Positions 1-64,000 of a stretch of 64,000 nt of DNA are shown one piece after another (the stretch's first letter is position 1; the number at the start of each line of letters is the position of its first letter). A program made the translations under genes and the position numbers. Where the stretch lies: assembly GCA_013265495.1 (NCBI GenBank), contig MU057711.1, forward strand, positions 868,001 through 932,000, read 5' to 3'. The notes below the pieces were generated by a model. It made no database searches, was not told where the DNA came from, and saw only the letters and a program-made list of their open reading frames with translations. The stretch comes from Vicugna vicugna. Taxonomy: Eukaryota.

Positions 1-454
1 TTAAAATAACCTAAAAAAACAGCATTAGCACATTCTGGATCATCTGAATCCACCTATTAGCCATAAGTGAATGCTCCTATTTGCACTTATGGTCACACTG
101 GCTTCAAGTTGGTACCATAGTACTCAGTTACGGTAGATTAAAGAGAAAAATAGAGGGGGACCTAATATAAATGATGCATTTGTGACATGAAGCCCAATGA
201 CATGGTTTTCACTGAAGCACTTATACACCGGTAAAAATATGCATCATGCGGTGGCCACAATATATGTGGGATAATTTTGGTATGTTCAACTCAAATAATA
301 AAAAAAAAACCTACAGCAAAACAGTTGTTTCAAGACTTCAATTTAGAAGGCAGTATTCAATACTTTCATAAATTAATATAATTTAAATTTTACTGGTTTT
401 GTAGTTTCATTTGTATTTAAATTTGCCAAGTTTTGAACTGTCACCAACATCTGA

Positions 455-1680
455 CAGAGTTGATGGGTCACTGGCCTGGTCAACTCTGTTCACTGACTGC
501 ACACTCTTGGTTTTCCTATTTTACCAGTTCCTCCTCAGCTCCTGCTCTTCTTCTCCAAACTCTTAAAACTGGGAATTGCCCATGGCCCACTTTTCTTCAC
601 TTTGGTGATCTCACTCAGTCTTGTGGTTTTAAAATTCCATTGATACTGCCACAGATTTCTAAATTTTTATCTCCAGCCCAGATTAAAAAACAAACAAAAA
701 CCCTCCGGATTTGTCTTAAACCCCAGATCTGTACACCCAACTCCCTCTAAGACATCACTATGAGGAGCAGGGGACGGGGGTGGGGCCCAAAACTGAACTC
801 GTTTTCTTCTCCCAGACTACTCAGTCAGTAGCCTTCCCCTCATTTGATGGCAACTCCATCCTTCCAGTGACTCAGTTCAAAAGCCTTCAAGTCATCCTTG
901 ATTTTTCTTTACACACCACTTATCTAAAACCACCAAGAAATCTTACTGTACATCCTTGAAAAATATATCCAGAATCCAACTACTCCTCACCACCCTCTAC
1001 TACCAGTATATAGTCTAAGCCACCATTATCTCTCAACTGAATTATTGCAATATCCTATCGAGTCTCCCTGCTTCCATCCTTGTCTCCCATCCCCACCCTC
1101 CAATACATTCTGAGCATAGCAATCAGAAAAATCCACTAAAACTTCCCATATCCGGGTAATAGATAAAATCCTACAACAGCCTAAAAGGCCCTACGCAAAA
1201 TGATGATGTGTCCCCATTATCCTGACTTCATCTCCCACTTCTTTCTCCCTCACTCACTGCACTAGCCTCCTTGTTCCATAAGGCTAGGTTGTTGCTTGGG
1301 GCCTCTGCCTTAAAATACTTTTTCTCCTGGATATCCACATGACTTTCACCTCCTTCTAACCTTTGCTTGTATGTTACCTTCTCATTGAGACCTACCTTGT
1401 TCCCTCTATTTAAAACAGTGACCAGTGCTCTGCCCACTGACCCCTCTTCCTAATCCTTACCCATTCCACCTCTCTTCCTCCATTTCTACTCTACTGTTGT
1501 CCATAAAATGTATTACCTTCTATCAGGCTACACAACTAACTTACTTATGTTTGCTGTTTTAGTCCCTCTCTATCTCCTGGAAGGTAGGAATCTGTCTGGC
1601 TCAATGATGTCTCCCAAACACTGAAAACAGTGCCTGACACATAGTACAGGCTCAAAAAATATTTGTTAGAGTCAATAAGT
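455..1680 (+). mobile_element. LINE-2 (L2) 3' region, degraded
   Basis: Pyrimidine-rich L2-like body ending in the L2 terminal motif acagtgcctgacacatagt...ctcaaaaaatatttgtt (~1627-1670). Confidence 0.75.
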
Positions 1681-3423
1681 TAGAAAGCAAAAGAGCTTTG
1701 GACTTTTTAAGCAGTAATATCCAAAGCTAGGTGCAACAGACCAGTACTTTTTAAAAATCCTCCAAGAAAAATGATTATCATTCTAAAATTCTGTGTCCAA
1801 CCAAAATACCCTGAAAGTGTTGAGGGTAAAATAATCATGCAAGGTTTCAAAACATTGTTTACTTCCCCTAGATATGTCCCCTGGAGGACAGCTCTTCAAA
1901 TACAAAAGGATGAACCAAGAAAGAAGACAACATGGGCTACAGTAAACAGAAAGATGCAGGGGAGCACTGAGGATAATGACAACTTTACACCACGGGCATC
2001 CAAACAACCTGAGCATTTAGACAAGTGGTAAGGAATGTGGGGTAGCATCAGCATTTGCACAGAGAAAATAAAGCAAAACAGGGAAGTATTAACTACAAGG
2101 AAAATGATACAAATATAAATTAAATAGTTGAGAAAAAAGTAACCACAATTTACTTTATGGCTCAAATTATGAATAACCTTTATAGTCACAATAATGCAAA
2201 CATAGAATTATGATGTTACTAAATTAGGACAGTATGGGAATGGGAAGGGACTGGGGATGGGGGCAGAAAGAGGAGTTAAATCCACAATAGGAATAAGGCC
2301 TAAAACTGACATATTGAAGTAAAAACAAAAGCATGTTATTTAGAGACAGAGAAGGTAAATATAAAAATAATCATTTCAAAGAAGTAAAACCAGTTGCCTC
2401 TGGCAAAGGACATCTGGAGAGCAGTAGGGGCAGGGAGTTTTTCTTTAAAAAACAAGCCTAATGGAATAGACTTGAATTACTATGTATGTAGAACTCTTTA
2501 GATGAAAGGAAAATGAAGTTCAAAAACTTAAATGTCACAAACTGCATGCATTACTTAAGAAATTTTAGATATAAATTTGTTTTTAAAGATTTGATTCCAA
2601 GTATTCGCGAAGATGTACAGAAACAGATTCCTACACCACTGGAAATGTCCACTGTGAAGGCTGCTAATAAGATTTGGCAGTTTGTTTCAAAATTTAAAGT
2701 GCATATACTCTTTGACACAGCAGTTTTTCTTTTCAGAGTCTATCCTATGATTTACACGTTGGCAAAGTTGTGTGTGTCTGTGTGTGTGGTGGTGGGGTGG
2801 GAGAGAGAGAGAACTACAGCAATCTCGTTTGTAATAGCAAATAAACTGAAAACAGCCCTATCTTAAGAATATGATTAAATTATAGCCCATACAACAAAAT
2901 GCTTTTTTTTTCTTTTAAATGAGATAGACTCATACAGACTAACATATAAGAATCAAATTGTTTAAGCAGGTAGAGAAAAAAAAAACAAGCTACTGAATAC
3001 ATTACAATCCCATTTATGTTGAAAGAGAAAAAAAGAGTTAAGTAAATATGGACATTGATATAGTTGTCTATTTTTATATAAGTACGCCATGTACGGACAT
3101 ACCATATAACGTAACAGAAAAAAACTAGAAGGGCATCCGAATTGCAGAATGTGGTTTAAAGACTTGAGGTGCGGAATTAGAGAAGGAAAGAAGGTCAAGT
3201 TTGCAACCAGAAATCAGAGAACAGAGATGGGACCACTGACCTACAGGTACACAAAATGTCAAGAACTGCAGGATACACAGACTGTAAACACACACTTCAT
3301 CATCTGGAATTATACAATTCAAACATGTATAGTTACTGACAAGTGGTAATCCTTTAATGGGAAAATATCTGTAAGGATGTAAGTCAGATCAAAGAAATTA
3401 ACTTTAAAATATATATGGCTGCA

Positions 3424-3600
3424 GGGGAGACTATAGCTCAGTGGTAGAGTGCATGTTAAGCATGCACAAGGTCCTGGGTTCAATCCCCAGTACCTCCATC
3501 AAATAAATAAACCTAATTACCTCCCCTCTCAAATAAATAAAATAATAAAATAAAATAAAAAATAAAATAAAATAAAATAAAATAAATAAAATAAAATAAA
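3424..3600 (+). mobile_element. Camelid tRNA-derived SINE (Vic-1-like) with (AAAAT)n tail
   Basis: A box tagctcagtggtagag, B box ggttcaatccc, family core cctaattacctccc, long A-rich tail. Confidence 0.9.
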
Positions 3601-4999
3601 CTATAGCTGTCTCAAAAAAATGTGAAACACACACAGACCAGAAACTACACCAAAATGTCTACAATGGTTACTTTCCAATTACTACACTATGAATGAATAT
3701 GGGAAAGTGGGGGTTGCATTTCTGTACATATTTCTCAAATGTTCCATAGAACACATATTACTTTGGTAACAAAAAAGGATTAAATTTTTAAATTTTTGTG
3801 CATATTTTGTGTCCCCACACTTTCCTGCTAATCAATTGCTGGTAACTTCATACAGAAATTGAAACAGAACTTAAGAGTTGATTTTGCCTGTAGCTTTTTT
3901 CTCTTAGATTTCTTTTTTCTTAAAAAGCCTTGAATAGATAGATGGATACTTACAGAGAAAAAATTATTTATAAAACAGCCTATTCACATTAAAAAAAAAA
4001 CCCACACATTTCAAATACACATACATACACTTTATACTTATTAAAAAAAAAGCTTAAATTTAGCATTTTAAAAGTTAATTGTAAGACAAAATGTATCTGA
4101 TCACCTCTCCAAGCAAAATCAAGAGAACACAGTTTGTAGACATTAACTCAAAGTTGTCCCTAATAAAGCTAAATCAGGGACTTTGACCAAAAACAAAAAC
4201 AAAAAACCCTCAACTTTAGCCAAATTCAAAAGAGCTAAAAAGACAAAAAGGGAGAAAAAGCAAGTTTTTAACAATTAGATTACTTCATTTAGTTAAACCA
4301 AAAATAGAAGTAAAAAAGTTAGTGTATAGTAAACTTAGTTTCACTGTATCAACCATCACTAGCTATGCCTGTCAACATGACAATAATAATAAATAACTAG
4401 AACAAGTACAGTTTACTACTTCCTATAAAATACAAGACTGGCATTAATGTTTTTATAATTTTGAAGGAAATAATTCTCACTGGCAATATCTGCTTCATAA
4501 ATACAAATTCTCCAAAGATTTTTCTTCCATTTCTCCTTCTAGTTCCTTCCATGTGCTCCCCCCCACCACCCCCAATCCCCCGCTATTCAAAACAAACAAG
4601 AACAAAAGCCACAAGTTCAACAGGACTGGGTAATCTCAAGACTTATAAAAGGTCTTTGCCAATCTCATTTGTGTCACTGTGGCTCAAGCCTAGAGAATAA
4701 ACTGACCCCAAATGGACTGTATGAGCTACATTATTCAGCCTAGAGTTCCTAAAGATTTCAATAAAAGTAATGGGACAGGTGGGAGCTGGTCACAACAGTG
4801 TGTTAAAATACCATCAAGCTGTACACGTAAAATCTGAGCACTTTTCTATATGTAGTTATCCTATACTTCAACAAAAAAGTTTACTTGAGGAAAAAAAAAG
4901 TAATTCCACTCCTGCAGGTATTCTAGAATCTCAAGAACAGTATCAGGTATCATCACTGGCAACACATCACAGAGTTCTCTTCTCTCCTCTCTGCTCAGT

Positions 5000-6130
5000 T
5001 TCTCAACATGTCTTTAACCTGCAATAGTACAGTAATCACTAACTATAAATACTCTCAACTGATGGCTTCACCCATGTTTCCTTTACAAAATACAACAGAA
5101 GTCATCAAATGCTGATTTACCACTTCCTTCCCCTTAGAATGGAAGTGACCCCTGCCATTGGGCAGTATCCTCACCTTCTTAGACTTCACATTCCTTCTAT
5201 TATCCGTCTCTCTTGCATCAGGTCTCTCCCTTTTTCTACTGTGCCACTCCCTCTAACACCCAAACATCTCCTAGTATCTCACTTCTGTGATGTTCCTTCT
5301 ACCTCACTGGATCATAGATATCTCAAATCCAACATATCAGAACTTTGAATTTTACTACTATCCTTCTGTTTTGTTTTGTTTTGTTTTCACTTTTATTGCT
5401 ATCTGCCCCTCATTTCTAGTTTTTCCCATCTTGGTAAATAGCACCATGATCCACGCAGTTGCTCAAGCCAGAAACCACCTAATTCCTTCCTTCCCTCACC
5501 TCTCATATCTAATCCATCGGCAAGCCCTGTTAATTCTGTACCCAAAATACATCTCAAATCCATCCACTTCATCTTCACTGCCACCACCTTAATCCAGGTT
5601 ATAATCAACTACAGCACTTCCTGATCAAAGAAATGGCCTTCTAACCAACCAATTTTCCAAACAGTTAAAGCAATCTTAAAAAGTAAAAGTAGATTATGTT
5701 ACTCCCTGAATTAAAACCTTTTGATGGCTTCTCAGTACTCTTAAAATTCACATTCCTTACTTTGACTCTGCAGGATCTGATCCTTGCCTAGCCCTCCCCC
5801 TCATCCTTTTGCTCCCGCAACACTTCTCTCAGCTCCTGGAATAGTCCATGGTCATTCCTCCCTCAGGGCTTTTACCTCTGCTGCTCCTTCATTCAATCTG
5901 AGATGTTCTCCCTTCCCTCCTTCAAACAACTAGCTCCTTATCCTTTTAATGTAGCTTAAATGTCACCACTTCTCACAGCAAGCCTCCCTCCCACCACTAT
6001 TCTTTATTCCAGCACTTTTGACTCCTCTATAGTACATATCACAATTTGTAATTCTGCTCTTTCCCTGTCTAGAATGTAAGTGGTGACATTTAGAGAAATT
6101 AACTTACTCAACAACTAATTTTTTAAATTA
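5000..6130 (+). mobile_element. LINE-2 fragment(s)
   Basis: L2-like phrases such as cacgcagttgctcaagccagaaacc and ttaaatgtcacc in a CT-rich body. Confidence 0.65.
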
Positions 6131-6449
6131 TTTAAGCACTTTCTATGTGTTAATGTAATATGCTTCTAAACGCAAAAGTAGGCAGTGTACCTGCTCTCAT
6201 GGAGCTTAAAGTCACAAACACAACTAGTAACTGACAGAGCCAAGAGACACATCCAGCTCTGGTTCTTAACCACTCAACTACACTGCCACTCCAGCATTAG
6301 GACCCGGGGCAAGGGACAGCAACATGCTTAATAGCTGTTCACATGCTAATGGAAATTAAGGCTTGGAGAAGTTAAGTCATCTGCCCAAAGTAGCACAGAT
6401 AAGACATCTGAGAGATTAAGTACAATCATGAGCAAAGGCACAGAGCTGT

Positions 6450-7240
6450 TAAAGGAGAATATTCAAGAAACAAAAAGAATCCAGTTTAACCAGGTATAGC
6501 AAAGAAGAAATGCTAGAGAATAAGGCTGGAAGATCATATTGGGACAATGTGAAGGTATTAGTCATTAAATAAATACTTACTGAGCACCAACTACATGCCA
6601 GAAACAGTGCTAAACTCTAGACAAGGGTGATCAAGGCAAAGTCCTCATACAGATTGCAGTCTATCTGGGGAGGCAAAGTAGTAGAGAAAAATTAGTCTGG
6701 GGAACAGCTTGGGGCCAAGCAGAAAGTGCTATGGGAACACAGGGAGATGACATCCAATTCAAGGCGGGGGGTCCAGGAAGAGCACCTCAGCTAAGTGATG
6801 TCTCAGGTGAAATTGTAGAGCTTTGCTGGAAAAGAGAAAATACCCTGCATATAGGAACTTACAAGTACATAGCTGAAAATGGCAGGAAAGTAACAAGAGC
6901 CAGCTCCAGAAGGGACTGTGTACTAACTAACCATGTCAAGGAACTTGGGACTTTAAACGGAAGGCCTTGTAAGTCACCTATGTCAGAAAGCCCCTTTAAA
7001 TTAAAGTAGGAATAACTGAAAGGAGGAGGAAGAGACCAAAAGCAGACAGACACTTAGAAAGTAGAAGAGAAGGACATGTGAAAATGAGGGAGAGAGAGAA
7101 GCAAAGCCAGATTTGACATAAACAGAAAAATCAAGGCTTGATGACTAACTGGATACAGGAGATGAGAACCTTGGATGGTTGGAAACAAAGGTTTTAGTTT
7201 TGGACACATAAATTTGAAGTACCTTGGTACACAAAAGTGG
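6450..7240 (-). mobile_element. LINE-2 fragments, reverse orientation
   Basis: Reverse L2 tail aaatacttactgagcaccaactacatgccag (~6571) and purine-rich L2 body ending ttttggacacataaatttgaagt. Confidence 0.6.
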
Positions 7241-7255
7241 AAAATGACATGTAGG

Positions 7256-8358
7256 AAAAGACACTGTCAAAAGTATGAAAAAACAAACCACTGACTGGGA
7301 GAAAATATTTGCAAAAGACTTATCTGATAAAGACTGTTACCCAAAATACACAAAGAACTCTTAAGACTCAGTAAGAAAAGGAACATGCCAATTAAAAAAT
7401 GGGCTAAAGACCTTAACAGACATCTCATCTCATCAGATTTACAGATGGCAAAGGAGCATATGAAAAGATGCTCCACATCATTAGCCATCCGGGAAATGCA
7501 AATTAAAACAAAAATAAGATACCACCACACACCTATTAGAATGGCAAAACCCAGAGCACTGACAACATGCTGGTGGCCATGTGGAGCAACAGGAATTCTC
7601 ATGCACTGCTGGTGGAATGCAAAATGGTACAGCCTCTTGGAAGGCAGCATGGCAGTTGATTACAAATACAAACTAAACATATTCTTACCATAAGATCCAG
7701 CTATCATTCAAAGGAGCTGAAACCTTATGTCCACACAAAAACCTGTACACAGATGTTTACAGCAGCTTTATTCATAATTGCCCAAACGTGGCAGCAACCA
7801 AGATGTCCCTTGGTAGGTGAGTAGATAAATAAACTTACACATCCAGAGAATGGAATAATACTCAGTGCTAAAAAGAACTGAGCTATCAAGCTATGAAAAG
7901 ACATGGAGGAAACAAATGCATATGACTAAACGAAAGACACCAATGTGAAAAGGGTACATACTGTATGATTTCGATTATGTAACACCCTGTAAAGGACAAA
8001 ACTATGGAGACGGTAAAAAGAGGTTAGGGAGGAGGAAGGGATGAATAGGTAGATGACAGAGGATATTTAAGGCAGTGAAACTATTCTGTGTGATACTACG
8101 ATTGTGGATACACATTATTATACATTTGTCAAAACTCATAATACACAATACCAAAAGTGAACCATAACGTAAACATGGACTTTGGGTGATAATGTGTCAG
8201 TGTAGGTACATCAGTTGTAACAAATGTATCACTCCGGTGGAAGATGTTGATAATGGGGGAGGTTATGCATGAGTAGGGCACAGTATATCTTTGTACCTTC
8301 TGCTCAATTTTGCTGTGAATCTAAAATTGCTCTAAAAAATAAAGTCATTAAAAAAAAA
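7256..8358 (+). mobile_element. 5'-truncated old LINE-1 (ORF2 C-terminus plus 3'UTR)
   Basis: ORF2-like peptide KWAKDLNRH...IREMQIKT...RYHHTPIRMAK; AATAAA at 8338 and A tail; near-perfect TSD aaaatgacatgtagg (7241-7255) / aaaatgacctgcagg (8355-8369). Confidence 0.92.
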
Positions 8359-9867
8359 TGACCTGCAGGCAAAAGAATACATGGGGCTAGGTTTCGGCAA
8401 GCAAAGAAATCTGAGTGTCATAAGAATACATAAGCAGTAAGTCAGGAAATATGTTCTGAGTGTTACACACTGAGGATATAGGAATAAAAACCCACAATCC
8501 CTGCCCTTTTGCAGCAGATGCTCTAGTAAAATTCATGGAAAATCAAATGGCTTAAAATGCATTAGAAAATCTCTATTTAAAAGAAAACATTAAGGGTGCT
8601 TATTAGAGAGGAAAAAATTATACCCAGTTGTTTTTTGAGGGGAGGGAAGGAAGGGGGGGAAGTCTGAGGTTTTCATATATTGATTTTGTTTGGAGTCAGG
8701 TCTAGACCAAAAATATCCAGAATTTAAACACTTTATAAGGTGTCTATGGAAATTTCATAATTATAACTAAAAGTCTGTAACAGATCTCCTCAAACCAAGA
8801 AAAACCTCCAATTTCTAAAAATCAAGTAAATCAACTGCTTTAAAATACAATCTAAGTGGTTGTTTTACAAAGTTACTAAACTTACTTTGTTACTTTCTTC
8901 ATGTAAGACCTATTTCCAAAACACTGTGTAAGTTGAAAACAAAATCTTATTCTTATTACATCACTGTTGCCATAGCTATATGTTTCCTTTTTATCTCCAA
9001 TTAATTTTAGCCTAATCATAATATTCTTTTTAATTATAGATATTAAAGAATATTGCTCTACATCAATTTTGTAAGAATTTCCCAAAGCTTCAAGGGAATA
9101 TATCACACTACATTGATATAAATTTCAGAATTTGTACTTTGTGAAATACTTATCCTGAAAAGTTCCTTATCTATTAATTATACTGTATTTCAGTTCAAAA
9201 TATTATTAAAATGTTACTAGATTATGCTGGAAAGATGCCAAGAGGGGTCATTTAAAGCAATTCTGTAATACATCTAAATAAAATATTTTCGCAAAGTCAA
9301 CTTTAGGATTGCAACTAATTATTCCAGATCACAAGTTTACATCTTTAATTTCCAGGGCAAAAAAAAATCACAAAATTTGTATAATCCACTTAAGATCAAA
9401 ATCTACTTGTCACAAAGTTCTCCTAATAGCTAACCAAAATCCTCTCCTCCACAATTTGAGCCAAGATCTCCCGATAAAACTACCAGACCACCATAGTACA
9501 CTCTGCTCTTCAGTAACGTCCAAAAGAGATGGTGACACCATAGACACTTCAAACTCAAAGACTCACTGTTTGAAACTTTTCCAAGTCAGTAAACTCAAGT
9601 CCCTGGAAGTGAATTTGATTTTTTAAATTCCAGACCACATAATCCCTTACTATAGACATTTCCCAATGCCATCATCTCCAAATGCCTGGACATTTACCAT
9701 CTAAACCTCGTCTTCATTTTTAAGAACTAACGAAATACACTAAAAGAAAAACCCAAGCACTAAAAATTCATAACGTGATTTCACATATTCTGGCTTATGC
9801 ACTTCCAACATACCCAACATGCCAAGATAATCTCATAAGTTTAGTAGTTATCAAAGCCTTAGCAGCA

Positions 9868-10092
9868 AATATTTACTGAGCTCACTGGGCCTGCCACTGC
9901 TCTAAGCCCTTCGCTTACTAACATCTCATCGACTCTCCCAACAATCCTACGAGGCAGGTACTGTCATTACACCCATTTTGCAGATAAGGAAAATGAGGCC
10001 GGAGAGGTTAAGTATCTTGCCCAAGGTCACTAACCAGTGGGGGAGGACTGAAACCAAAAGCAGGCAGTCTTACTTCAGAGTCCGTGCTTCCA
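9868..10092 (-). mobile_element. MIR SINE
   Basis: Reverse MIR core cccattttgcagataaggaaaatgaggccggagaggttaagtatcttgcccaaggtcac. Confidence 0.85.
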
Positions 10093-10880
10093 ACAATCAA
10101 CTGCTGAAAAGAGTTAACAATTTACCCTTGACAGCCGCTTATCAAAGAATGGTAAATATTCAACTGCTAGAAATGGGCAGTCCGATCACTGTCCTATATC
10201 CGTGCTCATGGCTTCTATGACTTTGACAAATCAGCTACACCATCTGATTTTCCGGACACACGAACTGGACTTCTCTGAATGTCAGAGCAAACAAATACTG
10301 AATCTTTCCAGGAACGGGAAAAGAAAAACCTACGCAACGCTGTGGCCCAGATTATCCACATTTCTAAATTACATATCTGGGAGTCGAGAAAGCCCCCAAA
10401 CGAAGCGACAAATGAAGCCGAGAAAAACCAAGATTTACAATAAGAAGCTGAAGCCTCCCTGGCAAGCGGTTCACGCGATCTCCTCTCTAACGACATAAAC
10501 AAGGGAGGAGACTGCATTCTCCCACCGCACAATGACGGCTCAGGCCGGAGCCGGAGAGAGAACGCGGCGCAACTGGGGACGACCGCTCCCGGGGTCGGGG
10601 GCAGGCAGAGGAGGCCAAGGACGGCCGAGTCGCCGCGCCCGCCCCCGGGCCTCGGGGCGGTGCGGGGAGGGGCCGGAGGGAAGGGCCGGCCACTGCCCGC
10701 ACTCAGCTGACCTCCGCCATGTTGGCCGCACACCCCGGGACCCTTCACAACAAAGGCCGGCACCGGGGCGCGGGGAGCGCCGGACGCCTCCCCAAGCCGG
10801 GCCCGCCTCCCCGGCGCGCGGGGGCCGGGCCGGGCGGCGAGGAGGCCCTTCCCCGCCCCCGCCGGGCCCCGCGGGGCCGA

Positions 10881-10901
10881 NNNNNNNNNNNNNNNNNNNN
10901 N
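10881..10901. other. Assembly gap (21 N)
   Basis: Run of N inside the GC-richest part of the island. Confidence 1.
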
Positions 10902-11079
10902 CGGCTCCGGCCGAGACAAAGGCGCCCGGGGGCGGGGGCTGCCCGCGCCCCCGCCCCAGAGGCGCGACCCGGCCCGGCCCGGCCGCCCTCCCCGCCTGCC
11001 GCCATTACCGGGCCTGGGAGTCCTCCTCCCGCGGAGCCCCTCGCGGCCGGCTCCTCCCTCCAGGCCGGGCCCCACTTAC

Positions 11080-11360
11080 CTGTGGGCGGAGAGCGCGCCT
11101 CGGACCCCGGTCCTGGCTCAAACGCGCTCCGTCGCCGCCGCCAACCCCCGCCACCGCGGGCAGCGCCACCGCCTCTTCCCCGTGCCGACACCGACGGGAC
11201 TCCCTGGGCCGCCGCCGCCGCCGCTCGAGAGCGCGCCCCGCAACGGCCGCCCCGGCTACCCCCTGGCCGCCGCCGCCGCCGCCGCCGTTTCGCGCGTCCT
11301 CGAGCCCGCCGCGCGCTCCCGCTAAATACCACACACTGCGGCGGCCGCCATGAGGAGGCG
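11080..11360 (-). other. Putative first (5'UTR) exon of an unidentified minus-strand gene; intron 1 runs leftward
   Basis: Consensus donor CAG|GTAAGT on the minus strand (exon ends 11080, GT at 11079-11078) just downstream of the promoter motifs; no ATG-led frame crosses the donor from inside the exon; TSS position is an estimate. Confidence 0.7.
11208..11287. repeat. Two short (GCC/CGG)n tracts in the putative 5'UTR
   Basis: About 5 units at ~11208-11223 and about 7 units at ~11267-11287. Confidence 0.9.
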
Positions 11361-13579
11361 CGGCACCGCGCGCCGGCGGCCCGGAGGGGGCGGGGCCTCC
11401 CGCGGGCGCGCAGGCGCGCAGGCGCAGAGGCTCCCGGGCGGCCGGCGGCGGCTTTCGCGGTCATCGCGGTGCCGGGCTTCCAGAGTGGCGGTTGGCCTCC
11501 GAACTGCTGGGCTACCGTTGCTGCGACTGAACACCTCGCGCCCAGCAAACACTGGCACATCCTGCTCTTGCCCGCAGCCGTCCCCGCCCGGGGTGACGTG
11601 GGCACTCGCCTCCCGCGTCCGGGACCCTAGTTACGCGCCCCCTGCGAGGCTTTGTTCCGCGACCCGCGGGGTCGTCCCGCTCCGCGGCCCGACTGTCACA
11701 CAGCGCCGCCTCCGGCCCTTCCCAACTCCACTTTCCCCCGCAAAAAAAACCGCGTGCCTTGGCCACCGACCGGGGACCCCACCTCTAAAGGGGAAGAGGA
11801 CCGAGCCCTTTCTTTAGGTTTGCGCCGCTCTTCTAAAAGCGGAACGAGTTTCAAAAGCTTATTTTCGCTGAAAAGTGGGTAGTGGGAAGCACTCCCTTTC
11901 CCTTGTCCTCACTTGTCTGGGAGCTTTATGAGACTCTGGGTTTTCTTTACATAAAAAATAAAAGGAAAATACCATTCACGATTCTTGACAAGGCATATAC
12001 CTGAATCAAATGCCAGTGTCAGGCATTTACAAACTTTGGACTTCCATGTGAGACCCTCCATAAAAATTAATATTACACTTGAAAACAAACGGGTACTTTT
12101 TATATGAGATTTTAGAAACCATCCAGGGAATAGTCTCCCACTATGTCCAAGCTCCCTACCAAAAGAAAATCTTTTTTAGATGGAAAGTTTTTATGCCAGC
12201 ACTGCACTGAGAACACTCAAAAGTTTCTGCCTGAAAGTGAAAGGCACACAAAGTTATGTGCTAACGCAAGCTGCCAGTTTCCAGTTTCCCCCAACAAATT
12301 TGTAGACTGTGTCTGTATTGATACTTCTGCATCTGCTCTCAACCTAATACTTTGCGTATTGTGGCTGCTCTCTTCCGCCTGAACCATTAGCTCAGTTTCT
12401 TGAGACTGGGAAAGTAAAAAACCACGTGTTCTTAACCGCAACCTACGCTACTAATATACTGCTAATAGCTGGTCCCCAAAGCCCAGGTCAGTTGAAGAAC
12501 TTGGGTGAGTTACATAGGTCCCTGCGGTTATTGGTGATGTTATTCGTTTCTTCAACAATAGGCACTACTTACAGAAGAAATCGGACAAGTACTGTCATAC
12601 CCTGTGCTTGGTTCTGCATGGAGCTTACCTAGTGAAGAAGCCATTCGTTTACCCCTTCTTCCACACAATGCTAGGTTCTGCAAATGCAGAGCCACCAGAC
12701 TAAGCATGCATTCATGGAGTAGATATAATCTAGTGGGGGACACAATCAGTCTCACAAATCTATCACTACGATTGTGAAAAATGCTAAAAGGGTGGCAGGG
12801 GAAAGGTGCCTGATGCTAAGAAGTTGTATGACAGGCCAGGTATATGACAGATGACTGACTAAAGAACCTGACGATTAGAAGGAATTAACCTGCTTGTAGG
12901 GGTTGGGGTGGGGAGTGGTAGAAAGTCGAGGACTTGAGTAAGGGAAAAGCCTTGCATAGTAGTAGAAGCCTGCCGGATTCTAAGAACTGAAAAAAATCTC
13001 CACTGCATTTTTTTTCCCTTATGGAGATGGGAAGGGACTAGGAAGGCACAAGGCACATGGATGTGATGTAGACAATGATGCTGAAGAAATCAGTAGGATT
13101 CAGAAAGTGTTGGGCTTTGTGGTCCAATGTACCCAAAGTAACGGACAACAAACACTTCTCAGTCTGGTGAGTCCAAGAAAGGATTCACTGAGGAATAAAT
13201 TGAATAAATTGGAACTGAGCCGTGGCTAAAGGGTAGGAGTTGTCCAGAGGAAGATGGAAGTCTTTCCAAGCCAAGGAAACATATGAAACAGACAATCACA
13301 AAAGAAAATGGCTCTGTCCAAGACACTGTACAGGGAGGTAGAGTTTGGTTGAGGAGACTGGCCAAAATGAGCAAAAGCTGACCAGGGAAAACACTTCTGT
13401 TTAGGCAAGAAATGAAGGCCTGAGCCAAAGAGATGGCAAAGACATGTTGAGGAGGGTCTCCGGGAGACAGAGCTGGACTGGAATCGATTGGATTTAGGGA
13501 GGGTGGGATGTGAAGAAGATCAAAGAGCTGATGCTGATGAAAATGACAAAGGTATGGTAGAAATAGGGTTAGTGGCCAT

Positions 13580-13750
13580 TTTTAAGCATCTCTGTGCCAG
13601 GCACATGCATTACCTCATCACTCTTCACTGCCCATTGGATATATGAGGTAACTGAGGCACAAAGAGATCAAATAATTTGCCAAAGGTCACACAGCTGCTA
13701 AGTGACAGAGCCAGCATTCAAACCCAAGCCCGGCTTCCGATGCTCTTCCC
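13580..13750 (-). mobile_element. MIR SINE, flanked by L2 fragments (~12520-13880)
   Basis: gaggtaactgaggcacaaagagatcaaataatttgccaaaggtcacacagct is a reverse MIR core. Confidence 0.75.
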
Positions 13751-14269
13751 TCAGGCCTATTCTGAGATTTCTAGCTTGGCAAATGGTGATGAACGGGGAG
13801 TGCATGAGAAAGATAAATTCTTGTTTTGGAGGCATTAGGTGTGAAGAACCTGGAGCAGGCAAAAAGCAGCTGGAAATAGGACCTACAAGGAGTTGCAGAT
13901 TACTCTACACAGCCCTGCCCCACCCTACCCCACCCCCATTTGGGGTGGGGCACAGGTGTGTGTTTCTAGCAGATTCTCTGGAATGAGATAATAGAGCGTA
14001 GTAGGTGAATTAATGAGGAAAACCAAGAAGGGTTCTTTTTCAGCAATCATTTTGAGGCGGTCAATTTCAATTCAATTAAGGCAAAACTCGCCATTAGAAG
14101 ATGGAATATAACACATATTCAAGATGTAAGATGGAACTCAAACTAAATAAAAAAGGCAGACACAAAGCAAACGTATGGCATATACAAAAGTACAGATTTA
14201 ACATATAGTGATGTCACACGTCACCAGTTAAGTTCTAAACTCCACCCATAAACAAAAAAAAATGTGATC

Positions 14270-15682
14270 AATACTACAAAGTCACGGCGGTAATCAAAAC
14301 AGGAGGCTATTGGCTGTTGGCAAAACAGATATATGGATCAATGGAATAGAATAGAGAGCCTAGAAATAAACCCACACATCCACAGTCAATTAATTTTCAA
14401 TTAAGAAGGTAAGAATATATGGTGGAGAAAAGACAGTCTCTTCAGTAAGTGGCATTGGGAAAGCTGCACAGCTGCATGTAAATCAATGAAGTTAGAACAC
14501 ACCCTCACACCATACCCCAAAATAAACTCAAAATGGCTTAAAGACTTAAATGTAAGACATGACACCATAAAACTCCTAGAAGAGAGCATAGGCAAAACAT
14601 TCTCTGACACAATTTGTACCACTGTTTTCTTAAGTCAGTCTCCCATGGCAGTAGAAATAAAAGCAAAAATAAACAAATGGGACATAATCAAACTTAAACA
14701 CTTTTGCACAGCAAAGGAAACTGTAAACAAAATGAAAAGACAACCTATGGACTGGGAGAAAATATTTGTCAAGGAAGCAACCAGCAAGGGATTAATTTCC
14801 AAAATATACAGACAGCTCATACAACTCAGTAACAACAACAAAAAAAACAACCAAAAAATGGGCAGAAGACGTAAATAACCATTTCTCCAAAGAAGACATA
14901 CAGATGGCTAATAGGCAAATGAAAAGATGATCAACGTCACTGATTATTAGAGAAATGCAAATCAAAACTATAATCAGGTATCACCTCAGAATGCCATCAT
15001 TAAAAAGTCTACAAATAAATGCTGGAGAGGGTGTGGAGAAAAAGGAACCTTCCTACACTGTTGGTGGGAATGTAATTTGGTGCAGTCACTTTGGAGAACG
15101 GTATGGAGATTACTTAAAAAACTAAAAATAGAATTGCCATATGATCCAGCAACCCCACTCCTGGGCGTATATCCAGAGAAAAAGTCTAACTCGACAAGAT
15201 ATGTGCACCCAATGTTCACAACAGCACTATTTACAATAGCCAAGACATGGAAACAGCCTAAATGTCCTTCAACAGATGACTGGATAAAGAAGCTGTGGTA
15301 TATATATGCACGCTGGAATACTACTCCACCATAAAAAAAGAATGAAACAATGTCATTTGCTGCAACATTGATGGACCTAGAGATTATCATACTAAGTAAA
15401 GTAAGTCAGAAAGAGAAAGACAAATACCGTGTGATATCATTTATATGTGGAATCTTAAATATGATACAAATGAACTTATTTACAAAACAGGAACAGACTC
15501 ACAGACATAGAAAACAAACTTATGGTTACCAAAGGGGAAAAGGGATAGGGAAGGGATAAATTAGACATTTGGGATTAGCAGGTACAGACTACTGTATATA
15601 AAATGGATAAACAACAAGGTCCTACTGGGAACTATACTCAATATCCTGTAATAAACCATAATGGAAAAGAATTTTTAAAAAA
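14270..15682 (+). mobile_element. 5'-truncated LINE-1 (ORF2 C-terminal part plus 3'UTR), relatively young
   Basis: Frameshifted ORF2 peptides [36 protein letters not shown] and [18 protein letters not shown]...[20 protein letters not shown]; imperfect TSD aaaaaatgtgatcaa / aaataagtgtaatcaa. Confidence 0.95.
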
Positions 15683-15705
15683 TAAGTGTAATCAAAATTA
15701 CCCTT

Positions 15706-15831
15706 GGTGGGGAGGGTATAGCTCCGTGGTAGAGTGCATGCCTAGCATGCATGAGGTCCTGGGTTCAATCCCCAGTACCTCCATTAAAAAAATAAATCTA
15801 ATTACCTCCCCTCCAAAGAAAGTTTTTTTTT
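15706..15831 (+). mobile_element. Vic-1-like SINE
   Basis: ggggagggtatagctccgtggtagag...ggttcaatccccagtacctcc; TSD aaaattaccc on both sides. Confidence 0.92.
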
Positions 15832-15837
15832 AAAAAT

Positions 15838-18120
15838 TACCCCTGAAAATCCTTTGAATTGTCCTTAATTGCACGTTGTGTTGTGGCAATTAAAGTTCCA
15901 AACATCATGCTTTGCCAAAATCAAATTTTGGCCCCCTCATATCCCCAGCCTTTCTCCCGGTTAGACGGTTAATATCCATTTATCAACAGCACTTTGTACA
16001 TCTGAAAATGACAGTACCTCCTTTGGCCTGGTACTGGAGTACCTTATAAACTGGTGGATTCTTTTAAGCTGCAGGGGTGCCCAGGACAAAGCGTTCCCTG
16101 GAGATGCCACACACTGGTTTCGAAGTGTTGGAGCTTTTACGTCACCACTCAGAAGGAACTTCTTTTTCTGGAATTCTCCAACTTGCTTTTCTTGGCTTGG
16201 TAGGAGCCTGCTCTCCTGTACAGGCAGTCAAAACTGCTTCTTCCTTCTCCCGTTTCCTTTTTATACAAAACTAGCTCATTAAATTAACTTCATCATCACT
16301 AATCTTCCCTAGATTCAGGAGGGGCTTGATCTGATTTGGTTCATTCCTAGTGAAGGTATGATTGGCTGATAGGTATGGGTGGGACACAAACACATTACAG
16401 TAAATTGTAAACATTTGAAGGAAAATAGTCCCACTGTGAGGTAACTGGGTGCCCTTTTCTGAATAGGGAAGCAACTCTGCTTCCATGACAGTTAATCTAT
16501 AGAAAATCACTTTGTAAACTCTAAAGCCAATCCAAATAGTGTTCTACTTGATGGGATTTCAGGATGAGAGCCAAATATTTTCAGGCCATATGGGGAAGGC
16601 ATTTCAGGGTGGGAAGCCTTCCCAGTCCCCTCAAGTCACATCAAATGGCAATTTCATCTACTCCAGTGGACCATAAAGTGCTATCCATGTAGCTGGCCCA
16701 CAGTAAATGCTCCAGTGATAGTAAGTGACATTACTTTCCTCTTTCCTGTTTATGAATAAAGCTGGCACTGGTGATAGTATCTATATTTTGGGATCTTACA
16801 CAAATTCATAGTAACTTGATATTTAATATAGGTCAGATACCAACTCATTGACATCTTCTCAAAAACAACTGTTCTTTCCATGGTGCCTGGTGAGATTTTA
16901 CCAAGAGACAGAGTAGGAGCAAGTGAAATAAGTAGACAGTGTTTTGACTTACTGCACTGGTCCATAATTTTTAATAAGTGAGTCATGTTCAAAATTGGGT
17001 ATTATTATTTCTTTCACATGGAAATTTGCTAAAACTACACACATAGACCTACATTCTTCCTGTCTCCCACATTCTCTTACATGATTATTTTCAACTATTC
17101 TATAAATTAAGGGTACTCAGACCCACCTATCTAGCTAGATCTTTGGGCACACCAGTGTACTTAATTTAAGAAACATGAATAAAAGGTAAATTTCAGATAT
17201 ATAAAACTCTAAACTCCAAATTGTTCCTCCAATACAGCAGTACAATGCAATGCTACAGTAACTTTCCAAATACTCCCCAGACCTCAAAGCTTTAGTCCCA
17301 CTAGCACCAGCCTCCCTCCTCCCAGTCACCAGTGCCCTTTTTCCAAAGCACAAATCTCACCTTTGTTAAGTCCCTCTCCTGCTGTTGCTCTAATTGGTAG
17401 CTTTCTGTATGGGTCTCTGAAATCCTTGAGTTTTTGGAAGGCCCATTTCTCAAATTTCTCTTCGGTCAAGCCTCTACCAGTTCACTGACTCATTTGATGA
17501 ATGTGTTATTGGTGTTCAGGGCACGCTGGCAGTCCTCTATGCAGTAAAAGCAAGTTGTCCTTTGCATGGAGTACATGCAATCCCAGATAACGCTGTCAGC
17601 ATTGGCAAAACCAGTTAATACGGCACAGATGATTTGCAAGTGTCTAATGTCAATACAATTGTTTTATAACAGACCACTTCATAAGACCAAACCCATCATG
17701 CCCAGATCACTGATGGACTGTGTCTCCAGGCAATCAGAAGTATCTCTTGCCCAGGAAAGTATCTTCTTGTATGTTAGACCATTAATACCCATTTATCATT
17801 CAGCTGAGGTGGATAGCACTGAAGATATATTAGCATTCCTTTCCAAGCTTAGCTCTGCTGTTAGCCAAACCAAGAGACTTTTCTTGGCCTGGAACAGACA
17901 GGGAAGCGCTCCTCCCTCCCAAATACTAGATTCCTATCAGCTTTGCAAAGGAAAGCAGGTCCCCAACATGTCAGACATGCCTGAAGCAGAGCAAAAACAA
18001 TGTTTCCTTTATCAGACACACCTGTTGACAGTCATTCACAGTCTGGGGTTGGTGAATGTCCTAAGCTGCATCGAAACAAATTCTGCTGAACAAGGTCAGG
18101 AGGAAATTGGAGATACAGCA
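15838..18120 (-). pseudogene. Candidate ancient decayed coding sequence (pseudogene or endogenous element), parent unidentified
   Basis: Not recognisable as a common repeat; protein-like minus-strand stretches broken by stops and frameshifts; AT-rich UTR-like continuation beyond the L1 at ~14030-14265. Confidence 0.35.
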
Positions 18121-18684
18121 TGAAGACCCAAAAACGTGATAGGGACTAACTGCAGAAAGTTCCTCAAAGCCCAAATGCTCAGAAAATGCATTCGCCCACA
18201 ACTGGTTTTTCCTTGAATTTAATCTATTTCCTCAGGAAAAAGGGTATATGCTAGGCACTAAATTTAACAAGAAGCTAGAAAATGATTCATGTTTTTATGT
18301 ACCTGGTAGTCTATGGGGATAGGTGATGTTAAGAATAATGACTTTCCAAATGTTGGTCTTAAATCAATGAAATGCAATTAGTATCCATCCAGTGCTTTTG
18401 ATACAATTCCTCCCCTGCCACATCTGCCACCTACAAACACACATACTCATTTCTATCGATGCAACCCTTTTCTTTATAGTCATTAGAAGTTAGTCTTTAA
18501 AAAAATTCTATGTTGAGTTCCTGTTTTGTGCTAAGTAGTATACTAAGCCCTGCGTAGGGAGGGGCATGGCAGAATCACCATTATGTCTCCATCAAGGCCG
18601 TGGAGAGCCCTCAAAATTTTTGTAGAGCAAATGAGGAAATACTTGACAAGGACCATGTCCTAAAAACATCTGGCTGTCTACAGG

Positions 18685-18831
18685 TTTATTTTTTTTTTTT
18701 TTTTTGTGGGAGGAGGTAATTAAGCTTATTTATTTACCTATATTTTTTTTTTTTGATGAAGGTACTGGGGATTGAACCCAGGACCTCGTGCATGCTAGGC
18801 ATGCACTCTACCACTGAGCTATTCCCTCCCC
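18685..18831 (-). mobile_element. Vic-1-like SINE
   Basis: Reverse copy ggggattgaacccaggacctcgtgcatgctaggcatgcactctaccactgagcta preceded by poly(T). Confidence 0.92.
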
Positions 18832-19088
18832 AGTTTTTTTCTTTTATATCTTTTTATTAATTGTTAGAAGACATTTGTTCCATCTTTCTTGGAAGAACTA
18901 GCATTTATTGAACTCCTAACCTGTACTTAAATTTACAGGTTATTGACTTTAACAACACATATGAAAGGAGCATCCTATGGATGAGGAAACAAACTCAGAA
19001 AGGATAAGTAACTTTTCCAAGGGCACGGAGTAATGAGTGGTGGAGTGAAAGCTGACAGCCAGGCCTGCCAGGCTGCAAAGCTCTGCTC

Positions 19089-19238
19089 TTTTTTTTTTTT
19101 TTTTTCAATTGAAATATAGTCAATTACAATGTGTCCATTTCTGGTATATAGTGTAATGTCCCAATCATGCATATATATACATATATTCATTTTCATATTC
19201 TTTTTCAATAAGATTATTACAAGATATTGAATATGGTT
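19089..19238 (-). mobile_element. Short LINE-1 3'-end insertion inside a MIR
   Basis: poly(T) then attgaaatatagtcaattacaatgt; same tail family as 39448-39770 and 43290-43395; MIR sequence on both sides. Confidence 0.75.
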
Positions 19239-19847
19239 AAAAGCCTCCACTCTTTGCTCTATGCCTGGATGTTTCAACTCAGGTACACTGATCTATAAGA
19301 GTTTACATGTGAATTCCTCTCCAGAGCTGATGAGTTGATGAGAACTTTTAAATTCAGGATTTTCATTTTAATAGTTTTAGAATAATTAACAAAAGTATAT
19401 GTTATGTTATCTGGACAACTACCTCCCACTGTCTATATTAATTTAAAAATTAAGGTGTTTGTATAACATTAAGGTATAGGTGTAATTCCTGGAAGCACTG
19501 AAGTTGCAAAGGGCTATTAGGAGGGGTGGCCCAGCTGAAGATGTAGGAAAGGACAGGGAGATGTATTTTCATTTGAATTACTTTTAATCACATATATTGT
19601 ATTACTTTTATAATTAAAAACAATAAAAGCAGTAAAGTCTTTAAAAGACAAAATCTGTGAGTTCTTGGCTTGAGTACTAAATTAATGGCCCCAGGCAAGT
19701 TTTGCCTCAGTTTCCCCATCTGTAGTAACCAACTTCTCTTCTAGTGTGATTGTGAAAATGAAATGAGTTAATCCATGTAAAACATTTAGAACAGGCCCTG
19801 GCTTGAGCAGACAGAACAAACCAGAAGGGGGCTGGCAGTTGGAGACT

Positions 19848-20608
19848 GTGGTAGACAGAATAACGTCCTTCCCAAAAAAAGGTCCACAACCCTCCCCCCC
19901 AACCTGTGAATGTATTACCTTGCATGGCAAAAAGGACTTTGCATATGTGATTGAGCTAAAGATCTTGAGATGAGATTATCCTGGACTGTCCTGGTGCATC
20001 CAGTGTAGTCACAGAGTCTTTGTAAGGGAAAGAGGGAAGCAGGAGGATCTGGCAGAAGGAGGTGTGAGTTGAGGGGGAAGGTATAGTTCAGCTGTGGAGT
20101 GTGTGCTCATGCACGGGGTCCTGGGTTCAATCCCCAGTACCTCAATTAAAAAAAATAAATAAATAGGGGGAGGGTATAGCTCAGTGGGAGAGTGAATGCC
20201 TAGCCTGTGCGAGGTCCTGGGTTCAATCCCTAGTACTTCTATTAAAAATAAATCGAATTACCTCCCCCTCAACATACATACATACATACATAAATAAAAT
20301 TTAATGGATAAATAAGGAAATAAACCTAATTAAGCCACCAACACCACCAAGGGAAAAAAAATTTAAAAAGTTGTGAGGTTGGAGGCGGAGGTCAGGGTGG
20401 AGCCAGGAACCAGGAAATGCAGGCAGCCTCCAGAAAGCCGGAAAGGCAAGGAAACAGATCCTCCTCTGGAACCAGTCCTGCCAACGCCTTGACTTTAGCC
20501 CAGTGAGACTGATTTTTGACCTCTTGACATCTTGAACTGTCAGAGAATACATTTATGTTGTTTTCAGCCATCATGTGTGTGCTAAATTGTTGCAGCAGAC
20601 ATAGGAAA
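19848..20608 (+). mobile_element. MaLR LTR (MLT1-like) interrupted by nested SINEs
   Basis: Starts tgtggtagacagaataa; contains accttgcatggcaaaaaggactttgca...gagattatcctgga; ends ttgttgcagcagacataggaaa. Confidence 0.85.
20073..20368 (+). mobile_element. Two nested Vic-1-like SINEs
   Basis: Outer head 20073-20165, complete inner copy 20166-~20300 with (TACA)n, outer tail aaacctaattaagccacc resumes ~20320. Confidence 0.88.
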
Positions 20609-22277
20609 TGGGCAGAAATGGGCATAGATGCAAAAGGAGGAAAAGTCCTCAGTCGATCTGGATTAAAAGAGAAGTGAGGGTCTATCGAGGATGGTGCGCT
20701 TTCAAATATCACAGAACATCTGGAAACAAAGCAAAAGTGTCCCTGGGCAACTCTAGCGACAGAGTGGGGGCGGAGGATGCCTGCCTCATTTGGTTCTTTG
20801 AAGATGGAAGAGGCCATCCAGACATGTTGAGAATGTTTGCACGCAGACAGCCTCACGGCTCTTGGATCCCTCCAGGCTGGCGAAAGAAAGCAAATACGTG
20901 TCTGCTAATATTTTAGTGACACTGTCCCTGCACATCTGAACACTTGATTCTTAGTACTTGCCTCTTTGGTCGTCAATAAGAAACAGCTTCTGGCTGTTCA
21001 TCTCTTAGTCAACAGAAGCACTGATTAACCCAGCCGACTTTCCAGCACGTGTGTATGTGTATTACAGACACATTTCTTTTCTTTCCTGTTCTTTCTTTCT
21101 TTTAATAAAAATGTAGCCCTCAGAGCTATCCCGAAAAAAGCACTCAGCCTTACAACATTTCAGATTTAATGAGCCAAGAATTCTATTTTTTCCTTGTTAC
21201 ACAGAACAATAACTCTTAAGAGCTTAAATTTTCAAAGCACTTCACAAGCATTTAATTAATCCCCTCCGCGGCCAGGGAGAAGGAAACTGATATTCATAGT
21301 ATCTCACCCTGACATCCTTTAATTTGGCAGGACATCCGCTGGCTTCGAAAAAGCGTCTGTACCACCAAGGTTATTTGGGCCACTGTCGCTTAATCAGTGA
21401 ATGATTACCTAACGAAACCTGGTAACCGGAGTGGTTTAAATCGCCATCTCATGAGGGCCAGATGGGGCAGGGGGAGTTGCTCTGAGCCTGGAAGAGAAAT
21501 GGCCATGATCCCCTCAGAGAAATGACAAAGCTCGTCTGTACCGAACCTGCGAGATGGGGCTCGTGATTAAGGCCCATTGACAGTTGCACGAGGGCCTGAT
21601 TCACTCCTGGAACTGGGACATGATGAGTATCAAGAGGCCCTTCTCAGACCTGGGCTCTCCGGAGGCCCCGGGGACAATCAGCAGTTGAATTTCACTGTGC
21701 TCTTGGCTTAGCCTCGCGGACGCGTGGGAAGCTCTAGGAAGCCCTACTTTTCTCTCTATTCAGACCTGCTTCCTGAAGGTTTCGCTAATACAGAGCAGCC
21801 CAGCATCCTCACAGACTGAGCCGGACTCTCGGCAGCCGCCCCCGGGGGCGTGGCCTTTCCCTCCCCAGCCTCCCACCAGACCCGCTCCATTGACTTCCGT
21901 TTGCTTAGTGAATCTCTGCCACAGCGGAATCCTGTCGGATCCCGTTTTCAATTCAAGGAACCAAAATGCAAGAAATGCCTCCTGAGTGCCTGGCACAAAT
22001 GCCAAATCTTGGCTAGATAAGGTCCCAGACCTTAAGAACTTCGGTCTTGAGAAGATAAACAGCCAAGTAACTAGGACACAGTACAGTAACAAAGGTGCCA
22101 ACAGGCTGTTACTGAGGGAGGAGGCACGAGGAGAAGGGCAGAGAAGAGACAATACCATTTGTGGGGGAGGGAGGGATCACCGGAGGACTTTTAATACAAT
22201 GGTATTTAATGTGGCCCTTACAGGATATGATTTTAGTGAGCATAAGGGGAATGGGTGATATGATAAATAAGAAATAT

Positions 22278-22380
22278 GGGGAGAGGGTATAGTTCAGGGG
22301 TAGAGCATGTGCTTAGGGTGCACAAGGTCTCGGGTTCAATCCCAAGCACCTCTATTAAGATTAAAAAAGAAGAAGAAAAA
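22278..22380 (+). mobile_element. Vic-1-like SINE, short form
   Basis: gagggtatagttcaggggtagagc...ggttcaatccc; TSD aagaaatat. Confidence 0.85.
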
Positions 22381-22389
22381 GAAGAAATA

Positions 22390-22835
22390 TATATTTTGGT
22401 CTTTGTTCCTAACAGAAGCTCGTGTTCCAGACCCTTCCATTTCTTGCCCTATGTACCTCTCCATCTAGCTGTTCCTTCGTATTCTTTATAATCATAAAAT
22501 AAGCTGGTAGTGGAAAGTAAAGCACTTTCCCAAGTTCTATGAGCTGTTTTAGCAAATTGTCAAATCTGAAAGGAGGGGGTTGTGGAAACTTCCAACTTTG
22601 TAATCAAGTCAGACAGAAGTGTGAGTACGTGGAGGACCCAGTACGTGGGACCAGAATCTGAGTGAGGGCAGTCTTGTGGGACTGTGCGCTTCAGCCTGCC
22701 GGGCCGATGCGGACTCCAGGTAGACAGTGTCAGGACAGGGTTGCACTGTGGGACACCAAGCTGGTGTCTGGAGAGTCGAACAGGTTGTTGGGGTAGAAAA
22801 ATCCCACAACTTTGGAGTCAAAAGTATTGGGAGTA
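22390..22835 (+). mobile_element. ERV LTR fragment, MER21-like
   Basis: gggcagtcttgtgggactg...actccaggtagacagtgtcag...gacaccaagctggtgtct recalled as MER21-family sequence. Confidence 0.7.
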
Positions 22836-23116
22836 AAAATAATCCAGAGGGTATTCCAGACCAAAGGAACGTGCAGGGTGAGTAGGGAAGCAGAAACCCA
22901 GCGGGACCCTGGAGGAGATGCAACTGGTCAGCGAGGGTGAATCAGGTTGTAGAGATTTATGGGCAATAAACATTTATGGGTGTTTTGTCCCAACTTAGAT
23001 GATTCTTGCGCCACTGTCAGAATATTCTCTAGATCCACATATCATCTGTACTCTTCTTCATATTATTCTTAAACCAATTCATTGTTTATTGTTTAAATGT
23101 AATGAATACTGTATAC

Positions 23117-23555
23117 CAGGGGTCAGCAAATGGCCTCACAGACCAAATCTAGCTCACCATCTGTTCTTTTTTTTTCATGGAGGTGCTGGGGATTGAACCC
23201 TGGACCTTGTGCATGCTAAGCATGTGCTCTACCACTGAGCTATTACCCACCCCACCCCAACCATCTGTTCTTGTATGGCCCACCAGCTAAGAGTAGTTTT
23301 TGCATTTCTAAATGGTTGGAAAACATCAAAAGAAGAGTAATATTTAATGACAGGTACAAATGATATGAAATCCAAATTTTAGTGTCCATTAAAAGGCTTT
23401 TTTTTTTTTTGACACAACCTATCCCCATTCATTTACATGTGGCCCATGGTTGTTTTGTGCTATAATAGAGTTGAACAGTTGTGACATAGACCATACATGG
23501 CCCCCCCAGCCTAAAATATCTCTGGCCCTTTATAGAAAAGATTTGCCAATCTCAG
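23117..23555 (+). mobile_element. hAT-Charlie MITE (MER58-like)
   Basis: Termini caggggtcagcaaa ... tttgccaatctcag; body ctggccctttatagaaaagatttgcc. Confidence 0.82.
23168..23258 (-). mobile_element. Vic-1-like SINE inserted in MER58
   Basis: Reverse SINE head with TSD accatctgttct (23156-23167 / 23260-23271). Confidence 0.9.
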
Positions 23556-24059
23556 ATCTAGAATAAATGTGTTAACAAACAAACAAAAGAATAAATGTGC
23601 TAACATATATGTTTGGAAATCCAGTCATTTATCATAAATGAAAAACAACTGGAATAAATTATTTAAAAATAAAAGTAACACCAGAGGTACACACTCCAGT
23701 AACTTACCTTGGCAAAGCACTGATTTGCTGAGTATCTACTTTGCGCCAGCCACTTTTTGCTAAGTATCTTTATATGGGGTGGTAATTGTAGCAGCTGCGG
23801 TGTAGCTCCTGGTCTAATGTGAACAAGAATAAGAACTCTATGTACATTACCTCACTTAATCCTCAAGACATCTGATTGGAAATAATGCTATTCCCCTTTT
23901 GGTATCTCCAAAACTCAGGCTCATAGAAGTGAAACTCCTTGCCCAGGGTCACATTGGTTATGAATGACAGATCAAGGATTTCATCTCAGGTCTTGGGAAT
24001 TCAAGCCTATTGTGGGTTAAAGTTTGAAACACCATCATCTCACACATTGTAAGACCTGG

Positions 24060-24830
24060 GAGGCCACGCTGAAAATCTGTAACCAGGAAGACCCCTTGAA
24101 AGTTTTTGAGCCGGGGGAGTAACATCCTCAGAGCCCTGCTGCACGAGGATTAATCTGGGCAATCTGAGCAGGAAGTAGTGGACCTGGTAACCTGGAGACA
24201 GAAAGACCAATTCACAGGCTCTCATAGTAGATTAGCGACACTGTCATGGTGGTAAAACCCGAAGGGCTTAGTGGTGAAATGGATGTGTGAGTTGGGGAAG
24301 AGGGAGGGGTCAGAGAGCCTGAAGTTTTGAATCCTGGTGATTACGGGATGCTGAGCAGATTGGAGAAGGAGGGCTAAATGTAGACACGGCAGGCTGAGTG
24401 GCCCCTGGGGTATCCAGCCGGAGAGGTGCAGCAGACAGGAGGAAAATTGGGAGTGGAACTTAAGAGTGTGCATTGGGCTATCATCTACCTAGAAGGAATG
24501 GCTCAAATCACAGAAGCCAATGAGAGTTTCAAGGACAAGAGCGTACAGAGAAACCAAAGGGCATTAGGGAATGTCTGTGTTCTGAGAGAGGAAGGAAGGG
24601 GAGGAACCAGTAGAGGAGTGAGATAAAAAGTGCAGGTGGGGGGAGGGGCACTAATGAGGCTCCATGACCCATAACTAGAGGGATGACCACTAGGAGGAAA
24701 GGGGACTTGTGAGAATGCCTGGGGTCTGCGTACTTCTGTGACCAGAGGAAATAAGAGAGACAGAATTGAGAGAAAATGGTGAAAGATTCAAAGACCCAAG
24801 AGAAGCAAGAAGTGACAGTTAAAGGAAGAA
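24060..24830 (-). mobile_element. LINE-2 fragment (MIR fragment just left, ~23720-24010)
   Basis: Purine-rich reverse-L2 body (ggaagtagtggacctgg...gagaccaatt..., ggatgaccactaggagg). Confidence 0.6.
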
Positions 24831-24883
24831 AAAGCAAGGAGGAAGATTAGCCTTTGCAAGGAAGCAGGACCCATCCCGGTCAT

Positions 24884-25432
24884 TGTGATGGCTTAAAAAT
24901 ATATCCACAAATAATACTTTCTTTTAAAAAATGGAGCTTAGTCTCCCAACCCTTCAGTGTGGGTTGGACTTGGTGACTCATTTCTAACAAATAAAATAAG
25001 ACAAAAGTGATGATGTGTCAGTTTCAAGAGAAATCACAAAAAGGCATTTTGCCTTCCTTCTTTTCTTTCTCTCTTTTGGATCACTTGCTCCAGGGGATCC
25101 AGCCAGTTTGTCATGAGAACACTCAAGTGACCCTCTAGAGAAGCCCACATGGTGAGCAACCAAAGCTGGTCACCAGCAGCCAGCGTGGAACTGAGGCCTC
25201 CAGCCAACAGCCTTGTGAATGGACTGTCTTGGAAGGGATCCTCCAGCCCCAGTCAAGCCTTCAGATGATGGCAGCCCCAGCCAGCCGACAGCTTGACCGC
25301 AAACTCATGAGACTTTGAGTCAGAACCACAGAGCTAAGCCACTCCCAAATTCCAGACCCACAGAAACTGTTTAATAATCTATGGTTGTTGTTTTTAGCTG
25401 CTAAATTTGGGGTAATTTGATATAAGTCAATA
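24884..25432 (+). mobile_element. MaLR LTR (old MLT1 subfamily)
   Basis: cctccagccccagtcaagccttcagatga...cagagctaagccactcccaaattccagacccacagaaactgt...gctaaatttggggtaatttg. Confidence 0.82.
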
Positions 25433-25894
25433 TGTAAGTCATAAAGTCAACAATAGGAGCCTCCTGACCAGGAACAACAAGGGTTTCCCCTTTTTCCTAG
25501 AATATCTTAGAAATTTAAAACCTAGAGAGACTTCAAGGACTCTAATTCCAATTCTCCAGAGTTGGGAAGGGTTGAGCTTACACAAAGGGCAGTGGTTACA
25601 CTAAGACCACAAAGCAAAACATCTCTGCCCAGCTGCAAACCCCTTCCTCCTCAATGCATTTTCCTGTCCACTCACCCAACAAAAACCAATTAAACACCTC
25701 CTCCATCTAGGCGCTGCTATAGCAGCCTTGAGCAAGACAGACCTGTTCTCTGGAGTTTACCTTTTAATGGGGAAAGGCAGTTTTGATACAAGCAAGCACA
25801 TAAATAATTCCAGACAGCATTAGATGTTATGGAGAAAATTAAACAAGGTGATGGGGAGATTGACTAGATGGGGGAGTGCAATTATTGGTAAGGA

Positions 25895-26480
25895 GTAAGC
25901 AATAGGATTGTCCCCAAAATTGTAGGGGCCAGACCAAGAATTTAAACAGAGGCTCCAGACACATGTCTAAGTATTTAAAATATATGATCAAACTAATAGA
26001 CTATTAATGAGAATATGTTCTATTCTCCTACAAGGACAGATACACTCTCATAAAGACCCAGAATACCATAATACCATGTTCAAATTTCAAATCTGTGGAT
26101 TTCCCAGAGTTCATGCTGGAACCTGGCAGCACGGGGAAACAGCTTGACCTTTAACCCTCCTCCTGACCTTCTTTACCATGCTCCCGTGCCCAACCCTGTC
26201 CCGTGCATTAAGGGGCCTCTCCCCTGGGCTTGGGTGGCACTGCAGCACAGTGTCCCAGCTTTGGCCCCACCCTCTCCCAAACATGCATAAGCAGTGTTCT
26301 CTGTGGTTCCCTCCACCTTCTGGAGGCAAAAGTGCACATGGTCTTGGGAGCAGTCCCAGGGCCCTTGAACAGAGATTCCAAGATGCAGGTAGCTGAAGTG
26401 TGATTAGAAGTGGGGCTCTGGGTGGGCACTTCTCTCTAGGACCTTAGACTTCTCACTCCCGAGGGGCATGGCCAGAGGAG
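25895..26480. mobile_element. hAT DNA transposon relic (MER115-like)
   Basis: acatgtctaagtatttaaaa...aatatgttctattctcctac...gagttcatgctggaacctggcagcacgggg resembles MER115 as recalled. Confidence 0.55.
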
Positions 26481-26504
26481 GGTCTGAGCTGGTCTGTTAC
26501 AGGT

Positions 26505-26960
26505 AGTCTATCAGTTTCCTATTGCTGCTGAGATGACCACAAACTTAGTGGTTTAAAACAATGCAAATGTATTATCTTATAATTCTGTAGGTTGGAAGTC
26601 TGGTAGGACCTCAGAGGACTAAAATCAAGGTGTGAAACAGCCATGCTTCTTTCTGGAGGCTCCAGGGGAGAACCCACGTCCTTGCTCATTCAGGTTGTTG
26701 AGCAAGTGTTTGAACACTTCAAATCTTTCCTCCTTTCTCATCCATTTCATTCACTAACCCACGCCGTTCCTGTACTTCTACTTTTAACGATTTTGTGATT
26801 AAATTAAGCCCACCCAGAAAATACAGGATAACCTTCCCATTTCAAGGTCAGCTGATTAGCAACGTAATTCCATCTACAACCTTAATTTCCTTTTGCCATA
26901 TAATGTAATATCGTCACAGATTCAGGGGATTAAGATGTGGGCATCTTCGGTGGGGGGCAG
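26505..26960 (-). mobile_element. MaLR LTR (MLT1-like)
   Basis: agtttcctattgctgct...accacaaacttagtggtttaaaacaa...ttctggaggctccaggggagaa...caggggattaagatgtgggcatct. Confidence 0.82.
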
Positions 26961-27069
26961 TCGTCTCCCTTCTGCAGGTGGCAGTCCTAAGGGATAGCTT
27001 CTCTGAGAGGGTGGTTGAGAAGTGAGATCTGAACAGTGCAAAGGAGTCAGCCATGAGAAAATCTGGGGC

Positions 27070-27256
27070 CGTGCTGTTCAATATGGAGGCCACAGTGGCT
27101 AATTAAATAGGAATTAATGAAAATTAAGTCAAATAAAGAATGTATTCCTTGGTCACGCTAGCCACATTTCCAGTATGTGATACTCACATTTTGCTTCACT
27201 GCTACTGTATAAGATGGCACTAGTAATAGAACATTCTCATCATCCCAGAAAGTTCT
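27070..27256. mobile_element. hAT-Charlie MITE (MER3-like)
   Basis: gtgctgttcaatatgg...gctagccacatttc...agaacattctcatcatcccagaaagttct. Confidence 0.65.
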
Positions 27257-27269
27257 TTAAAAAAAAAAA

Positions 27270-27403
27270 TTGGGGGCGGGGATAGAATGCAGGGATGGGT
27301 AATTAGGTTTTTTTAAATTTATTTTTAATGGAGGTACTGGGAGTTGAATCCAGGACCTCATGTATGCTAAGCACACACTCTACCACTGAGCTATATCTCC
27401 CCC
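27270..27403 (-). mobile_element. Vic-1-like SINE
   Basis: ggtaattaggttt...ggaggtactgggagttgaatccaggacctc...ctctaccactgagctata. Confidence 0.9.
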
Positions 27404-30400
27404 ACCTGAAGGGCCTATTGAACAGAGCTGATCCAGAGGAAATGAATTCCAGGCAGAGGGAAAGGGACACGCAGAGGTCCTGGGAAGGACACAGTCCCAT
27501 TGGACTACAGACAGGTGTCACACACACTAGGAACAGAAGCCTGACAGCTCTGTATTTCTTCTGACTCACAGAATCACAGACTGATCATAGACAATTAGCA
27601 TGGGAAATGGCTCTGAAGACCCCGGTTCCCCTTATCCCCACCAATACAGCTCTTACTTCAAGACAGCTTGGATGCACCCCAAGTTCTCCTACCTCTCGGC
27701 TGATTGTTCCTTCCCTGACACCTCATCACCTTCCCTTCCAGGAAGGCCACCTCTCTGCCAATCCATCTTCTCCCTTCTTTCAAGAGCCAATTTAAAGAGG
27801 GCACTTTCAAAGACTCTTTCCCAGCTTTGTTGTGAAGGAGCAGAGCCTCCAGGAACACACTTTGGCCAGCATCCCATCCTTTTTGTTCTCTGTTAAGTGT
27901 CTGTATGTCTTGTCCCCGCAACCAAATTGCACAGGGACTGTGACTTCTCTGTGTTTGCTTTCCCCATAGCAGACAGTGAAGGTGACTGAAAAGTTTTTAG
28001 CGAGGAAAAGAAGGAAGGAAGGGAAGGTATGACGGAGGGTAGAAGGATACAGGGCTTAATGGCAGAATCCTAACAGTAATGTCAGACTGATTGGTGATGT
28101 GAAAAAGGTCTCTGTTTAATTTGTGATGTTGCAACCTGAGGTGAAAGCGGGTTGTTAGAAGTTGTGACTGGGGCTGTGTGGGAACTCTAGCACCTTCACA
28201 CCTACCTTTAAAGAATACTTCCTCCTTCTTTGATTTGTTTTAGGCAAACTCCCTTAGAATAAGTATCTGTTTCTTGTCCCCTTTGAGTTTACACTTTCTA
28301 GACTCCTTGAAGGGAAGTTTTAGGATGAAAAGAGACTAGAAACAGAAAACCAGTGATTATTGTTAGAGATCGCTTTAAGAGTTTCTAGAATTTTAAAGGC
28401 TCCAATTTGTAGATAATTCCTTGGTCCGCTCTCTTTTGGTGGCTGAATGTTCCAACTAAAATGATTTCCTAAACACAAAGAGAAAAAAATACTGGGTTTC
28501 CTTCTCTAACTAATAATGCAAACTTCTCCTGCCCAACCCCACCTGGTAGAATTCAATTTAGTGGAAAAGCACAGGATATGTATGTGAAAATGGATTTGGA
28601 TGTTCAATCCCCAGCAGACTGCTAAATGTTTGGCCCAGAAAAGTGAGATATTCATGGAGTGGAGAACTGAGTTTTTGCCACTGATCCTAGACACTTGGTG
28701 CTTGGGGGGTCACGGGTGATTGTCAGATTTCTAGACATCCTTCGCCAGCTTGATCAGTATTGAAAGGCCCAAAGGCCATGAGAGGGGACATCTGGGGCTG
28801 AGCCATGAAATGAAAGCCCTGGCAGGTAGATGTCTTATTAAGTAAGTCATTCAGCAGCTTCCAAATAATTTTTGTGCGATTCTATAATTTGTGCTAACTA
28901 TAGTGTTTTTTCTTTTCTTCTTTTATTTTTTTTTCTTGGAAAGAGTATAAGATCTGAGTGTTCACATTTTTTTTCTGGGTATTCAGGAACAAGGCAGGAC
29001 GTTATGCATCTGGCACCCTTCAGGGCCTTGTTGTTATGGCAACGGGGACAGGCAAGCCTAGATTTCCCTGACACTGAGGGCCCCAAAGTCAATATAAGGA
29101 TGCGCATCTGTGAAACCCAGGTGGTGAAGGAAAAAGCAAATAAATATCTGCCCCTCCTGCTCCCTGGCTGGAGCCCCACACAAAAGAGCCTATTAAACTA
29201 ATTGATGCAGGCCCGCCTGGGGAGCTGACAGAGCTCCCAGCAGGGTTAGGTTTCTCCAACTCACCCCGTAGCCGGGATCTCAGATGTCTTCCCTCCGTCT
29301 CAGCAAAGCTGGGTCATAGGGGCCCCACGGAAAGGGGCAGAGCCAGGGCCAGGGAGGTGGAGAAGACCCCTGCGGCCTGCCCACTGAGGGCTGTCCTTCC
29401 CTCGGAATCTCCCCACCTGTGAAGTGGAGGTGTCCCCCCAGAAACGCCTTTCCAGCTCTCATCCTGTGCACAGGGGCCAATCTTTACTAAAAAAAAATGA
29501 AAAGGCCCTGGAAGACGTACTAGTTACTGGACATCCACTCTGTGTCGGCCACTTAACATGAACTCACCTAATCCTCACTCTGGTAGGGTCTCCCCACTTT
29601 ATAAACAAGGAAAAGAAAGTTCGGGAAGTGTAACCAGCCCAGCCGAGGTCGTTACAGGCAGGCAGTGGTGCAGCTGGCCTTCACACCGAGGTCTGTCTGA
29701 GTCCGAAGTCCATTTCTTCACACCCCTCTGCCTCCCTGTCGCCTTTTATTTCTTTACCACTTTCCAGGACAAGTGACAGAGCCTGGTGGAGCTGCTGGAG
29801 GGACTGAGAAAGCCATCCCGCCTCCCTGAGGCCCTCAGCGTCCTGCCGTGTCTGCACAGCTCACAGGTCTTGTTCCCCGGGCTGCGGCCCCTCTTGGCTT
29901 GACTGTGAATGTGGGTTGAAGCCCTCTTTGGGCCCCACGCTGTACTGAGCTCCTCCTGCCTCCCTCATTACCACCCCATGGAAGAGGCACCACTGTGGTC
30001 CTCAGTTACAGAGGACAGAGCGGCCCTAGAGAGGCTAGGTAACCATCGGAGGCTGCAGCTAGGCTGGGATGGGAGCCCGGGTGGCCTCACCCATGAGGCC
30101 GCACTCTGCTCTTGGCTGGGTCTGTCCCTCTAGCACTGTGCACGCTCCGCTACCCGGGCGGGGTCAGCTATTAAAAAGGCCAGACTCAGGAGCGGAGGGT
30201 CTGGTGTCAGTTCTGCTCTGGAGTTGTGTCCCAAAGGCCCAGGCTGCCGGTGCAGAGACCATGGCTTTCTGCTGCTCCATGAGGACCCACTGAAAACTAG
30301 GTTTTTAATTGACTTTGGCTGAATGTCCCCTTTATTCACATGGATGACCTGAAGCCTGGGACACTAGAACCAGGAGGTGCCCCTTTGAGTGCTTTATTTC

Positions 30401-30721
30401 CACGTTGGTTGTGTGACCTAGAAGCCTGCTTTAAACCCTCTGGTGGCTTCTCACCATACCAGAGGACAGTCCCAACTCCTGCCCGACAGCGTCTGGCCCT
30501 TGCCTGCCTCTCTTACCCTGGATCTTCATGTGACTCTGTAAATCTGGCCTCAGCTTCTTTATCACCTCCTCAAAGAGCCCTTTATTAATTTATTTTCTGA
30601 CCACCCTGCCCTCCACAACCAAGGAGCACATGGTAAATTTTGATCTATTTGAATGTACTGCTACTTATTGGTTATGATTCCCATTATTTAACTCAAAGCA
30701 TCAGGAAAAGTAGAACCCTGC

Positions 30722-31135
30722 TTCTGGGAGACAATTGTCTCTGGGTCTCTTAAATAAAACAGGATGTTTTAAAGATGTCTGGGTAGTGAACGGTCTTTGA
30801 AGAGAGACGTGGTGCCTCTGTCCAGAGCAAAGAGCAGCCTTGGAAGATAGAATGCTTTGCTCTGGAGCAAATGGGCTCAGTGCCCATTATAAGGGATCTG
30901 GATTCCCGAATACATGCAGAGTCCCCATCCTGTAATGCAGCCCACTGTAAGTGCGCGTGCCGCCTGGTCCCCTTCACCTCTCCCTGTGGGGACTGGGGCT
31001 TGGGAAACTGGCACAAGAAAATACTGGGACTCGGCTGCTGCTCTTGCTGTGAGTAATCCCTTCCTTTGCCTCTGACCCAGGAATCTCCTGTCTTCTGCCA
31101 ACATCCATGGAACTGTGGCTGGATGGAGAGTTAGC
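30722..31135 (+). mobile_element. ERVL-class solo LTR (LTR40-like)
   Basis: gcccattataagg...cctgtaatgcagcccactg...gctgtgagtaat...tctgacccaggaatctcctgtcttctgccaacatccatg. Confidence 0.7.
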
Positions 31136-32399
31136 TCCCAAGAAATGTGAAGTTCCAAGTTTGACTCAGGTGATGCAGCTTCGATTCACTCATTCTCTCA
31201 GCATCCAGACACAGCACAGAATGGCCTGGAACTCTCTGCTATTTCTGGGGTATAAAAAAAATGGCCAGGGGGTTTATTTAGAAGCTGTCATAACACTAAC
31301 ATTCTAAGGGAAGCCCACTAGCATTGCAGTGTATTATAAGCTTTGCAGTACAAAGACGTTGCCAATTTTGTATCTTCCTCAGAAGAAAAGAAGAGTGAGG
31401 TTTATCAAGGACCTCAAGCTATCTTTTTGTGCATTTGCGTTGGCCAACATCACTGCCCTGTCCAGGGCCATGGGCAGCACCATGGGGGTCCTCTTCTGTA
31501 ATCCTGATGGAGCAAACGTGGCTGTTTCCACATTAATTACATGTATATTGTTATAACTGTTTACTATTAGCTGTATGACTTTACGATAAAAATGATTTTA
31601 AATGCTAAAAATAAAATGCAATTCACTATAATGTCAAAAATAAGATCCACCATTGAATAAAGAGAAAGAACATTTTGGGGTCGTAAACACATTGAATGTT
31701 GGTCCTTCTCCTTCCGCTGTTTTATAAAGAGATTAGTTTCTTTGTCTTGTGTATGTAGTCGAGGGGAAGGTGTCAATAACTGGCCTGAAAAACTAAAATT
31801 AGAGAGAAGTTCTTTGAAAATTCATTCACTCATTTAAAAAATGTATTGTTTTCCTATTACTAAGCTCAGCAGGGACTAGCAAAAGTATGAGCTCTCATTC
31901 CCTAATCCTTAAGGAGTTTACTATCTCATGAGGGACATGACCGGAACACAGATAAATTGAATTAATTTGAATAACCCCAGAGGTGAGTTCTGCCATAGAC
32001 GAGTCAGAAATTCCATGTAGGGGGCACACCTCAAAGGAGGAGGCAGCATTTAGCCTGGACCCAAGGCTGGGTGTGGAGGGACCATGCATATGGGAGGGGC
32101 ACAAGGGCATGGGTGCTGTGCACACGAGTCTGTCCTGGGAGGAGGGGAGCTACCTCTGGATACAGAGGTGGAGTCACACTGGGTTTGAATACCTAAGAAA
32201 TTTGGACTCTTGATTATTACCATGCTCCTGTGTGTGGGACCAAATTTCCAAACAGAGAAGGAAGGCCATACAAGAGTGACAAATGGAAGAATGGGGAAAC
32301 GTTAGAGGGCTTAAGGTCCTGGTAAAGGAAAAGGCAAATGCAGAAGAAAGGGAATGGGGCTGACTGGAGGTCAGAGCATCTAGGAAGTGACTCCACCTT

Positions 32400-33104
32400 A
32401 GAAAAACTGCTCTCCTTGGTTTGGCTGCTCACCTTGAAAGTCAATCCTTGAGTGACAAGTGCTGGTATGAAAGGAAAGGTTGCTTTATTCAGAAGGCCGG
32501 CAACTTGGGGAGAAGGTGGACTCCTGTCCAAAGGCCAATCCTCCCCTGCTGATCAGGGGGCAAGTGCTTTAAAAGGGGATTCTCAGGAGTGTGTAGGTAC
32601 AGGGAGGCAGCTACATGCAGAACTGCACAGGCAGCTCCAACAGTCATCTTGAAACTGGTCATGCAGTGGTCTGATCAGCATCGTCCTGGTTATTTTAAGT
32701 ACAGTTAATCTTCAGTTCTAGGGTCGGTTTGTTCCCCTCTCCTTGAGGCCAGTTCTTGGAATTGTGTAAGATGGAGCAACTCATGTCATGGTTGCAGTCT
32801 GGTCATCGTGTAATTAACTTCTTCCACCTGGTGGGGGTTTCAGTGTCTACAAAACAGCTCAAAGGATGTGTCTCAGAATAGTATCGATTGCCTTTGAAGA
32901 GGAACTAAAGGTCCTTGACTTTGTTTAATGATGAAACTGATATTATTTTGTCCTATTTGACTATTTTTCTTTGTTTCTGTGTTCTCTCATTTTGCTGGTT
33001 AGTTTTATTCTTCGGCTAAACTTTTTCTACTTACAAAAGGTAGGCGGAGGACACGGGGAGGCGTCTGTCCTGGGAAGGCCCCCAGAGGGCCCTGCTCTGT
33101 TACA
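32400..33104 (-). mobile_element. ERV solo LTR, ~700 bp, comparatively well preserved
   Basis: Minus strand starts TGTAACAGAGCAGG at 33104; AATAAA on minus at 32489-32484 near the distal end; no gag/pol flanks. Confidence 0.75.
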
Positions 33105-34789
33105 CACTTCTATCGTCACGGAGAGGGGTTGTGAGACACATGCATTTATGGAAGGAGGGGATTAACACAAGTCTTTACCTGGTTCCTATTTCAGAGCACC
33201 AATTCAACGACTGCAGATTCGATCTCTTAATTTTAGTAAATTCTTAAGTCAGTGCTCTGGTGTGTGGGCTTCGTCCTACTTTGCTCAACACGTTTGAGTG
33301 GCCCACATCCCTGAGATACACAGAATTTTAAAATGTTAGAGCTGGAGAAACATCTACGGTAATTGGATGGAATGTTCACAAACCCTTATTTATTATCTAA
33401 CTTTACCTATCTTGAAGGATTGGGCAACACTTCTTACAATCCTAAAAGGTAAAAATAAGAGCTTGTGTCTTTTTTTTTTTCTACAAAATCAAAAAGACAA
33501 ACCTGTTTGTTAGGTAGGACATGTGCGGACCTTGTCAGGAGAGACATGCCCAATGGCCTAAAATACTCTAAACTGACCTCACAAACCATCCTTCCCAAAG
33601 TGAGCTCAAATTTGCACCTTACTGCAAAGACAGAGGCCTTGTCAGTCACTCCCATTAGTCAGCCGGGTCACTGCACATACTAATTTCCTAACGTGCAGCA
33701 ACAAATCAGGAGTAGGCCGGGGTCACAGTGCACACGCCTGAGTAATGCTTACCAAGGCGCTGCCAAGTGGCTGAGTGCCTCCTCCTCCCCCAGCCCCTCC
33801 CGCCTCAGTGGTCCTGCGTCTTGGAGACTGGCAAGATGTTTTCCTCCAGGTCCATCGGAGCTCAAGGATGGGATGGGCAATGTCCAGGAAGTGGGCTCTG
33901 CTCTTTGAGTTCACAGGGCGGGCCAGAAGTCTCCTCTGTCTAGTCCCGCCCCTTCTTGGCACTCACACAAGAATTTTGTGACATCCCTCTGCACCTCCTG
34001 AACGCTAGGTACAGACACGTATCCACACACGACGGCCTCAGCAAGATTCACAGCAGCCCCTGCTCTCTGATGGAAATACCTCTGCAGAAAAGGTAGGGTG
34101 TCAGGGCAAGGACACAATTGCACAACCCTCACCTCACCCAATTTTTCCACTAACAACAATTTGTTACTTAGCGACCAAAGCAATCTGGCTTCGCTCAGAA
34201 AATCGCCTACCCCGAACAGTGCATGAAACCCATCGATGACCCCAGTCTTGCCCACCAGTCTTCAAGTGTGATTCATCAGAACAGAGCGGTGTATGTATTT
34301 GTTGAAAACAATTAATGCAAGAGTTGGCTTAGGGAATAAATAGCTCAAAAATATATTTGTGACTAAGGATATTAGCTGTTCAGAGAAGGTAGGTGGTAGG
34401 TGTGATGCTCTGAGAGTTAGTGAAGTAGCATTACCCTTTTCCTAGCCCTGCACATGTCTAAGCACAAGGGCCCCAGCCCAGGGAGTGGCTGACGCAAGGG
34501 AAGTACCTCTCGCGACGTGCAGCACGGCTCTCAGAATAGTGGTTGTGTGTCTGTGACATCAGATGGGTCAGGTCAGGCTGGAACCTCCTTCCTCAGGTGT
34601 GCATCAGAGCCTCAACACGGCACCACTCCAGAGGCACTGCGTCCTGGATCCCTTGAACAGTTGTCAGATGATATCCCCCAATTTGGTGAATTCTGTAACT
34701 TGTTGATTAGATTTTTTAAGAAAATCAGCCAGATGATTCATCAGGTTTAAAGGAACGTGATCCACTGGTCAAAGAGTAGGAGAGGGTTT

Positions 34790-35520
34790 GGGGAGGAGCT
34801 GAAATTTTGATTTTTCTACTAGTAAATGTAGATAGGGCAAGTGGATATAATTTGGGGAGCAAGGGGGGAAGAAGAAAGGAGCTGATGATAGTGAAGAAGG
34901 CGATCCTAGGAGGACAAGCATGTGCAGAGACATGAAACTGCATGAAAAACCATGGAATTGCTAATAAACATCCACGTGGAGAGTGGGATGCACGTGGGGA
35001 CGCTATAGCAGATGGGTTCGAGGCTGATGCTGGGGACAGTCTTGCGGGTCCCATTACAGAGTTTCTCCTTTATCTTATGTGTGCCAGGGAGTCATCAGAG
35101 AGTTTCAGTGAGTAAGCAGGTTTGATTTGTGGCTGAGCAAGAGCATTCTGTCTAAGACCAAGAGGGACTGCGCAGGGGCAAGAGCGGTGTGGAGGGGACA
35201 AGTGAGAGGCTGTCGCAGTGCCGCAGGTGAGGGATGGTCTGGGCTTTGGTTGTAGCTTAAGTGTAGAGAGAAGAAGGTGAACTGGAGATATATTCTAGAG
35301 AGGAAGTCCACAGGACTAGCTATTAGGAAGGAGAGAAAAGGAAGAATCAAAATAATTGTTTTGCCTAAGCACCAAGTGGGGTTGTTCATTTATTGAGATG
35401 GTAAAGACTGGGAAGGTAGGAGGTGGTGTGCTCAGGATGGAGTGAGAAAAAAACGAAAGTTTGGAAAGCTTATAAGAAGTTTACAAGAAACTGTGCCGGG
35501 GGCAAGCCGAGTGAGCAATT
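34790..35520 (-). mobile_element. LINE-2 fragment
   Basis: ggagatatattctagagaggaagtccacaggact...tttattgagatggtaaagactggg reverse-L2 phrases. Confidence 0.65.
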
Positions 35521-37269
35521 CAAGAACACCTCTGTTCACAGTGGACCAAACATTGCACTCTCCTGCCAAAAACCCTCTGTGAATCCCTCTTGCCTAAAGC
35601 ACCTGTTTTCACCTGGTTGTGTTTCGGAGTCACATGTGAGTCCTCTGGATGCAGGTGGCCTGCTTATCTCAAGGGCTGGGGCCTCTCCCACAGGACACAG
35701 AATTGGCCCTCAGCGGGCTGCTTGCATCTGGGAGTTGATCAGGCCGTGTTTATACCTTCAATTGTTTGTAAAGTAATGTTATACAGATTGTAACAATTCA
35801 AATAATAAAGTTTAAAGAAAAAGGGAAAAAAACTTAGGGAGAGCTCCTTCCAGTCCTCCCATACCCACATGTACCCTTTCCAGGGTGGTCTAACCGGCCA
35901 GATCTGGGATCTGAAAGTGCAACATCCTTCCCTCATACCGCCCAGGCTTGCCAGCAGGCAGCCGGGCACTGGGAAACACCCTCCCTAAGTCACTGGGGGA
36001 AAGTTGAGATGGCCTGAAATTCCAAAAGGGTGTAGGAAGTGCCGTGTCAGGAGGGGACGGCTGTGAGCCTGCGCAAATTGATTAGATAACCCGCCGAAAC
36101 GTGTTCAGGGCCAGCAGCCAGGGCCACCCCCGCAGAGGCTCAGAGGGCAGAAGCCCTGAGTGAGTCAGGAAGTCTGCAAATATTCTAACGCCTACTTTCA
36201 CTTGTTTTTACTTTCACTTTTAAAGATCAACATCTCAATTATTTTTAAGTAGACAATACATATCCCTAGTGAAAAAATAAATAAAATGAAATCCCAACAT
36301 TTCCAAGGGTCTCCAGGAAAAAGGAATTCTCCCTCCCATCCCCGTCCTGAAGTCTCCCAGGGCAACCACTGTTACCAGATGTCCTGTTTCTTGCCAGGAA
36401 TGGTGTGGAGGGATCTGGCTCCTTCTTTTCACACTAGAGGACTCCACTGCTCTTCCCTCCCCCCTCCTCACCTGCTGCTGAGTCAAAGGTCCTCGGTCCG
36501 TCTACTGCACAGGGTGGTACCATCCTGGAGCATCTCGCTGCTTAGTGGCTCTGCCCGCAGCGGTGTTGACTAAGAGCCTAGACAGAATGGCTCTTGGAAC
36601 TGTTCGGTTGTCAAAGGTGATGTTTAGATCTGTGCTAAAAAGCTACAAATACAATACCACAAATTCTTGGTGACTTGTGGGAGTGGAGGAAAGAGAAGAT
36701 ACAGGAGCACCCTCACCAATGTACTGACCCCTGCTCGCTGTCTACTCTGTCTTTCTCTCTCTCCTGACTCCCCCACCCACAGATCTTACAACAGGTAGCA
36801 TGAAAGTCAACCTGAGTTGACTTTCTACCTTCACTCTGATCCATAGTAGAGGTTTTGCCAAGAAGTTCACTGCTGAATTTATTCATTCCACACATATGGA
36901 TTAGTTTGTGTCAGGCTGAGTGTCAGAGTGGAAACCCGATTCACAGAAGCCTGACAAGCATGCTCCCTGGCTTCACAGCGTCTGCAGTCTGGTGAGGGAG
37001 GCCAGCTAGCAAACAGTTCTGTTGGTAGAGGGTGACAAGTGCTAGGGAGGGGAAACAGAGGGTGCTGGTGGAGTGATAGCTGGACAGCACAGGAAATCAT
37101 GGAAGGCTTCTCAGAGGAGGTGATATTTTAGCTGAAATCTGAAGAATGAGTAGCATTAGTCAGGCCAGGTGGAGAATGGATTAGGAAAAGAGAACTGAGA
37201 TTAGAAGGCAGATAGAGGGTGGCCCATCAAAAAGAAACAGCATTTGCCAGAGATGAAGAACTTGTTGGA

Positions 37270-37480
37270 TTAGCTCTTAGGCTTTCTCGAGTTAGACTTG
37301 CCTGAGTTCAAATTCCAACTCTACCTCTTACCGGCTGTATGACCCTAGGCAAGTTATTTAACCTCTCTGTGCTCAGTTCCCTCATCTATAAAATAGGACT
37401 GATAATTGCACTACTCCATAGGATATAAATGAGTCTGTATGGGTGAAATGGCTTAGAACAGCACTACGTCTTAGCTATTA
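37270..37480 (+). mobile_element. MIR SINE within L2 fragments (~36930-37640)
   Basis: gagttcaaattccaactctacc...tgaccctaggcaagttatttaacctctctgtgctcagttccctcatctataaaatagg. Confidence 0.85.
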
Positions 37481-38624
37481 TTTAAGTTTTGTTTGGCTGG
37501 CCTGGTGACCAGGCATGGGGCAGGAGAGGGGAGATTGAAGGAAGATGTAGGTGGAGAAGGAGGTGGCAGGGCAGGGATGGGCCTTCTAATTCATGTTAAG
37601 AGGTTAGGCCTTTTCTCTGCAGGGGAATAAATGAATTTCAGAAGCTGAAAAGAAGCCATGAGCAATACAAGTCTTACTGAAAAAGTGAGCCCCAGCTCTT
37701 GATGAGACTTATCCGGTGTCTGCAGTAGACAGAGAGGAACAGGCAGGGGACCATGAGATCTGGATTTGAACCTGAGTTCTACAGGGTATGGACCAGCAGT
37801 GTCATCTCTCTGGATCTGTGTCCTCAACTGAGAAAAGTTTTTTTTTTTCAGGGTCTAAATGAGATAAGGAAGCCCAGAAGCCTTCTTCTGAGTACCCAGC
37901 ACTAAAGTATGGGCTCAATATTACCTGGTGCCTTTTCCCTGAGTTACACACATAGTTCTTAAGGCTAACAGCCTTGGCGTTCTGATTCTACCACCCTCTC
38001 CAAACCTCTGATCTCAGATCTCTGATTCCGCCAGGTGAACCTCGGCCTCAATCTGCCCCAGTTGGAACCACGCTCTGGGGGCTTGACTCTCAATTGTGCA
38101 GCCTGGGCTGTCTCAGCCACTGTAGGGGTGCCGTGACGCCACCCACATCCCACACCAACCACAGTGATTTTAATTTGATTCAATGAAAGACGCCAAGTAG
38201 CACTTTTCTGAGAGAAGAGAGGTAAAAGAATCACACGTTATGCCCGAGGATGGGAATGTTTTTAAACTCAGAAACAATGGCTCTAGAAATTTGCCAACAG
38301 GGCTACCATTGTTTTTCTGAATTACATGAATCCTGAAACATTTAGTGTTTTCTTAATTCATCTTCAGTATCCAGGAAATATTTAAAGCAATGCAGTGCTG
38401 CAGACATCTATGGAGGTCTTTCTCTGTGCCAGACCGTGGGCTACACTCCGGAAACATAGATGAATGAGACCCATGGGGCTAGTCTCAGGTCTGTGGGGGA
38501 AAGACAAAGCCTGTGAAAAATATTAGAGTAGCGGTGTGAAGAGAGTTCCGGGAGGCAGGGTTCCTGGGGCACACCCACCTAGGTTGTGCACTGCACAACT
38601 CTGGGACTCCGTTCACCTAGACTA

Positions 38625-38948
38625 TGGTTTGATGAATTTTTTTCTGTTCAACACCAGATAGTGAATATTTTATGGTTTGGGGTCATACTGTCTTCATTGC
38701 CATTACTCAACTCTGCTGTCATAGCCAACATATGCAGCCATAGACCCATAGACCTAATGGACACAAATGAGCTTGCCTGAATTCCAGTTAAACTTTGCTT
38801 GTAGGCACTGAATTGTGCCCCGAACTATTCTAATTTTTCATTATTTACAATCATTAAAAAATGTAAAAAATAATTCTTAGTTTGTGCACTATACAAAAAC
38901 AGGTGATGGGCTGGATTTGGCCTGTGGGCTGTTCTTTGATAACCTCCA
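38625..38948 (-). mobile_element. hAT-Charlie MITE (MER58-like)
   Basis: ctcaactctgctgt...ggctggatttggcctgtgggctgt...tttgataacctc, reverse of the 23117 element type. Confidence 0.7.
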
Positions 38949-39384
38949 GTGTTGATTACAATGAGAGTGGGAACCCTTGGGGGTGTGCAGCATGGCGGCC
39001 CTGCCTGGCTCCACTCAGAATATCCTATCTGAAGGCTAGTAAGTGCTGACTGGGTGGACACTGCAGGGCAGGGAAGACTAGCAGTGGGAACAGCACAGCT
39101 GCACAGGAGGGAACAGAGAGAGAGAGGACTGAGAGAGGCAGGTTGGGGATAGACTGTGAAAGGTCTCAAATGCCACACTCAGAAGTTTGGGCTTTGTCCT
39201 TTGGGCAACTAGGAATCATTAAAGGTTCTATGCAGAATGAGATACGATTTGAGATTGCATTTGAGGGAGCAGAGTGGAAGATGGGAAGGCCAGTTAGAAG
39301 GCATGCAAACCAGGAAGAGATGGTGAGGGCTTAGACAAGCAGGGCAGGGAAGTGAGAGAGGAGAGAGAATTCAAAGATAAACTG

Positions 39385-40503
39385 GATGCAGGAAAAGAGG
39401 CTCGATATCATCAGCCATCAGGGAAACAGACATCAAAACCACAATGAAAAAAAAGAAGAAAGAAGACACGAACGAACTCATCTAAAAAACAGAAACAGAC
39501 TCACAGACACAGTGAACAAACTTATGGTTACTGGGGAGAAAGAGGGTAGGAAGTGATAAATTGGGAGTTAGAGATTTGCAAATATTACTACGTATAAAAC
39601 AGATAAAAAACAAACTTCTGTATAGCACAGGGAACTATATTCAATATCTTGTAGTAACCTATAATGAAAAAGAATATATGTATGTATACATGTAACTGAA
39701 ATATTATGCTATGCATCAGAAATTGACACATTGTAAACTGAATAAACTTCAATTAAAAAATAAAGAAAGAAACTCCACAGTGAGATAGCACTGCACATAC
39801 AGTGTGACGACTATTATTAAAAAAGACAGATAATAACCAGTGTTGGCAAGGACGTGTAGAAATTGGAACTCTCACACACTGCAGGTGGGAATGTGAAATG
39901 GTGCAGCCACTTTGGAGAACAGTCTGGCAGTTCCTCAGAAATGGAGCTACCATAGGACCCAGCAGTTGCCACTTCTAAGTTGACACCAGGAAAATCTAAA
40001 ATATATGTCCACATGGAAACTTGTACACTAATGTTCATAGAAGCATTGGTCATTATAGTGGAAACAACCCAAATGTCCACCAATGGATACACGATAAATT
40101 AAAATGTTGTTTATCCATATGATGGGATGTTATTTATCAAGAAAAAGGAATGAAATATTGATATATAACATGATGAACCTTGAAAACATCATGCTAAGGA
40201 AAGAAGCTAATGACAAAAGACCATCTATTATATGATTTCCTTTATGTGAAATGTCCAGAACAGGCAAATCTATGCAGACAGAAAGATTGCTTAAGGCTGA
40301 GGGGATGAAGGGTGGGGGCAGGGGGAGGGATTTAAGAGTGATTGCTAAAGGGTACAGAGTTTCTTTTGGGGGCAAATATAATATTCTAAAATTGGTTGTG
40401 GTAATGTTGCCCCACTGTGAATATGCTAACAATCCATTGAATTTACACTTTAAATGGGTGAAATGTGCAGTATATGAATGATCTTTCAATAAAGCTATTA
40501 AAA
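39385..40503 (+). mobile_element. Old LINE-1 3' end with a nested younger L1 3' tail (39448-39770)
   Basis: Host L1 phrase catcaaaaccacaatga|gat is split; TSD-like aaaccacaatga / aactccacagtga; host ends caataaagctattaaaaa. Confidence 0.85.
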
Positions 40504-40844
40504 AAGATGACTACATTTTTGTAACTCAAGAAGGGTAATTTTCTCTCTGCATCACTCCAAATAATCTGTCAAATGCTATTTAAACCACTCGTCATTGGTT
40601 TGAAAATACACACAGGTTTTTGTAATTTAGGTTTTTATGTGTTGTTTAATTCAGTGCACGTGTTTTCATCTTCGGGCTGCTATTCTAATAACCACTTTTA
40701 AAAAACTGGAACACAGTAACCCACAGGGAATTACAAACGTTGCAGACTGGATTCAGAAATATGTATCCTTGGACTTCTTGCTTTCCCTTAGTCCTCAGGG
40801 CCAGTCAGCCAAGGAGATCTCTTCAGTTTACTTTTTTGGGGGGT

Positions 40845-41390
40845 AGCAGTTTTACTGAGATATAATTCACATCCCTTACAATTCATCCGTTTAAAGTGTA
40901 CCGTTCAACGGTTTTTAGTATATTCACGGAATTGTGCAATGATCACCACAATCTATTTTTAAAACACTTTCATCATCCTAAAAAGAAACCTTATACCCTT
41001 TAGCGGTCACCTTCACACCCCCATCCACCCAGCTCTAGGCAACCAGTAACCTACTTTCTGTCTGTATAGCTTTGCTAATTCTGGACATTTCCCGTAAATG
41101 GAATCAGACAATATTTGGTCTTTACTGCCTGGCTTCTTTCACGTAATATAGTATTTTCAAAGTTCATAAAACCTTGCAGCGTGTGGCAGTACTTCATTCC
41201 TTTTTGTTGACGAATAACAGTCCACTCTATGGCTATACCACCTTTTATTTATCCATTCATTAGTTAATGGATATTTGGTTGTTTCCACTTTTTGATTATC
41301 ATGAATAAAACTGCTGGGTGTAGGTTTTCGTATGGATGTACATTTTCATGTTTCTTGGGCACGTAACTAGGATTGGAATTGCTGGGTCAA
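40845..41390 (-). mobile_element. Old LINE-1 3'UTR fragment
   Basis: tttactgagatataattcacat...gattggaattgctgggtca. Confidence 0.85.
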
Positions 41391-41977
41391 ACCCAATCAT
41401 TTTATAAGATAATAGTAATAATATTAATTTAGACATTCAGCAGAAAAAGATCTCATTGGCTAGTGACTCCAGTTCTCATAAGGTGAATTTCCTTCCATCC
41501 AGGGAACTCAATCACCCTAATAACCATATCCTTAGATATGAATATACACACGGAGAAAGACTGCTTAACTGCTTAATATTGCATGGGTGCAGTTCTCATT
41601 CTGTTGTTGTTGTTTTTGGAGGGGGAGGGAGTCTCATTTTTAACTAGAGATAAACACTTAACAGTATTATGTCTTAAGACATTAAAGAAGAATTTTGCCA
41701 CTCAGTCACCCCCCCATATCTTATAGTTACATTTTGCGATAATTACAATATGATGTTTCCCCTTCCAAACAAGATGAGAGAGGATGCAGGTAAGATTGTC
41801 TTTTTTTCTCTCTCCTCACGTGGTTGTTGTTGTTGTTGTGTGTTTCTTCCCCTCCACAAAGGAAGCCAACAGAGCTAATGATACGATAATTGCAGCAGAA
41901 CTGGCTCCCACGTTTGGGATTTTAGTGCAGCTCTGCACCAACAGAGCTGAGGATTCTAAACCAACATCCTCGTGACC

Positions 41978-43065
41978 CTTTTTAAAAAACATTGTGGCAA
42001 AAATACATATAATGTAAAATACATCATTTTAACCATTTTAAGTGAATTCAGGGGCATTAATTATATTCACAAGGTTGCAACCAGTCTTACTGCCTATTTC
42101 TAAAACCTCTTCCATTACTGCAGACAGAAACTCTGCACCCTTAGGAAAAATTTTCATTCTTCTCGCTCTCAGCCCTTGGTAACCTCTTGTCTGTTTTCTG
42201 TCTCAAAGAATTTGGCTATTCTAGAAAATTCACACGGGTGGAATCATACAGTATTTGTCCTTTTGTGTCTGGCTTATTTCACTGAGCATAGTGTTTTCAA
42301 GGTTCATCCAGGTTGTAGCATGAATCAGAATTTTGGACACATTCCTTTTATGGCTAAAGAATATTCCACTGTATGGATAATACTGTATTTTGTGTATCCT
42401 TTCATCTGTTGGTGGGCATAGGCTGTTTCTGCCTTTTGGCTACTGTGAATAATGCTGTAATGAATGCTGACATGTAAGTACCTGAGTCCTTCTTTTCAAT
42501 TTATTTGAATGTATATCTAGGGGGAGAATTGCTGGGTCATGTGGTAATTCTCTGTTTAACTTTTGGAGGAAACACCAAATTGTTTTCCACAGCAGCTATA
42601 CCATTTTATATTCCCACCAGCAATGCATGAGGGCTCTAAGTTCTCCCTATCCTCACTAATGCTTAGTTGCAGGTTTTAAAAAAATAATCATAGCTCTTCC
42701 ATGTATGAAGTGATATCTCACTGTAATTTTGATTTGCAGATCTCTAAAGACCAGTGATGTTGAGCATTTTTTCATGTGCTTGTTGACCATTTGTATATCT
42801 TCTTTAGATAAATGTCGATTCAAGTCCTTTGCCCATTTTTAAATTGGGTTGTCTCTATGTTGCTGCGTTTTAGGGTTTCTTTACATGTTCTGGATAGCCC
42901 TTTATCAGATACATGATTCACAAATACTTTCTCTTGTTCTGTAGTTCTCTTTTCACTTTCTTGGTAATGTCCTTTGAGGCAGAACAGTTTTTTTTTTTTA
43001 ATTTTAATGGAGCCCAATTAATTTTTTCTCTTGTGGCTTGTGATTTTGGTGTCAAATCTAAGAAT
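41978..43065 (-). mobile_element. Old LINE-1 3'UTR plus ORF2 end
   Basis: gaattgctgggtcatgtggtaattc...tgatgttgagcattttttcatgtgcttgttgaccatttgtatatc; reverse ORF2-like peptide EKVFVNHVSDKGL. Confidence 0.88.
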
Positions 43066-43289
43066 GCATTTTTACCTCATGACTCTTACGTAAGAAAGGC
43101 AAGACATATAAATGTCCCACAAAAGAATTAACATAGTAGAAGTGGCAGGTCAACTATCTTTCTATAATGAAAATACTTGGAAAATCACATAGTTACACTG
43201 AATATTGACCAAAAATTTTATTTTTTCTTGGATAATTCTGTTATTTAATGAGGTCTATTTATATTGTTCTGAGAACCCAAGTTCATTTT

Positions 43290-43395
43290 CTTTTTTTCTT
43301 ATTGAAGTATAGTCAATACAATGTGTCAATTTCTGGTGTGGAGCACACTGTCTTGGTCATGCATATACATACATATATTCATTTTCATTTTTTTT
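43290..43395 (-). mobile_element. ~105-bp LINE-1 3' tail insertion
   Basis: Perfect 13-bp TSD ccaagttcatttt (43277-43289 / 43396-43408). Confidence 0.85.
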
Positions 43396-45559
43396 CCAAG
43401 TTCATTTTTATTAGCTGTGTGGGTCTCTATCATAGTGCTCAATTGGACAGGTGTCTGCCTAGCCTGTAAGTCGCTGCTCCTTCTACAAAAACTGTCCCCA
43501 CAGCATCCTCTCCTATGTAGATGGCCCCATAGAAACCATGTTTGTACCTTGTGATCTTGTCCCCCTGGTGAGGACCCAAGCTGAGCAATCAGCTTCTCTC
43601 TGAGAATCTGTACTTGGGACTGAGAAATGTGTTGGTTACTGTACGGGATTATGTGGCAGCCATTTCTGCTTCATTCCCTGCTTTGGGGGCCACATGAGAT
43701 CCTGTATCTTTACAATAAACATTTTTTCTTTGCAGGTTTATTTGGTATATGTTGTACCAATCTGCCATTGTGCAATGATATTTATGTTCCCATATTGGTG
43801 GGCTGGTTTCTCTCCTTGCAGAGATGCTGTGCACAATTGGAGTTAAGCAATGAATTGGTTGGAAAGGAGAGGACAACCTGGTGGGGGTCTCAGTTACACA
43901 GGGGAGAGAGTGAAAAGCCTGTTCTTTCCTCCTCAAAGGATTCTGAGAAGAACGGGTCTTGAAGTTGGATGGGTCCTTCCTGGTCCCTGCCCTTTGTGGC
44001 TCAAGTGAGGAGGCAGGGGCATTAGGCTCATCCAGCTGGGGATGGGGGAACCTCAGAACATGGGGACCACGATCAGCTGTCCTGGATGAGTCTGGTTTGA
44101 CACCGTTTTAACATGACATGGGAGAGATAGTGAGGATGTGACACTAAAGGTAACTACAACTATGGCAGAATATCTTGGCCCTCCACAGTGAGTCATTCAG
44201 GAACCCATGTCGCAGGGAGGAGAAGCAGAGAGCCTGAGAGAGCCCGTGGACCTTCTGCGTCTGATGAAGAGGCCGCCATGGTCAGACCCATGGACATTGT
44301 CAGTGGAGACCAGAGGGACAATCACAGGTCAGGGGTCACCAGTCCCAGATGGTAAGGCAGAGAAGATACTCAATTCAAGGGACCAGTGAGCACCCACAGG
44401 GCACTGCCTGGGTTGGAGGGACCCTTCTGTCATCTCTAGGACTCAGGGACCCTCTATCCCAAAGTGCCATCCTGGGAAGGAGAAGGAGGCATCCCTCAAA
44501 GGGGCTGTGAAATGACTGCTCTGGACTATTCACCAGGCTGGACTAGACCCAGCTCCTCTCATTCACTTCTCTCTGAAGGGTACGCCCTCATCGGACACTG
44601 GAAAGCTAAGGAAGCTACATTTTCTCTGCACATCTTAGTGTTCTACAAAGTTCAATTTAAATCATAGCTTCGTAAAAACCCCAGAATCCGAAGATTATTG
44701 TCAGGAGCCAGAAGAATAACCCAAAGGATCCCACCCCCTGCCTTGCTTCCCCTTCCTTTTCCCATCCCTCCTCTCTTCCTTCCTCCATCAACAGGGAGCA
44801 AAGGACCTACTCTGGGTCAGGTTCTCCCAAGACAACCAAGACACAATTCTTCCTGTGTGGAGCTGATGGTCCTGAGAGAAGACAGAGACTAAGCAGTTTC
44901 CAAACCACATCATTAATGCCAACTTTAAGGTGTCCACGGGCCTTGGGAGCAGAGGAGAGCCTCTCAAATCTGCCTGGGCAGGGGTGAGGGAAGGTGTGTG
45001 AGCATCTGAGGAGAAGAGAGTGCTCTGTGGGTACAGATGTTGGTGTCTGTGGTAGACACGGTGAGTTACCCACCCCCAAACTATTCTCCCCTTCTTCTTT
45101 CCTCACAGAACCCCGATTTTGTTTGGGGTTGCCTGCATGCCCATCCTAAGCACTGATACATGCCTGCTTCTCTTTCTATTGTCCGACAGCCTATTTTCCA
45201 GGTCCCCTTCACTTGTAGCTGTGGTCTGTGACCCAGATCTGGTCAAAGATACAATGCTGAGGGAGTTTCTGCAGAACTCTGCCTCCCTGATAAACCGGAC
45301 AGATCCGGCTGGTGCCAGCCGTTCCCCACTCTCCCCGACGGTGCAAGTGATGCCTGGAGCTGTGGACTCATCTTGCAATCATGATGATGAAAAGAGTCAA
45401 AATGCTAAGAGAGCAAAGAGCAAAGATGAAAGAGTCTGGCTTCTTAAAGACCTTGCTAAGCTGTTACCACAGTACTGGACTATTGACTTCCAGATTTCTT
45501 AAGTGGAAAAATAAAACAAACCTCTGCTAATTGAGCATTCTGAAATTATTATTATTATT

Positions 45560-45713
45560 TTAAAATATTTTTATTTTATTTAAAAAAAATTTTTGGTTGG
45601 GAGGAGGTGATTAGGCTTATATATTGTATTTATCTTAATGGAGGTACTGGGGATTGAACCCAGGACCTCGTGCATGCTAAGCACATGCTCTACCACAGAG
45701 CTATATCCTCCCC
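45560..45713 (-). mobile_element. Vic-1-like SINE
   Basis: ggaggtactggggattgaacccaggacctcgtgcatgctaagcacatgctctaccacagagctata; TSD-like tgaaattatt. Confidence 0.9.
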
Positions 45714-45857
45714 ACACTGTTTTGAAATTATTAAAAACATTCGTAACTAACAGCGTCTCAGAGGAAAGACCTGCTTATTCAACATTTGAGGGTCCAATGG
45801 CCTTAGAGCTGGTTTTCTTCCTGTTCACCCTGAAGAAAAATCTGGCAATCTGCAGCC

Positions 45858-46146
45858 AGCATTTGGAGATAGAGCCTTTAAGGAGGCAATTAAGATTGAG
45901 TGAATTCATAGGGGACCCCAATGGGACAGGGGTCCTTGTAAGAGGAGCACATGCACACAGAGGGAAGACAGGTGGGGACACAGGGAGAAGGCGGCCGTCT
46001 GCCTGCTCATGAGAGAGGCGTCTGGAGAAACCACACCTGCCAGCACCTTGATCTGGGACTTCCAGCCTCCAGAACTGGGAGAAAACGAATTTCTGTTGTC
46101 TAAGCCACCCAGTCTGTGCTAATTTTATCATGGCAGCCCTAGGAAC
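45858..46146 (+). mobile_element. MaLR LTR (MLT1A/B-like)
   Basis: cctgccagcaccttgatctgggacttccagcctccagaactg...tttctgttgtctaagccacccagtctgtg...atggcagccctaggaac. Confidence 0.85.
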
Positions 46147-46319
46147 CACCTCTCAAAGAGGTCTTCTCTGGAGAAGATACCGTGAAACAGCCAGTCCTTC
46201 CCAGCAGCAGCAGACACCCAGCCCCACTGCCCTGTGTTTCCTTCTTTCAAATGAATAGAAGGTCATGATGGGTCCCTAGGTTTCTGATGCAATCAGCATC
46301 TTAGAAGGGAATAACCAAA

Positions 46320-47780
46320 ATTAAAAACCCCAAACAGAAAAAAAAAGAAAAAGAAAAAAAGACAATTCAAGGATCAGAAAAGAAAAACCCTATTTTTGAA
46401 ACCACCTAATGAATCCACTGAGAGAGATTCAAGACGATATCACATCAGTAAAACAAGAAGAGGACGCTATGAAGGAGCAACTGGAGAAAAGAGGACGCTT
46501 TCAAGGATTAAACAATTACGGCCAAAACAAAGTAAATTATTAAAGGCTGGAAAGCAAAGCCAATTAAATAATTAAAGGATGCAAAGTCAAGTTTTGTAGA
46601 AAGTCAAACAAGAAAGAAAAGATAAGAATTCAAGAGGCAGAAGAGACAGGAGAGGGGGAGGGCATAGCTCAGTGCTACAGTGCATGCTTAGCCTACACGA
46701 AGTCCAGTACCTCCATTAAAAAAGAAAAAAAATCAAAACACAGGAGAAAACACAAAAAAGGGGGAAAAATAGAGAAAGAAATAATAAAGAAGGAAGAGCA
46801 TTTCTCAAAGTTGAATCAGGATCCAGATGTTTAGATGGAAAGGGCCCACAATGAATGAAAAAGATGTTCTAGTAACATGTCAGAATGGCAAGGAGACAGA
46901 AAGTTCCAGAAGTTTCCAAAGTGGCAAAACAAGTCAGCTAAAAAAAGGAACAGGGACCAGTCTGGTTTCAGACTTCTTAGTAACCCTGGACATAATAGAG
47001 AAATGCTTTCACAGTTATGAGAAAATATTATTTTAAATCTCTATCAGGTAAGAGTAAAATAAAAAAAAAGATTTTCTAAACAGGCAAGGTCGTAGAAAAT
47101 GTAACTGCCACAGTCCCTGTTATAGGAAGCTACATGAGGATGTGTAGATCAATAAATAGGGGGCAAGGCGGTCTTGGGGAACAGCAGCTCCCACTCATGA
47201 AAGCAGGGAAAGGAAGACACTGTATCGCCAAGAAGGAAATAGTTTAGCTTACAGCAGAGAGATGGAGAGTTCAAGACAGAGGCCTCTGGAAAAATGAAGG
47301 ACTTCAGCTAAGACTTTAGTTTTTTTTTAACATAAGAATGTGATAAAGACACCTAGTGCAAGGGGTACAAAAACTATCAGTTAGACACTCCAGGAAAAAA
47401 GAATGATTGTACAAGAAAATTATGATCCACATGGGAAGCAAACAAAAATAATTTTAAGGTGACTATGTTCAATTCCATGGCAAACCACAATCATTTTTTA
47501 GTACAGAACCTTAGTGTTTAATTTTATGCTAGTTCCGACAACCCCTTTCTATTCCCCTACAAATGCTGTTCGATAGAAACTGGCCTTTAAAACACGTATT
47601 AAAATTGGTTTTGTTCTGGGCACCTTGGAACTCTTCTAACACCACAAAGGGTATTTCTGGGGAGACAACAATGTTCTGTTTCTTGATCTGGGTGCTGGTC
47701 AAAGAAGTGTGTTTCCTCTATGAAAAATCATCAAGCTGTACTCTTATGATACGTGCACTTTTCTTTATGTTGTACTAAAA
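46320..47780 (+). mobile_element. Ancient LINE-1 fragments (ORF1-region-like and 3' end) containing an internally deleted Vic-1-like SINE at 46654-46732
   Basis: A-rich L1-like body; SINE head gggggagggcatagctcagtg lacks the B box; TSD-like acaggaga. Confidence 0.55.
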
Positions 47781-48434
47781 GAAAAGTTTTGTTTGTTTTT
47801 TTCTTTTAAGTGTAGCTGATAAAAGATAAAGTGTGAAAGGTGAGGGAGGGGGAATAAAAAAATGGTAAAGAGTTTTGAGATCTTTATCTTACAAAGTGAG
47901 AGAGAAGTTAGGGAGTATGTCAGGTTGATGGAAAAGAAAGTAAGTTCTGAATATTCAAATTGACTCAGGCAACAGATGGCTAGAAGAAAAGTGGATTCTA
48001 GAACTATTGAACCTTGAGAGGAGCAGCGGGGGGGAGGGTGGGGAGTAGGCAGTGTGAGGGAGGCAGGTCCTCATGTGTCACAGTGTGAGTCCATAGACGT
48101 CCTCAAAGGTGGAATTAACCACCTGAACAACTGAAATCACTAGTGGTTAAAGAGACTGCTTCTGAAGTGGGGAGCAATGCCCCCACCCCATGGAAGACAC
48201 TCTTCATCTATTATTTTAACAATATAAAGCTTTAAACCAATATAATAAATAAATGCTAAATTGCGTGATACAATCCATGAGGGCTGAAGCGGGGCTGAGA
48301 AAGGACTTTTGATGTTTCAGACCGGATAACTCTTTGCTCTTGCTACCAAACAATGTCACTAAGGCCCACTGTAGGGATAAAGGATTTTTTTGGCTTTGAA
48401 AAGTTCCTATGGCACAGGGCCTTTTTTCTTAATC

Positions 48435-49121
48435 TTTTTTTTTTAAATTTATCAAATTTATTGTTTTCTTATGCGTATGGCTATAGCAGAATATAAAAAT
48501 TAAATGATAAAAGTTTCTTTTAAGAGTGCAATTTAACTGCATCTTAAAAAAGTTCATCTATTTTTTAAAAAACTATACATACTCAGGTAAAAAAAGACTC
48601 TGACTTAAACTGAAGACTTCAGAATTAAACTCTAGAAGTAAATGCTATGGCTGTCTAAAAGTTTATACTGGCAAATTGCACACATTTTCAAATTATAATG
48701 CAATATTTGTACACAGAATAACTATATACACACTTCAATTACATTGCTGATAAATAATAGTTATCCAAGTTGTCTTGAGAAATGAGGTTTAATATAGATT
48801 CAAATTAAGTAGAAGATCAGTCTCAATTACAGCATTTCCTTCACAAATAATAAGAGATCATCCAAACATTTGCTGAGTATAAAAAAAACCCCACGCTTCG
48901 TGGTGTGTTCTGGGAGTTCCAGTATGTTTTAGATGAGGAATGTTGACCATGAAGGAGCTCACTGCTGTGCTCACTGCTAAAGCTGGAGGAACTCTGGTCC
49001 AAAGGAGGGCCTGCCCTCCCTCCACTGGCCTCAGTGCCGCTCAGGTGGGGATCTGACTGAGTGAGTGAATGCAGCCTGGCAGTTTGGGAGGCCTGAGCGG
49101 AGGGGAGGGAACAGCACAGCT
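48435..49121 (-). other. 3'UTR, poly(A) signal and genomic poly(A) remnant of the cTAGE-like retrocopy
   Basis: AT-rich UTR; AATAAA on minus at 48462-48457 followed about 12 nt later by an A10 run (48444-48435). Confidence 0.75.
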
Positions 49122-49829
49122 TTAAGACGAGGGCCCACTCCTGGGAAAGGGACCATCAGGACTTGGTGCTCGGTCCCCTGGCTGGTGTGTAAAAGCCCCT
49201 TGTGATGTGCTGATTCTCGTGACCTCTTCCAGGAACTTGAGCAGTCTTAGCATCTCCGCCCTCTCTTCTTGAATAGACTGCAGGGATGTCTCTTTTCTCA
49301 GTTCTTGGATGAGAGAATCGATTTCCTTCCTCAAGCTCAGGTTGACTGTCATCAACTTTGTGTAAGTGTCAACGAGGCTGGGTATATTTACTGGCTCCTT
49401 CTCTAGCCTGGCGCTCTTTACAGTTGTCTCCATCTTGGCATACTCCTTTTTAGCCATGCAAAGCTGGTCAATGAGGTGGCGTTTCTCATCAGTCCGTGAA
49501 CCCAGTGCTTTTGCCAGTTGCTTTTTATGTCTTCTGTTAAGTTCGCTTCTAACAGACTGAATAAGTCTGAAAGTAAATAAAATGCCCAGCAATAAGGTGA
49601 GGACAGGCAGACTCAACGCTGTCTCCCCGTGGAGGATCTGGAACATGAACTGAGAACATAGGTGACTGAACAGCAGCATAACCAGGACTGCACTCAGCTT
49701 CCTAAGGGTCAGCCCAAAGCCAAGCTCCACAGAGGACAGGAGCCCCTCCATGGCACTGACCCACCCAGGGCTCTGCCCAGTTACCATGGAGCCACCAGCC
49801 ACAACAAGCCCCAGAGGACCCCCCAACAT
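49122..49829 (-). CDS. CTAGE5-like: Intronless cTAGE5/MIA2-family retrogene or retropseudogene with open frame (hydrophobic N-terminus, first coiled coil, short Pro-rich tail); likely start 49751 (209 aa)
   Basis: FRLIQSVRSELNRRHKKQLAKALGSRTDEKRHLIDQLCMAKKEY...SARLEKE...SLVDTYTKL...LRKEIDSLIQELRKE is colinear with cTAGE5 as recalled ([44 protein letters not shown]...DASFEKE...SLEATCEKL...LEDEILCLEKELKEE); gccATGG Kozak at 49751 gives MEGLL...FGLTLRKL, similar to MEEPG...LGLLLEEL. Confidence 0.8.
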   Translation of the reverse strand: MLGGPLGLVVAGGSMVTGQSPGWVSAMEGLLSSVELGFGLTLRKLSAVLVMLLFSHLCSQFMFQILHGETALSLPVLTLLLGILFTFRLIQSVRSELNRRHKKQLAKALGSRTDEKRHLIDQLCMAKKEYAKMETTVKSARLEKEPVNIPSLVDTYTKLMTVNLSLRKEIDSLIQELRKETSLQSIQEERAEMLRLLKFLEEVTRISTSQGAFTHQPGDRAPSPDGPFPRSGPSS

Positions 49830-49844
49830 TCCACCTGGAACCCA

Positions 49845-49865
49845 ACTGACGTCCTGGATTGGTCA
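49845..49865 (-). promoter_or_regulatory. Candidate proximal promoter motifs of the retrocopy (CCAAT box and CRE-like site)
   Basis: Minus strand CCAATccagGACGTCA: CCAAT at 49862-49858; TGACGTC on plus at 49847-49853 with the CpG retained. Confidence 0.4.
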
Positions 49866-50924
49866 GTTATCTGGTCAGTGTCGGTGGGGAGGAGGCGTGG
49901 CTGTCAGAGGAGAGGGTTGTAACTAAAATATCATTTTCTCCATTATTGTCTAATGGCAATTTTTTCTGACCTCTTTTTTTTTGTTTGTATTTGTATACCA
50001 TAAAAAATAAAGTGAAATGTGTCAATGTAAAGTTTATGATTTCACAAATCTTTCAAACTCCTAACCCTCAACAGTATCATAAAAGTCAGTGTATGAACCA
50101 TATGTTTGAATCACATCCGTTAACACAGAATATATACCCTCCATCACATTTCAGTAGAAATACACACACTCTCACGACATGTATCCATCAGTCTGAAGGT
50201 GGCTGAACTTGATGAAAATTAACAAAAAAACCACAATGTATACTTTGATGTCTGTCTCTTTTGCTCTAAGGAATGTTTTTACAGCTACATGTTACTATTT
50301 GAATATGCCATTCATTCTGTTTGTAGGGCTGAATAATTTGACCTTGTAAGATTATATCACAAAATATTAATACATTCTCTTAATAATGGACATTTGGGTT
50401 AGTTCAAGTGTGGGTTATTATGAATAAATATTTTTGTATATATATAGATGCATCTGTTTTCTAAATATCTGTTTTCATTTATCCTGTGGGACGCATACCT
50501 GGGAGCAGGTCTAATGGGTAGATCTGTGCTAAATACTCTTTCATTTTGAAAGAGATTTCTTTAGGCATAATTTACATGCCATAAATTCACTCATTTAAAT
50601 ACAAAATTCTTATTTTTTTTGTGTGTGTAAATGTGCAGAGTTGTGTCTCCCTCACAATCCCATTTTAGAACAAGTTTATCACAGGAAAAAAAGATTTCTC
50701 AATTCACACTTCTTTATTGGCTTCATTTGACACAGTCTCTCTTTCTCTTTGGAATGCTTCCATGATATAAATTCCAGTTCAATGCATTCTACCATTTTTA
50801 TAATTGTTTTTGTTGTTGGTTTCTGTTTTTTTTATGAACTCACTGGCCTTTCTTTCTGTGACTCCACTGATAGTTTCTACTTTTCTTTCAAACCTTTGGC
50901 ATTAGTTTGACTCAGGAATTAGTT

Positions 50925-51268
50925 CTTTTTTTTTTTTTTTTTCATAGTTTACATTAGGGTTTACTCTTGATATTGTACGTTCTATGGGTTTTGACAAGTG
51001 TATAATGAGATGTAGCCACTATAGTATCATACAGAATAATTTCATTGCCCTAAAAATCCTTGTGCTCCACTTATTCATTCCTCCTTCCCTCTCCTCAAAC
51101 CCCTGGAAACCACAATCTTTTTATTGTTTCTGTAGCTGTGCCTTTTCCAGAATGTCATTTGGTTGGAATCATACAGTTTTTAGCCCTTTTGGACTGGCTT
51201 CTTTCATTTGTAATATGTCTTTCAAGTTTCTTCTATGGCTTTCATGGCTTGATAGATCATTTTTTTAA
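50925..51268 (-). mobile_element. Old LINE-1 3'UTR fragment (L1MC-like)
   Basis: poly(T) then catagtttacattaggg...ctatgggttttgacaagtgtataatga...tgccttttccagaatgtcat. Confidence 0.8.
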
Positions 51269-51369
51269 TGCACATGTATCTTTTAATTTACATATATGTA
51301 CTGTTCATTGTTTCTAAGAACGTTTAGAGATTTAGCTTTTTAAACTTACATAGTTATCAAAGAACAAAG

Positions 51370-51955
51370 CCAACCACAAAATAAGAATTAATTCAAAAAA
51401 TACATACACCCTGCTATTAACAGCAACATTATTTATAATTGCCAAGATATGGAAGCATCCTAAGTGCATATCAATAGTTGAATAGATAATGGAGATGCAA
51501 AATATATATATATATATATAAAATATATATACACACACACATATGTATATGTATACATATATATATGTAATGAAATACAACTCACCCATAAAAAAGAAGG
51601 ATATTTTGCCATTTGTGGCCCTTCATTCACTTTTTTTTTTCACTTCAAAAACCAGAATTTTATAACTGGCAGAGACATTTCAATTACATTAAAAACAACA
51701 AAATACTCAGAAATAAACTTAACCAAGGAGGTTACCTATACTCTGAAAACCAAAATGACACAAGGAAATGGAAAGATTTCTTGTGCTCTTGGATTGGAAG
51801 AATCAACACTATCAAAATGGCCACACTACCCAAAGCAATCCACAGGTCCAATGCAACCCCCATCAATATACTCAAGACATTCCTCACAGAACTAGAACAA
51901 ACAACTTCAAAATTTATGAGGAACCACAAAAGACCCCGAGAAGCCAAAGCAATCT
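51370..51955 (+). mobile_element. LINE-1 fragments (ORF2-end piece, then mid-ORF2 piece)
   Basis: gccaagatatggaagcatcctaagtg... then peptide KWKDFLCSWIGRINTIKMATLPKAIHRSNATPI. Confidence 0.88.
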
Positions 51956-52004
51956 TTTGTAGATTTTTTTTCTCTTTTTTCTTTTTATTCTCTTTTCTTA
52001 TGGT

Positions 52005-52915
52005 TTGATGACTAGAGAAGTTCCTTTAACATTTGTTGTAAAGCTGGTTTGGTGGTGCTGAAATCTTTTAGCTTTTGTTTAGCTGTGAATCTTTTGATTT
52101 CTCCATCAAGTCTGAACAAGAGCCTGGCTGGATAGAGTGTTCTTGGTTGTAAGTTTCCCCCTTGCATCACTTTAAACATATCGTGCCACTCCCTTCTGGC
52201 CTGTAGAGTTGCTGCTGTAAGATCAGCTGATAACCTTATGGGAGCTCCCTTGTATGTTATTTGTTGCTTTTCTCTTGCTAATTTTTATATTTTCTCCTTC
52301 TCCTTAATTGTCAACTCGGCAACTATGTGCCTTGGTGTGTTCCTCTTTGGGTTGATTCTGTGTGGTACTGTCTGCACTTCCAGGACTTGGGTGACTGTTT
52401 CCTTTCCCAAGTTGGGGAAGTTGTCAGTTATTATTTCTCCCCAAATTTTCTCAGGTCCTTCCTCTCTCTCTTCTCTTTCTGGGAACCCTATAATGTGAAT
52501 ATCAGAGCGCTTCATGTTGTCCCAGAGTGCTCTTAAACTGTCCTCATGCCTTTTTATTCTTTTTTCTGTTCTGAAGTAGTGATTTCCACTAATCTGTCTT
52601 CTAGCTCACTGATCCGTTCTGCCTCATTTAGTCTATTCTTGGTTCCTTCTAGTGTATTGTTCATTTCACTGATTTTATTCTTCAGCTCTGTTTGGGTGTT
52701 CTTATATTTCCCAACTCTTTGCTAAAAACGTCACTCTGTGCATCTATACTCCTCTCAAGTTCTCCAAACCTCTTCACCATCATTGCTTTAAACTATTTTC
52801 TCAGATAAATTACCTATCTCCTTATCACTTATTTCTTCTTCTGGGATTTTATCTTGTGCCTTGGCCTGGGAGATATTCCTTTGACGCCTCTTAATCTTCT
52901 TTATTTCCTGGATTG
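52005..52915 (-). mobile_element. LINE-1 ORF1 fragment
   Basis: Peptide MKRSDIHIIGFPEREEREEGPEKIWGEIITDNFPNLGKE...RINPKRNTPRHIV is L1 ORF1p-like. Confidence 0.92.
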
Positions 52916-53132
52916 GGGGTGGAATTTCCACATCTTGGTTTTTCAGTACCTTAGGGGGAAACATCAACAATTTTTTAAAGGGTGCTGGGAGAGTTTCAAA
53001 GATGCACCAAGCAAAATTAACACTAATATATTTTATGTTTTAAAAAGCAGTTTATACCCACCAGCATTTGTAGGAGCTCTGGGTGTGGGGAATATGAACT
53101 ATGGGAACTTGCATAAAACTTGACAAACAAGA

Positions 53133-53285
53133 GGGGAGGGTATAGCTCTGTGGTGGAATGCGTGCTTAGCATGCATAAAGTCCTGAGCTCAATCCCTGGT
53201 ACCTGCATTAAGAAATAAACAGATAACAAGCAAACCTAATTACCAGCCCCCTGAAAAAGCTTTTAAGTTAAAAATTAAAATTAAA
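53133..53285 (+). mobile_element. Vic-1-like SINE
   Basis: ggggagggtatagctctgtggtggaatg...aaacctaattacc. Confidence 0.88.
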
Positions 53286-53486
53286 ACAATAAGATGTTGT
53301 AATCTCAAATTATTGAGGGTTGCCATGCAATTGAACATAGTCACCTTAAATTCAGATCTTTTTCATACCTGGCAAAAAACACACCTCTGGGGAACAAGAT
53401 CAATTCACAAATGTCCATTAATTTCACTGTAAAAACATCTTCCCTGTGCTGGGCATTGGAGACACAATCCAAACCCTCAAGGACCA

Positions 53487-53596
53487 GGGGAGGGTATAGG
53501 TCAGCGGCAGAGTGCATGCCTAGCATGCACGAGGTCCTGGGTTCAATTCCCAGTGCTTCCATGAAATAAATAAATAAACCTAATTATCTCCCCCTT
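53487..53596 (+). mobile_element. Vic-1-like SINE without A tail
   Basis: Perfect 16-bp TSD caaaccctcaaggacc (53470-53485 / 53597-53612). Confidence 0.92.
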
Positions 53597-56500
53597 CAAA
53601 CCCTCAAGGACCCTTAAGGATAGTCATCTGATTCTGTGAATTAAAACAGCAATTAATATGGACCTTCTTCCTTGAAAATATCCTCTCATAGCATGTTTTA
53701 AATCAAATTTGGGAGGCTCCTGGGTCACTCCTGAGGCCGATCCCTGGAAGGACCCATGAACTTCTGCTCTAAGTCTTAGGGTCTCAGAACTGAGGGCCAC
53801 CAGGTTTCTATTGCTTCTGTGGGTCCCAAAGGAAGGGATATTTTGGGAAGCCAGGAGCAGGGAGTCCCCTCTTACAGGAAGCACTGGTCACTTAGATGTT
53901 CCGTGAAGAAGCAAGGAGAACTAGTTGAGCAACCTGGTTTATAGGTGAAGGATTCTGGGGGTCAGAGAGGGCAAGCATCTGACTTTCTCACGCATTCAAG
54001 ATCGCAATGGGAGTCACAACAGCTGCCGCCAGTGGATGGCCCATGGAGTGGGGTCTATTTGCAGCCATAGCTTCAATAATCCTTCTAATAATAATGCTCC
54101 CTCCATCATTCTATCTGGCCTGGGTGTAATTATTCCTAGTCTTCGGAATCAGAGAGGGTGAGTGACTTGTCAAAGTCACACAGCAGGAAGAAGCTCCGCT
54201 GGAGGTGGAATCCATTCTGGGTTTCTTCAAAGCAGGGGGCCAAAGGTTGAGGTGACTATAAAGATGGCAAAGATATTGTCTTTACTCTCATAAAGCTGTC
54301 TGTCTTATTGGGGGTGGGGGGCTGGGACATATATAAAAAAGTTTAAACTATTAACTGAATGCTTCTACATGCCTGGCCTGGAGGAGAGGTCCCTGAGAGA
54401 TAGCCCTTAGCCCTGAATCCAACGCTGCCTCATCTTTTGTTCTGTTTGGCTCAGATAATGGCTTTAATGCTATGTGCACTCAGGCTCCAGCTCAGGCAAA
54501 CAAGCGTCCTGTTTCTGTAACGTTGCACCCGGCGAGTGCCCTGTGATGCCCTCTGAGAGGATACCTGCTCTGTTTTCTACCGCAGCTCCCAAGTAGGAAG
54601 CAGTCTGTTGTGAGTCACCTCTGCCTCGTCACTCACCGGAGGTGAGGACCACAGGGAGAGGCCACGCCTGTTCGTGGATCTTTAAGCAGTGCCGGCAGGT
54701 ATGTATGCTGCCCTCGGTGGGCGGCCACCAGTAGTTCCGGCAGGCAGCCCCATCCACAGGGACAGAACTTCTCCCTCTTCCAGGGCTCAGTCTCCACCTT
54801 CGCACTTGCCTGATGCCCCACGTTGTCGCCTCCCTCTCTGTGTTTGTCCACACAACTCTTCCTGCCTGGAAAGCCCATCCTGCCCCATCCCACTGGCCTC
54901 AGTGACCATCCTTCCTTCCCAGGACCGCTCATGCTTCAGGTCTTCTGTGAGGCCCTGCTCTCCCCCTCAAGCTGACTTTGAGGCTGGCTGTTTCCAGAGT
55001 AGACTGTCCCCAGGTGCCCTCTCAACACTGCCCCTTTCATTTCACTTCTTTTTCTCCCTTGTTGGATGTTGGGGACCTGAATTTGTACCTGGGCCCCATT
55101 TCACCACTGACAGAGTCAAGGAGTTGTTAGACCTTTAGTTCAATCCCTCACCTTAGAGATGAGGAAGCCAAGACCCAGAGAGAGGAAGTGGCTTGCACAA
55201 GGTCCACGGGTTGGTGGCGGGGTGCAGAGTGGAGCCCAGGTGTTGCGTCTCCCCATCCAGTGCTCCGCACACTTCACCACGCTTCCGGGAGCAGCATTTC
55301 CCTTGGAGAAATGGCAACTTGATGTGTTGCCACCAGCACCTTGTGGATGGAATAGGTTGTCCTCAAGGGAACAGAGGGGCCTCCAAGGAAGACCTCTTGC
55401 TAATGGTGGAGAAGGAAGGAAGTGTGGAGTAAGAATTGCTACAACCCCTGGTTTCCCCATCTGGAAACAGGGAGGCTGACCCCTGCCCTGGAGCCTTGGA
55501 GTGTTCTGAGGGTCAGGGATGACCGTGTAAAGCGCTGAGTGTGTCCTAGTAAGCAGTCAAGGCCTTCCATCCCTCGGCCCATGTGACCTTCCCAGGCTCA
55601 TCATTCCTACACCAGCCCCAACAGCTCACGCTCCAGCTGCCTCTGGCTTCTCACCCGTTCTGGCCATTCTCTGCCCTTTCCTCCTCTGCTCCTTAGTCTT
55701 CAGGCTTTGTCCTCAGCCTGAGCTAGCCTTTCCCCTCAATCCAAGAATTGCAAGCCGAGGCCATCTTCTGGGTCTACTGCAAAGACTGCTTCCTCTGAGA
55801 AGTCCTCCCTGATTGCCCTCCTTTCTGTGTCTCACACCATTTGCTCACTCCTCTCATCAGGCATTTCTTGGTCATTTCTATCTGGATACATGTCCCTCTT
55901 CCCTTTACCCTGTGGGCTTCTCCAGGGCAGGGATCCTGTCTTGTTGATATCTGTGTCCTCCACAGCACTCAGTAAGCCCCAGTGCACAGTGGGCGGCCCA
56001 TCACGTCGGCAGTAAACAAGACATAAGCCTTCCCGGGACAGTGTGGAAGTCAAGACAAACTCCAGGCAAAGCTTTCAGGGCAAAGAGTCCAGATGAAAGG
56101 GGGACACTGCTTTTACTTCCAAACACACTGATCATCTGTTTCATAGACCCACACCAAGTTGGTTCCCTCCTTTCTCCATTTCTCATTTGGCTATTTTGGT
56201 CCAACTTTCTTTCTTTCTTTTTTTTTGGTCCAACTTTCATGTTAGCACGACTCCACCATCCCCAGGCTGGAACTCTCCCCTCTGCCTCACCCTCAAGCTG
56301 ACCTTTGCCTCACCAGGTGTTTATTTTGCCTCCTAAATTGCAGAGTCTAAACATTGCTCTTGTAACACAAGCCACAGGCAGCTGTGTGACCTGGACATGT
56401 TACTTCACCTCCCTCCTTCCCTTGCTTACTTACTTTTCCTCATGAGTGAGGAGCCGCTGACCCCAGGGGCTGCCGTGAAGATCAGATGAGCTCAGGCATG

Positions 56501-57236
56501 AGACGGGCCCAGCCTGGTGTCAGACACACTAAGCAGTCTGTGAATGTTCCCAAACATAAAAAGAGGAAGAAGACCCAGCTTTAGTCAGTCACTTGTTTCT
56601 ATGCTGCCAAAACCTGCTTCGGGACCTGTTCTCTGCATTTCGCCATTTGGTAAGCCCTGCTTGCAGCAATACTGCAGCTTCCCGGTCAGCAGCGCCTCTG
56701 CCATCATCTGATCAGCCAGGCTCTTTGGCAAACCAGGCCCCAGGAAGAGAGGGTCACTGCCAGTATTCTGAATCTGTGGTTGTTGTCTTTGCCCAGACTT
56801 GGCGGATAATCCATAAACATTGACAAACCTCTAGTGTTATTATTTTTTCTTTTTAAAGATGTAATATGTCACAATGAGAAGGTTCTGAGGGTTTGGAGGA
56901 GATCCTGCTTTCTGGAGGCCCTCGTGGGCACCTGGCTTGGAATGTCTTCCAGCCAGGGAGCCTGGTGAAATCTTAAGATGCCCCAGGGGAGAAGTGTCCC
57001 CAGCCCTTGTGGCTGCTTCACTGCCAGCCACTCTGCTCCTTGGCTCGCCTCCCTGGACCTCCTTTCTGGCCTTCTCTCTAATCATGACCACTTCCAAGGA
57101 GAAATTGACAGCAGAGTCCTAGGCAAAGCGTTGGAATCGGGCCTGGACCGTGCCCTCCATGGACAGATGGCCTCCTTCCTTGACTGTCCCACCTGGAGGG
57201 TAATTTCCCCTTGCAGTTGAAAGTAGGAGCTGTGTA

Positions 57237-57402
57237 GGGGGTGGGTATGGCTCAGTGGTAGAGTGCGTGTTTAGCATGCACGAGGTCCTAGGTTCAATCT
57301 CCAGTGCCTCCATTTAAAAACGTACATAAATAAATGAGCCTAATTACCTCCCCCTACAAAAAAACAAAACAAAACAAGCCAAAAAAAAAAAAAAAGAAGA
57401 AC
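57237..57402 (+). mobile_element. Vic-1-like SINE
   Basis: A/B boxes, A-rich tail, perfect 14-bp TSD aaagtaggagctgt (57220-57233 / 57403-57416). Confidence 0.93.
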
Positions 57403-57919
57403 AAAGTAGGAGCTGTTTGCAGGCCTTTAAATTCTCAGTGGCACCGTTCAGATCTAACAGATGGAAGTAGGTGTCATAAAACCACCTGTTTAAGTGGCTC
57501 TAAATTAAGTCCCACCGTGTGATCTCTCTTTCCTTACATCCGTTGTTAATAAGAGGCCCCACCGGACAGATGAGAAACACTGCTTTTGAAGAGCCAGCAG
57601 GAAGGAGTTAGTCCTGCTTACCAGCAAGCCAGGAAGGGCTAGCAGTGCCCCGAGAGGAAGATGCAGGGGGAGGAGTGAGGTCGAGGACGGGACTGTTAAC
57701 ACACAGTGGATTTCTAGAGGCACGGGAACTCTGGATTACTCCTCCTCCTCCTCCTTCCATGTTCTGTCTGGGTTTTCAAGTGGATAAAGCTGGGGCCTTG
57801 GCCTGGGGTGACTTATGCAGCCCAGAGACCTTTGCATCTGATTGATTTGTGCAGAGCTTCTGACTGGCAACTTTGTAAACACTTGGTTCGCTCACAACTG
57901 TCACAGTGCTTCTCTGTAT

Positions 57920-58425
57920 CGGTTAGAGTTCAGAAACGACTGTAGAGCTTTCAACAGAGGGAATTTAATACCAGGAACTGGTTGTATAGAAAATGGAAGT
58001 GAACATAGCTTAGCAAGAGCAGAAACCTCTGGCCCCAGGGCTGAGGCGTGAGAGCCCAGCCAGAGCCAGGGCGGGCTGGCAGAAGCTAGACCAGGCCAGG
58101 GCTCCTGTGGGAGCTGGCCACGTGGAGACGAGGGATGTCCTGCAGGAGCTGGACCCATGGGGGCTGTCCTGTGAGAGCTGGAGCCATCGAGGAGACACAT
58201 CCACTGTCTTAGACACATCCACCGGAGGCTGAGCAAGAGGGGAGAAATGCCTGTCTTCTCTCCTCCTCCTGTACTCCAGTCTCTTGCCAGTTTCTCCCAC
58301 TGGGCAAAGCTATTTGGAAGCCACCTGGTGAGGGAGCCTGGCAAGTGTAGCTTCCTGTAATATAGAACAGTGGACAGGCAGGGAATGGACCTGGGGGCAA
58401 ATAACGGGCAGGGTCTCCAACAAGC
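57920..58425 (-). mobile_element. ERVL-class LTR (LTR33-like)
   Basis: aacagagggaatttaata...ccagtctcttgccagtttctcccactgggcaaagcta...ggaagccacctggtgagggagcctgg. Confidence 0.6.
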
Positions 58426-58730
58426 CAAGGTTGCCGGATGAAACCGCTAGGTTGCAGGAAAGCACTGAGGGAGCAGGGGAACTAAACAGGCAGCCAGGGC
58501 CTAGACCCCGTTCAAAGCCTTTCAGTAGTGTGTCCCAGAGCGTGGGAGAGGTACTGGAGCTGAGGGAGGCAGCACACAGACCCGGTGGGGCATTGAGGAA
58601 CAGTGTATCCGTGAGTGAGAAAGCTGATCTCTTTCAATTCTCTTTCCCATCGTCCGCTAGCACTAAGGTGGTGTGAACAGATCTTTAACGTCTCTCTGAC
58701 CCGTGCTCATCTCTCCTTTTCCAGTTGGTG

Positions 58731-59108
58731 GTGTAATAGATTACGTTGGCTGGCCCAGATCCCCTTGACCCAGATAACATTCACTTCCCAGCTTTTCTGA
58801 GTGTTGGCTGCTAACAGTTTACACCCTTCTCTTCTGAGTTGCCTCACCTGGAAACAGGTGAGAGGCGATACCATCACCCAGGGGCCATCTGTAGTCCATA
58901 ACTGATGGATGCAGGAGGCAGGGCCCAGTATCAGTCATCAGGGTGGGTCAGAGCTGTGGTGCCACTCATGTTCCAGAGCTTCCGGGAGAGGGCTGAGGCC
59001 AGACTTCGGCTGAACCCACACCCTTGGGTAGCCTCCTTCTGCCTCCTTCCTCCTTCACCAAGAGCCCTCCCAAAGCACTTGCACACAAATCAAAAGGAAT
59101 CCAAGACA
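58731..59108 (+). mobile_element. ERVL-class LTR (LTR16-like)
   Basis: tgagtgttggctgctaacag...tgtggtgccactcatgttccagagct...ggctgaggccagactt..., ends aagaca. Confidence 0.65.
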
Positions 59109-59289
59109 GCAGGCAGCCAGCTCTAGCTAGAATTTAATAACTTTTTTTATTACCTTTTTTTCATATCTTTGGTTGACTTACGGTCCATGAAAAAGGTTTT
59201 ACATTTATGGTAGTGATGTAAGTTTCACTTTACAGTCATTTTAATTTTAAAAATGTAAAGAAAAATATTAAATAAAAAATAGTACAGCT

Positions 59290-60378
59290 TGTACCCAAAT
59301 GTTCACAGCAGCTTCATTCGTAGGACCCCAAAACTAGAAACAGTCCAGTGTGCTTCAGCTGGTGAAGGGATAAGCAAATTAAGGGGAATCCATTCATAGC
59401 AATAAAAAAGAATGAACTAATTTTTGAAGGGATACTTTTTTTTTGTCTTTCTATTTTGAAATGATTTGAGACTCACATGCAAGTTGCAGAAATAGTACAA
59501 AGTTTCCTTGTCCCTGACACTGTTTCCCCCAAAGACAATGTTGACATAACCCCAGCACAAAGATCAAAACTGGGAAATTGACATCGATACAATGCTATTA
59601 ACTACAGACCTAATATGGATTTTACGTTTTGACACATGCTGATTTTTTATGGGGGAGGATACTGACATTTCATCACATGTATATTTTCACGTAACCACCC
59701 CACAATCAGGGTACAGAACTCCTCCATCACCTCTAAGAGACTCTCCCCCAACCGTAACCCCAGCAAGCACCCATCTCTTCACCATCACTGTACTTTCTCA
59801 TTTCAAGGCTGTTCTATACCTGGGATGATAGAGTGGCTACAAGTTTTTAGAAATCAGCATGATGTGCTAGTCATCATGATGTAAAACATTAACTCAAGAG
59901 AGTAAACATTAATTGTATGCTACATAACTTCTAAGAGGCTCTGTCAGATAACTATGTTTACATTTCTGAGACAGCAGAGATTTATTTTTATTTTTTATTG
60001 TGGTAAAGTACACATAAAATTTATCATCTTAACCATTTTTAAGTGTACGGTAGGAATGAACTATTAATATATGTCACAACTTCGATGAACCTCAAAAGGT
60101 TCAGAAACCACCCCCAAACCCTGGTACTGTATGAGTCCTTCTGTATGAAACTTCAAAAAGGCAAAACAATAGGGGTCAACAGCAGATCAGTGGTGGCCGC
60201 CCATCAGGAGGGAGAGACTGCCAAGGGGCATGAGGGAACTTTTCAGGTGATGAAAACATTCTAGGTATCATGATTATAGTGGTAGTTTCATACTGTTTGC
60301 ATTTATCAAACTTCAAGCTATACACTTAAAACAGGTGAATTTTAATGGAAATTATGCCTTAATAGAGCCAATTTAAAA
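59290..60378. mobile_element. Old LINE-1 3' end (plus) with nested reverse L1 fragments
   Basis: aatgttcacagcagcttcattcgta...aatgaacta is split at ~59420 and resumes ~60055; reverse L1MC-like piece 59450-59830. Confidence 0.7.
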
Positions 60379-61825
60379 ATTAGTGCAGTTGCCTGTGGGC
60401 CCAGGAGAATCTGTGAGAATCACAGAGGAAAGAGCTGAAGTGGATGAGGGTGGTGGTGTTTCAGGGAGAGTATTTCAGGTCTTCACTGGGTCACTCCCTG
60501 GGCGGCTCCTTTGTACTCCCTGGGCGGCTCCTTCGTGCTCCCAGACCTCAGATGTGATGGTTGCGAACAGCTCAGGGAGAGTGGTGGGCAGACCGTGGGA
60601 CCCCTCCCTCTCCTTCCCCCATGAACAGGCGGAGTAGAAAGCAAGCCCCCACCCCTTCACATATTCACATGATCACACCTTTCTTGACCTTTCAGTTGTT
60701 GGTTTGTTTTAAGCGAACATCCCTAGCAGGAGAGGAAGCAGGAGGGAGGAAGTGGTTACTGAGAAGGTGGTAAAGAAAGATCTTCCCCTGCTCAGCCCTT
60801 GTGAGGAGACGACAGACGTGGACTCTGAGTGACCCACCTTGGAGAATCGGATGGACGATGGAAAAGCCCCCAGGGTCACTCAGCCAGGAGTCTCTGCTCT
60901 CAACATCGGTCGTTCAACTTCCAAGTTTTGTAAAGATGGGCGCTTCTCTGTCTCTGATTTCTGTCTCTGACTTCCTTTGATGGAGCTGAGCAGAGGTGGG
61001 ATGGCTTCATTCAAGAAGAGGAGGCTGCTCTGAACGTCCCATAAATGTTGTCTTTGTGCAAAGTCAGCTTGTCCAAACATCATCCATCACCATGAACCAC
61101 ATTTCATTGGATCAAATGGCTTCTTTTTGCAGAGAAGTACTTGTACTAATATTTGCCTTGCACGGCGCAAAATCATACGGAAATCAGATACTGAATGTGG
61201 ATCTTGGGAGAGACGGTGGCTGAGATAGCTGTACTTTCCTGAGCAGGCCGGCTGGCCCAGTGAGTCCCCTTCTCTACCCTGGCCCCCACCCCCTGACTCT
61301 GTGGCAGCCCCTCCCCAAGTGGGAGGCAACAGGCAGACTCCACCGTCTATTTGGATGCTCACAAGGAGAGATTTTTAGGTAGACACAGCCCATCTTTCTC
61401 CCAGTGGGTGTTTTTTAATTTGCTAAAAATTCCAGAAAAGGGAGTAAACAATTATGTGTTACCAATACTTACTAATAGAGGATAGTGGGGGAAATAATTT
61501 GGGTAGTTTTCTAAGGAGTATGCACACTGTTAATAATTTTATTTATGTTTATTTGTCAAACATTTATAGCGTGCATACTATACACTATACTGTAACTCTG
61601 ATAGATACCAGGGTTATACTTTTTCAGTTATGCACCCATTTATTCATTCCACAAATAGTATTGCTTACTATGGGCCACGCCCTGAGGCAGGTATTGGACA
61701 GGGAAGAATGGAAACTAGCTCAAATCCCCTACAATGTTGCCTTATAAGATGCAATAATGAAGGTTTCCTTCTTCCTGCGTTAATTCACTCCATATTTATT
61801 CCTGTTTGAAAAATCATTTCATGGT

Positions 61826-62976
61826 CTTTTAAAAAATTGAGGTATAATTGACATAACATTATATTAGTCTCAAGTGTACCATATAGTGGTTTGATATCTG
61901 TATGTATTGCAAAATGGTCACCACAGTTAAGTGTAGTTAACATCTGTCACCCTGCATAGTTACAAATTCTTTTTCTTGCGATGAGGACTTTTAAGAGCTA
62001 CTCTCAGCAAATTTCAAATATACGATAAAGTACCCTTAACTTACTCACCATGCTGTACATTGCAGCCCCATGACTTATTTATTTTATAACTGGAATTTTG
62101 TACCTTTTGACCCCCTTTACCCACCTCTTCTCCCTGTCCTCACTTCAGTCCTCTGGCAAACACCAATCACTTCTCTGTCTCTATGAGCTTCTTTGTTGTT
62201 TATTTTTTTAGATTCCACATATAAGTTAGATCATATGGTATTTGTCTTCCTCTGACTTACTTCACTTAGCATAATGGTAAGGCCCATTATGCTAACAACA
62301 TGAATGGTCCACTCAAGGTCCATTCATGTTGTTACATATGGCAAGATTTCCTTCTCTTATATATATATATATACATGCCACATTTTAAAAATCTATTTTT
62401 CCATGATGGACACTTAGGCTGTTTCCATATCTTGGCTTTTGTGAATAATGCTGCTATGAACATGGGGGTGCAGATACCCTTTTGAGTTAGTGTTTTCATT
62501 TTCTTTAGATAAATACCCAGAAGTGGAGTTGCTGGATCAAATGGTAGTTCTATTTTTAAGTTTTTGAGGACCCTCCGTATTGTTTTCCATAGTGATTGCA
62601 CCAATTTACATTCCCACCAACAGAGCATGAGGGTTTTCTTTTCTCCACACCCTCATCAGCACTTATCTCTGTTCTTTTTGATAACAGTCATTCTAACAGG
62701 TGCGAGGTGATAGCTCATTGTGGTTTTGATTTGCATTTCTCTGATCATTAGCGATGTTGAGCATCTATTTGTGTGCCTGTTGCCCGTCTGTACATCTTCT
62801 TTGCAAAAATGTCTATTCAGATCTTCTGCCCATTTTAAAATTGAATTGTATGTGTTTTTGCTATTGAGTTGTATGGGTTCCTTATATATTTTGGGTATTA
62901 ATCCCTTATCGTTTGCAGATACTTTCTCCCAGTCAGTAGGCTGCCTTTTCACTTTGTCGATCGTTTCCTTTGCTGA
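61826..62976 (-). mobile_element. 5'-truncated LINE-1 (ORF2 C-terminus plus 3'UTR)
   Basis: Peptides [10 protein letters not shown]...[10 protein letters not shown]...[19 protein letters not shown] and [13 protein letters not shown]...[15 protein letters not shown]. Confidence 0.93.
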
Positions 62977-64000
62977 GCTACATTTGTTCCTCAGTGTCCA
63001 CGCTGGCACCAAGGTGCAGGGATGAGGTATTTCCTGTCCTCAATGAGCTTACAGCCTGGACACACCCCAGAATCTCTTCCCAACTCGGTCATCATGAAAT
63101 CACTCAACCATCCATCTATCAGAGGGAATGGGGGCCGCACATGGTGGTATAGGACAGCGGCCAAGAAGATGGAGCAATTGACTGGTGAGATGTTCAGCAA
63201 CCGTCCTGGGCTCTGGTCCAGAGGACCCTGGAGGAGGCTGACTCTCCATGGTGAGAATACTTGTACTTCCCCTTTGCTTACCCTCCTCACACTTGCAGTT
63301 AGTTGTTTAATGGCATCCACTCAGTGTGTCTTTTTCAGATACATAGTAGGTGTTCAATAGATATTTGCAGCCTGACCTTCTCTGCCAGCTTCATAGAGCA
63401 ACAGAGGCTTCCTGGAGGAGGGGGTCTTCTGGGCAGGATTTTGGGGGAAATCTCAGGGACCTTGGTGTGCCAGTATGAGGAGGCAATGGCATTAAGAAAA
63501 GTGTCAGATTGTAATAAGTACTCAAAAGAAACATTGTGATGATGATGGTGTTGCTGCTAACAATGACAGTGCTGATGGTGATTAGTCATGGGTGGCTAAG
63601 AGCTGGGCTGTCTGAATAAGCCAGAGGCTGGAGCCAGTGGGCTCCAGAGAATGCATCCAGCTCTGGAATCCTAAGGGATGCTTCTGAAATCCATGGACAA
63701 TGATGTTTCTCTGCTTCTCCCTTGTCCAAGTAGCCCGTCATGGAAGTCCACACTGAGGATTATCCAGGACCCTGCTGAGGAGGGACTTCACCTGGGAGCT
63801 GGTGGTGGGGCTCCCAGTCTCTGAGCTGTGGAGGGAGGCTAGGGGGCAGCGGCAGCCACAGATGGAGCAGAACGGCAAGGCCGGGCCCCCCAGGGAGCTC
63901 CTAGGTCTCTCTCGGTTGGTGCGCATGGTTCTCCAGTTACTTCTCTATGTCTGTGTTGGGAGAGGGGCTGGGGCTCTATTTGTCCTTCAAGTGACACAAA

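Follow-up and report, generated by a model that had tools for sequence, protein, structure and literature searches.

An L1 derivative that encodes only ORF1 may have served as a gene amplifier in camelids. It would have captured a short derivative of cTAGE5/MIA2 (here mini-cTAGE) together with its promoter and, over several rounds of transduction, produced about 20 or more expressed, host-selected camelid membrane proteins that stayed open for tens of millions of years while diversifying, a scenario that we judge to be evenly poised. The account that best explains the whole of the results, which joins an old mini-gene, a HAL1-like carrier, transduction and host selection, is in our view probably correct. 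The copy at the centre of this analysis lies in a window of 64,000 nucleotides from Vicugna vicugna (contig MU057711.1, positions 868,001 to 932,000). There are precedents for HAL1 elements, for 3' transduction and for cTAGE retrocopies taken singly; their combination, its scale and the excess of open frames did not turn up in the literature searched. That literature, with subscription papers, repeat databases and supplements outside the search, described neither the gene family nor the element for camelids.

Table 1. Parts of the insertion that carries mini-cTAGE, in the direction of transcription (coordinates are window positions).
Feature	Position	Strand	Details
5' copy of target-site duplication	52889..52902	(-)	14 bp, 13/14 matching, 10-bp exact core
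L1 ORF1 remnant	52012..52888	(-)	Broken: 3 frameshifts, 1 stop; Pfam Tnp_22_dsRBD E 8e-23, Transposase_22 E 3e-11
3' tail of ORF1-only (HAL1-like) element	50943..52011	(-)	Inter-ORF A-rich piece first
Internal poly(A), A17	50926..50942	(-)	Natural 3' end of stand-alone element, preceded by AGTAAA-type signal
Ancient upstream flank of mini-cTAGE gene, transduced	49863..50925	(-)	Colinear with non-camelid contig L041
Putative promoter core, CCAAT box	49847..49862	(-)	Box in 15/21 copies and L041; predicted function
26-codon in-frame N-terminal extension of mini-cTAGE ORF	starts 49829	(-)	235 codons in all (49122-49829)
Mini-cTAGE ORF, 209 codons	49122..49751	(-)	Hydrophobic N-terminus, membrane anchor, coiled-coil helices, short Pro/Gly/Ser tail
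3' UTR	48445..49121	(-)	AATAAA at 48457-48462
Poly(A) remnant and 3' copy of target-site duplication	48427..48444	(-)	10-A tract 48435-48444

The first-pass annotation of this DNA had delimited a feature of 1.5 kb and read it as a diverged, internally deleted retrocopy. Its derivation from cTAGE5 stands, but the copy is part of a 4.46-kb insertion (48427-52902) and is no lone decaying retrocopy; the L1-derived head, the target-site duplication, the large copy number and the serial transduction had gone unnoticed. Poly(A), target-site duplication and 5' truncation, the marks of L1-mediated insertion, are all present (Table 1). Matches to the L1 ORF1p domains lie at 52012-52605, and the window copy is truncated at the start of ORF1 (52888); a further ~950 bp of L1 5' UTR precede the ORF1 ATG in 9 of the 20 other copies read, with one common start. 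When loci were scored by their 3' end, 39 others of 40 stopped at the poly(A) point of the window copy. The one antisense ORF scanned within the 3' tail of the element had no Pfam match, and beyond its A-rich first piece we take this tail, by eye, to consist of antisense L1 fragments and an old L1 3' end. The CCAAT box adjoins GGACGTCA in the window copy, where most copies read GGATGTCA, an upstream in-frame ATG that would give a protein of 245 aa and that was lost here through a change of ATG to ACG and a 7-bp deletion, which L021 also has. We considered a CRE-type promoter motif as well and dropped it, since it is present in 3 of 21 copies and is an altered ATG.

The single minus-strand ORF described by the first-pass annotation, of 235 or 209 codons without stop or frameshift, is read directly at 49122-49829, and the AATAAA and A-tract that it had placed downstream are likewise where it put them. 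The ATG at 49751 lies in the context GCCATGG. Frameshifts abound in the N-terminal extension (10 in 2.2 kb), so the real product is probably the 209-aa form. The proposed origin from cTAGE5/MIA2 was borne out by BLASTP against a carnivore cTAGE5/MIA2 isoform, P0091 (29% identity over 196 columns, E 2e-13), in which the Met at 49751 aligns on Met1 of cTAGE5 and residues 1-195 are covered, and by a profile of mini-cTAGE built from 19 relatives (probability 99.6, E 6e-25 against cTAGE5). All six long matches that were looked up carry the name MIA2/cTAGE5. The multi-exon host cTAGE5/MIA2 gene sits elsewhere in the genome, on C10971. Pfam returned no family for the window ORF (the best E, 0.0027, fell below the cut-off), and its Atlas clusters, unnamed chordate (0.97) and TANGO1-labelled (0.93), are of low recognition and serve as a lead only. 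A structure model of modest confidence (mean pLDDT 71.5, pTM 0.36) predicts helices at residues 22-60, 70-142 and 149-211 and a disordered tail; a Foldseek search with it against PDB gave no match at E <= 0.001.

In the portions of the sources available to us, cTAGE5 has been divided into coil1 (61-300, Sec12-binding), coil2 (301-650, TANGO1-binding) and a Pro-rich domain, PRD (651-804) (PMC4164946), of which the PRD binds Sec23/24 (PMC4164946, PMC5007089), and the protein forms homo-multimers, the responsible region not being stated in that portion (PMC5007089). Mini-cTAGE has in common with cTAGE5/MIA2, as described in the available portions of PMC3128532, PMC4164946 and PMC5007089, the start Met, the N-terminal membrane anchor and the first part of coil1, but is ~29% identical, intron-less and without most of residues 196-515, coil2 and the PRD. 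The earlier claim that the anchor and the first coiled coil were kept is thus right for the anchor (the hydrophobic peak at 72-90 of the window protein is the counterpart of 42-60 in cTAGE5), and for the coiled coil only in part, as the first ~135 residues alone of the coil1 region are retained; the cTAGE5 alignment stops at residue ~195. A jump almost directly to a short Pro-rich tail had also been described. There is a large internal deletion, but the cTAGE5 segment that the tail weakly resembles, 516-555, precedes the Sec23-binding PRD (651-804) and does not belong to it. Next in order, and weakly too, the beginning of the 3' UTR corresponds to 551-588. The scores of these two segments against P0091 were reached by 13/200 and 3/200 shuffles, respectively; for the first segment against crocodile and turtle proteins, 2/200 and 3/200 shuffles reached the score, and contig L041 gives no support to the mapping. 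Because of this placement, about residues 196-515 appear to be deleted and the frame to end before the PRD. The first ~200 bases of the 3' UTR might then be decayed cTAGE5 coding sequence, about residues 532-588, to judge from this weak resemblance.

Short proteins of the same kind occur in other mammals. Nine matches of 199-291 aa share 38-68% identity with the window protein, and a wider protein library holds 87 relatives, among which full-length MIA2 scores far lower. Named short relatives come from arctic fox (210 aa, 54%), wolf, a bat, ground squirrel, tree shrew and two camels; a profile search with the family alignment found no further named ones. Several have a short GPFPRSGP-like tail at the same position, and the C-terminal end and length of the window protein are common to the fox and other mammalian relatives. 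At the DNA level, a non-camelid contig (L041, the one confirmed among 548 pattern matches) is colinear with the window at ~74% (50832-50269) and 71% (50181-48748), sharing the upstream flank, CCAAT box, intron-less coding region and 3' UTR, with a coding region that is broken there. Given the same length, the same C-terminal tail and the colinear contig, the deletion and most of the divergence predate the window copy and did not arise in it. A protein tree of 30 rows unites the eight copies from this genome with a Camelus ferus protein and one unnamed row (support 100/100); this clade stands apart from three MIA2 rows, and deeper forks are mostly unsupported. The results point to a short cTAGE5 derivative, conserved across placental mammals and so far without a name, that constitutes a natural truncation separating the Sec12-binding region of cTAGE5 from its TANGO1- and Sec23-binding regions.

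Multiplication of the short gene does not seem to be confined to camelids. One identical sequence stands under four wolf accessions (the P0029 cluster), and a clade of related unnamed proteins is ~77% identical (P0005, P0009, P0012, with L041 also listed). The NCBI names on the short relatives, 'cTAGE family member 9' in fox and 'antigen 8' in tree shrew, are probably best-hit labels. The primate CTAGE retrogene family (CTAGE1/4/6/8/9/15) resembles mini-cTAGE in being a set of cTAGE5-derived retrocopies expanded within one lineage, but its members are near full length.

The head of the insertion also exists on its own. When the initial 3.57 kb of a full copy were used as query, the match ended at position ~2853, which is the internal A17, in 30 of the 40 best loci; four continue into the gene flank and six stop earlier, the stand-alone copies being judged from search tables. 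A motif across the ORF1-end junction occurs at 438 places (control 0). The majority ORF1 is open for 297 codons and the element has no sense ORF2; with its own poly(A) end, it therefore fits the definition of a HAL1 (half-L1) element, an L1 5' UTR plus ORF1 only (PMC5753468, available portion). Like HAL1 elements, the carrier combines these two parts with a poly(A) end and an independent origin in a mammalian lineage; unlike them, a subset of its copies bears a complete host gene. The literature passages searched, with Repbase and Dfam outside the search, held no camelid HAL1 name. A shorter ORF1-only form, ending ~330-440 bp earlier, was seen on C11982, C12401 (three loci), C10753:988594 and C9934, and is possibly an older subfamily. 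At L026:3714-6771, a 3-kb nested insertion with another L1 ORF1-like piece divides a copy whose mini-cTAGE frame is open.

The number of paralogs, which the first-pass annotation had named as a check, is high: the genome gave at least 154 protein matches, with 150 of 479 candidates scored, and, by hand count of the search table, about 85 dispersed loci, together with array-like copies on small contigs, all of these counts being lower bounds. We put the loci reached by read-through of the gene and its upstream flank at roughly 70-85. A 22-mer from the 5' end of the ORF was matched 55 times with at most one mismatch and 115 times with at most three (control 2). Beside the window copy, the 20 best protein matches were read, which makes 21 copies; 19 of the 20 share its poly(A) end, with variable 5' ends. 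The window copy groups with L021 and L022 (support 100). L021 (C699:1189405-1194771) lies ~275 kb away on the same contig in the opposite orientation, and because its stop codon is deleted, its frame runs on to 281 aa. A more distant subfamily (36-44% identity over about residues 20-181, mostly with 2-4 stops) was observed at C2580:42137-79913 and on C868, C9603, C6368, C9118 and further small contigs, where its members repeat in tandem every ~5.3 kb or so and are possibly ampliconic or satellite-like. Many copies break off at residues ~170-192 (C6276, C7773, C677, C11792:3293917, C3687:7834543, C6267:3914880, C12402:7274935, C4265, C5010 and C9280), which suggests either a hot spot for indels or a subfamily whose C-terminus differs; a number of non-camelid relatives diverge there too.

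Copies have begotten copies. L027 is the source of five 3'-tagged daughters: a target-site duplication of its own surrounds it, and a stretch of ~620 bp from its 3' flank recurs behind five other copies (six matches in all). In the three tagged copies that were read (L033, L035, L038), the tag leads into a poly(A) and a new duplication of their own, and in L027 it runs on as plain flank. The marks of 3' transduction are thus present in the older flank shared with L041, the internal and terminal poly(A), the duplication around the whole unit and the second-round tags, and the simplest reading is a read-through from one ORF1-only element into the mini-cTAGE gene. 3' transduction has often been proposed as a route to new genes. 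Whole-gene duplications by this route in mammals are, to our knowledge, few and small (AMAC), and Xing and colleagues reportedly described three AMAC copies made by SVA transduction. As with SVA and AMAC (the available portion of PMC8277862, citing Xing et al. 2006), a non-autonomous, L1-mobilised element has here duplicated a whole downstream gene, with further amplification; in contrast, the carrier is an ORF1-only L1 derivative, roughly 70-85 loci stand against a few, and there are serial transduction through flank tags and an excess of open frames after ~6% divergence. The NUKU (KU70) retrogenes are also an L1-made, multi-copy family of which some copies were kept (10.1101/2020.12.02.408492, available portion), but they arose as ordinary retrocopies of the mRNA of a spliced parent, and neither a carrier element nor a transduced promoter region is involved.

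Among the 21 copies read, 16 are open, four are cut within the last 13-16 codons and one is cut at codon 130. The 20 read beside the window copy had been chosen by protein score, which biases both this count and the contrast in indels (4 frameshifting indels in 13.2 kb of ORF versus 3.9-7.2 per kb in other regions, at a similar rate of in-frame indels); only a count of loci ranked by flank corrects for it. When ranked by the non-coding upstream flank alone, 12 of 40 loci are verified open, with the other 28 judged from search tables or unclear and unread loci counted as not open, against 0.3-1.8 expected from a neutral probability of staying open of 0.8-4.6% (indel rates of the same insertions plus simulated stops). 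At the most lenient rate this has P 1.5e-7; without the window copy and one segmental duplicate, 10 of 38 are open (P 6e-6), and 14 or more open frames even among 125 loci would have P 0.002. Ranked by 3' end, 10 of 40 are verified open, unread loci again counted as not open. The earlier expectation that a decaying copy would hardly stay open therefore holds for the family; for the window copy alone the same 0.8-4.6% applies to a copy picked for being open. The L1 ORF1 served as a control within the same insertions: it is disabled in all 13 of the 13 copies in which it is present, despite an open majority sequence, which indicates that the insertions are old, and its stop-making changes (21) are close to the 23.9 of the neutral model. 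Rate estimates left out L028 (assembly gap) and L034 (divergent), and pooled ORF1 and spacer substitution rates are inflated by the gap in L028. In three copies (L023, L030, L033), one and the same codon, CGA in open copies, has become a stop, probably through recurrent CpG decay; it lies 16 residues from the end, so that these copies keep 193 of 209 residues. The open-frame excess suggests that the element built a working gene family.

The amino acid sequence itself is under little constraint. Omega is 0.85 in the 16 open copies and 0.84 in 11 dead ORF1s (L028 and L032 being left out of this codon control), and neither differs from 1 (P 0.10 and 0.09). Because dN/dS equals that of the dead control, we do not claim positive selection, and the fast evolution under selection proposed earlier finds no backing. 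Site classes labelled 'constrained' and 'positive' gave 2dL of 59 and 26 in the ORF and of 31 and 37 in the ORF1 control; the M2a statistic, significant on its face, is exceeded by 1 of 19 neutral simulations (the heterogeneity statistic by none of 19), and positive selection by M2a was rejected as not going beyond the control or all simulations. Measured against the non-coding spectrum in 13 copies (L028, L034 and L040 left out), the overall N/S is 0.96; it falls to 0.76 at the 79 sites that other mammals conserve and is 1.06 elsewhere, from which we conclude that the frame is kept and the sequence weakly constrained. At the conserved sites five truncated copies have 0.91, not clearly different from 0.76 at such a sample size, and the window copy alone has an overall N/S of 1.23. 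A test on distinct states was set aside, since synonymous states (103 versus 120) fell short as well as amino-acid states (234 versus 328) and it had no control. The share of words was 0.17-0.18 in four RNA-seq runs labelled reproductive system and 0.13-0.20 in ten possible RNA runs, which is no evidence of expression.

Could the dispersed copies all be passengers of the same spread, with only the parent gene at work and the open frames due to chance and ascertainment? An omega near 1, equal to that of dead ORF1, agrees with this, as do the broken or split appearance of most loci in the search table and the fact that copy counts are lower bounds. The flank-ranked counts nevertheless exceed the 1.8 open loci expected at most, the count among 125 loci stays significant, and the neutral model behind both reproduces the ORF1 stop count, so that we consider this reading unlikely. 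Selection might instead act on the element, if an open frame stabilised the RNA or aided mobilisation and open copies were lineages still jumping. That copies beget copies, and that the one proven source, L027, is open, speak for it; yet the terminal branches of open copies are long (0.04-0.07 for 11 of 16) and their ORF1s decayed privately, L027 has long been open in place, since its transduced flank differs by 7-10% from that of its daughters, and no daughter of the window copy was found among the 40 of 59 candidates scored. Selection on the element is accordingly improbable in our estimation.

Growth by segmental duplication, or frames repaired by gene conversion, would account for L028 and L029, which share both flanks (99.8% on the 3' side), for close pairs and a roughly 5.3-kb-period array on small contigs, and for L034, in which the gene part is more diverged than the L1 part. 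Against this, the flanks of most copies are unrelated, clear target-site duplications border several of them, and the window ORF has a median of 86.2% to other copies versus 89.5% for ORF1 and 89.8% for the spacer, the opposite of homogenisation; we regard such an origin of the family as very improbable. The order of events could also be reversed, the L1 5' part having been rearranged beside the gene first and the 2.85-kb element having arisen by premature polyadenylation of the long unit. The tail of the head does hold old-looking repeat fragments like those of the gene flank, as judged by eye, and the parent locus, an element inserted upstream of the gene, was not among the 21 loci read. However, the long copies contain an A-run exactly at the stand-alone end, where premature polyadenylation would leave none unless the run was already genomic, and stand-alone copies far outnumber gene-bearing ones, which makes the reversed order rather unlikely.

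Under the preferred account, in which an old mini-gene was carried off by a HAL1-like element and its copies were then selected by the host, an intron-less, internally deleted cTAGE5 derivative of ~205-210 aa would have existed in early placental mammals, the relatives attesting the gene and its distribution suggesting the date. In camelid ancestors, a non-autonomous 2.85-kb L1 derivative (5' UTR promoter, ORF1, no ORF2, weak poly(A) site) would have spread to several hundred sites, one of its copies landing ~1.2 kb upstream of the mini-cTAGE gene; the structure is read from the copies, and the order of these steps is presumed. Transcripts running past the weak site would have ended at the AATAAA of the gene and been reinserted, as the 5.4-kb units and 5'-truncated pieces with poly(A) and target-site duplications document, with ORF2p of intact L1s as the putative motor. 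Inserted copies became new sources because the full unit carries its own L1 promoter, and many could be expressed because the upstream flank of the gene travelled along. Host selection would then have kept about a quarter of the copies open, the window copy among them, as the statistical excess of open frames supports, with most residues drifting.

This burst predates the Camelus-Lama split, given the ~6% non-coding divergence of the window copy from the family majority and the Camelus protein inside the family. The same divergence, and an L1 ORF1 with three frameshifts and a stop, contradict the suggestion that the copy is recent. With usual mammalian rates, the burst would be about 20-40 million years old. 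The lack of young TE families in alpaca, as stated in the available portion of PMC3183009, agrees with the age of the burst.

As to function, we tentatively propose from sequence features that the protein is an ER-membrane coiled-coil adaptor, most likely of germ cells, that modulates cTAGE5/Sec12 complexes, and that it may have been selected for dosage or diversity. Since part of the Sec12-binding coil1 is kept and the TANGO1-binding coil2 and Sec23/24-binding PRD are lost, it would tune or compete with cTAGE5 complexes and not replace them. Since this one genome has dozens of copies of similar age, in which the dead L1 ORF1 of each insertion acts as an internal neutral control and flank tags link parents to daughters, it can be tested here how often a gene persists after transduction with its promoter, and at which insertion sites it does so.

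Elsewhere in the window, the 80 longest of 300 other open stretches had no Pfam match, and Rfam reported only seven tRNA-like matches of 72 bases each (at 3427, 15712, 18757, 27329, 45639, 53490 and 57241), presumably copies of a tRNA-derived SINE. A CpG island at 10500-11750 contains a likely non-coding first exon on the minus strand, with a donor near 11079.
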